From assembly GCA_051362555.1 (NCBI GenBank), contig CM120643.1, forward strand, positions 26,230,848 to 26,294,847: DNA of 64,000 nucleotides. The letters run 5' to 3'. The DNA is from Lingula anatina (taxonomy: Eukaryota > Animalia > Brachiopoda). Below the pieces are notes generated by a model. That model was not told the DNA's origin. It saw only the letters and a program-made list of their open reading frames with translations, and did no database searches. This document shows positions 1 to 64,000 of this stretch, piece by piece. The translations under genes and the position numbers were made by a program. Each line of letters opens with the position of its first letter. Positions within the stretch are counted from its first letter, which is position 1.

Positions 1-3000
1 CACCGCTGTGAAGTTGACATTTTAACAATTATTACGAGTATCGCCTTATTTCCTGATGAACAATTTATATAAATATCCCACCCACATTTCACACCATTAA
101 TTTTCAACCATATTGTTCCGCCCGTGTTAAATTCAATTCTTGTAAATATTTTAAATAAAATCAACAGAGGATTATTTGACTCCATGGTAAAATTTAGAAA
201 CAATGCTTATTTTGTCGCTTCAAGAGGAGATATTGATAATAATAATAATAATAGTAATAATAATATTAATGAAGGTTTTTAGCGCTAAATGATACATTGT
301 TAAATTTCACAGCTCTCGACAATACATATTCTTATACAGAATACATTAATTATAAAAACTACAAATATTGAAAACGACAGTTGTGTATATCAGGCATATT
401 AATCCAGCATTTTTATCTGGCATATACAATTATTGCATAAAATATCTGACGCGAAAATGCTTCATTTCAACTAAGTCAAACATTTAGCATTTCACTTCGT
501 TAGAATCTATTTTACTCGGGTCATAGATCTTTGTCAAAATTGCTCCGTTATCAATACAAAAGGGAGATGTATAATATAAAGCATTTTCTCGTTCTGTTTA
601 GCTAGAGAACAACCCCAGCTGATTGTACCCTTATTTGTTCGTGTTGGCGGAATCTAACTGTTTACGCCGTTAACTTCACGCCACGGGAGAATCATTCTGA
701 AATTACATCCCGAGACTTACTCTTTTAGGAATTAATTAATCCAGGCAGAGTGTGAAAATTTCACTGGACAAAGGGCAAACTTGCGGCTTTCTCCGTTAGC
801 CCTTCTGGGCACTACGGTGTGAAAGGCCTCATTGTGCCCATGGTAAGACGTTTACCCAGGCTTTTTAAGCTAAATACAAAAGCGACACTTCACAAAAACG
901 GGGGAAACAACATTAGTGCGCATTTAATATCGCTCACACAACGCCTTGTACATTTCACCCTTTATTCCTTGTCGATTTCAGGCATTTTTATGTAACTTTT
1001 AACTTCCTCGTGAACAATGGCCCCTGAAAACAACAGTGAAAGAAACACGGTTTCATTTTTCATGTCTGGAAAACAATTTCATGGCAAGGACGAAGAGAGC
1101 GAGGTGGAACACGTTGTAAATCGTTCGCTCTCACAGTGGAAAATAACAATCTAATTTCAGGTTTGCTGTATCACGGCACAGGAGTGGGTTTGGGGGTCCC
1201 CCAAAAAGCCCTGAAAGGTGACGAGAAGTTATTGAAATAGATTTGTCGTGTCGTCTGCTGCGTTGATGATGGGGTGTCCCGCTGGGGAGGTGTAACCCGA
1301 GGTATACAGAGGTATCGGGAAGCGTTCACTTCACCGTGGGGACACAAATTGCAGCACAAAGGAAGTTTAATTCGATAGTCCTCCCTGGGGTAGAGTAGAC
1401 GACGCTTTTGCCCTCTTAAAAAGATAGTTCTTGCGAAGAGAAGAGCTCCAACCTGCAAACAGCCATCGAAATTAATGAGAACCACCCTACCCACTAAATA
1501 TCTGCGAGCTGAAGTCCTCACCTTGTTGTAGTGAGAGGAGAGCTAATTCCAACAATGGGAGAATCAAACAAATTAAATGACACTTGGAAGAAAAGCACGA
1601 GCGATTCAAAATGAGAATAAAGCCATGACCCTTCCGCACAAGAGAAGATTATTACGTTATTAGCCTGCGATGCTTTCAGGTGTCTAAAATTACAATCAGA
1701 GACCAGTGAATTTTGTGAATAATTTACAAAGAGCGAGTTGGCCGTCCAGCGAGGCGTGAATGACTTTCGAAGCACAGAGGTTGCTGATTATATAATTCCG
1801 TTACACATTTCTCTTTGCTGTAGTTAGAAGAGAGAAATGCGCCTAGAAATGACATATGTCTACCTCCAGTGTTGACATCATGTATGCCAAAAGATTCTAC
1901 TAGCAGATTCATATTTATTATATTTATTAGTAACAATTTGCACAATAGACTCGAGCTGAAATACGAAACGATAACAGTGAATTTGAACCAGCACAAGAGG
2001 CTCCAAGTCTCTCTCTCCGTCACCTGAATAAAATTATAATGTCACTCTATATAGTCGGTTACAATGGTATTGTATGGGGTCTTCTTGCTGAGTAGTGGTA
2101 ATAACGTCCGACTGTAGCGCTGCAGATGCATGTTTTGATGAACCGTTGGAAGACTGAAAAATAACCAAAAACAGCATCACATATTAAATCAGTGTTGTTA
2201 TCTTAAACTAGAATTAAATGGGTTATTTTCCTTGCGCTTTGAGAGTCACTTTTGCTACAGAATTAAGAGCCTTGCAGAACTGTGTATAAATATCGCGATT
2301 TGACATTTATCTCGGATTGCGTTTCATTATGTGCCGTCGCGAAATGCCATTATTTTTCTCTATCTAATATATAAATGCTATCCCCGTATTGAACGCATTA
2401 AGTCTTAATCGTCCAATTAAGTTCACCTTTTTCTCTTCAATCCCAGGCGAGTGTCGGGAGAGCAAACGCGAGAAACGCGAGACAACGACTGCTGGTGAAA
2501 TGGTACTCATCTCGAGCTGAGGATGCTATCCCTGACATGTGCCCAATCACTCTTAAATAAATTAATTTCTTTATTGCAGTGTATTAGAAGGTCTCGGGTT
2601 ACCCTCTCCCCGCACCGAGAAATAAAGTACTTAATCGAGAATAATGGACGCTGGTTCGTTCCATCGAGTCTGATAAAGGAGACGTATATTGTCTCGCGTT
2701 TCACCCTGTCTCGCTAGGAGCAATTGTCTGTTTAAGTGTCTACGGTTCAATTTGTCGTCAAGTCGGTGACGACAGGGAAAAGAACGCTCAGCTGTCATCG
2801 TAGGAGATTTTAAAGATAGGCGAGGCAGGTAGTCACTGATCTAACAATAATAATGATAATAATAATAATAATACTATAACCAGTATTAATAGTATTACCA
2901 ATGACTTCTCATCTAGGTCAGTAGACATATAGATTTGTTGTCAATGATCAATGTTTAATGAATGTATAAATGAATGAATAAATAAATACACTCAAGCTGC

Positions 3001-6000
3001 GTGGATAGCATAATATAGATAATGAATAAATAAAGCCAAATAAACAAACCTCTGCCTTGCCTTGACTGGGCCGTTTGTTTTCTTTGGTGCACACTTGATG
3101 TCTTGATATCAAGCTTATGAGAGGCAAAAGCGGTTATCAAAGTCATTAACGAATACATGCAATTGAAATTAAGTAATTTTTTCCGCGGTGAACCGTTCCG
3201 GGCTACTCCCTCCCCATTACGAGTGACTAGCTTTGGGAGTAAAAGTACACGCCAATCAAAAACAATCCTCAAAAGTTAACACATTGATTTGACCGGCTCG
3301 GATTCTATGAATATTGTGAAATATATGAAATTAAACTTCCCCGGTAAATCGAATAACTATTCCTCTCGAGATATGCCATTATACTAAGTCAACAACACAG
3401 AAAGCGTCGCGTCACTCAAATTACAATTAAAGTCAAGGCTAGAGCAGCGGCTAAATCCAAAGACAATCCACTAAAACAATTAGAAGACAAATTAAGCTTT
3501 GGAAAGATATTGGACAATTATTAACCGCAAAACAGCCGTTGCAAAATTTGTGAAAAGCAGACATTCAGAGTTTGCTTTGTAAATTATTTCCAAGCACAAA
3601 AAAAAGGAAAAAAAGGAAAGAAAAATATCATCCATAATTTGCAGGTAACATTACTTGATAATGATATATTATTTTGTTATTTTCGAGTGCTTATAAAATA
3701 TTTTATATATTAAGAAATATTGTAAGTACTTACTTTTTTGTCAATATTACCCCGCGCTTCTTTTAAGATTGTACATGAGTCGAGTTAGGATTATATCATT
3801 AACACGCGGATTTTATTATTAACACAAGGAATTCTCGAACTATTCGAGACTTTGACAGCTGCGGGGTCTAAGAACAATTTGCTAGGTAAAAGTTGGTCGG
3901 GAAATCTAATATTGAGGTGTGGGCAAAATTCAGATCATTCTCAGATTTGTAGGCGCAGCTTGAAACGGCCATTGTTTTCGGCTTTCTGATGAACTTTTTC
4001 TCTGCCCGCATAGAAACTTTCACACAGACATTCTGTACTTAACACAAGTGGTAACACACAATGCCATGGTTGACATCGGTGAATTTTTCCACGGTTCCAG
4101 TTAATTATGGATTTCTGGAAATTAAACTTGGAAGCCTCACCCCAGCCCGAGCAGAGAACAGTGGAGAGTTCTCTGTGGAGGTTTCTGCTCGAAATCGCTG
4201 GAACTAAAGGACTGAGTCGAAATTATCGAAGAACGTTTAGTACAATCCATCGCATGGTCTCATAACAAAATGGTCCAAACAATGCAACCCCAAATCAATT
4301 GTGGGACTCGGCTAAATAAGAAATTGACAAACTAATTCAAGCGATGAGAGAAACTTAAATTTCAGTGTCAACGAATCGATGCTGTCCACGACTACAAGGT
4401 TAGAAAAATACGTTGCTGTAATTGCTAGTTATCGACTTTTCTGAAAGAAAATCGTCCAAAGTGTACAACGATAGGGCACCCTCTCTCCAAGCGTGCTGTT
4501 GAAAAACAACCAAAAATAACATTTTAATTATATGACTTTCAATTAAGTGGTTTACTCTCAATTAGTAGAACTAATAAAGGACAAAATGTTAATTGTTGGA
4601 TTACGCACGAATATTTGTAATAACTACTAAGCGGCTTCTGGGTAACCTGATTACTTTGATAAATACGTTGGTAGTAAGACTAGAAAACATTCATCTGCGT
4701 TTTTCTGTTAAGAGCATAAAGTTATGTCCCACCTCCAGTTTCAGCGTTTTTTGTTTTATTTTTAGATATCGCTTCTATAGTCAATTTATAACGATAGCAA
4801 AAAATAGTCCACACAGAATTTATTAAACAAAAAGTTGCACATTAAAAACATTAAACGTTCAAAAAAGTCTATGTAAATCAACACACACTTGCTTCACAGA
4901 GCAAATTGTTTGCCAGAAATTACCAAAGAGGAGGACGGGATAAGCATCGATCACGCACTTAAGTGCATTTCCTGAGCCGTTTAAAAGCCGTGTTCAAAGC
5001 AGCAAATGTATATATCTTTTGTTTATAGCTCCAACCCCATGTTGAACTTGGTTTCCAAAATCGGATGGTCGCACTGGGGCGCCTCGCTGTTGCTACTAAT
5101 GTGTTTAAAATACGAAACTAAAAAGCTGCTGATTCTGACCGACTTTGGGTGACCCATATGAACTAAGCCCAAAATACTGCCTTCCTCCTTAATTAAAATA
5201 CCATGGGCATTATATCTAACACTCCCCTTCCAAAAAAAAATTCATTTTTGATCTTTTTGCGATTCAACGTAGTGAAATTCGTGACAAGGCCATTTTTTTA
5301 TCTGGCTTTATTTTCTATAATCACCTATAGCGAGGGTGTCGTTACTCCGGGATCGAGCTGTACAAATATGTCAACAATACAAGGACTGACTGGTTCTATA
5401 TAACTTGCAATTTCACCCACCTCGACAAGGCTGTGTCTATTTGTTCAGCTAAATTGAAACATTTATTCGACAGCCCGGTGGTCCTAAGAGTAATAATAGA
5501 AGTCAAATCCCACAACGAAACAGCCCATGCTGCACGTTAAATATCATTAAAAACTAATTTGGATATATCTTTATAAAATTCAGTGAATTTTGTAATTATC
5601 TTGCAGTTTATTTTGAACTGTATGTATTTTAGCACAATTAGTGCGGATAAGGTTAAGGTTGATTTGGGGAATTGTGGCATTATTTTTTTTTACAGAATAA
5701 CACTTTATTTGAATAATGACTCAGTTGAAATAGAAACATAATTTGACCTTCGAAAGATTTGTATTTTTTTCCCTTAATATAATCTAAAGATAACATATTT
5801 TCTTTCCAACAAATGCAAAATCGTCTTGAATATTTTGTCTCCTTATAAAATATATTCTTACTCTGCATTTTAATAGCTAACTTTTGGTACTATAATTTGT
5901 GATATCTCCAGAAAGAAAATGATCTGAAAATAGACACCTATTCAGCGATTAAATCCACATAAAAAAGTCAAAAGCATAGCTGCAAATTTCGCATTTCCCG

Positions 6001-9000
6001 CCGCTGCTTTGATTCAGGGTGGCGAATATTATCGTAGAATTCTTCGTGTGAATTCAGATAAAATCTGGCATTTTTCTCGAGTTTCTGTAAAACAGTGAAA
6101 TATATCGTATTTTCAAGTGGTGGTTCAACCAGATGTTTGCAGGGATAAATAGCCGCAGAAGACGCTCTGGTTTCCCTCGCTGTAGGAAAAAAAGAGAATT
6201 CCCGATTTAGAGAGGTGGTGTGCATAACCATTCAATATAGATATCAAATGTGGTTCCTTGGACCTACATGAACTGCAGTTTTTTTTTTTTCTTTCAATGC
6301 ACATATCTTAACCAATTAGTTTTTTTTCTATGCCTCTAAAATACGCTAATTGTAATTAATTTTTTATGTGTAGATTTTTCTCTCACACAAATATGCTACT
6401 GCTGGCGGTGGAAGGCATCTGACCGATACAGTAAGTTTTCATGTAAATCTACAAATTGCAAAAGTCTTCAAAATATGTCAGCTTGCCTGCACGTAAAGAG
6501 GCATGTGATAGTTATATGATTAGGGACGAGTTAGGGGTGGGGACTGGAAAGCGAGCGTAAAATTATTCAATTACTGTGTAGAGATAGGCAGATAATTACC
6601 CCATGGTGGGGCAAGTAGCGGGAACCAACGCAGAGTTACGTAAGTGGACAGGGAGAGAGCAGCTCGCGCAGAAACTTGATCCCTCACCCCGGACTCCTCC
6701 ACCTGGCGCGTCCGAAATTTGATTTGGGCAACACGATCATAACATGAATTTCTGTCCGAGGGAATTCTAATCAAAAGTGATTTTCACAGTGAAAAAACTA
6801 AATACACTAATTCGTTTTAAAGACGACTGCTTTTTGATTTATTTTTTTCACATTTTTTTTCACTTCCTCGTGGGTGAAAATGAATAAGAGATAGAAGAGT
6901 CACGAAACGTGAATCATTCCGCCATGTTGGTTTCCCGTCTTCCCTACTGTTTTTAAATGGGGGCACCCGGTACACGATTAATTGCACATCTCATATGGTA
7001 CACATGATTCTAGTTAGGGACTTGTTGAGGCAAATTTGTACCCCATGTCTTCAGCAAATGTCCGCGCAAATTCTCAGCTGACCAATTAATTAAGAGTATG
7101 GCTTCGAGGTAGGTTCAAAGATGGTCCGATTTTAACTCCCCTGCCCACCCTCTCATTGCTAAGGAAAGAAAGGACGGACTTTGGGAGGTTTATCCAATCA
7201 CCGTGGAACAAAGCAGAGTTTGGTCAGTCCTGAAATGAGCAATTTAGACCCAATTTTCCGTCAGATTGCTGGGATGTAAAAGGGGAATTGAAATACGCGT
7301 GCAGTGGCCAAAAAGGGCTTACTTTAAAAGTTCCGCTTCAATTCACCCCGAGGAAAGCAAACATTAGCCTCATAGCTGCAAAGTACCGCTAATTGCATTA
7401 AGTAACAATGGACGCTTGTCTGTTTGGATAACGGTATAAAGACATGGTACTTTCACTCTTTATCTACCTACCAATGAATAGGACAGAAAAGACTAATGCT
7501 CTTTCAATGGGTTTATAAGTTTGGAAAGCGTAAATTGCACCCAAGTTTTCTCTCGGTACTAAAACGTGATCTCCTCTGTCAGAAATTAGGAAGCTTAAAC
7601 CCCAAAATGTTCATCTCGCTTTCTAAGCACATTAAAACCATCTCGCTCATCTTGCATGAAAAATTTTCTCCTGTTGATACTTTTGAGCTTAATGCTCGTA
7701 TTATTTGCATTGTAACCTATCCGTATAAAAGAAAAAGGTAAGAGGATTTTCTGTAGTGAAAATCCCTGAGATAAGGTGAAATAATCGCCAAATGACCACC
7801 TTCGCCTCGGGTGGAAAAGCGGTGCTTCACAAAAATCACTAATTCTTCAAAAGAGCCGCATCTGAGAAGAGCTTAAGAATAATTTCTTTCTAAAATTACG
7901 AACTCTTTCATTCGATAATCATGTTAAATTTGCCTGGGCTGAGTTTTATTTGATGCAGAAAAAATTACTTTTACATTTTACCCAGTGACAATCACCCGAA
8001 ATATCCAACCTTTTTGTCATGCTGTACCTGAATTTCTAACTTAAATTTTTTTTTCTTCGCCTCCAATTTTATTCATCCAATTTACATGATTAAGAAAAAT
8101 TATTTATATTTCTTCTGATCAAATTTGATATTAATAGTCACCATTATAATTTTGATTTTTTTAAAAATTAATTTAAAATTTGATTATATTAGAATAAAAA
8201 TCAGTGTGTTAAAATATTTAATTTCCACACTCGAGTTTTTTCTAAAAAGTATAAAAGCATGAATACCAATAAAATTAATATTTTAGTACAAAATGTTTAT
8301 TGCATCTTAAGTGCATGTGACTAAAACTATACCAATACGCTACAAAACACGTACATTTTTTTTCTAGGAGGAACAAATTGAATTGTGAGTATACTGACGA
8401 CTTGCTACTACCAAATTCTGTACATTTATCTAAGAATAATATAATAATAATATTTATAACATGTGTAGCAAAAAAGAAACTTTGGTATACTGCGTAGAGG
8501 ATGTTCCTTAACTTATAAAAATATTTAAATATCTGAGTAAAATCTTTTTTGATTGTCTCGATCGCCTTTTATTATAATTATAATATTATTGTTAGTAAAA
8601 AGAGTGGAATTGTCTCTTCTTGCACCCTGCTCCATTACTCCTGAACACCGAAATAAACGGTGCCATCAATACTCCTTAACATTTTGAAAAAAAGTGTCCT
8701 TGCACAGATTAAATGAAAAATTAAAAATAAAAACAATAACTGTAGAACCGTGTACCACATTTTTTTCGACCGTTAGCTCATTTTCCTAAGATGACACTAC
8801 ATACACACGCGCTTAAACGGCGATAAACCTTAGCAAGAAAATGTGTGATTTAGCCCACTAGATTTGTTGACATCTGGATTATTATCAGCTCACCTTGTTT
8901 ACTGAGAATACACGCACCTATTATCTAGTGCTAAAATTAAAAACAACTGATAATAATACTACCAATCAATTCCTTAAGGTGATAAACCAACAACGGACCA

Positions 9001-10026
9001 AATCGAAGTTATTTATGATACAATTTAGAGTTTGTATATGCAGGATCTAAGTACAAACAAAACTACTGCAGATCCCGCCGCCATATTTTTTACAAAAAAA
9101 AAAAATTGCTCTACATGCAGAGCTCAAGATGGATTTAATCCAAATTCAAAAATATTATTTCGACCTAGATCTTCGGGTGAGCCCGTATATTATTGTCAGA
9201 AAATTAATGATTTTTCTCCACACATTACCTATAGGCTAGCTATCACGGGGTTTATCTGGCGAATTTCTAATATGGTGACAGTATTTCTGTGGTACAAAAG
9301 ATCTCAATAGACTTGACTGTCTCTCTCTATACTGTCTGTTTGAATAGATCACTTGCCCGCCTCTTTCAACAAATTGTACAGCAAAATAAACAAACTGAAT
9401 GACGGGGTAACTGTCACAGATAAAGTAATTTTACGACGCTTCCTGTCCTTTTGATGACACTCGCTGGTCCGAAAACTTGAGACATATGTTACCAGAGCTA
9501 GACACAGGACTTTTGGACGTAAATTTGGAGTCCATTTCATCACGTCCTTTACAGCTATATAAACTTAATGCTTCAACCAGAGATTCAAATTAATCATAAC
9601 AACACCCTGCGTGCCTTATACTTTTACTCTCCACTCACAAAAATATTCACAGAATTAACTGGGTTAAATTTTCACCAAATTAAATCTCATATACATTTTT
9701 TGGCAATTTTTGTGGCATACAACACGAACTGTATTTTTCAAGGATCGAGTATTTAACGCCTGTCAAGAAATAAATATAATTGGACAGAATTACTAAATAA
9801 TTACAACTTGTTCTCAGTAAATAAATATCGAGCTTTCTTGACAGAACACCAACACCCGCCGCAAAATTCCAGCACGTTTTTCAGTGGAAAATTCATCCCA
9901 TGAAATTTCTGTGAATTATTTTGCCTCGGCAATGTGATCATTTGGGTACTTACAGGCAGTAAATTAACAACATGCCGTGAAGTAGAAGTAGTAGGGCGTG
10001 AAGTCACAGAGTCACAAGAGTTCACA

Positions 10027-11487
10027 CTAATATTTGGTACAGTCATAGGCGTAGGGCGAAGTCTTATATGGGCCTCTGTAGGCGGCAAGCTGACAGCTGT
10101 CCGATGTCGCCGTCTGTTGCGCTGTGGAACTGTACAGGTAAGAGTTATTAATGTCCGCGCCTCCATGACTCAAATCCGTCACATTTGAAGCAGGAAGATA
10201 CCAGGAATTGGGTGTACGGGAATAGGCAGGGGCTTGGTGCGTCATGTTCATAGACAACCCCTGGTCGTCAGTTGCCCCGGACATGGCGGCCATGGAGGGC
10301 ATGCCAGAGCTTAGGGGACGCTCCCCTGGGAACACGGAAGCAGCTGCGTTGTTGAGAGCGGCGTAACCCATGGGGCTGGAGGTCTGCAGGGGACGGCCGT
10401 AGGCTGACAGGGGCTGGGGAGAGATCAACTGGGAAGACGCCCCCGGTCGAGAGACAGACGTTAACATAGTCAGATCCGAGCTTTGTGTGGTCATAATATT
10501 TTCCACGGAAAAGTTGTTCACGGAACTCACCGCCACAGAGTCGTATGTTAGCGGGTCTGGCGGAATAGGGAGAGAATTCTGCGAGGAGGATTGCTTCATG
10601 CCGCCATTACTCATCGAGTCAATGGGTTCGAGTTTGGTTTGAACTAAATTGCTTGAGCCCGGAGTGTTGGATTCGGAAGATACCATGAGATGCTGCTGCT
10701 GCTGTTGATGTTGTTGTTGCTGCTGTTGCTGTTGTTGTTGCTGGGATTTTAACTCCAAATCCGAGGGGTCACTTTCCCCTGTCTGTCCCTGAGAATCCCC
10801 ATCACTCATCCCTCCATCAATCCCGCTTTTCTGTCCATCCGTGAACGACGCAGATGATTTATCACGCTCCTCGCGGTCCTTCAGAGCGTCTTTCTTCTTG
10901 AACCTCCTCCTGCGTCTCAGATAACTGCCGTTGTCGAACATATTATAGCTGTCAGGGTCCAGGGACCAGTAGCTGCCCTTCCCTGGCTTCTTGTCATCGC
11001 GAGGAACCTTGATGAAGCACTCATTAAGGCTGAGATTGTGGCGTATGGAGTTCTGCCAGCCTTGCTTATTTTCTCGATAATATGGAAACCTGTCCATAAT
11101 AAACTGATAGATCCCGTTCAGCGTGACCTTCTTCTCCGGGGCGCTCATAATGGACATGGCTATGAGAGCGATGTAGCTGTAAGGGGGTTTCACCATATCC
11201 TTGGGGGTGGTCTGGGGCCCGTACGGCTGGTGGCCGTAGGGAGAAGGCCTGTGCATGGCGTACTGGTCTGGATACATGGTCATTCCCGTTGGCCCCATGG
11301 ACATACCGGTCGAGGGGTACCCCGAGGGTGACTGGTGCCTGTAGTAGTTCTGTGTGTCGTAGAAGGAAGGCATGCTCGGCACCATCCCTAGGCCGCTGGG
11401 GTTGGAAGGCATAGCAGTCATGGAGTGGGCCGGGTACCGCGTCTGGAGAGTCCCGCCCGCCTGCATTGGCTGCATGACAGAGCACAT
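10027..11487 (-). CDS. FoxC: Forkhead box C transcription factor, single exon, 486 aa
   Basis: Forkhead domain [18 protein letters not shown]...[57 protein letters not shown] is typical of FoxC; eh1-like motif NFSVENIM; C-terminus YDCTKY as in vertebrate FoxC proteins; poly-Q tract; GC-rich ORF against AT-rich flanks. Confidence 0.96.
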
Positions 11488-11599
11488 CTAAACTGAACAC
11501 GTTCTTACGCGGTGGACTTCTTCCTCTCTTCCTACTATTATCTGGCTTTAGCGTCTTGCTTGCTGCCACTTCTTTCCTTCCTCCTTTTCACTGTGTTAC

Positions 11600-11830
11600 T
11601 CGGTCTACCTTCACACTGACAGACCTATTTGATTGTGTGTGTGTTTATCTCAGAAAGATCAACTTGTAGATCTCCTTAATATTACTCCAGCAAGCCCCCT
11701 CTCACGTCAACATGGGCTATCACATGATTTGTTGTTATGCCAAGCTGCCGTATAAGGAAACTAAGCCCCACCCATGCGTGTAATCGGACCAATCACATCT
11801 CCGATTAGTCAGTGCTCGGCCACACACAAT
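11600..11830 (-). promoter_or_regulatory. Probable FoxC proximal promoter
   Basis: Immediately 5' of the FoxC ATG and a purine-rich leader. CCAAT box (~11789) flanked by the inverted repeat TAATCGGA...TCCGATTA (11781-11807); CRE half-site CACGTCA (~11704); Inr-like TCAGT on - strand (~11615-11619). The transcription start is not determinable. Confidence 0.45.
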
Positions 11831-14800
11831 GGAGGGCTTTTCAGAATATCATAATTATGCTTAGATGAGCTTTTCAATGATTCGATGTCAGTTTGACTGC
11901 CAAAGCTAGAAAAACTTTGCAACTGAGGGCTGGGTTGGGGAAATTGACACTGCAAAGGCTGTCAAGACGTCCCAGTTCATTTTTGCCCTGTTGTTTTGCC
12001 CCAGTTTTAGCACACAGGGAGAAAATGTTTTCTTTGTGGATATTTTGCTGGAAAATAAGCACTCGACAAGATCTAACATAAACCGATTATAATCAAATGA
12101 ATACCCGCATAAAGAGAGACACTTACAAACACTTGTAAAGCAAAACATTATTGCTGTACTCGAGTATAGTATTGATGCATGATAAGAGAAAATAAAGATG
12201 TTCAGGCAGTGTGTTTGGAGGATCAATTTTTAAAGTAAGCAAAACCAGGACCCGAACGCGATAAAAACAACATATTCCTGATAAACCAAAGGCAGAGCAA
12301 GGTTGAGGATTTCAGAACTGACTTGGAAGCTGTCAGAGAAAGTGGCAGGCCGGTCTGAAAGCTATTGTTCCCAGACAACGTAAATGAGATCGCTTCTCTC
12401 ACAGCTGTTACTGATTACCGGTGGCAGCAAAGGAAATCCCGGGTTACCGATGTCCAGGCAGGGTGCCGCGGCCACTGCCCAAATTTTGGCCATCTTTGCC
12501 CGAGGGTCCTGCAGCTGGACTCGTGTAGGTGCTAGCGGGGGACGATGGCGTTGCTGCCGACGGTGAAACAGCGACCGAGGAGCGAGCGGCCACTCCCGGA
12601 CGAGCCTCCTCCCTTTCCGTGAGAAAGTACCTGACAGTTTTCCCACCGGTGTGCGACGCAGGGAGCGCGGGGGACATCAAAGTTAAGAGGAATTGTGTAA
12701 GTTTCACTAGCTTAAGTGTTCGGTACAGCGCTGTGCTAACAATGTCAAGGAGATCGGTCAACAATTAATGTGCTTAGATCTATTTGCTCTGCCTTTAAGC
12801 CGGCTACTGTAAACGCACAACTAGATACACCAAGGTGTTGTCGATAATACGTTTATAACTGCATCCACCCCTAGAGGAGACCCCTTTGACGGTCTTAAGC
12901 CTCCCTTACGTAGACAGGACAAACCTACCAAGACCCACGCGGGAAAAATATTCGTGCCTTTCCATTTACCGTTTCATTTGATTTTTGCAAAATTATTCTC
13001 CAGTGAGGCGTAAACGGAGAATTGGTCCGACCCTTTGGCAGCAATTTCGTGTGATTTCTATGCAATGTATTTGCGTTAGCTTTAAGGAATTGTAAGGCCT
13101 ATTTTCCAGCCCTGTAGTCGGGTGTGAATAGGCCCCGTTAAGTGAATAGCGAGCGTGCAAAAGCGGTTTTGTCCGCTCCTCCAAGAACCTAGGGGTAGAT
13201 CGCATTGTGTTTGTGCACATTATTTGAACAAAGCTCTGCTAACGGGATTCCGTCCATCTCGTAATAAGTTTGCTCCTTTTCGGTGGGCGTGTAGAGGCAA
13301 AAAGGGTGTAATGTTTGGAAAGGGGAGGCCGAACACAAATTGCCTGAATGTATTAACAAGCAGAAACAAGCCAATTAAAACTGCCTAGGTAACTGGTGTT
13401 AAATCGCCCAGGTAAATCCTAGCCAAAATAGCCCCGTGCCTCCCCCCGTGTAACACACACAGTCACACAAACGAACACGTACAGGTCGAAATGAACAAAA
13501 TATCAACAATGGAATGTAAATTTACCCAGTGCCCACAAAAAGCGTGAGAAGTAGCGGCTAGGAAGTATCTAAGGCTGTTCATAAACATATTAGGTTATGA
13601 AGTGCCTTCGAGTAAGAGAGGCATAAATTTGGTGGCAATGAAGCAGACGACTCAACCGCACTTTGGCGGGTCAATGAGAACAACATTGGACCAACTGTCG
13701 TCTGCCCGTATCTTTCAGTATTGAATATCCCTCCACGTCCTTAGCATTTGTTTTAAATCATTCATGCTTACTTAGATGCGAAAACAGCAATGCTTCAACT
13801 TAAATATCACAATAAAGCCTGTAAATTTGTGTTAGAAATGAAATCTGTTTTCTCTAATAATAGAAAGTGTATAGTGTTAAATATTTAAGGAGGCTGAACT
13901 TGCGCCTTAGTTTGTGTATTCTGCCACTTCTGCAGACTATTTAGTTTACAACTTGTAGGCTAACGTGTTGCAAGAGTTTTTGGTCCATTTAGCTGGTAAA
14001 TATAACATCGTTCGGGTGGTTGGAAGTTGTTATCTCTGTCAACTTACTTTAACTGATTTGCCTCTGATGGGTTTTCATACACACGCGCTTCGAGGTAAAC
14101 CCGATAGAACGAAATGTGGCCGTTGTACAGAAAAAATAAGGTTTGTTTGAATCAATTATATTTTCTATTTTTTAGTCTTAATAAGGTCCGTGTTGAGTTT
14201 ATCAATAGTATTATGCAGAGATATACTTGGTTGGTAGAACAACAAGCGTGAAAAAGGAACAGCGTTCGCTAACAGACGCTGAGGAATGATTGACAGGCCT
14301 TTCAATGAAAGTGTGAATGTGTGTGAGTACTTTAATGATATACGTGAGTTTTTCTCCGTGATTTATGGAACCACCACGCTACATGTTTTTATAACGTAGC
14401 CCCCCGACTTTCGCGGGAAAGGTGGAAATTAATTGTTCATTTCATGTCGTCTGCGTCCTTGAAAAGAATATAGCCTCGTCTCGCGCTCCCGATTCCGGGC
14501 TGATTTTTATCAACAAATCCCCACTTCATTAAAATTCAATTTAGTGGCAAATTTTACCCTGTTTATGCCTAATAGAAATCTGATTAAATTCGATTAAATT
14601 GTGGTTCGCTAAGGGGATACTGAGAATAAAACATCTCGTACGGAAGATCGTGCCCCCGGGCTTCGCTCTTTATTGAAGATGAAAAATAGTGTTTCAGCGG
14701 CTCACGTTTCGAACAACTTGGCTTGTTTTGAAGCCTACCTTTCACCAAAAATGTGCAAGCCACGTGTTGAAGATTTTCGGCAGACGGTGCAAATTACTCG

Positions 14801-17800
14801 GCAACCCTTCATAATCACGGAAGAGAGCACATTATCATTCCAACATTCGCATCCCTTTCCGGCTGAAAAGGAGTCGCGGCGCGGCCATTTTTGTTCCAGT
14901 TTTCGTCGTCTGCGTCAAAACAGAAAATTTTGGAAGACAGCGGAAGACTATTGTCGGTGTACTCACAACCAAAGTGCGAATCTATTTATTAATTCTTGGT
15001 TCTTTAGAGAGGTGTTGTTGGCCGGCTTTGATATCCGCCCTCCTATTCAGTTCACCTAATGGGTACGCGTCCTCCCTTTGTTGGTCTTGGTGGTGTCAGT
15101 ATTTTTAGACGGGATCTTCTTCCCCTGCCTATTGTTTTGTTATCTCTCTGCTCTCTCCACACAACAGGATGTGTACAGTAAACAGGAATGTGACGGCAGA
15201 TTACTCCACAATTAGCAAGGAAGTTATTTTCATCTGAATTTGTAATACAGGGGGAAGTTTGTCACACCCCGTGCGTTTGATCATTCCTCCACTTAGAACA
15301 CTATCCCCTGACTGTTGTTTTTGGTACCGAAAAGCTCTCTTTATCTTTAAATCATGATTTTAATCTATCACCATTATTTCATAAACAAAAAGCTGAAGTG
15401 ATATTGTGTACGTTGAATTCATGAAATAGTAAAAGGAAATACAGGAAAACAAGTGAATATTTAAACGCTGTTCTTTATCTTCGTTGTTTGATTATGGCAT
15501 TGTCAATAAGAACATTGTATACAAATTAAGAATTAATAATTCTTTTACAAATACTTTTAAAATATTTAAATGGACGCTTTTCCCCCAGCAATAGGAAAGC
15601 CAACCAAATATTTGAAAGGTATTTTAGTACACGCAGGATTTTATCACATTGTATTTTTTTCTGATTTGAATACTCGCGTATGATAAAGGCTGAGCAGGCT
15701 TCGTTTGCTTGCTGCGACCCTTTATTAAAGACACAATTTTTAACTTCGCCAATTTTGAAAGATTCTATATTCTTGTCCGAAATCAAAAACGCCTAGGAGA
15801 CAAAAATGGCATCATTTCCTGAAAAGATGCTTTTCATTACGCCAGTCGCATTGTTTCCGTTAGAAATAATTCAATAAGTGTTGTCGATGAGGCTGTCCTT
15901 TTTACGTTTTCTCTTTCATTCTCTCTTTAAGATCCGCACAATGACCTAGCTGAACGAGAAGCCAAATGCCATAAAATAATAGATCTTTAAGATATCACTT
16001 GACTTATAATGTGCTCCGAAACAAATATTCTTTCATTACTTTGTTTAATTATCATATCAGTTTACAAAGGGATTCTTTCAGAGATTTATTTTTGTATGAT
16101 GAATTTTTATTAATTTTATTCTGGTCTGTAAACCTAAAAGTATCTACGATATTGCAACTGTTCTTTTGAGTTCAGCATTTGTGACTGCATTGGCACTCAA
16201 GGAAAATGATTTATAGACAGGCAATTCCAAGTTGTATAATCTTCTAAGAAACAATTAAACCTCGACTTAAAGATAATTACAACATTTATGTGATGAATAA
16301 ATGAATTATTTTCGCAGAAACAATTAGTCTTCAAATTAGCCGATTAACGATACGAATTGCCGGTCGCTGTCACTAACAATAATTGCTGATAAAATAAATC
16401 TTCCTGGAAATTCTTCTCCTCGGAATTCTGACACTAAGTAGGGTTGTCTTGCACGTGGCGTGGTCACTCCCTGGAGGACCAGCTTCCCACCCATTTAATC
16501 GGTCCCTAGATACCGATCAACCTCCATTGTGCAAACCCCGGGTCCGTAAGCCGATAATCTACTACCATCTTTACCTACCTATTAACTAGAGTACGCGCGT
16601 ACAGCTCGTTAAGCTTGCACTATTATTATGCCGCAAGTGAACGCCGGTTTTATCCACCGTCCTGTTTTCTTCATTTAATTTTGTTATATTTGGTCTCTTA
16701 AATGGTTGATTTAGTTGGGGGGAAACAATGAAATTGTCTAGGCACAGAGAGATAAAAACATAAATATTTCGTTAACTGAAGTGTCAGTCAATTTGAAGAT
16801 TATTATTATAAGACAAACGGACATTTTTGTTTATTTAGAAAATTAGTGGAGATAGTGTTTGTCTATTGATACAATGTTCGCGTTTCACCTGTTTACCGGC
16901 TAACTGCGGAGAGTCCTGGATGACACTTACTAATGCACTTAATTTCTTAGAATAGTTTAATTCCTCATTTGAAAATTGAACTATATTAATTTGATATTGC
17001 AATAGTCAAAGCATGATAAGGTATACGGTCTTCCTTCTTTTTGTCTCCAAAATATCTGGATTGTCTTCTTATTCGTAGAAAAAGATAGATGGCTGCATTG
17101 GCCGTGAAAATGTTGATGAAAATGTTGAAATGTATTCCTGTTTAAAGAATAGGGTGTATTTGTTTAAAAGCTGTTTCTTGTTATAAAGCAAACATGTAAA
17201 GTAGCGAGACGTAATAAGCAGATTTAAAAGATTTCGGATGTTTTTATTTCGGCATTTTTGTCACTTTTCATTGCTGATGCTTGCATAATACATTTCATCC
17301 TTTACAATTTTGCGTTATAGCATTGTCCTTGAATTTATTCAGCGTACCATGGATTATGCTGTATAACATGGCCGTATATATAATAACATGGCCGTGTATA
17401 TATAAGCTATCACGTGCCGTCCTTTCCACTAAGAGTAAAATTTTAATCCCCAATTTAATATATTAATATTTGTGACATTTTGTCTCCCAAAGAATATTAT
17501 AGAGATCTCGTTCAATGGTTCAACATGCTATACTCTATGATAAGTTAATTGCAAGCAAATGCACCACAGAAATATTGATTATGTATAATACAAATGGAAA
17601 TGAATAAAATAAAAAAAATTACCATAAAAATAAAAGAATAACGTTAACACTATCACAACGGATCATCTACAAACTCGGTTTTCACTTGTTATGTACTGTT
17701 TTAATTTACAAAATATCCTTCATCAAATCTAAACCAAGTTAATACATGAAAATCACCCACAACTCTCAGGCAATGCGCATTCCAGGAATCATTTATCCGT

Positions 17801-18167
17801 AAAATGCGAACCATGATAATAACATCCGAATTATTTCTACCCTAAGGATATGAGCCAATATTGCGCTTCACTTTCAATTACTCAATATGTCTATAATAAA
17901 AAAATGAACAAAATACAAGACAGAGCTGCCCCACTTGTGCGTCGACTGAAAATTATTATTGTCAGCGGACAAAGAGACATCCAAGTCGAAATTGTGGGTG
18001 AAACACGAGAGTGATTTTGTGATAGTAGATTTAGGAGGAAAAGGAGAAGGATATGAAAGGTGTGGGCTCATTGTGTTAAAGTGTAACTCTTCTTTCGTGT
18101 GATGATTTAAATTTTGTGAAGAACTTTGTGTAGTTTTAGTTTTTTACAGTGCATGTACATCTCTCTG

Positions 18168-18169
<2 letters not shown>

Positions 18170-18212
<43 letters not shown>
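18170..18212. repeat. (CT)n microsatellite
   Basis: Seen directly. Similar CT/GA/CA tracts at ~19975-20020, 23900-23973, 30304-30367, 39020-39090, 47130-47188, 47654-47698 and 57310-57343. Confidence 0.95.
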
Positions 18213-18215
<3 letters not shown>

Positions 18216-19975
18216 ACACAATAATACACATTAAATTTACCCACAAAAGGAAATATATAAATCTTTGCATCAACTATATGTAACCAAAAATTCAGAAACT
18301 TAAAATCACGCCAAATTTAATGATATGTCATTCAACCACCACGGCGTACAATACTGTACGATATTTAGATTCATTCATAATTCCGACCACGTCCCTTCTA
18401 TCCACTGGCACAGGGATGAGTAACACCACATGGCCAAACCAGTGGCGTGAAACTCAGTCACTCATTCCTGATCTTATTTTATCGTTGTCTGAGCCACTTA
18501 ATCCAAACAGAAGAAGCCAGTAAAACAACAGTCGTGGCATATCGACACGGGGAGAATATTTGTGTGCATACGGAGAGAATCGATTGATAGCTTTGATTGG
18601 CGGGTTAGGCAGTTGTCAGTCAAATTAGTTATCAAAATGGTGACGACTGGCAATATATTTTGCTTTATTCCTAAAAAAAATCATTTACAATTATCATCGT
18701 TATTTTTGCTTAGGTAATGTCTAAAATTTGATTATTGCGGAAAATATACAACTCATACCATATTATAAGTATTTGCTGAGATTTAAAGAAAAGAAGATTC
18801 ATGAGTGAATATGTTCAAACAATCACGCCTTTTTTCTGTTATTGCATTCATGAAAATTCCTAAATAGTTGACAAGAATTAAAAGCACTGCTTATAGTAAG
18901 ATCGCGGAACACGCACCCGACATCTTTGAAGCTTCTTCACCTCATAACATCTTTAAATCATAGAAGACTAGCGTAAACATCATAGGGTCTAACTAATTCC
19001 CCACCTTGAAGACATGCCAAAACCTTTTGCTTGCACTTAAAAATTATTCTCTTTATAAGAAATGTATTTTCTTCATAATAAACGCTCGCGGATGTTAGAG
19101 AAAGGCCAACCCGGCCAAAAAATTACTACTTGCCACGCGAGCGCCGATCCTATTATTTCCATTATTAAAAACAAGGTTGCCCTTAACATGTTCTTTTTAA
19201 ATTGGAAACGTGATTTGTAAGTTACCTCAATTATTTTAGTGGCTGACAAGGTGTACTGTGCTGATATTTGTTTCTAACCCTCATTCTTAATCCATATCCT
19301 TTTTATATACCTCTTTTTCATTTTGATAAACAACTTTTGTCGCAGTATCCATCCTCTAATTTCTTTTTTTATTCATTGTTATGTCACAGTGCAAAGATTT
19401 TCACTGGTGCCATCACAAAATTTACAGGAGCTGTGATTGACTACATACCTGATTTTTCACGGTACAGAAAAAATATGGGTACTTTCATATCATTACAGAT
19501 GATCTATAATTTAGATAATAAGTACAGGTAGGTTTACAGATGCAGCGTGGAAGTAAGCTCAAATGTAGAGATAGGTTTTGAAAGCGTTACTATATATTGC
19601 TTTTAATTTACAAGCACAAATTTAGCAACAATGCTTTCCTTTCATTAAGACAAAGGTTGTGTTTATAGCAGTTGAAATGATCTTGGCTTCTTAATACGTT
19701 TATTGCAATTAAATTTCAAAAGTGAGTATGATTGTCTTGATAAAGCATTATTTATATAAAATAGGATATATACTCTTATGGTTTAGCATTGTTCATAGTC
19801 TGTTGGGTTTTCACGTGCACTTGCTATCTTAGTGATGGTTTGTCTAGCTACTGACTACATAGTAAAAGCGGGGCCGCTACTTCATATTGATAACGATATC
19901 ATGGTTTCACTGTATCCACTCACTGGATTGATATTTACGCTTTTACAGAAAGAACTAGCCTTTTTACATCTTAAA

Positions 19976-20024
<49 letters not shown>

Positions 20025-23000
20025 TGTCTTCAAACGCCCGATTTTGATTTAATTTCAGAGCAAATTACTGGCTTAACTTTTTAAGATTATCAGTTTCCAT
20101 AAATAAATAAAAGTTAATGTGCTAAGCGCGTGACAAAGTGAAACCCATGATCCCTTTTCAAAGATAGATTTAAACGGGATAGTAATATGTAATATTAAAA
20201 ACAAACTCAAGATTTGTTTTGAAAGAAGAAGGTAAGGAAAACAGGCATTTAGTCCATCAATTAGCTTGAAGAAATATGGCGGTGTTGCGCGTGGAGTGAG
20301 AGAGGTTGCAGGGGTGAATTCGTGCATCGCAGTGCCACGTCTTTTTGCTCTTATCAGCGCGCACCCGCGGTGAGCCAAGGTTGAACCCGACACGAACGCT
20401 CACCGCCGGGGGATAGAGAACGGGATGACATCATCGGCATTTCGTCCGAACTCCTACAAGCAAAAAGCGGCGCGAAAGCCTATAGCTTTACCGCAGCAGC
20501 GAGAGGAAAATTTTCCCAGGATTTGGACGTTTACTAAACAGAAGTAAATTGGGGGAGAGTACAGCAAGTGTTTGCCAGTCAAAAGTATTGCACAACGGCA
20601 ACTCCACGAGAACCGTGCTGATTAACTACGCGTTTGCCTGTCGTTAAAGCATTGTCTTAATTCTCTGATTTTCCCAGTGGTACGACGTCTGCTCCTTACT
20701 CATTCTTAACAGCTGTGCTTCAGAAGTGATATCCAAATTGTCTGGCAAGAGAATGCGCCGGAATTAAGTTGTTGCAGACTGGTTCATTGCTTCTTTCTGA
20801 CGTTATGATTCCAACTGTCAGTTAACGGGGCGCTTTATCTTATTTTACTTTTTTTTTTCGGTATCAAATGCTAGCACCTGTATTCCCCCTCCCTTACTTG
20901 AACCTGATATTTTATACGGCCTCAATTGATTCCTGTTAGTGTCGAGTTTCTTTCCCCGGCTCAAATTAGCAGATAGAACAGCGTACTATTCTCGCTCGCC
21001 CCCGCTACTTCAGCCCTACCACATACCCGCTACAGAACCGTTGCTATGACAACTAATTAGAGCAGGATGGACGCGAAGAGCTCGTTTAATATACATTATT
21101 CGATCGCATCATTTTCGTAGGACCCGGCAGTTTGCATCATCTAGGGCTTTGGCATGCCGGTGATTTAAGAAAAATGAAACCTGAATTTTCAATGGATTCT
21201 TAATGGGACTTATCAGACGATATAATTGTCCTTGAATTGCCTCGGCACGAGACATTTTGATTGTTCTTCCTTCCCCAGTAAAAGAGGGTATTTTTTATGC
21301 CAGCATGAAAGAATTTCAGATTTTTTTCTTAAGTCCTGATTAATTCCTTGCCCTACCTATTTGACCAGGGTCTCATTTGAGGTCCAGACTGGTGAAAAAA
21401 AGCAAAAAAAGGATTGTACTAAAGGATTAACGTTTGACCACATTGTTATTAGGGAACAACGTTCCAAACGTATCTCCTAACTGGTACTAGCACAAACAAG
21501 GCGTTACTACGAGTGCAATTAAATCAGGAATGCCCGAGGAATCCATGTTCTTCACAAACAGAGTACCATTCACGATCTCATGTATATAGAATCACGCAAG
21601 AATGCTAGGGTCCAAAAAGAAAGAATTAGTGTCGACATCTTTGATTTCAAAAACATGTTTTTCAACATGGGCAAAGTCCCTGTTGGTGATTTCTAAAAAA
21701 TACTGCAGCTATTTTTACCATTTTTTTTTCCGATTATCCTTATTTCTGTTAATTACTTTTTTCTTTTAAGGCCTTTCTATATCGTTATAACTGTTTTTAT
21801 TATGTCCATCATTTTATGCATCGATTTTACAATCTCTGGAAACCTATTCCATTGTACTTTTTTTAATATGCCTGTATATTGCAAAACAAAAATATCCCTT
21901 TTCTTGTTTATTCTTTCCATCTATCTGCCGTGATAGATTGGAGCACAGAGGTCACGAGCACTCGGCGCTGCGGGTTGAACCGCTTGAAGAGAGCAATTTC
22001 TAAAGTTTCATAAGTTTCCTGTTTGGGGGTAGGATTTGACTAATTGTGCCCGGCATGGAACGAGAACAGCTGGTCCCAATTTTAGACGAGCTCTTAGGGC
22101 TTTTACCTGGTTCCCACTTGCATGAAAGAGACGGGCTTATTGTTAAACCGAGTGGTTTCTGGGTGCGCAAGAGAATAAGATCTGTTTTCATTTAAGAGAA
22201 GAACCGATCCTTCGTTTTTTAACACAATTAGAAAGAGCACCAAGAGAAGGGAAATTGGAACAGAATTATTTGTGTGTATAAATATCCCCCAGCATTTGGG
22301 AGCCATTTCCATGGGTGGTTTTTGAAAGACGCTGGCAGGGACAAAAATGGATGAAACTTTTTAAACGCATGTAGCTCAACATAAATGTCACCATAACTCC
22401 TTGTTTTGAAGTTAAATTTTAACCACAACCTACTTTTTGCCAAAACTTCCAAAACAAGTAAAATTTGAAGGGAGTAATCGAAACCGCAGACGATAGTGAA
22501 GTTGTGACGTCGCTCGCGTTGTGTGGTGCACCGTCTTTATCCAGTGGAACAAAATCGATTAGCGTTTAAATCCATGTCACGCTTTTCCTCTATTTTTGTT
22601 TTCTTCAGTTTTTTTCTTCAGTCAGAAATCATAAACTCAGTGAACATATCAATTTAAGCGGCACTTCACCGGCCGCGCTGTGAGTGTCATTATTCACAAT
22701 TATAGCGAAGATCACTCCCAAGTTTCTGTCTGAAAATAGTTCGCATAGCGTGAACCTTTTAGCACATAACAGCAAGCGGCGGCTGTAAATACCTACCCCC
22801 AGTCAATTTCAGGATTAGACTAAAATTTCAAAACTTGAGCAAAATGATGCTTTTAACCTTCGATCAGCAGCTGGCAAGAGAGATTAGGCGCTTTTTAAGT
22901 GGCGCTTGGTTGACAGATTTTTCATCAGCGGTCGGTATCGCGGCTCAAATACGAAAATAAAGTGATGGATTACAGCATTTTTTCTCCTTTTCTCTTTTTT

Positions 23001-23942
23001 TGCATTTAATTGTATTTGTTCATTCACACATTCTTTCTTTCGTCCTAATTGTCCGATTATACGAGGTGTATTAAATACTTTTATTTGATTTTATGTCATT
23101 TTCTAAATATCAAAAGTGAAATTTTTACCAGACGTATTTTGCTGCCGAGGAAGAGGAACACGTAAAAAGCAACCAAAATACAAATATGAAAATAGCAAGG
23201 AGGGAAAAAGGAGAAAGTCGAAAAGCAAAGTCGTGATAAATGACACTGATCGCAGCATGGTTATTAAAACAATGATATTATTGTATCAGTTTAACTCTTA
23301 AAATGAAATATGTACAATTGTCGTCGTTCAAACAATCCCACGTGTTGGACTGGAAGTACAATGACAATATTAACTTTACACCATACCAAACAAAAACATT
23401 CATCCAACCTCTAAAACTTCCCCAATTATTCCAGCCAAATACGTCTTATGAATTTAACAGCGCCCTATCTGTTCATTACCAATTGGACGTAGCGGGATAT
23501 ATTACTAATAAAACAAAGCCCATATCCCATATGTGCCCTATACGCCATTAAATAGCTTTGAGAGACCCTAAAACTGCAAAGATTCACTCGCCATTGTTTT
23601 TACTGGGTCACGTGATTAAGAGTCGGGGGCACGTTAGAAAAATATTAGAAGAGAGAAAGGTTAGCAGACGACAATATTTCGCGCGCGCTAATTGGCGGGG
23701 AGGATAAGCTTTCATAAGTGGCCACTTGGTCACCAACTGGACAATAATATTGACTTAGATGTGATCGGATTGTTATTTGCAGTGTATGGCAATGTTTGGG
23801 TGGACTATGGGGCTTGTAGTTGAAGTACCTTTAATCTTGTTTATCTGCTTACTTTTATTGAATGGTCGTTTTTGTATCAGTGATTTCATGACCCCCTCCC
23901 CCCTCTATCTCTATCTCTCTCTCTCTCTCTCCTCCACACACA

Positions 23943-23976
<34 letters not shown>

Positions 23977-26900
23977 AGTATATATTTCGTTTTTCCTCCA
24001 ACCACTCTTGAATTCTCGAGAGCTGTATCAGCATCGCAATGTTATCAACTGGATTTCCTTGTCATCATATTTCATAAGAAAACTGCATCTCTGTACAAAC
24101 CTTCATGTCAACTTAAACAATATGATTTGAATGATATGATGAAGATGTTGAGGCGTCAAATTCCACCAACTGTCAGAAGAACCATCATCGAGTCATCTGA
24201 CGTGATGATAGCTGCACGTCTTTCAGCAACGCTCTTCGACCGGGTAAAAACTTGTCAAGTTCACTTCCTTTTCAACTCAGAGATATGACGAAACATTTCA
24301 TTCATAGAATGCCCCCACGCACGACATTGACTTTGTTGATGTGTAGCATTTGTCTTTTTAAGAGATTGATAAAAGTGATATGTTATAATAATTTTAATAT
24401 CACAAATTGACATTTTGATATAAAAATGAGCTATTTCCATTGGAAGTATTTGGAGATTTATTCTATAATTATTTAATTTTAAACCCTCAATTTTCGTCTT
24501 TATTTCACATTTGAAAACGAAAAAATATTACGGATAATAGACGTTAAAGGTCTTTTTTGGTATCGTTTTTAGAATTGCGCTATATTTTACTATTTATTGA
24601 TGAAAATGGAATTATATTATCAAAAATCCTCAGTTACCATGTAAGTTAGTATTGTAATGTCAATTTCTTTTCATCGAGTTCAAGGAGAATTTATTTTGAG
24701 ATGGGACGTGTATCATAGTGAAGTTTGACCCTCGCGTGAAGTGAGTGCGTTTGCTGGGGGAATAAACAAACCGTCAAAAAAGATTAAGCGTCGAATAATG
24801 AGCCGTTAATTAGCTTACACCTCCTCTAAAATTCCCACGCCTAGTGGAATGGAGATATAATAAGGGAGGCATAGCGCTCCGATTGTTCAGGCTCTCTTAT
24901 GGAACCGTAATAAAATTACATGACAAAACTTTTCATAGCTGTGTGTTTTGAGGAGAGCGTTATACAAATAATATCACCGGGTCCGTTATTCTTTTCTCCT
25001 CACCCGACCCATTCAAGAGATTAAAATTTGCGTTTTCCGCTTAATTCCATCCTTTATCTATTGAAATACGTCAAAAGATCGACTAAACCCACCTATAGGG
25101 CAACTAGACTTTTGCCAACCGCATTTCAATGCACTGAATTAATCGATTATTTGTTTTCTGAGCTAACAACTTTGAAAGAGCCCATCATAAACTTATTGTT
25201 CAATAGCTGTAAGATCGATTTTGACTTGTTGGGTACTATGCAAAGAAATTGGTCTGAAAGAGAAAGCAGGTATTTATAATGGAATCCACGGTTGACCCTT
25301 TGACACTTTTGGTGACCTTCAGTCACTTAAGTAAACGCTGGCTGAAGAGACCAGATTCTTGGTCCTCAAAGGGCTCTTGTTCGGCAGTTTGTTTCCCTCG
25401 CGTTCGCGTCATTCTTTCCCAAAGCGTAGCGGGGCAGGGAACGGGGTATCGGGCTCTATTGATACCCCAACTCCAGGGGGCGGGGCAAAAGACTAATGAG
25501 TAATCTGTACATATTACCGCAGCACGCCTGTACTCCCGCACCAACATCAGATGTTGGAAATCGCGGGACTATTTTCACAGGTTTCCCCAATTATACCCCA
25601 ACGAGCTGCGGAAGCACCAATTAAACCAACTCCTTCCCTGCTCCTTTTTGTGTGGGCCAACGAGAAAAATCTCTCTCAGGTCCGTTCCTCGGTGCTTGCT
25701 CGCTCCCTGCCATCTTCTCCCCAAGCTGTCTGGCAGGCTCTCCAAGCCCAACTGTCGGTGGACAGGTTGCACCTAAAACCCTCCTCACACATGTAGAAAA
25801 ATACACACAAACTTTGGTTTGATCAGGTGGACGGAAAAGCAATGAAATTCTACTAATATGACATCATTCTGAAATTCCTGCCGTTCTCTTTACCTACAGC
25901 TAGGGGGGTGATAATAGGGCGGTATTTGCCAGGTGCTATCCTGCCTGCCAGAAGTTCTGAAACACTGGTTTCCTGTTGTCGATACCATCAGGGTTTTCTT
26001 GATTGTTCTTGGATTTTGACCACCAGCGGCGATGGAGGCTATCGCGGATTGATGGTCATACCGAGGGCTATCATCGATATATGACCCTACGCCGGCTTTA
26101 AGATCACTCATGTATCGTCAAAGTCTCCACTAATACGTCTTCTTACAAATATCAATTAATTTTTTTTAATATCTCATTTAAATGTACAATTTTGTGTGAA
26201 TGGTTTTTCGAGTAATTTTTAAATGTATTACAACACACTTTCTGCCGTTAAATATTGAGTGGCTGTTATTATAGAGTACTTAACCAACAGAATATTGAAA
26301 TTTCATTGCTAAATACAAACCCGCCAATAACAATTAACTAGTAAGTTAATAAGTTTTTGCTCTGTATTTCAAGTAACAATCCTTTGTTTTTGTTTATGTT
26401 TTATAGTTGTAATTTTTGTGGATAAAACAGACAAATGAAATTATTAGTTATCCTTCTAGAACTGAATTTTATATATTGAAAATATCATCTATCGTAATTT
26501 TTTCCATAAGTCTATAGCGCACGATAATAACTGTTCTTTCTCTTGTGTTTAAAACAATGGCTGTTGTACTTGTTAATGAGTAGGATAATAACTTTTTTCT
26601 TGGAATCCGAAAATCTAAGCGTGTCAGACTATTTCTGATCAAAGTCATTTCCACATAGACGCATATTTGCCATTAGATGCCAATTAAGTCAAAACCAAAG
26701 GAAAAAATCTTGGAAAAGAACCCACAATAAACCTCAGCTGCGACCACTGTCTCGGGGTTTTCTTTTTTTTCAGCAGTGAAAATTGTGGTTATTTTACTGA
26801 GGTACAAGTAGTAGGTCCAAACGTTAAAACGCCTAGACAAACACTTGCAAAACTAACAAGAAAACAAAGTTGGGGCACACAAACTATTATGACGATACTC

Positions 26901-29900
26901 ATAGCAAAATATGCTCGGAAATGTATAAACAGAGAGAAGAAAAAAATGAGGTTAAGTTTTGTCCACAAATAAGCAAACAGATAAATCAACAGATAAGCAA
27001 GTTGCTTGATTGGGTAAGGGTACGGATATATCACTGGGTAAGCAACCTTCGTGCAAACATTCAAATAACTGGCTTAAAAGATGACAGGATAAACCAAGGG
27101 ATTTGCGAATAAATACATAGATTACGATATGACCCAAAATATCACGGTGGGAAAGGTATTGACTGATACATCGGTGTTTCACAATCACGCATAATCAAGT
27201 AATAAATACCCGCATCGTAATAACAAGACGGTTCTGGAACATACTACAACAGTTGTATTTGTATAAAGGTAAGTCACTGACGAATTCTAGAACCACCTTA
27301 GGATTATCTCTTTTAAGACATCCGATAAGGAGATCGAGGAACAAATGACTTGCTGCTTTGTAGTAAACCCTCCTAATTCCGGATCAATTAAAATCGTAAG
27401 TAACGAAGCATTGGTACCTCGTCCATGTGGAGACTGTTGTATCTTGTAGAAATTTTAGTGAGCACGATTAAATACTTTAATATCATTAAAATGATAAAAC
27501 GTTATATGAAGAAGCAACTCTTTATATATTAGCTCAGTTGTCCGCTGATTTTGGCGATAAGGCCATCAAAAACTGAAAATAAAAAACATTTAGAAAATTC
27601 CGTCGTCTGTGCAAACATAACTGATTTTTAGTTTATATTGCTTGTCATTTCTGAATGTTTCAATATCGGAAAGGGATTGAATTTTTTAAGTTGTATAACA
27701 TGTTGTAAAATGAGATTCAGAAATTACAGTTACTTGATAAAACCTTTTATATACCATTTTATTTTGTTTTAAGGAATAGGCTAAGTTATTTTCATAGGTA
27801 AGTTTAGCTAACAAGGGAGTGTCAATTGTATTTACAAGAGGAAGACGTATTCGAGCAGTATATGACTTAATATTAAAACTAATTAGGTACAGACAACGGT
27901 GTGATGAATATTCTAGAAGTCAGAGCAGTTCGGGAAACAGAATAACAAGTCTTCTGTATACAAAGCTTTATTGAAAGCAATTACAGGAGAAAAACAGTCC
28001 AGACAAAACTGTTAGCTCTAAACTCGAATTTTTTTTTCAAGCGAAATACAAAAATCATAAGTGGGTTTTGTGAACATTTAGCTTGATTTATATCAGCACC
28101 AGCTGACTTATATGCTAGAGAGGCAATCAACCAGCGTTATAATTTTCTGAGAATTATTTACCGGGCACCTTTTCGCCTTTTCGGTCCTCCTTGGCTCTCG
28201 CGACAGGTTTAAGTGGCCATTAATTAGCCAATGACGGGCCATCAATCATTCTGCCCGATAATCTCAAAGCCGCAATGTTCAAAACATATGTTGCGTAGAA
28301 AAATTAAACTTTTCACCAGCTTTCAACATGATAATCCACAAGACGGAACGCGCATCAGGTGCCTATATAAGTTTTAAAGAGGAGTTTGATTTCTGAGGAA
28401 TTTGGTCGTTATCCCGGAAATGTGCCCGCGGCCATTTTCTGGTTAATTAGTAAAATGAGAATTCTTTCAGAGTGTACCGGTGTCAGAATAGAATTTATGG
28501 AGCTTGGTGTGTTATCAGGAAATTGTAAGAGAAAAAACGCTGTGGAATTTAAAAGTAGCGGTCAATCAACCAAAGAAAAGTTGTGTAGAATGAATGTAAT
28601 TTTGGATCGTATAAAAATGTTAGCTTATCTTTTGATGAAAAAAGAGGCGACAAAAAAGATATGAAGAAAGGAACACTTTTACTTGACACTAAGTTATTTC
28701 CCTAAAACTGAAAGGTGAAAAAATTTGAAAAACACACAAAAATCCAAAAAGATATAAATTATAATAAAAAAAGTAACGAAGATGGACAGGGGTTCATAGA
28801 AATCCTAGCACAAATCGTTTTCGTCCTCAGTGACTTCTTAATTATCAATAGCTCTAGTTTCCAGTAGTCAAACGCCATTTTCTGTCCGGCTGTCACCGGT
28901 GACAAGCGCAGACAGCTGGGAGGACCGTAGGTTGTGACAGAGAGCCTTGTTTTTCACTCTGTCGCCACGTGAGCGTTTCGCCTCCCACAGGCTTTCACTA
29001 GCAATCATCGCTTGCAGGGCTGACGTGGTCATTACTGAGCGACTTCCTCCCTCCCTCCCTCCTTCTCTTTCCCTCCCTCTCTCTCCCTCTCTCTCTCCCT
29101 CCCTCTCTCTCTTTGTCAAAAAATAATGCAAAGGTTAAGACAGTCTCTCATCATTAATTTTTCATGCCCTTTGACTTTTTAATAAATAGCTTATATTCTG
29201 GGAAGTAAGTAAGGAAGTAACTATTTTTAAATAGATGATGCATTACAATACAGTTGCACTGAAGGTTTAAAACAGGGTTTCCAAAATGTGAATCTTCTTT
29301 GCAAACTTCACGAACTTCTTAATATATTTTTCTGGCAAAGGTCTACCAGGACCTATCCCCAGTGCGGCACTTTTCCGTAATTACAGTTTAACAAAGATGT
29401 ACCGAGATGTACCGGCTAGATTGATACTGATGGTCAATTTACCAGGGCTATTTAGCGTTTCGAAATTGCCCGTTCAGATTGTCAAGTTTTCTCTCGCGAG
29501 GAGCGTTCCTTGCAGACGTCGCGTTTGGGTAGAAGTCACATATCATCATCAGATTTGGACGTGCGTTTGGGTTCACCGCCAGTGCGATGGAAAAACCTTG
29601 ACACCGATTGATTGAAGAGGGCTGGCAGCTAGGGACGCACTGACTTAATACAACCGATTAAAAAGAGCTCTCTGAATGATTAAATTCCAAACCAAATGGT
29701 TTTACTTAAAGAAAACCTTGATTTTTTGGAGGAACCTTTAAATCTCAGCCCCAGCTACCCAAAAAACACAACTAGCAAATGTCATTAATTAAGTAATTAA
29801 TGTACTAAACAGAATTATAAGATTCCATCTTTGAACAGACTTTGTAGAAAGTCTCAAATACTGAAAAGTTTGGTCACGAATGAACAAATATTTCGCACAA

Positions 29901-30331
29901 ACGAGAGACAATTTGTTCATACCAGTCAAGCATGGTAATCTAAACCCTTAAAATAATTGGTCTAATTTTAGAGAAATAGCCATTTGCTACAGTTTATATT
30001 AAAATAAGAAGCGAGTTTTTCATCCCCCCCCCCTTTTTTCATGATGAGTGCTATCCCACAGCTCTAAGCATCCCTGTGGGTTAAGCCAGAAAACCTCACT
30101 AGACCATCTATCCATCTTTCTGGTTTTCTTCCTCACTGACCTTACTGTAACGTGATCGTTGACATGGCACTAACGCGGCAATTAAAATGACATCATCATT
30201 AACTTGATAAATTTCACGATGCACTGATTTACCCATACTATCAACAATATTTACGTAATAGACCGGGCAATGAATGGGAACTAAAGGGACAAGAACGGCG
30301 GATGAGAGAGAGAGAGAGAAAAAAAGAAGCC

Positions 30332-30369
<38 letters not shown>

Positions 30370-31480
30370 GTTGCAAAAATAAAATCAGTAACAGAATATA
30401 GTATATGCTTTGCAGTACAAATGCACAGATAGTCTATCTTCATTCAATTACATCAACAAGAGGTATCCCAAAAAATTAACAAAATTAAGACGCATTTAAC
30501 AAAATTACTTATGCAATGATGTAAGATAACATTTCATTACAGTTGTCATAGACAATCATCTCAAAGACAGTTACACAAAACTTTCAATGATAATAAATTG
30601 CTTCATATATCAACTAATATCAATTTATTACCTTTCGAGTCTAGTTCGAATCTGATAAAGCAATTTGATGTTCTTCTGTCACATTGATAAAAATTCATAA
30701 TTGGTAATTATTGCAGTAGGAGATGATATTTAGAGCAATCAGTTATCATATCTGCAGGCCAGAGGAAGATTATGATAAAATAAGATCTAGTCAAACTTGT
30801 AATGTAAAATCCAAAACTGACACTTGAGCGTCTGTCCATCTGCAAAAAGGTTCACCTTGAATGGCAGTTACTGAAAATGAACGCTAAGAAATTATACAGG
30901 GAGATTAAACGCGCGCCTTATTTTTTAGAATTTTTACTTCTATTTTTTTCACTCTCTTTGGGATATTCAATGCACTGATACGGTCAGATAAACACTGACG
31001 TATTAATTCTTCAGCGTTTCAGTACATTTAATTAACGGTCCGATATCCACGCCTCTTCAACCATGTGTGCTATTTACGTCACGAAAATCGATACGTGACT
31101 TTTGAACAATAAAGATGGAACCTTGTTGCGTAAGCTGTGGAGACCAGAATGTAACCAAAGTTTCGACAAGCATAACAGTGGCATCGATTAGGCAATGAAC
31201 GCCATAGACACCATTAATTGCTGTTTGAGTTGGTTATGCAATCGCAGACTTAATCCAGGGTCTCATTTGGAAACGCGGGAAAGTGTCCGTGAAATGGGGA
31301 GAAACCCCGGATTTGGCTTCGAAAATGATCTTTCATTTTCACAATCGTCTTTTGTCAGAATTAAATGCCTATTATTTCATAATCATATAAGTTGCAATTA
31401 ATGCAATCTTCCCGACGGTGAAGGTGTTTGGTATTCAACAGGTTTTCAACCGAGACAAGGCAAGAGCACATACTGATACA

Positions 31481-31530
<50 letters not shown>
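31481..31530. repeat. (AAT)n microsatellite
   Basis: Perfect trinucleotide run, seen directly. Confidence 0.95.
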
Positions 31531-31532
<2 letters not shown>

Positions 31533-31889
31533 TGATGAAATTTAATTTTGAAAATAATAAAAGGTAGAGATAAAGCACCAACGCTTGATCTATGTACCAA
31601 AGTTTTCATGGGACAAATCTGTGGAAATCATGCTTTGCTCATTATTTGATAATCTGAAAATCTCAAGAATAAATGTTTAGAAAAATTAACATTTTCAAGT
31701 ATTAGTGGAGTTATGTACTTGGTTGAGATTACTGTTTATGATTCTTCATCACATTCTTGTAAAAGCATGAACAATACAATTTGAAAGGGAAATTCAATTT
31801 TTAGCGTATTACCAAGTTTCCCTTTTTTGTAGTAAAATTCGACTAATAATTATCAAACGTTTGTCTTTTCAGTTCACTTGGAGGGATTC

Positions 31890-31998
31890 GTGACGTCAGC
31901 CAGGTGTTGTTACGTCAGGATGATGACGTCGATGACCACGTGCTGCCCAGAGGAATTTTGACAGGTGCCTGCCAGACAGCGAGCTAACCATGAGTCAT
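31890..31998. promoter_or_regulatory. Dense bZIP/bHLH site cluster, candidate enhancer
   Basis: TGACGTCA (31891), TTACGTCA (31910), TGACGTCG (31924), CACGTG (31937), CAGGTG x2 (31901, 31962) and AP-1 TGAGTCA (31991) within ~110 bp of a GC-richer island in AT-rich DNA. Confidence 0.5.
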
Positions 31999-34900
31999 CG
32001 GACGTTAATTAAAGTGAATGAGAAAAATGTTACGTGTTCCAGGTCTTATTTCAACAGAGTAAAAAGAAACGAACACGGTCAAGCAACAGCGATTTATATG
32101 GACTGTTTTCCCATTTTTTCTTAATTTATATAAAAATCTATTTAATCAAAATAAAAAAGTATTAGTAGAATCATTGCTTAAAGAGACAAATGTTTTATTT
32201 ATTAATCTATTTATTCAATTTGATTGAATATAATTTTAAAAAACGAAAAAAAGGTTGGATTCTTTTTTGTCTGACTTTTGTTACATATACATAACTGGCT
32301 TAGAGATACTAGTATTAAGAATGTATGAATATTTTACATATATATTTTTTTTTTGCTATATTGAGAAAAATATATTTTTATATTGGAGCACTTGCCAATA
32401 GGGAAACTGAAATTGAGTCATTAAAAACAAATAATATTGTGTACTTTCGCATTTCGCGTTATTTGTCTTATTCATGCGTGCACGTGTTGTTTTGATATTC
32501 AATATATTCTGAGAAATCAAAAATAACTGATTTTTACAATTTTTTATCCAGAAAATCCCTTCTAAGCAAAAAAAACTATAATTTGTCAACCAGTGAGTCT
32601 ATTTTATCTCTACCTCACTATGACAAGCGTATTCAAGCAGATTGTTTTTATCATCAGGGCGTTTTATTCATATTTTGAACTGTTGACTTATCTTGGTTCT
32701 ATTTAGCTGTCAGTGTAATAAACCACTAACTAACACCTGGCGGCGAGAGAGAAAGCAGAGAAAAAACTCTAAAATAACCCGAGCCGTTTTATTAAATTAT
32801 TTCCATGTCTGAAAGGCAATGCCCACTGGAATAACCGACTCGGTTCTTGATTGTTTCTTGTTATTTTACGTTTCCTCTATTTACATAACTCAGCTATCTC
32901 TCGCTGAACTCTGCAATACCCACACTTAGAGACAACGCCGGTTGAAAAACACCAAGAAAATTTTACCTCGCCTCGCGTGCGGGGCGCTCTCACCTGCGAA
33001 AACTCACGTGTGCTGGGGGAAGGCTCTCGAACAACACGCGAAATCATTGACACCTTTTCTTGTGTTTGTTGAATAAATAATTAATTTTGAATCTTTAGGC
33101 GTTCGGTTTGCATTGACCCACCTTCCTTCATTAAGTTAATGACATAGGGTGGTCTAAACTATTGGGTTGGCACGGCATGGGGGCAATGAAGATAATGTGA
33201 TTTGGCAACAGGGCGAAGGTGAGGAACGCCTGACAGTTGTTGGTATCTCTGATAGCCGATATCGGCAATGTGAACACAAGACACACGTGGAATATCGTCC
33301 AAAATCAACACGTTTTTTTTTTACAGCTGTATTTTGGTTTGAGAACATCACTGGAAAGAAATGGAGCAGGAATTGAGTAAATTAAAAATTGCTTTTATTA
33401 GATAAACCATGCTTTTTACAGTATTAATGCAAAAATTTTAAATGATGTATACCATGTGTATGTTTTTTATCATGTTTTATATTGTTTAATTTCTTTGTAT
33501 TGTTGAACATTATTTGCATGCATAAACATAGGATTTTATTTCATAATTATAATTTTTTTCAAATAAAGTTTTAAAATTCTGAATAATGAGTTAGAGGTAG
33601 TAATATCCGAAAGTGAGAGATGCGTGTAAATAATTCATACTGCAAAGCGCTCTCGATATGCATTGTTGATTTGGCTCTGCATTTTCTAAATTAATTATTT
33701 TTTCAAAGATCCGCCAGGATTTGCCAACAGCCCGTGACTGCTCATTAGACCTTGCACTTCCATTTCTCTAATCCCAGTCGATAATATAAGTGGCACGAAT
33801 TGATACTAAGTGCTCGTGGGTCAGTTGCATAAAATGAAAATAATGATTTACCCTAAAAGGCGTGTATTGGCAAAGATCAGGCGCTGATCCCTGATCGTTT
33901 TTAAGCTCTTTTCTATCGATCCTGGTTAGAATTTATGGGAGGTGTAATCGACCGGGCACGTCAATTTCATGAAATCAACAAGGTGGATTTCCCTGTCCTC
34001 GTGCATTTCACCCATCAAACACCTGTAACCATTGTTAATATGCCAATAATCAAAAAATCTGGCAGGTGCGCCTTCTGGGCCCAAACAATACCCGCAACCC
34101 CCAGCCGCAAGTCTTTCGGATCGAACCTGTGATATCTTTGTGTCCTTAAGCTTAATAGTCTTAATCAATAATATTTAATTCGTGATCGAAATGTTTTCTA
34201 AACCATCATTACGGTTTGTTTACCCGTATTCCCCAACGCTTAACCTTGCCCATACAGACATCTGCGGTAATACGCAACCTGTATTTAGTGTGGAGAAAAG
34301 CGTCGGGACATCAGTTAAAATTTGTGTAAATGTTGCACAATTAAAAACTGTAATAGACGGGAAAGGAGCTTCTAAAAGGAAATAAAAGGTTGCATTTAGT
34401 TGGTATTCAGCAAAGCAATGGGAAATATGCTGTGTTTGTTTTCTCTGTACTTCATAAAAGTCACGTCTCCACGATGGTGTGTTTCTTCTCTCACAATGGC
34501 CAGGTTCGACCATCTTTGCTCAGTGTCAGCGTTAAAAGTTATCGAGTGTTTGAAAAACTTGACGGTTTTGTCTGCACAATGCCTCAATGTCCCCGAGGTG
34601 CCTTTTTTAATTTTGCAGTCTTATTTAATTCAATAAAAGAACTGAACTATTTTGGCAGGAACGGAAGAGAGAAAAGTGGTGTTCATTTACTTCGACCCAC
34701 CGCAGTCTATACGGCGTTATTGTAATCCAGTTCTCTCACCTTTTCGAATCGTCTGTAAAAAGAATGGCGGAAACCGAGGCGAAAATACAAACATGCAGGA
34801 GAATGGCTAAGACTTTTCTTAGCTACCATTGTGCACGCGTATTACAAAAAGCAAATAGCGAGATAGTTTTAATTGTCGTATAATGGGGAATAATGTAGTT

Positions 34901-37900
34901 TGATGTTGAATCATACCAAATAACCCATTCAAGTAAAGGAACGAGCAACAGTATTGTGAGCGCGTTAGTGGAGATATTGTGCGCGTGAAACCAAGCGCGC
35001 GCACAGGTGCAGGGGGCTCAAATTTTGCCAACTGGGGGTGGAGAAAGGCAGTAATTAAAAGAGAGGCTTAAATATTTGTGGTAATATTAATGTGCATTTA
35101 GTTGGCAAAAATGACAAGGGTGTCAATTTTCGCAGCTTTCAGCGCAACGAAAACCGCCCGAACTAAATTTTAGACGGCATTTTGTTCCCCGAAAGACGCA
35201 CTGCGGTTCTCTCAAGCAATCAATTCGGTTCAGGGCGCATGAAAAAAATACGTGAATACCCTGGAATAATTACTCTATGGATATCTTACGGCTATTTTAT
35301 AGGGTCGATTTTCTTGAGCTGAAAAAAAAATTGATTCACATAATGCCCCATAACCATATTCATGCAAGTCTTTCCCTTTATAAAGAGTTTTGCTTTTGCT
35401 TTTCTTTGACATTTTTCCTGCTGGACGATTTTCTAACCGTGCATAGGCGTATCCGAATTATTTCCCCATATTTTTCATTCCATTTTAATTTTTGTCTATC
35501 CAATCGTAAGTTCTGTTTTCAAAATTTTATAGTTGTTTTGCTAATAATCATTTTCAAAAAAATGAAAAAGCTTTTCTTCTTTCTGGAATCGGGATAGGTA
35601 TAATAGGTTATGGTCACCGCAATATTGGACATAGGTCAATGGTCTCAGGGCAGATGGACACACATGTTCTACTTACGGACAGCAATGAAAAATTAAAAAC
35701 AATCCTCATCATCGTTACAGCGACGTCTAGCGGAGGTTTAAATGTCAATCTGAGCGTCTTTGTTTTCTTTCCCTAATGTAATCGACGTCAGACTTACGAC
35801 ATTTATACCATATTTGTTTATTTTTATTACTCTTTAACAGTAAACATGCATACATACATACTGCAGTTGTGTCATTGCGAAACATTTATGATAATTTCTT
35901 TTATTTCTTTTCCCATATCTCTCTAAGGGGGTTCTGAGATAGCACCATAAAACTAGTGGTGTGTAAACATTGGACTGCTTTAGTTTTGCCAAAGGTCACG
36001 GTGACAAGAAATTAATTATTTACCAAATTATAATTATACAAATCGAAACTATTCGAACGGTTAAAAAAGTTCAAATCAGAGATAATGACGAACTGCGACT
36101 TTGACATATACGTTAATGAATATCTTTATCTAAATGTCTTCAAATGAGTCAATGAGTGATCTTTCTAATCAGCATTGGGAGCAAATACAATAAACCAACA
36201 AAAGATCCGTCACTTACGATCAAAATCCATCCCAATGCTGAAAGACGGAAATATATTTGACAAAGGAAAATATATACATTTTTCTAAGATTTTTCCCACT
36301 GCTTGCTGCAGTACTCTGCAGACCTCACATGGGACGAAGGGAAATTCGGTGCATTTGCCGAACATGTAGTTTACGTAATCGCTGGACCCCGGCGAGTGCG
36401 CGAAGAATCGCGCGCTGTGAGCAGTAATTGTGTGCGAGGAACACGCTGTTTTCACATAAGGAAAGAATGAAGAATGATATAACCAGGGAAGGCAAGGGGG
36501 GATCGCCCGCAGGAGAGTTGGGAACATTAATTTTTAACGGAGTAACAACGTGGCGTCTCCTAAGTCGCGACAGTGGGGCCTACTTAACAACCGTATCCCT
36601 ATCCGCGCGGTTCCTATAATCGAAAATCATAATTGAGGAGTCGATATATCGAAATGTGCAGTTTTGTTTGATAAGTTGTTGTATTGGTATTACTATTTGA
36701 ATACTAATTTGTGTAAAGAAGCCTTGGGCAGACAAAATATATAGTTTTGGTAAATACTTTCAGAGGGCATTAGAAGGATATGTATTTAGACATACATAAG
36801 TCATGTAGATAAGAAAAGTAAAAGTTACGAAAAAAAAAAAGAACCGAAAATTATTATTAAAAAAAAAAGATAATTGAAAAGGTGTCAATGGCAAATGGGA
36901 GGAAACGCACATTGGAAGAGCTTATGAATTAAGAACCGACTTGTCTCGCTATAAATAGTAGAAAATTCAATACACATCTTGGAAAAGGTCTATTTTATCA
37001 AAACAATGTCTTGACACTATGGCAGCACTAACAATGCCGTGATTGTCTAGGTATTTTATTTTTTGTCTGAGTTTTTAAAAAGACACCCGCTCATCGATAG
37101 ACGGCAAACCCTGCGTCTTTATGCAAGATCCCGATGAAAACGGTCTATTAATTACGTCGCAAAGGTAAAAACTCATCCCAGAGAACAAACGATGAAATAA
37201 CGCCGCTTTACCGCGCCGGAGAACGCCTCGAGGTAGCGACTTTCCCCTTTCAGGGTTCAGCCCATATAAACGACGTGAGATCCATACTTCTCACATTAAT
37301 TATAACAGAACAATGGCAACTCTCAGTCGTATTGGATTTTTAGGTCCAGAAACAGATGAGATGCGAAATCCCGTAACCTGGCAAATATACGCTTCATCAT
37401 GCAGTGGTAATTACAATAGGCTCGGCTTTACGGATTTGTAATTTTTTTAAAGGCTTTGATGTCTGGTTCTGTCATAATAGCTCAAAATCAATAGACCTTT
37501 GAATAATAATGTTAATATGAATGCCTGGGTTACAATGAATTGAATAAAATAGTACGAGAGCTGGCAGGACGTAAAAAGACATTTATGTTATCATGTTCAG
37601 CCCTATTCTGTTGTTTTTTAGGGCGTTTTCATACCAAAATATATTATCCCGAGAGTATTTTAGCTGAATCGGAACCTGTGTTTGGAAGCAAACAGTTTAT
37701 ATATCGCTATAGTATATTGTGCTCAGTACACCTCTCGTGTGTATGTATGTGCATATATGCATTTTGCGTGCACGTGTTTGTGTTTGAAACCGATATTTAG
37801 ATAACAAAATTAGTAATGAGAAGGCTTTAAAAAATCTCATAATAAACATCTTGTTACTTGTATTTATTATCATAAAAAGTCATATTTTTCCTTAAAGCAG

Positions 37901-38808
37901 CCTGCACTGAGCCTCCAAGGAATGTTACATTAACTTTTTACTGATCTTAAATACGTAATTTTGCTAGGTGTAATCGTAAAGACACTAACGTCATTGCCCA
38001 ATACATTAGTACCATGCTGCGCCTTGGAATATTCATGTGTATTGTATAGCCTCTCAGAGAAGTTGGCTTTTGTGCTTTTCATTAAAATCATATGACCTTT
38101 CAATTTTTGTTGAGAAACCCTTGTTTTATTCAATAAACACGTATCGGTATGAAATGAAATGGAAAATTGCTCAAAACATATTTCCCCATTTAATCAAAAG
38201 CATTTAAAGGCAAAGTGAAAATCCCCTCATATCAAAATTTTAATCTATTTTTCAAAATAAATCTGTATTAAAATTAGACCAATCTTTTATGACGTCACGC
38301 CTCTTTCTATAATCTTATTTCCTAAAGTCGAAAAAATAACTGTAATTTGTTGAAATACTTCACAATCTTCTAGATAAATTCTTCGGTGAATGTAGTGCCT
38401 CATTGAAATTAATTAAATAAAACTGACAATTTTATAAGGAATAAAAACATAGAGCCGCTAGGGGAATTAAGTTTGGGACATTAATGCATGTACTGTAGGC
38501 CCATCTGTCATTTGAATGATGTTTACACAATAATTGGCAAAGCATTTTAAACGCAGCTTGTGTATGAAGAATATCCTCAAAGGAACGCTAAATGTTCATA
38601 AAACCAGTGTACTTATACAACACACATGAAACACAAGCAATATCACAATCACTAGCACTGACGATAACGCTGATTACATGATTGTGTTTCAGCAAGGAGC
38701 AAAAAAAAAACGAGTCTTCATTGCGACAGTTGCGCACGCCTCTCTGGTTGTGATTGCGACGAGTATAACGAAAAATTGTCCTCTCTCTTTCTCTTTCTCG
38801 CTCTCTCA

Positions 38809-39016
38809 CAGGGTCGGATCCAAGATTATTTGAAGAGGGGTCCGGGTTTTAGGAATGACACGGTGCGGATGACAAGTCGACCCACTTGGCGTGGGGTTCG
38901 AGGCCCGTCGAAGGGCGACCGGTGCCATTTGGTACGTTTTAGAACTATGATTCAGCTAGTCAAAATTGTAATTTCAAGAATTGACCATTGGTGTTGACCC
39001 CCCTTAATCCGCCATT
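38809..39016 (+). mobile_element. Short non-autonomous DNA element (MITE-like), degenerate copy
   Basis: Ends CAGGGTCGGATCCA...TAATCCGCCATT resemble the termini of the adjacent element. Shares internal blocks (TCGAGGCCCG..GAAGGG; TTGGTACG..TT..GAACT.TGATTCAGCT) with 39138-39305. Embedded in a CT microsatellite. Confidence 0.55.
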
Positions 39017-39033
39017 TTCTCTCTGTCTCTCTC

Positions 39034-39090
<57 letters not shown>

Positions 39091-39137
39091 ACAAGCCCGT
39101 AACCTTAGAGGGGGGGGGGAAGGCCTACAATATACAA

Positions 39138-40019
39138 CAGTGGCGGATTCAGAATTTTTTGAAGGTGGGTCCGCGCGGATGCGAAGTCGACCCTCCCCCC
39201 CCCCCTTGGCACAGGGTCGAGGGCCCGCTGAAGGGACCGGAAAATTGGTATTTTAGAGGGCGAACGGTGGCACTTGGTACGGTTTCGAACTGTGATTCAG
39301 CTTTTTTTATGAAAGGGTAACGTGACATGCATGACATACCGTGTAAGGTATTGACTTAGTTCAATTCTGATCTGTTGTAAAAGACAGAGATCATGACCAT
39401 CCCTGCCCAAGTATAATTTAAAAGACTAAAAGAAATATAATTGACGACGCAGACTTTATGATAATGACGAGCAATAAGTTTTGTCAAAATCGATCACTAA
39501 TTCTAAGCTATACCGGATTTTTTGCAAAAGGTAATTTGCTCGGACACACGAGAGCCTGCCGTCATTTTCGATTGCATGGCCAGCTCGTTGACGTGGCGAG
39601 CTGACATGCGCCATCTGGGATTTGAGCTCGTGAATTGACGTAACCATGGTGTGCTGATGGCTTAGAAATTTTGCATCCAAACACGTTACCGACTGCGCCG
39701 TGTAAGAACCGCCCGCCCTCCTTACTGACGAGTTTCATCTTATAGTAATCAAACGAAATTTTTAGAAATTCTTTCGACCCAAAAAACAAACATTACATGG
39801 ACAACCCTAGGACTTGAACCGTGCACATTTGTCCATTTATATCGAAGATGGCGATGTTACCACCGACCCACGGTAACTCAGCTGTTCGGACGGGGATCAG
39901 ATTAAACATTTTTACTCCCTCACAGAGAGAGCCAGTAAAAGAGGAATATTAATGTTATTTTTTCAGAAACCGAAAAGGGGTCTAAAGGACCCCTTGACCC
40001 CCCTCTAAATCCGCCACTC
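39138..40019 (+). mobile_element. MITE-like element with terminal inverted repeats and 5-bp TSD, carrying a nested insertion
   Basis: TIRs CAGTGGCGGATTCAG ... CTAAATCCGCCACTC; flanking direct repeat TACAA at 39133-39137 and 40020-40024; no transposase ORF. Confidence 0.65.
39806..39875 (-). mobile_element. tRNA-derived SINE head nested in the MITE
   Basis: On the - strand: A-box-like TGGGTCGGTGG (39870-39860) and B-box GGTTCAAGTCC (39820-39810) at Pol III type-2 spacing; no complete cloverleaf. The body probably extends toward ~39330-39450. Confidence 0.45.
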
Positions 40020-41064
40020 TACAACAATTTTCAAGCTGATTGTTCGTAGTTAGTACCGGGTACGTGCCACTTATTAAGATGCTGACTGAAGAAAACGCAA
40101 GGGCCTAATGGACTGGCAGAAATGAAAGACTAACATTTTACTGAGATCCTAAAACATATTTTTAAAAATTCTCTTAGGGACGTGGACAACTGCCAGCGAT
40201 GTCCAGCAGACGATACATTTTTTTATGAAGAGGGAACAAAGGACTTACGGTAAAATGTCGCATTTGCTTGTATTTTTCAAAAAGTGCTCCAGTAAAGGGA
40301 AAAGTAGTTAACGAATTTTGTAAAAAATGAAATGCAATAAAAACATTGACATTTTTGTCTTTCTATTAAGTTTTGAAAATAACGTTTGCATGTTTACAGA
40401 CAAGAATGGGATTGTTTTGTAGACTCCATCGATTAAGAAAATAATAGAAGTATCAATAATTGACTTTGAAATGGAATGTAACGGTTTACAAATCGTATAC
40501 CTATTTTGTGAAATGAACTCGTCGCTCGAAAAGTATTCAATGCAGGTGCAGAGCTGTGTCAGTTATTGTCGGCACCCTAAAATAATGGCGGTGAATAGTG
40601 GATTATTTCTCCATTATTTCTCATTTGTCATTCAGGATGCACTGCTATTTGATTTACAGGGTTGCAGGGGGCGTTGTCCTATAGAGTATGGGTTCTGGTT
40701 ACTTACTTGCAGGTTACTTCTGAATTTTGAAAATTCCTCTACTTAAAGTTAGGTTGATTTTGAGGGATGCCTTTTTGTCTCTAGTATATAAGCCGTAAAG
40801 CACTTGTCTATGACAGGAACGATTGGAGGTAGGCGAAGAACCTGAATGTCTCAGCTACCGCAATTAGGAAAATTTCGAAATGGACATTGTTGTTTTATAC
40901 TGGTTCGTAAACTGAGAAATATGCTTTGGGAAGGGTTGGACGGCCTACAACACTTGCGAGCAATTTTTTTCTGCCGGTGGATTGAAGGAAAGTAAGACTA
41001 CTGAAGCAATGAGAGAGGGGGAAATGTTAATACTTTGAAAAGATGAACTGCATCGTATAGAGCG

Positions 41065-41065
<1 letters not shown>

Positions 41066-41112
<47 letters not shown>

Positions 41113-41197
41113 AAGCAGGCAGGCTCACTCACACAAATAGACACACACACACACACACATAAATACAACCGAACGTGTGCGTGCATGCACATTGACG

Positions 41198-41242
<45 letters not shown>
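41066..41242. repeat. Compound (CA)n microsatellite
   Basis: Three CA runs, seen directly. Confidence 0.95.
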
Positions 41243-41245
<3 letters not shown>

Positions 41246-41870
41246 ACCGCCGTTGGCCTAGGGTTTTCTTTCCGTATGTAAAAAAAGGAGTGATATATTT
41301 GTTATTTAGAAATTTGTATACAAATCCAATTTGTCTTCTAAATATTTTTTAATAAAATATTTATCTCCATGAAACAATTTATAAAGTACATAATGAATAT
41401 CAACGACATTTCGCAACATTTAGGAAACAAACAACTTTAATTCCAACGCAATTACATTCATTGGCATAACAATAACTCGCTGTTTAAAGCATCACCTTCG
41501 ATATAAATGTACTGATGTCTGTCTGAATTTTGGCTACGAAACCCTCTCCTCCCACTGTGAATATTAAAAAGTAAACATACACCTACAAGGCCACATTGCT
41601 TAAGAGGACAACTTATGTAAATTCAAAATGTAAATGCAAAGTTATAATGTCTTTTTTTCCCGATATTTGAATTCTCGCTTGTCCAAACATTTGCCCTAGG
41701 AATGATATCTGAATAGAAAAAATAAAGTTTGCTCATTAGGAGGTCATCAAATAATTCCTAACGGCGAGTTCAAAGGTGCTTCTTTTTACCGTCTAATATT
41801 TGTGTTTATGAGTTTCCATTTTGGTTCTGGAATGTTTCTACGAAAATATCCCTCATGATAAAAAAAGTCT

Positions 41871-44800
41871 CTAGAACAACCATTCTGGGACATATTCAGT
41901 ATATACACGATCTGCAGATCTCTTTTTCAGGGCAACCATGGATGGGAGGTCTTCGTCGGCGGATCTCTTTTTCAGGGCAACCATGGATGGGAGGTCTTCG
42001 TCGGCGGATCTCTTTTTCAGGGCGACCATGGATGGGAGGTCTTCGTCGGCGGATCTCTTTTTCAGGGCGACCATGGATGGGAGGTCTTCGTCGGCGGATC
42101 TCTTTTTCAGGGCGACCATGGATGGGAGGTCTTCGTCGGCAGATCTCTTTTTCAGTGCGACCATGGATGGGAGGTCTTCATCGGCGGATCTCTTTTTCAG
42201 GGCAACCATGGATGGAAGATCTTTGTCGGCGGATCTCTTTTTCAATGCGACCATGGAAGGGAGGTCTTCATCGGCGGATCTCTTTTTCAGGGCAACCATG
42301 GATGGGAGGTCTTCGTCGGCGGATCTCTTTTTCAGGGCAACCATGGATGGGAGGTCTTCTTCGGCGGATCTCTTTTTCAGGGCAACCATGGATGGAAGAT
42401 CTTCGTCGGCGGATCTCTTTTTCAGGGCAACCATGGATGGGAGATCTTCGTCGGCGGATCTCTTTTTCAGTGCGACCATGGATGGGAGGTCTTCGTCGGC
42501 GGATCTCTTTTTCAGGGCAACCATGGAAGGAAGATCTTCGTCGGCAGATCTCTTTTTCAGTGCGACCATGGATGGGAGGTCTTCGTCGGCGGATCTCTTT
42601 TTCAGGGCAACCATGGATGGGAGATCTTCGTCGGCGGATCTCTTTTTCAATGCGACCATGGATGGGAGATCTTCATCGGCGGATCTCTTTTTCAGGGCAA
42701 CCATGGATGGGAGGTCTTCATCGGCGGATCTCTTTTTCAGGGCAACCATGGATGGGAGATCTTCGTCGGCGGATCTCTTTTTCAGGGCAACCATGGATGG
42801 GAGGTCTTCATCGGCGGATCTCTTTTTCAGTGCGACCATGGATGGGAGGTCTTCGTCGGCGGATCTCTTTTTTAGGGCAACCATGGATGGAAGATCTTCG
42901 TCGGCGGATCTCTTTTTCAGGGCAACCATGGATGGAAGATCTTCGTCGGCGGATCTCTTTTTCAGGGCGACCATGGATGGAAGATCTTCATCGACAGATC
43001 TCTTTTTCAGGGCAACCATGGATGGAAGATCTTCATCGGCGGATCTCTTTTTCAGTGCGACCATGGATGGGAGGTCTTCGTCGGCGGATCTCTTTTTCAG
43101 GGCAACCATGGATGGAAGATCTTCGTCTGCGGATCTCTTTTTCAGTGCAACCATTGATGGGAGGTCTTCGTCGGCGGATCTCTTTTTCAGGGCAACCATG
43201 GATGGGAGGTCTTCGTCGGCAGATCTCTTTTTCAGTGCGACCATGGATGGGAGGTCTTCGTCGGCGGATCTCTTTTTCAGGGCGACCATGGATGGAAGAT
43301 CTTCGTCGGCGGATCTCTTTTTCAGGGCGACCATGGATGGAAGATCTTCATCGGCAGATCTCTTTTTCAGGGCAACCATGGATGGAAGATCTTCGTCGGC
43401 AGATCTCTTTTTCAGGGCAACCATGGATGGAAGATCTTCGTCGGCAGATCTCTTTTTCAGTGCGACCATGGATGGAAGATCTTCGTCGGCGGATCTCTTT
43501 TTCAGGGCGACCATGGATGGAAGATCTTCATCGGCAGATCTCTTTTTCAGGGCAACCATGGATGGAAGATCTTCGTCGGCGGATCTCTTTTTCAGGGCAA
43601 CCATGGATGGAAGATCTTCGTCGGCGGATCTCTTTTTCAGTGCAACCATTGACGGGAGGTCTTCGTCGGCAGATCTCTTTTTCAGTGCGACCATGGATGG
43701 AAGATCTTCGTCGGCGGATCTCTTTTTCAGGGCGACCATGGATGGAAGATCTTCATCGGCAGATCTCTTTTTCAGGGCAACCATGGATGGGAGGTCTTCG
43801 TCGGCGGATCTCTTTTTCAGGGCAACCATGGATGGAAGATCTTCGTCGGCAGATCTCTTTTTCAGTGCGACCATGGATGGAAGATCTTCGTCGGCGGATC
43901 TCTTTTTCAGGGCGACCATGGATGGAAGATCTTCATCGGCAGATCTCTTTTTCAGGGCAACCATGGATGGAAGATCTTCGTCGGCGGATCTCTTTTTCAG
44001 TGCGACCATGGATGGAAGATCTTCGTCGGCGGATCTCTTTTTCAGGGCGACCATGGATGGAAGATCTTCATCGGCAGATCTCTTTTTCAGGGCGACCATG
44101 GATGGAAGATCTTCGTCGGCGGATCTCTTTTTCAGGGCGACCATGGATGGAAGATCTTCATTGGCAGATCTCTTTTTCAGGGCAACCATGGATGGAAGAT
44201 CTTCGTCGGCGGATCTCTTTTTCAGTGCAACCATTGACGGGAGGTCTTCGTCGGCGGATCTCTTTTTCAGGGCAACCATGGATGGGAGGTCTTCGTCGGC
44301 GGATCTCTTTTTCAGGGCAACCATGGATGGAAGATCTTCGTCGGCGGATCTCTTTTTCAGTGCAACCATTGACGGGAGGTCTTCGTCGGCGGATCTCTTT
44401 TTCAGGGCAACCATGGATGGAAGATCTTCGTCGGCGGATCTCTTTTTCAGGGCAACCATGGATGGGAGGTCTTCGTCGGCGGATCTCTTTTTCAGGGCAA
44501 CCATGGATGGAAGATCTTCGTCGGCAGATCTCTTTTTCAGGGCAACCATGGATGGAAGATCTTCATCGACGAACGCATGCCTTTTCCGAACAAATGAGAG
44601 CGGAAGGTGAGTCCCGCTCAGGCTTCTTTTTACCGGTTTGGCTAAAAAGAAAAAGATTTCTCATTTATAGAACAAAATAAAAAATCGTAAGTGATAAAAA
44701 TGAATTAATTGATATTATATAAATTATATGAATGAATAAAATAAATAAGATAATAATGTTTGAAAGCGTTTTAAAAGTTGTCGCAAGTAACTAAAAATTA

Positions 44801-45435
44801 TCACTATCATCATCAAAAACGATTTTTCTTAATAGGCATTTGGCCGTCAAAGTTCGGTTGAAGGGACATAAAATTGGTCAACAAGTTTCTATTTTATTTT
44901 TGTTTATCAAAAGTGCGTACAACCAAGATATCGTCATTTTCTTTTATTTCTAAACTCTTAATATTCCATATCAAACTTGTCTTTTTTTTTTTTTTTTTTT
45001 TTGCCTCCGAAGCTGAAGGGATATTTGTCCGAATTGCTCCACCATTAGATCCGCCTTAGATTTGTATATACATGTATAGTACAAAATGTTCATAAACTGC
45101 TTATACAATAGTTTAAAGTTCTCTTAAAAGAGAACCTACGAATGCAAGCGCATATACTCTACAAAAAATAATAATTATATCAAACGCACAATTGGAAGTG
45201 CACAATTGTTGGTGATATTTGGAACAGCTCACATATTGCGAAAAGTGCTGTGTCTAGGCCGCGGGAGGCAGCTGACACACAGAAAAATGACCCAGAGGAA
45301 CATCTAAGAACTGGAGAGATTCACATAATAATAATAATAATAATAATAATAATCAAGTGTTTTTTAATACAACTCACCATTGGACTGGCAGACCAGGAGA
45401 ATGCAGGACGCGATAAGCACGGTTTTCATCCACAT
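41871..45435 (-). CDS. Secreted multi-copy peptide precursor (neuropeptide/RiPP-precursor-like): signal peptide plus 59 KKR-separated DEDLPSMVAL-type peptides; ~940-970 aa
   Basis: Exon 45435-45378 encodes signal peptide MWMKTVLIASCILLVCQSN (donor G|GTGAGT, phase 1). Optional in-frame 78-nt exon 45310-45233. Large exon 44641-41871 (acceptor ttttctttttAG, phase 1) reads KPVKR-SLSGTHLPLSFV-RKR-HAFVDEDLPSMVAL-KKR-(SADEDLPSMVAL-KKR)x58-SADRVYTEYVPEWLF*. Repeat variation is almost entirely synonymous in this frame. Probable 5'UTR exon ends at 45679 (AC|GTAAGT), spliced to the acceptor at 45466. Confidence 0.9.
41910..44567. repeat. 45-bp coding tandem repeat, ~59 units
   Basis: Unit approximately GATCTCTTTTTCAGGGCAACCATGGATGGAAGATCTTCGTCGGCG, head-to-tail with no spacers or indels. 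Confidence 0.98.
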
Positions 45436-46911
45436 AATGCTTATTATCGATATCAGCTTCAAAATTCTGGAAATGAAGCATGAAAAGTTTGAAAATATAA
45501 GTCATACAATCAACACCTTTCCCACAGCATTCTTAATAGTTCACTTACTAACGGTCGCGCTGTTCTCGAATATTTCAGTTTTTTTCGGTAAACAACAAAA
45601 TTAATTTCTGCAACGTTTCTATTTGAATTCTAACGCTAACAATTAGGATTAATACGTGTAAAAAGTTCCACCACTTACGTTTTCTTAAACAGCTACTCGG
45701 GTTTTCTGGTTGTCCACAAGATCAGTTCTCTCTCTTTTTTTCTCCCTCTCTCTCTCTCTGTCACTCTTTCTGTCTCCGCCGATGAAGATCAGTATTACAG
45801 CAGTGTGCGTGAGCCGTGCCTTATGTACAACGCCAGCCAGCCCCAGCTGTCACTCAAAGTTTGACTGACAGGCCCTGGATGACCCAGTGGTTAAGATCTT
45901 TTATATCCGCTTTTCGTAGAAAAGTCCTGCGACAAATCTATTTGAACAAACTAATGAGAGTTGCGCACGGTCCTTTGCTCTGATTCGTGGACGCTTATCT
46001 TACTTCCTTGGCTACGTTAATTATATTTACATACCCATAACCATCAATCCTCTTGAGAAACATTATCTATTTTAATTTGAGTTCATTTCACCGCTCAAAA
46101 TAAAAAAGAACTCAGGTCGATGCAGCAAAATAGAAAGAAGCGCTAGTGAAAAAACTATAGCAAAAGATCGTAATAGTGTCATTAGCCTAGCTTCTTGTAG
46201 CAAGAAATATTTTATGTTTGTTTTAACATCTGAACACGGCTTGTTCCAGATGCAGACGGCTGGGTTGCTCTCCGCAGCTGAAAATTCACCTGAAAATTCA
46301 CCATTTTCCAATATTTTCGATTACCGATTTTGCGGATGTAAGAGACAAACTTTTCAGAGGAGGGGATGTATCCTGGATATTTTTATGAGACAAGAAAGGG
46401 CAATATTGTTTTCAGAAGTCAGATTAAGAAGCAATCACCGTTTAGTAAAATCAAAAGCAGGTCAACAACTTCTAGCACGCTAGAATGCAATGTAACTTAT
46501 GTTGCGAGTGAGTTATGTAAGGTTGAAATACAGCTTCACCTCTCCTGTTCATTCGATTAAAACTGGTCTATTGTTGATTCGTTGAGTGGCGTGAGCACCA
46601 GTAATTTACAAAGAAAATGTATTGGCGCATTTTCCAGTGTGAGTTTGTCTATAAGGGGGGGGGGGGGGGTGTAGGTAATTTCAAATAGTGTGTCAATTTT
46701 ACTAAAGATCCAAAGAACGTGTTGTCGGTTATCTGTGACTTTACTTAATCCCCTTGATGTTCGTAGTCTGTTCGTCTTGTAATTCCTTGTGTATATTTTT
46801 TCTTAGTTCAGCGTTATCATGGTTATTTCTCAGCTTAGGAATTAACACTTAAAGGTAAGTTGTAAATAGTAGGTAGCATAGCTATTTCCATGACCCCATT
46901 CCCATACCTAG

Positions 46912-47117
46912 ATCGATCTAACAGGATCGACCTATCTCCGATGGGATTCTCGCTAAATTGCATTCAGTTATGGCGGCTTAGATGTCAGGCATGTCTATTG
47001 AAGCTGCTAAATGATAGTTAATTACCCCCTCATAGCTTCAGTAGGCGTGCAAGATATCAGAGCCCCTTAAGCTGAATGTAACTTAGCGAGAACCCCCGGA
47101 GATGGGTCGATCCTGCT

Positions 47118-47125
<8 letters not shown>
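46912..47125. repeat. Imperfect long inverted repeat (foldback/MITE-like hairpin)
   Basis: Arm 46912-47006 (ATCGATCTAACAGGATCGACCTATCTCCG...TCTCGCTAAATTGCATTCAG...TGAAGCT) matches the reverse complement of 47033-47125; ~26-nt loop. Confidence 0.85.
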
Positions 47126-47191
<66 letters not shown>

Positions 47192-47457
47192 AATGTGTGT
47201 GCGTGTGGGGGGGGGGGGTGGGCGGGGGTTGTAACTCGCATAAATAATTATATGCAACTCGTCAACCTTGTTTTTTTTTTATTTCTTTCCTTTATCATTA
47301 TCAATTTTATGTTTTCGAGTCAAGAATGCATCAATTACCAAATCACACACAACAGCTACGACGCTGACCCAGTGTCCCATATACCGACCTTCGGTATTTA
47401 CGTATGTGGACTTGAAATTCTCCGAGGTGCAGGTTGTTTACTCTGAATCCTGCTTAT

Positions 47458-47581
47458 TTTGTGTCCTGTTTCTGCAATGTTTGTTTCTTCCGCGTTTGCA
47501 GCAAAACAAGCTTTGTGTCCTGTTTCTGCAATGTTTGTTTCTTCCGCGTTTGCAGCAAAACAAGCTTTGTGTCCTGTTTCT
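47458..47581. repeat. 54-bp tandem duplication (2 full copies + partial)
   Basis: TTTGTGTCCTGTTTCTGCAATGTTTGTTTCTTCCGCGTTTGCAGCAAAACAAGC repeated identically. Confidence 0.92.
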
Positions 47582-47650
47582 AGTTTTGAACACTGTTGCA
47601 CTTGTTTTAAGACAGTTTTATTAACCTTTAAAGGTTGCCGATTAAAATCC

Positions 47651-47701
<51 letters not shown>

Positions 47702-48278
47702 CATTGCTTTGTCAATACGAGTGGTCTATTGCGCCATTAAAACAGTTTTTGGACGGTAAAGGCTGAGCCATTCGTTATCTCTCTCGGATCTCAGTGGACA
47801 TGGGCTCGACCACGGGGTGTAGCACTGGCCAGAACCGATCACTAGAGTCACGCGATCACAGACTTCATACAGTAGCTTTGTGGTAAAACACGATTAAATA
47901 CGCATCACGCAGGAGCTGAGACAACTGAGAGAAAGCTAGGGAGCCATGTCAACACGTAGCTCGTGACAGAGAGCAATGGAAGACCGTTGTTGGTGCCCTA
48001 TACATCAGCTGGGATAAAAGGAATTGATGATGATGATGAACTCATTAGACTGTAAAAAATTAAACATCCAATCTCAGTTTCCTTGTCAGTTTTATTTCTG
48101 ACAGCGAGTAAATTTCGTGGAAAGAAATTAAATGAATTGTCAAAAAGAATAATAATAAGAAGAAGAAAACAAGCAGCGTCCTGTGTCTGAAAATTATTAA
48201 GATGATAATGAGTATATATCACTTCGAGACAGGTTCATACATGTACATTTGTCAAAGTCGGTTAATGTCGTGGTCCCT

Positions 48279-48310
<32 letters not shown>

Positions 48311-49158
48311 TACAAAAAAACAGCTCATTTAAAAGACTCTTCCATTTCCCGACAAACAAAACACACAGAAAGCTACAGAAAATGCAATAAGCTTAATATA
48401 AAATGCAGCGGGGGTGGTGGGGGGGGGGGGGAGGCAGAAGCCTTTTTTAGATGTCCAGGATATGAATTTTACTAATACTCTTTGTAAAGAATTTTCATGA
48501 CGCTTTGTTTCAAGTACAGGTGTGTAAAGAAACCATAAATGTTGTGAACATAATGGCTTTATTATTTACAGTTTAATCTTTATCCTAATCCCATAGCCTT
48601 ATGAAGTTCTTTATATGTTATCAACGTATGTGAATTCTTAACATTTGTCTGAATTATAAAGCCTCTCTCTCTCTCTCTCTCTCTTGTTTGTTTGTTTGTT
48701 TTAAAAGTACACACGCCTTTAGACAACATCTGTGGAAAGGTGAAGGATTCGCCCTTAAAAGCACTCCAAATTCTTCAATCGTAATTTATTTTGACACAAG
48801 ATCCGTGAACCAATGTATTGTGTAGTTCCTTGACCATGAATTTTGCAGCAAAATATTTCCACGAACTCGACTTCAAAACAACATTCTTGCACAACCAAGC
48901 TCTTTTTCAACGGGCTCGTCTTGCTGAAGTCCGCCTTCTGGAAGGAGTTCCTGCACAGCCTCATTTAGAATATAACAGGCCTTCAAAGCGCGCTGGTTGT
49001 TTTCGTACTCTGAACGAGGCTCTGGTATGGATATTGTTTTCACCCTGAGAAGCTCCGCCCACAGGATTGAACGATCTCTGGTTTAAAGGCGGTCAATTTA
49101 CAAGGCGCGCATTTAGTAGTAAGCTGTCGGCTGGCTGGGGCTTTCCATCATTCTTAAC

Positions 49159-52100
49159 ATGTTCAACATTTTAATTTTTGTTTTTACGCTTTTCGCTCTC
49201 TCCTCGGCGGAGACGGACCGTTACGATGTTACTCTGAAGATACCAAACAAAGCTTTTGATGGGGTAAGCGTCTATTGCTTGAATTTTATTTAAGGATTTT
49301 GAAGAATCTAAACCTAGTAAATGAACTGATTTTCTAGTGAACAATATTTTTGAAATAGCATTTCGTATTATGAAAATGTTAAGACGGGAGTACCCCCTCC
49401 CCCAAGTATTGCCTTCTATTTAACAGACTGAATCTTATTTGTCAGATCTCCCAACTATTCCTAGAATTATTTAATTCATTTAAATTCAAGAAATATTTGA
49501 AATTGCTACGCTTCTTCTCTGGCTGCTGTTTATAACAGTAGCACTAAACCACAGAAACCACAGATGATGAATGAAACTTTCATTTGCACAGATCCGTAGT
49601 TTAGAATAAATTTTAACTAATTTGTTTGGTGACTGATTTTGGCTGTTTCTCTTCTGACTTTATCTGACTTCACTGTCGGAAGTAAATGTATAATTATTGA
49701 GTCCATTTATGTAGTCTTTGGCCTCTTTTATGAGAATCCCCCCCCCCCCCTTTGAATGTTCTGGACATGAATATAGAGTCAGCCTTCAAGCAAACATATT
49801 ATTTCGACCTTTACTAGTAAAACTCTCATTAAGCAACACCAATGAAGGCATATCGTCGAGGAGGGGGGGGGCACATGTTCTACCAACCTAAATATTCAAA
49901 TGAATGAAATCAGATTTGAAATCACATGAAAGTCCACTTGATGTTTCACATAGTTACTACTCAGATTGAATTTTTTCTTATTTTTTCTTTATTTCTATAT
50001 TCTGTCATTTCACTTATAGGAAATATGGATGGCCTGCACGACAACGACTCTCAAAGACGTAAAACAGTTTGTCAGTAAGTACATGTAGATGATAAGTTTA
50101 AGTTTTGTAATGCCATGCAAAGAAGAAAACCCACCTCAAGTTATTAAGGGAAGAGAGCGAAGAATTAACAAAATTGTTTTAAAATAAACCCATTATGCAT
50201 CATATTATTCCAGAATGGTAAAACAACATGCAATCGTACACCTGTACATATAACTATAAAGAACAAGGAACTCTACCTCTCTCTCTTTGTGTGTATGCGT
50301 GTAGATGTCTGCGTGTTTTTTTTTTTTTTTTTTTTTTCATCTTGTCAAAACCCATATCAAGTTTCTTATGTTAATGCAGGCTTACTTTCAAAACGACTAT
50401 CATATTAATATTATTTTTTCAGCAAACTTTCAGCCAGTTGCCAACCCTGGGATAGTCCACCATATGAGCATCCACGTGTGTGAAAAACCCTTCTCCACCG
50501 ACCCGTACTGGTGAGTTGAGGGCTTCAAAAAGTTAATTTTTTAACACGAAAGATGACAGTCGACGCATTATTCATAGTATTGTTCAAAGATAGAACAACA
50601 CTCATAAATAAAGTCGTATAGCTGAGAAGATTCTACTGGTTTTGAGATGAATGACAGGAAAGATCACACATTAAAAAGATATCTCATGACTGTCCTAAAT
50701 GAAAATTGCTGAATAAGCTTGATATATTCTTATAATATTATTATCATATTATAATTATTATTATTGCTGTTGTTGCTGTTGTTGTTGTTTTGTTTATTTG
50801 CCTAAGAGGAAAAAATTCCGCATGCCTAATTCAGCCTATTATACGGCCCGGTTTTCGTATTTCAGGGCCTGTGTAGATAAAAACCGGGTATGCGGACCGA
50901 GTGGGAGATTGCCATTGTTTGAGTGGGGACGAGATGCGCCCGGCTGGAAAATACCCGAAGGTGAGCGAAAGCGCACTGGTAGTTGTCACCGGGAGTTACG
51001 TGTGACATTCTGTTTGTAATACTGTTTATTGAACTTTTTTGTCGGTAATTGTCGGATCTATAATTGATAGGATTTTTGTTGCAATAAACAATTTGCATCC
51101 TTGTACCGGTTCCGCTATTGCATGGGCGATGAAAGCGATTTATTTGCCCCTGCTGCCAGCTGCCCTGTTATGGCGAGTGCGGCAACGCGGTCAGTTATGT
51201 AGGTGTTACCAAAAATAACGTGCCTACTCTTCCTGATTGTCCTTTTCCGTGTGACACGGTATTTTAGTTGCAACAATCATTGGTTTGTGTCCAGTGATAC
51301 GATCCTTCAACTTTGAACAGCATCTGGTCATGCTTTGGCGAGGAGGATTCGCGGTTTGCGTTGTTCTTGGCCATTTATTAGGCAAAAGTTTAGAAAAAGG
51401 GTATGAGCTGGGTGTTCAATGTTGCCTATAATTTTTCTCGCTTTATTTTAATTTCTAACCTCTCCAAGTGCATAAATTGAACAGGGTGAAGATCTTCAAG
51501 AATTATATCGCTGGCCGTTTTCAGGGTCTTTCCCAATTATCATTTCCCAATGCCATAATCATCAACTGAGGCCCGCCCGTACCACTCAGTTACCGCGTAC
51601 GTTCAAATATCGCCGTTAAAAAACGCATTTTGGATAATAGCATTCAATTTCCTTATATAATACAGGCCTTTGCCGCTTTTTATACAAGTTAGCATAAATT
51701 TACCGTGTTCATTGAAATAATTCCAATAACACACCTATAAAAGTTCATAAAAAGACACATTTTGGATAAAAGCATTCAATTTCCTTATGAAATGCCTATG
51801 TCACCGTAATACGTAACAAGGTGTGGGATAAGATGCACAGAATGGTAATGTGTCTTGATCACATGGTTTTGAATTCTCAAAACATCACATTGGATTTGAA
51901 GAAACTCATGCGTTTTCGTACGCGGGGCATTTACATTTAATAAACATGTTCTTGAATTCTTAATTAGTAATTAACGTTATCAATCTCTAGGTACACTGTT
52001 TGTCTTTATTTTGTTATTCTCTTTATTTATTTATTTTTCATTTTCATTCATTATTTAATTTATTTTTTCCAGGTTACGGAATTCCTGTAGATCGCGACCA

Positions 52101-54713
52101 TCTTCACGTTGTTCTTCAAATACATATGAAGGAAGACATAAAAGGTAATTAGCCTGCCCCTCCTTTTCTGTGCTTTTTAAGGGGCATCAGTTCAAAAGTT
52201 TTAGTTATATGGAATAAAAAGCTTTAAGAAATTATAAATCAAATAGAAAAAATAGAAAAAGCATTGTAATGAAGAGTATTGTGGGTTAAATAGAGAAAAA
52301 AATATGCGTCCGTTCTTTTAGACTTCTCTTCCGCAAATAACACAGAGTTGATTTAAATTGTCTTAATTTTACATATGTTTTTACTTCAAATAACGCCTTA
52401 AGTGTTGACTTTCATCAGGGAATGGAGCTTAACATTGAAATATTGGGGAAATTATGATTGTATCTTTGATTACACAGTAGGCTATAGCTGATGAAATACT
52501 TTGCTTGATTTTAATTTTTTATTTTCATTTTTTTTAGCTTCTGCCACCGGGCCTCTGGACTTCAGCGGTCTAAGAGTGTCCCTGAGAACGACTCAGCCTC
52601 AGTATGAGATCGCCATGGGGGTGCTAGGGAACGTGGGATACGTGCCGGCTAAAACTGGAGGTAAGCCCTCCCCCCCCCTCTCTCTCTGTGTGTGTGTGTG
52701 TGTGTGTGTGCGTGTGTGTGTGTGTGTAAATGAATACTCAATTGTGTTTATATTAGTTTCAGATAAGTTGCTCATGAAGTAGACCTACAAACGTCCTTAA
52801 ATAAATAAATAAACAATTTATTTAATTTAAAAAAATTACAATGTTCATATATGCACAAATGTTTAACACAAAATATTCTATTATTTCAGCCGCCACCACG
52901 GACTCTGCCTGCAAGTGGCCGCTGCCCATGACGGTGCCTCTGGCCGCCTACTCCCTCCACACACACAATCTAGGTAAAAATGGATGCTTTCTGCAATTTA
53001 ATTTAAATCAAAATGGAGATTGATTTCAAAATATTACAGCTGATGCTTATGAATGTAAGTTGTGCATTCTTTTCCGAGAGTTTTAGACAAAGAGAAGCAT
53101 TATTTAGCCGAAATACAACGAAAACGCTGCCAGTATATGACATTTTTTCCCTCCGAACGGCCTAAAGCGCCATCTAAGGTCATAATCAGTTCTCCATTCT
53201 TTTGCCACCAGGTCGCGCTGTGTCCGCCTACATAATTCGCAATGGTGAATGGATTGAGATTGGTCGAGGTGACCCTGGATATCCAGAGGTGATTATAGTG
53301 TTAATGTATAGAGTGTTCTCAGCTATAGATCTGTGGCCATTGTCAAAAAATAACACAAGTCCGAAAATTGTTTTACTTCATAGATCAGAATTTTAGAATT
53401 TTTGTTTAAAAAAATTAATTTATCGATAAATCAGTAGTAGTCCAATTTATTAAATCGCTGCGCCAGTTTTTTTTTTACAATAGCATGGTAGACTTGGCTA
53501 ATGTTTTTGGGCTAAAGCTCTTTAATGAAGCGAAAATTTTTAAAAACGAAAATTTTATCATAGACAAGAATGTGAGACGTCGAAAATGCGTTTAAATTCT
53601 TCTTGCAGGGGCCAGCTGGGAGGGGGGTATTTGAGACAGAAGTTAGATTCAAGACCTGATAACTGTAGTGATTGGTCTAGATACATTCTACGTACCTTAA
53701 TCTTTAGAAATAGCAATGGTTTAACCCATTTTCTTTCTGTCCACTACAGATGGTGATGGACATTGCTGACAGAGGACTGACCATTCGACCAGGAGATATT
53801 CTGGTAAGATAGCGTCCGCTTAGCAAAGAGTAATAGATGTATTTTGAAGTAATAGTTATTTTAATTTGTTTAAGTTTTATTTCCGTAGAATAAATATATT
53901 TGCAGGTTAAACAAATCACTAAAACGATAACGTTTTTTCTTTTTATATCGGGATAAAGAAGCGAATTTGTCTACTGTACTTTTGTCTGAACAGTTATCAG
54001 TAATCTGTTTTCTGGTGCAAGGAATTCATTATTTTCTTTTTTCTTTTTCAATTAGGCTGCAAGATGCACCTTCGACAATGACCAAGATCATGATGTGAAG
54101 TTTGGGTAAGTATTGTAAAGATTACGTTTTAACCCATATGCCTGACAGCGTAAAAAAGTGTACTCAAAAATATCAAGACGGGGATGGGTAAAAAATATTT
54201 TTTTAAAACTGCTGTTCCTCATCCAAAAATTAAAATATCGGTGCAATTTAGGAAAAATTAGTTTCTAGAAGCATACAGGATTGCGTGTTCTGCCATTTTG
54301 GAAAAGGTGAAGAGAACTGCAACCCTTGTTTTATTTCATTTAAAAATGGACCCGTTACTGAAAATTTTAATTTATTTTAATTTTACAATGTGAAAAACCA
54401 GTATTTATTCTATCATAGCTCTTGCTTTCTTTCTTTATTTTTCGGTTGACTGATTTATTAATTGGTTTATTGATTGATTGATTTTCCCTGCAGCTCCGAG
54501 CACGGCGGTGAGATGTGCAACGTGTACCTGCACTATGGCGTCAGCAGCGACACCCCTGCCCATCAGCGCATGCTCCAATGTTCGACTAACGCCCAGAAGT
54601 TTCACTGGGACACGTACTTCGAGTCCACGCCAGCCGACGCCTCAGACCCCAACGGGGATACTGACCAGGCTAGAATGGTCAAGCGTCTAGGTCTGGTCAA
54701 AGTGCCATATTAA
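49159..54713 (+). CDS. Stand-alone PHM-like (peptidylglycine alpha-hydroxylating monooxygenase family) Cu type II ascorbate-dependent monooxygenase, 11 exons, 340 aa, secreted, no PAL domain
   Basis: Phase-consistent GT-AG exons: 49159-49263, 50020-50074, 50423-50510, 50866-50960, 52073-52144, 52538-52660, 52890-52973, 53212-53288, 53750-53803, 54056-54105, 54494-54713 (1023 nt). Signal peptide MFNILIFVFTLFALSSA. Motifs VHHM, EWGRDAP, VLQIH, DFSG, HTHNLG, RNGEW..IGR, GDILAARCTF and EMCNVY are colinear with the PHM catalytic core. AATAAA at ~54817. Confidence 0.93.
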
Positions 54714-56485
54714 TTGTTTGAGATTGAGTTTATTAAAGTATGCTGGATGACAGTGCATAAAAGAATTCAAAGTGCGTCGATATCAAGCTTAAAGAGTTGA
54801 TTTCAAGAAGCTGCAGAATAAATGCATTTATTGAGAAAAACAATTGACTGTAAATTGAGGATTTTGGAGACCCCACAATTAAATTCACTACCTCTGTTTT
54901 CTTATTGTATTTTCTAAATTTATTCAGCCAATCGGTCAACCTCGATAAGTCCCGTATCCACTGTTCTAGGTATGCGCTCAACAGAGATCTCCCGAATAGT
55001 CATCTTGTTTTAGTGTTGGGTGTATTTTGAGCATACGCCCTTCACGCTCATTGTAATTAAAAGCAATGACAAGTACCTGTTGCTTTGATACGTGCGCTGC
55101 CTTTTGTTTTACATAATATGATAACATATTTGTTTTGTTGTTAATTGTAATTGATCAAATAAACCAATTTGATGTATTTACGTGCCTCGCGACTTTTTAT
55201 CATGTCAACAATAGTTACTGAGATAAGGCTATGTGAGAGAAATATGGTGCAAGGTATGTGTTGATTAAAATTTGAAGAAATCATTCTTTTTCTCCATAAA
55301 GAAATCCTTGCACCCCCCCCCCCAAAAAAAAAAAAATAAAAAAAATAAAAAATAAGTACTTTGTTTGGTTTGTTAATTTGGATACGTTGGCAAGAAAATG
55401 ACTCCCTGGAATGATTTCTGTTGTAGGAGTTTGTATCAAAACTTGTGGTAATCCAAAGCAATAACAACCCTCTTCAAATCTATTTAAAAGTGATATTACG
55501 CACGAGTCGGAAGCCGAAGTCAGCCAGAGGTCACAAACCAGTGTGATTTAACCCTGTCAGAAAAATATTCTCTTGATTTAACAAAAAAAAAAAAAAATTT
55601 AGGCCTATAAGGAAATACATCAGAAGTCATTAAAATGCATGTATTTCAAGGTTTTAGTAAGTTCTTAAAACAATAGTGATTTTAATTTCTATCGTAAATG
55701 AGTGTTCAACACCACATAGCCTGCTGTAGAAATAACAGATTCCACTCAATCAATCGCAAAAATGCCGTGACCAGATCCCAGTGAAGGCACCTTGTATCAA
55801 AAATGTCCCCTTCATGTAACGAATTACTTTCTAATTTTGATTCGTGTAGTACTTGTTGTCATTCGCGTTATGACATCTTTAAAGCGGTAGTTTGGTGTTA
55901 TCTACCGCGTTTGTAGCGACCCAGCCTACGGTTTATCGGAGAATTTAGAAACCGTGAATAAACAACGTCCACACGCGTGCATGTCTTCCACTATGGATAC
56001 ACAACTTCGTGATTGAAAGATTTTAACCCTCTTTCACAGCTCAGGCAGTTAATGACCTGAAAATTTTCACTATTTATTTAATATAAAGTTTTTAACTAAT
56101 TTTCTTTAAAATGCAGTAGTTCTTAATAGTAATGCAAAATGTTTTTGTAGGTTCGTTAGCTTATGTGTAATGATTATGTTAGTTCGACTCATTAAAATTT
56201 ACAATAAAGCACAGACACTTAAAATCTAGGTCGTTGCTACATAAGCGATGAATTTCGGTTAGCCTAATCCAAAATAATTCTATATATTGCTTGCTAGAAG
56301 AAAAAACAATTCCACACCCTTTTAGGTATGTTTCGCTATATAAATTAAATCTTGCTACAAATATTTTCATCATGCATATACCAATGTTTAAATATCGAGC
56401 TAAAACGCTTTAAACGGAGTCCGCGCAAGAGGGCAAATTAATCCCAGCTACCAAAAGTTATCGGAGAATAGGGGTGTTTCACTTT

Positions 56486-56546
56486 TATAAAACAGCAGAT
56501 CGTGTTAGCAGCGGAAGGAGCGTTGCCGAAAAAAAACAAAATTTAG
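56486..56546 (+). promoter_or_regulatory. TATA box and probable non-coding first exon of the small secreted gene
   Basis: TATAAAA at 56486-56492; donor AG|GTAGGA at 56546/7; acceptor TAG ~56726 just before the ATG at 56748. Confidence 0.45.
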
Positions 56547-56747
56547 GTAGGAAATAATTCGACATTTTTAAATATTGTCTTTAAATTAAGAACTAGGAAA
56601 ATAAACACGAGTTAATATAACGTAAAAGGTCAGGGTTCTCTTAAGCGACAAGTATGATTGATTTCATGGCTTTTTCTAGTAGTCTTTCATTCAAATTACA
56701 ATTTCTCATTTAAATTGAAACGGTAGACAAGCAGCATACACCTCAAG

Positions 56748-57308
56748 ATGCACACCTCGCTGACAGTAACCCTACTTATCGTCTGCGCTCTGCATTTGAT
56801 CGTCTGCGCGCCTTCTCCATCCCTGATGAAGGAACTGAAAAATCTTTACGAAGCCGAAGGTACAATTATATTGACACAGAAATTGATTTCAATATATAAA
56901 CCTAATATATATAATCCCGCTTTATATTTACGTTTTCACTTTTACATTTTTGAGGCAACCGGTTACGGATTTACAGAATTTAGAATTATGACTTGGACAG
57001 ATCTTTGGGATTAATCTTAAGGAAACAGTAGCACAAAGCTTCAAAGCTGTAATCATTAAATTCCCATAATGTACCAAAGGACAATCAAAAAACATTAAAA
57101 GTGAATCACCGAATTAAAGAAGTATAAATTGGACATTATAAAATCATTTGACACCATTTTTACGTTATTTTCGAAGTCGACGAGATTTCAGTGCGAGATG
57201 AGCTTACAAAGGACTCCGCCGTGAGGAGAGCAGATCCTCAGGCAGAAAATAGGCCGCTTCGACCTGGGGAAGGTAAATCTTACCGATTTGTGTCGTTTCA
57301 GAGAGATC

Positions 57309-57349
<41 letters not shown>

Positions 57350-58686
57350 TATTTGGAAATTCTCTTGGAACTCTGCTTATGATTCGGGCATCAAATCTAG
57401 AGAGATCGATTTGAATCGGCGGAGATAGTCCATTTGAAGTCAAGAGATAATATTTTTATCTTAAACTGTTAATGAATTATGACATCCATTGTGTGCTTTA
57501 AAGTAAAGAATGTGTGTGTGCGTGCGTGCGTATGTGTGTGTGTGTGTGTGTGTGACTATAGGTTCAACTAATATTTCTTAACGGCATAGTAAAGCACAAA
57601 TTTTAAGTCGGGGAGTATTGCATATTTATGTTATCTGATATATCCCGACCTCTTCAAAATTTTTATATTCTTAAAGTATAAAAACAAGGTACAAAAAACC
57701 GAGAGAAAACCTACCCTCTACCAGGGCGACAGATTGAGTTTTCACATATGTCTCTAGATAAATAGTCAGTCATTTGGCTGTCTGGCTTTTTCCATTTTCC
57801 CTATATAATCTGCCACCCTGGAAGAGGGTAGGGGAAACCCAACTTGTAGAGCTCTTTCAACACGTGTATATGTGTGATCCTTCCACACCCCGGGTTTCAG
57901 GAGTTATTGGGGACCCAGCTCTATCACATAGAACTACTAGTGGGAGTCAGTTACTACTAACTGAGATTCTCAGCGTGCCCTTTCTAACTCTAAACTCTAT
58001 ATCTCTAGGCTACGATCCTTGCGAGTTTGAAGGCACTTTCCGTGAGTATGGAGAGAAGTTTGAGGTGGTGGACAAGGTACTGAAATGCCGCAAGACGTGC
58101 TACTGCCAGGGGAGCACTATTGGCGTGTTCTGTCACCCATGTAAGGTAAGCAGACGATTAACTATCGAGTTCTGTTCTACCAAGTTATTAAATGCCAAAT
58201 TAAAATTTCATTTATTATTGAAAAAAAAAAACAACAAACAAAAAACGTTTAGTATTTTTACTTAAAAGGGGCAAAAAACGATAGATTTCTATGCTAACAT
58301 TTTATTTAAGCGTTCATGAAGATTACTAGGCATCCAGATGGGATAGTGTGCATATTTTTTTTTTATTTTAAAAGGACTTGCAATGTCAATACCTGATTCG
58401 TATTTCACAGGGAGGGTCTTGTTCAGAAAAAGTGGGTCATTTACCCACCAAGATGACCCAGCTAAAGAAACGGAATAAACCCCCAATTTTATAACCTTTT
58501 CCGATCAAAAAAAGTGGTTCTTTTGCACCCCCCCCCCCCCCCCACCACCACCATTGACTGACATTGAAAGTCTAGACAAGATGACAAACATTAACAACCG
58601 CGTATTTTAATTGACAAAGACAAAAGTTAATCTTTTCCTAATAACAAACCGTACTATTTCCAACGTCTCTTCTGTTTCAGGCCTGA
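56748..58686 (+). CDS. Small secreted Cys-rich prepropeptide (signal + acidic pro-region + RR + 6-Cys VWC-half/pacifastin-like module), ~111-116 aa
   Basis: Exons 56748-56859 (MHTSLTVTLLIVCALHLIVCAPSPSLMKELKNLYEAE), 57177 or 57192-57272 (..VRDELTKDSAVRRADPQAENRPLRPGE), 58009-58145 (GYDPCEFEGTFREYGEKFEVVDKVLKCRKTCYCQGSTIGVFCHPCK) and 58681-58686 (A*). All phases are compatible and all introns are GT-AG. Confidence 0.8.
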
Positions 58687-59349
58687 AGACTCTAAACTTA
58701 GTTCCGTTTACTTCAAGCGAAAAGGATTACTTTCCATGTAAACAGATACACCGGGGTCGAGATATACGAGCTTTAAATATCACACTGATTTCTTTCTTGT
58801 TGTCCATTAATCTCTGTATTAACTGCTTCTGTATTCGTTCCTTATCAAAAGAAAAAAAGAGACATCCGCAAACAATGTTGAAATGACTTTGCAATAATTA
58901 TATAGGCCTATTTAGAGAAAATATTTCTTAGTTTCTTTAATTCCGTCACTGACTCAGCAGTACCAAGACGTCATAGGAGCTTAGTTTTCAAAAACAGATT
59001 TTTAGATGGCATTTGTAGAAAGATATGTCCAATAAACTTTTAAAGACAACACAAACATGTACAGCACATTGCACGGGTTTTTCTCATCTACTTTCCGCAC
59101 ATCTGGCGTTTCATTTGATCAGAAATTCGCTTCCTATATTTAATAACAAATAAAAAAAATACGGCTAACAATGACTGTGGGTTGCAATTGACCACTCCAA
59201 AATCATTTGACATAAAACATGCTAAATTTTCTTCCACAAAACATTTAATAAAAAGGGAATTAAAGCAAGAGCAACCACGAAATTAAACATTTTATCAATA
59301 TTTATATGAATTTCAAAATAATCATATGTGGCTGTGATATAAACTGATA

Positions 59350-60481
59350 TCATCCGGGTCTTTCGTGAATTGGCAAACTTTTCATATAGCACATAAACGT
59401 GCTCCACATAAAGGTGGCGCTACTGAGAAAGAGGAGCCTCCTGTCTGGTGGCACATACTTGTAGTTGATGAACTGGACGAACGGGAAGTACATGCATCTG
59501 ACCTAGAGAAATTGAAACAAAATCGAGAGTTTCGAAAGAAGATAAATAATATGAAAAAAAACATCAGATACGGTAATTTTCCCCGCCTTTGTTGCAATTA
59601 AAATGCCTAAACGCACTGAACATCTGTTTTTATCTTAAAACAGGTCTGGGTATACGTGTACCTTGTACGTATGAAAAGTCGGTTGATTAGATTTAATGTT
59701 AGTATTATATCTTCATAAATAAAGGGTCTAATTGATTTATTTTTATTTTATTTTTTTATTTTTTATTTTATTTTATTTTTTTTTTTACTAAAAGAAGACT
59801 ATAAAGAAGACTATATTACATTATATTACAGTGAACATATTTACCTCATAAGTTTTAAAGAATTTTTCCTGCAGCTCTTCCCAACTTTCTTTTAAACTTC
59901 TTCTCTCGAATAAATTATTAGCTTAAAAGGAACACAAAAGGAAAGATAAGCATAGGCCTATGAAATGGAAAATAAAGAAAAAAAAGGAATTAAGATATTT
60001 TACAAATGGACGATATATTTTCTCTCTCTGACTCTCTACTTGAAAGTAAAGTGAGTTTCAAAGGATCTACCTCATTACATCAACAGCGCCACCACCAGAG
60101 GGCGATAAGGCCGATAAGGCAGTAGATCAAACATTAAAAATCATCATACTAATCCAAGACAATCCACTCACCACAATAAAACGTGGTGATAGCAATGGGG
60201 CCAAACACCACCTGTTCCACCAAAACTCTTCGAGCCACGGCGACAAAAGTTCTACTGGGAGAGAATATCCTCTCGGCAATCCGAACCCAAGTGAAGTTCA
60301 GTGGCCCGATGAAGATACAGCCCGCTAAGCTGCGCCTCAGCGTCTCTAAGCTGTCATACGGTCTCTTATGGCGGTCAATAACTATCTGGTCAACTATATC
60401 CGCACCCGTGTAAATGGCCCCATAACTTAACATGCTTTTTAGTACGGGGTACGACTTCCATATTCTATACAGTTTCCTCAT
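59350..60481 (-). CDS. Mpv17/PMP22 family membrane protein (Mpv17-like), 3 exons, 179 aa
   Basis: Exons 60481-60172, 59921-59845, 59502-59350. Motifs GADIVDQ, GPLNFTW, VLVEQVVFGP, FPFVQFINYKYVP..RLLF and W..F.CY are typical of the family. Confidence 0.9.
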
Positions 60482-63193
60482 GTCTTTCCAGAAGTCCCGT
60501 AGTTTCCCAGGTTCTTATACTTTCCGGAACATCGGAACATTGGACTGATTCATGATTGAAATGTGTAATGATCGTCTTTATCAGCCTTTATCACTTTGTC
60601 CCATACAGCAGCCACAGCAGTGTGCGGTAGCTTTACTTGCCCTGTCCTTTGTAGGCCTATACTGACTATATAACATAGTGCCGATATAAACCATTACCTG
60701 TTTCGTTTTCCAGCCAAGTTCTATAAATAGGCCGTTACGGCGAAAAACCTACTAACTGTTGGCCCTACCTTATTTTTAAATAATTTCTTCGCAGGGACAG
60801 TACATATTGTATGGTGAAACGAGACACTGTTCAGATTACGTTTGTTATACATTTCGAGAGCTCAAGCAAACGTACAAAGGGTGGGGTAGACTGGTGAAGC
60901 GTGGGAAAATTATAAATAGAAGAGGTGGGATCGTCGGGTCAATTCCACCCCCCCTCCCCTCTCTCTCTCTCTCTCTCTCTCTCTGTCTGTGGGCAATACG
61001 GCTTTTTTCCAAAGTTTGCTCATAGATTTTCTTCGTCTAAGCGACCAAATATCGACAAGGAAGTCCGCGTGTTCTACACCTGGGACAATCCATTCTTTGA
61101 AGTTTTAATCCGATTCTCAACTTATCTTCCCGTATCATTTCTCAGTCTCCTTGTCTCATTGACTACAAACTGAGATTAATTCTTATCAATATTAGTGTAT
61201 AACTACCCTAGTGAGCCTATACATTGTGATAACACCTGCAGTTTGTCCGAAAATACGTCGCCGAGCGAATGCTTTTTTCGTAAAACATTCGAAGGGACAA
61301 CGTACATGTACAAAGGTGTCTTACAAGGACGCCATCATATATTTTAAATCAGCTTGCGTTGTGTATTTATACATTTTAATGTATTATTTTAATGATTAAA
61401 ATCAACAACGGTTAAGTACTAGTGTCTCTAGGCCTGTTATGGTTATCCCAAAAAACTTCAAAGAATGAATTGTCCCAATTACGTGCAGATCCCGCGAATT
61501 TCTTCGTGAGATTTATCTAATTTGGTCACTTAGAACGAACAAAAATTGTGAGCAAAGTTTGAAAAACGGCCGTATTGCCCAGAGAGAGAAGGGGGTGGGG
61601 GGTCAGACGTTCCCTCCCAATCTCCGACCCGACCTGAGAACGATTGATGTGTAACAGTAGCGAAACGAGCGGAAATTCAGCATCCATTTTTTTATTTAAA
61701 GAGAAAGATTGAGTAGGCCCTGTAACTCGAATATTCTGCTCATTTTTCATCAAATTATTGTTATAGTTAAATTTACTCCGGTCGCATTCAACTTTGTTGT
61801 AACTTTATTCGCTTTTAACTGACTGAAGCTGACGGTTTTATTATTTCTTCTGTTCAGGAGGTACCGATTTTTCCAGTTGGTTTGTTAGTTAACTCAAAAA
61901 AGTTCTAGATGAATACTGATTAAAAATTTCGGAAATATAATTACTTAAAATCGATAAAATTATGGTGGTTATAGTGGGGATCAATGCTCTCTAACTGCTT
62001 TTCGTAACTGTATAAGTCTGGATCGAGTTCTGAAGATAATTTACCACTCAGTGCAGTCATTAATGTGCTAGCCGCTATACACTGCTTTATTTCTTAGCTG
62101 TAAGGTGCAAAAAAATTTTCATTTTTGAGACAATCTAAATTATTTTCAGGAGGTGACTGTGCCCTAGCATCATACACCAGTGTAAGACTTTATTTGTTTT
62201 ATACTTTCAACAAAAATATCATTATTTCTTTAACAGTTTTAATAATCCCATACCAATGCATCAAATAATATGAAGCTATAACATATGTAACAAGTTTTTT
62301 TATTAACAGAAAGGTAACAGTACTTTAAGGTTAAGATATAATCATATCTTAGTAAATATTGTAAATTGTGCATATTCAATAACATTAATAACATTAATTG
62401 CAATAAATTGTAATAAAGTTAACTGCATAACAAATATATTAATGGATAAGTAAATATAGTTTTACTTTGTTTCACTTAGTTAAACAATCAGAAGTTTAAA
62501 TATATAGAACCATGATCTATGTAATAAGTCTTATTCATAGAAATGTAGCAGTAATTTAAAGGTCAAGAAATATAAATGAGTAAATATGGTGATCTGTGCG
62601 TACATGAATTTAACAAATAATTAATATGCAAGTTTGGCCTCAATTAAATAGTTAACATAAGGGTGCCAGAAATTGCAATGATATAATTTGGAAAAAGATG
62701 GTTTTTTTTTTCTTAAAAATGCAAATATATAAACCATTTTTTGCAAATATACAAACCTTTTCTCTAACAGTTCTTTAAATTTGTTTTAAATAAGTCTAAA
62801 GTCAATAGCATTCATCAAAAGTTAAAAGAATCAAAATCACAAATTTATCGAAAAAAATCCTTTCTCCATAAAAGGAGATCCGACCAGAAGTTGCATGCAC
62901 AGTAAAAGACCAGAAATCTCCAAAAATGAGAAGATTGCACCACCTGATGGGGTAAAACTGATGTATGAAAATGGGTCATAAAACAGCATCACAAAGGATT
63001 TCTATTATTCATAAAATTAAAAATCAGTATTCATTGATAAAATCTCTCTAAAAAGTAATTCAAGGCTGCCCTACTACTTACTCTCCAGATGTACAATGGT
63101 CATGACGATTTGCAATATCACTATAGATAAACGCAGTGAACTGCTTGCGTGAAAACCGACATCTTTAAATTATGATCTACATATTTCTTACTG

Positions 63194-63655
63194 TCACTCC
63201 TGGACGGGAAGATTTTTCATATAGCACATAAACGTACTCCACAAAAAGGTGGCGCTGCTGAGAAACAGTATCCTTCTGCTGGCTGATATATACTTATAGT
63301 TTATGAACTGAACCATGGGGAAATAAACACATCCTGCCTGAAATAAGAAAAGGTCATACGAGGGCAATGAAGGATTTCATTGGGTCATTTCACATTGAGC
63401 GATATATCTTAGTGGTCCATATGTAGTTGCATTGCTATGGAGAAAGTTTGGCCTCTACTGGTATTCATGAGTATCAGATAAGACGACTTCATATCTTTTA
63501 ACTATCCTAACTGTAAATCTACTATCTATCTGCCTTTGACAAGTGGATAATATAGCAAACTGCACTTAGCTTTTTTACCTTGAAGGACGTCCAGAACTTA
63601 TCCCTGAGCTCTTTCCAACTTTCTTCAAAACTTCTCCCTTCTAGTAAATAGTTAG
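63194..63655 (-). CDS. Second Mpv17/PMP22 family paralogue, last two exons (first exon beyond window end)
   Basis: Exons 63655-63579 (ANYLLEGRSFEESWKELRDKFWTSFK) and 63337-63194 (AGCVYFPMVQFINYKYISASRRILFLSSATFLWSTFMCYMKNLPVQE*). Same intron phases and same 77-nt middle exon as the neighbouring copy. Confidence 0.88.
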
Positions 63656-64000
63656 CTAAAATGCAAATAAAAATAATTAAGTTTTCTTGGACTTTACAAA
63701 ATTCTTTTCTTTGTCACACAGAGACAAAATATGGGTAAAATAGGTTTTTTAAAATAATACTTGAAAAGTTTCCATGTTGGTTCTTCTTCATCATTCTTTT
63801 TTTAATTTTTTCTAGAACAAAATGCTTGGTGTTTGTGCAAAATAAATATTAAATAAACTGTAAACCTTTCTGCTAATAATAAGAACACAACAAAAACAGA
63901 AATGAGTAATCATCTTAGTTTGAAATTTTCTTGCAAGAAGATTTTAAATGGTTGCTGAGACAGTCATAATTTGTCCTAGGGTTCCCTTTGGACTTCAAAT

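Follow-up and report, generated by a model that had tools for sequence, protein, structure and literature searches.

A 59-copy peptide precursor gene head-to-head with a divergent PHM-like copper monooxygenase gene in the brachiopod Lingula anatina

PHM (EC 1.14.17.3) is the textbook enzyme with a single job, glycine-dependent amidation. Its residues Arg240, Tyr318 and Asn316 bind the C-terminus of the substrate, and the pro-S hydrogen is abstracted (PMC12164859, available portion). In the fungal dikaritins, which are processed by Kex2 and include ustiloxin (UstA) and phomopsin (PhomA), the gene for an oxidative enzyme is adjacent (PMC6514808, available portion). No description of such a peptide and tailoring-enzyme arrangement in animals was found in the literature searched. 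We analysed a 64,000-nucleotide stretch of contig CM120643.1 of Lingula anatina (the window, numbered from its first letter), together with eight RNA runs of the same species from three studies. Two genes in the window likely form a peptide and tailoring-enzyme pair of the fungal kind. The best reading, held tentatively and at slightly less than an even chance, is a dedicated precursor/oxidase pair that gives a side-chain-hydroxylated peptide.

The precursor gene is on the minus strand and encodes a protein of 942 amino acids with a signal peptide. Its 5' untranslated exon (45679..45870) has an approximate 5' end, with reads cut at a masked repeat (45725-45775), and a TATA-like box lies near 45900. 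The following exon (45378..45466) carries the start codon at 45435 and the signal peptide. The joint between these two exons (45466-45679) has CT..AC ends, corresponds to a 5' UTR intron and has RNA support in five of the eight runs. A second RNA joint (44641-45378) leads to the main exon (41871..44641, by frame translation), which extends through the stop. The intron at 44642-45377 and the further 5' UTR exon are both read through in RNA. The main exon encodes two single-copy N-terminal peptides, 59 cores delimited by KKR and one C-terminal aromatic peptide.

The cores are encoded by a 45-bp tandem array on the same strand (41917..44568; 58.9 copies, 92% matches), each unit of which specifies a 12-residue core and KKR. 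Exactly SADEDLPSMVAL (computed mass 1246.58 Da) occurs in 54 cores, while four are single-residue variants and the first is longer; in the minus-strand frame KKR follows every one of the 59. The repeated core has no F, W, Y, H or C. None of the 59 cores ends in Gly, and the large exon encodes a single Gly, which lies inside a single-copy peptide. Differences from the array consensus are synonymous in 133 cases and non-synonymous in three (57 units scored), and the alleles seen cover 12 of 32 possible synonymous changes versus 3 of 103 non-synonymous ones (Fisher p 1e-6). The core is under purifying selection, and because of this synonymous bias we regard the array as protein-coding in the KKR frame rather than as a satellite. 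The plus strand and the other frames are open over the array too, but no signal peptide is encoded there, and the excess of synonymous changes speaks for the KKR frame. Thus the secreted precursor with 59 near-identical cores proposed in an earlier, sequence-only reading of this DNA is real in coding frame, RNA splicing and codon usage, and its statement that no peptide ends in Gly is borne out. Pfam matches on the repeat are repeat artefacts with no passing stretch. No relatives of the precursor were present in the protein collection searched, which is weak evidence for a repeat query, and an Atlas search with it gave no usable match. The core words are absent from brachiopod and mollusc proneuropeptide catalogues (supplements of PMC8557429 and PMC6425005).

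The gene facing the precursor encodes a PHM-fold two-copper monooxygenase of 340 amino acids (49159..54713, plus strand) with a signal peptide and no PAL domain. Its 11 exons are at 49159-49263, 50020-50074, 50423-50510, 50866-50960, 52073-52144, 52538-52660, 52890-52973, 53212-53288, 53750-53803, 54056-54105 and 54494-54713. At least seven of the ten introns are among the best-supported RNA joints listed, and the model differs from RefSeq XP_013381446.1 by one residue. Databases name the protein a PHM. It comprises the domains PF01082 and PF03712 (Cu2_monooxygen and Cu2_monoox_C), matches rat PHM with an E value of 1.6e-37 and resembles PHM structures in fold (TM 0.72-0.76). The CuH ligands H107/H108/H172 are kept as His66, His67 and His132, and the CuM ligands H242/H244/M314 as His203, His205 and Met275. 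The substrate contacts Asn316 and Tyr318 are kept as Asn277 and Tyr279, as are Gln170 and Glu313. The carboxylate-binding Arg240, already reported missing from sequence, is indeed replaced, by Ser201, and the pocket carries further changes (L110>S, Y173>M, Q272>E, an AFYP segment and M320>H).

This enzyme groups in a brachiopod-mollusc clade of PHM paralogues (SH-aLRT 99). Comparing 15 clade rows with 141 other PHM domain rows, we found Arg240 kept in 2/15 versus 129/141, and absent from 13/15 versus 12/141. Loss of Arg240 is an old feature of the clade, common to molluscs, and not a novelty of Lingula; that the loss belongs to the clade is new relative to the earlier reading. All six copper ligands are kept in the Lingula, Solemya and chiton proteins. 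H107 is replaced in eight of the 15 clade rows, one of them a truncated row, and parts of the clade may for this reason not be normal monooxygenases; these members come from scallop, ark-clam-type, octopus and abalone sequences. Clade members occur widely among molluscs, for example in Solemya velum (KAL5007779.1, KAL5011911.1), Mizuhopecten (XP_021371408.1), Argopecten (XP_069110471.1), Liolophura (XP_064609811.1), Octopus bimaculoides (XP_052826668.1) and Haliotis (XP_067667834.1), and fused repeat cores are present in none of the 172 proteins fetched. As judged from the residues, kept copper sites beside a rebuilt carboxylate pocket suggest another peptide chemistry. The literature searched, whose coverage of subscription journals was slight, describes neither the clade, the gene pair nor the peptide; even if the pairing fails, this enzyme clade and a peptide in 59 copies thus appear to be undescribed there.

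The two start codons lie head-to-head, 3.7 kb apart, and the gene models uphold the divergent arrangement of precursor and secreted PHM-like enzyme that had been proposed. With the non-coding first exon of the precursor taken into account, and with enzyme transcripts starting at 49121-49138, the distance between the two transcript starts is about 3.3 kb. The shared upstream region (45871..49120) contains microsatellites and dispersed repeats and has no gene-like depth in the eight runs except for repeat-derived reads. Scans of open reading frames, exons and RNA revealed no other nearby genes, although genes with small exons on the upstream side could be missed by them. The distance to FoxC is 30 kb, a span in which no gene was found. 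Assuming about five enzyme genes of this sort and 30-60 precursors with repeats, adjacency by chance has a probability of 1-2%; counting any of 100-200 peptide-modifying genes as a match gives an expectation of 0.2-0.8 chance pairs in each genome. Metagenome contig scans with the enzyme alignment and the precursor gave no confirmed relative. A 10-mer shared by the two transcript 5' ends was spotted after the fact and dropped as evidence; random 400-bp pairs share some 10-mer in 23% of cases and a GC-rich one in 0.4%, and in the reads of study P7 the enzyme copy departs from it at two bases.

The pair is switched on and off together in all eight runs, being absent from two, low for both genes in one and high for both in five. 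Splice-joint reads (precursor/enzyme) number 0/0 in X12, 0/0 in X13, 5/33 in X16, 61/737 in X17, 125/641 in X15, 531/591 in X18, 1011/1188 in X19 and 2304/2174 in X20. Counts per million correlate (Spearman 0.90), and within one study both genes drop jointly in X16. The precursor/enzyme ratio varies by study (0.08-0.20 versus 0.85-1.06) and is near 1:1 in three runs. By a rough estimate, enzyme mRNA reaches about 500-1700 RPKM in five of the eight runs, far above what is expected of a housekeeping amidating enzyme. Neighbours do not track the pair: X13, in which both genes are silent, still shows a transcript at 62719-63366. Head-to-head genes are nonetheless commonly co-expressed without sharing a pathway. 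What generally marks a RiPP cluster, a precursor and a candidate modifying enzyme that are adjacent and co-expressed, is found here.

The sequence-only reading had counted a third gene in the unit and had named co-expression of all three as a check. This gene model, drawn from sequence with GT/AG sites, encodes a small secreted six-Cys protein of 116 amino acids with a signal peptide (56748..58685, plus strand; exons 56748-56859, 57177-57272, 58009-58145 and 58681-58685). Co-expression stands for precursor and enzyme, but the third gene has a depth of at most about 1x in all eight runs, versus hundreds in exon bins of the pair, and it is for this reason rejected; it is probably not part of the pair. 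None of its joints is among the best-supported RNA joints listed. The protein has no Pfam family, only a weak fibronectin match (E 1.2), and its 45-residue Cys exon gave no fold match.

The favoured mechanism would begin with processing of the precursor into some 59 copies of one 12-residue peptide. By the established pathway, after entry by way of the signal peptide, a convertase would cut behind each KKR and a carboxypeptidase would trim the ends, giving SADEDLPSMVAL in the secretory compartment of the enzyme. The neighbouring copper enzyme then likely oxidises the peptide, but not on a C-terminal glycine. The pro-S position of Gly is where an L-residue carries its side chain. Since PHM takes the pro-S hydrogen of Gly, a C-terminal L-Leu bound in the enlarged pocket would turn its side chain towards CuM. 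The likeliest reaction would be hydroxylation of a side chain (+16 Da) at the aliphatic C-terminus, on Leu or Val; desaturation, decarboxylation or a backbone cleavage that yields an amide independently of glycine are conceivable variants. The product might serve in defence, as a signal or in a matrix. The locus supplies a candidate substrate of defined sequence for a PHM with a rebuilt pocket, and the clade hints that PHM chemistry reaches beyond its textbook job. If the pairing holds, precursor and tailoring-enzyme clusters of the fungal kind exist in animals, and PHM proteins lacking Arg240 become a handle by which mollusc genomes can be searched for modified peptides. A bolder and doubtful extension is a clustered animal RiPP system. 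An ancient brachiopod-mollusc PHM paralogue, released from glycine amidation, would then have turned into an oxidase dedicated to KKR precursors with many cores, and every clade member, whether in Solemya, scallops, ark clams, chitons or octopus, would signal an undiscovered modified peptide. The reaction in such a system may be either oxidation at a C-H bond of an L-residue or an amidation that does not depend on glycine.

The two genes could instead share a secretory cell type and enhancers while doing different jobs, the peptide acting unmodified in signalling or defence and the enzyme oxidising a small molecule or a protein of the shell or periostracum matrix. We consider this possible, if rather unlikely. 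A protein reported from the acid-insoluble Lingula shell matrix matches the enzyme on six listed properties, among them length, mass, pI and composition (PMC4595640 Suppl. Table 25), a sign of secretion into the matrix and perhaps of a different substrate; however, it is represented by one peptide and not marked as mantle-specific, and the supplement of a second proteome paper has no Lingula occurrence under the terms tried. A 291-residue PHM-like protein, a candidate member of the clade, is in a Nautilus shell list (PMC13425148 supplement). Gly-free multi-copy precursors are ordinary in Lingula, and the clade is old and widespread, yet no relative of the peptide was found in our searches. Against separate jobs, a peptide-oxidase paralogue would have to face a peptide precursor by coincidence.

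That the genes are chance neighbours, co-expressed as a side effect of common regulatory DNA on the border of the FoxC gene desert, with the enzyme still a Gly-specific PHM for other amidated peptides, is improbable. The retained copper ligands, Gln170, Glu313, Asn316 and Tyr318 fit such an enzyme, as do its database name and the lack of any canonical Lingula PHM/PAM identified in the searches made; the 30 kb towards FoxC, where no gene was found, fit the proposed regulation. Its Arg240, general among other PHM domains, is nevertheless lost as in most of its clade, no PAL domain or PAL gene was seen in the window, and its mRNA is missing from two runs and extremely abundant in five. It is quite improbable, too, that the enzyme is a non-catalytic partner, a copper-binding carrier or packaging protein co-secreted with the acidic peptide in a neurophysin-like role. 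The replacement of H107 in several molluscs and the near 1:1 mRNA ratio in three runs would suit a carrier; the six ligands kept in Lingula, Solemya and chiton argue against it, and a 1:1 carrier is unlikely when each precursor holds 59 cores.

The proposed precursor/oxidase pair can be set beside several known systems. Dikaritin precursors likewise have a signal peptide and repeated cores bounded by ED and K(K)R (PMC6514808, available portion). The sequence-only reading took this grammar as evidence, but it is at most an analogy, because ordinary Lingula neuropeptide precursors have it too, the AxxxDF precursor being KR-delimited, multi-copy and Gly-free. The likeness is weakened further by a core without the Tyr needed for an ether macrocycle or any other aromatic residue, by a PHM-fold neighbour that is neither DUF3328 nor tyrosinase, and by an animal host; no homology was found. 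Non-amidated spiralian proneuropeptides (AxxxDF, pedal peptides), present in Lingula, share the signal peptide and near-identical Gly-free copies delimited by KR (PMC8557429 supplement), whereas our precursor has 59 copies and a peptide-oxidase paralogue as its neighbour. Plant burpitide cyclases (BURP) also apply copper/O2 radical chemistry, at a His2Met site, to multi-core ribosomal peptides (PMC12164859, available portion), but their fold is unrelated, they cross-link Tyr or Trp, absent from the Lingula core, and they are often fused to the core. Conopeptides are, like the proposed Lingula peptide, secreted and post-translationally modified animal RiPPs; in contrast, they have single Cys-rich cores, and the available portion of PMC6514808 describes their biosynthetic genes as not clustered. 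With PHM itself (1PHM, 1OPM, 1SDW; monofunctional invertebrate PHM) the Lingula enzyme has in common the two-domain fold, the CuH and CuM ligands, Gln170, Asn316, Tyr318 and a signal peptide. It differs in having Ser for Arg240 and other pocket changes, in belonging to a separate brachiopod-mollusc clade, in its very high, on/off expression and in adjoining a precursor without a Gly-extended peptide.

The precursor gene (minus strand) encodes a product of 942 amino acids. Its main exon (41871-44641) carries a 45-bp tandem array of 58.9 copies (41917-44568) and is spliced to an exon that encodes a hydrophobic signal peptide and holds the start codon at 45435. RNA reads confirm the intervening intron; from 45679 upward they also show an exon of 5' untranslated sequence. 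When the product is split at KKR/KR, SADEDLPSMVAL is found in 54 exact copies; the other cores, which bring the total to 59, are four that differ by a single residue and a longer first one. Across 57 array units, differences from the consensus are synonymous in 133 cases and non-synonymous in 3; the copies are mutually related, so these differences show constraint rather than 136 independent events. Counted as distinct alleles, the figures are 12/32 synonymous versus 3/103 non-synonymous (p 1e-6). The core is under constraint. In reads from study P7, mostly 90-99% alike, DEDLPSM of the first core is kept and the residues preceding it are changed, a loose end at 44577. No core carries a C-terminal Gly, as the sequence-only reading had stated, and the repeat contains neither aromatic residues nor Cys. 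Single-copy peptides lie on either side of the array (41871-41915 and 44581-44625, both minus strand); the C-terminal one, with two Tyr, Trp and Phe, may itself be a separate product or substrate. Protein and metagenome sequence searches revealed no relatives of the precursor, and a term search of the accessible supplements of two neuropeptide catalogues (PMC8557429, PMC6425005) returned none of the core words.

The divergent enzyme (49159-54713, plus strand) comprises 11 exons encoding 340 amino acids, with a signal peptide and without a PAL domain. Its last exon matches Lingula anatina RefSeq XP_013381446.1 at 100%, and over its full length that protein differs from the window's by one residue. 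Domains PF01082 and PF03712 are present, rat PHM is matched at E 1.6e-37, and the predicted structure (pLDDT 80.5) aligns with PHM structures at TM 0.72-0.76 and with DBH at 0.61. All 6/6 copper ligands are kept, as are Gln170, Glu313, Asn316 and Tyr318 (rat numbering). According to excerpts of PMC12164859, Arg240 forms the salt bridge to the PHM substrate carboxylate, with Tyr318 and Asn316 as secondary contacts. The enzyme shares the PHM fold but has Ser at Arg240 in the alignment, which bears out the earlier claim that the carboxylate-binding Arg was lost.

A profile search returned 1758 proteins at E 0.001, and the comparison rests on the best 150 of these 1758. In a quick tree of 65 of 165 domain rows (LG+G4, SH-aLRT support only, midpoint root), the enzyme falls in a clade of 17 rows (SH-aLRT 99) with a JGI protein, Solemya velum, three scallops, a cluster containing Tegillarca, the chiton Liolophura, Octopus bimaculoides, Haliotis, Pomacea and Logan proteins. 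After removal of 9 near-duplicate rows, Arg240 is kept in 2/15 clade rows, both from gastropods, versus 129/141 others; 13/15 lack it, so its loss is an old trait of the clade. Positions conserved outside the clade and altered inside include Leu110, Tyr173, Gln272, the Phe274-Pro276 segment, Met320 and Tyr322. His107 is replaced in 8/15 clade rows and retained in Lingula, Solemya, Mizuhopecten and the chiton; members lacking this CuH ligand include proteins of scallops, ark clam, abalone and octopus (P0005, P0006, P0010, P0014, P0022, P0164), and the abalone member has lost His107 yet retains Arg240. A second divergent PHM group near the clade (P0062, from freshwater mussels, P0143, P0153 and P0108) has changes at Arg240, Asn316 or Tyr318, and four PAM proteins (P0012, P0015, P0016, P0017; Nematostella, Owenia and a copepod among the sources) carry two tandem PHM domains. 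The separate canonical PAM/PHM that the sequence-only reading wished to see confirmed was not identified for Lingula in the searches made; such a protein is implied, since Lingula has Gly-extended precursors.

Expression was followed in 8 of 9 raw-read RNA runs from three studies, with the precursor covered at its 5' end only. Splice-joint reads per run (precursor/enzyme) were 0/0, 0/0, 5/33, 61/737, 125/641, 531/591, 1011/1188 and 2304/2174 (Spearman 0.90, 8 runs; the nominal p of 0.002 is overstated because runs share studies). The clearest single contrast lies within study P6, where both genes fall together in run X16. Stranded runs place the two genes on opposite strands. The enzyme reaches, by rough estimate, 500-1700 RPKM in five runs; the precursor/enzyme ratio varies by study (0.08-0.20 versus 0.85-1.06), which could reflect 3' bias or real regulation. 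The proposed co-expression of three genes stands for precursor and enzyme but not for the small secreted Cys-rich gene (56748-58685, plus strand), covered at about 1x or below. The stretch 62719-63366 is transcribed where precursor and enzyme are both silent. Two similar genes (59400-60600 and 63200-63340, both minus strand), presumably Mpv17/PMP22-like by eye, are expressed at low levels and do not follow the pair; the one ORF tested had no Pfam match. On the other side lies a single-exon forkhead gene (10027-11487, minus strand; PF00250), which we take from its sequence to be FoxC-like, and ORF and exon scans of the 30 kb that separate it from the precursor found no gene. The same GC-rich 10-mer, noticed post hoc, occurs near both transcript 5' ends (45833-45842, minus; 49129-49138, plus) and nowhere else in the window; reads of one study differ at two of its bases.

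Adjacency, co-expression, core constraint, intact copper sites and an altered pocket lead us to suggest, tentatively, that precursor and enzyme are a dedicated pair. KKR precursors are processed by convertase and carboxypeptidase, and the enzyme would act on the core. PHM abstracts the pro-S hydrogen, and a D-Thr peptide is a slow substrate (PMC12164859, in excerpt). An L-side chain would sit where Gly has this hydrogen, so that the side chain of the C-terminal Leu would point towards CuM; side-chain hydroxylation is thus our first guess, its exact site being much less sure than the pairing.

Somewhat unlikely, by our estimate, is that both genes serve the same cell while the enzyme works on another substrate. 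Here shell protein 05602 of Lingula is relevant: it is a PHM match backed by a single unique peptide and bears no star for mantle specificity (PMC4595640 Supplementary Table 25, seen in part), listed there with 340 aa, 38 kDa, pI 5.9, Ala 8, Gly 8 and acidic 12%, against 340, 37.8, 5.88, 7.6, 7.9 and 11.5 computed for our enzyme. We infer identity from these numbers rather than from sequence; the match suggests that the enzyme is made and secreted, and it lends weight to the alternative of a matrix substrate. In the portions of the PMC13425148 lists available, a PHM-like protein appears for Nautilus only. That the enzyme is an ordinary PHM beside a chance neighbour is improbable. Under assumed gene counts, chance adjacency amounts to 1-2% for this clade specifically, or to 0.2-0.8 pairs per genome when hits to peptide-modifying enzymes of every kind are counted. 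A non-catalytic carrier, in a clade that often replaces His107 and whose Lingula member keeps every copper ligand, seems slightly more improbable still.

Within the partly accessible literature searched, no description of the enzyme clade, peptide or gene pair was found. The precursor layout by itself is ordinary, the AxxxDF precursor of Lingula being likewise multi-copy, KR-delimited and Gly-free (PMC8557429, in part). Of the dikaritin "same grammar" proposed earlier, a repeat precursor beside an oxidase survives; dikaritin identity was rejected, as the pair has no Tyr in the core and no DUF3328. In the sections of PMC6514808 available, conopeptide genes are reported as not clustered, and fungal Kex2-processed repeat precursors have an oxidase gene clustered alongside. 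By analogy, the pair may work like these fungal precursors and their clustered oxidase.
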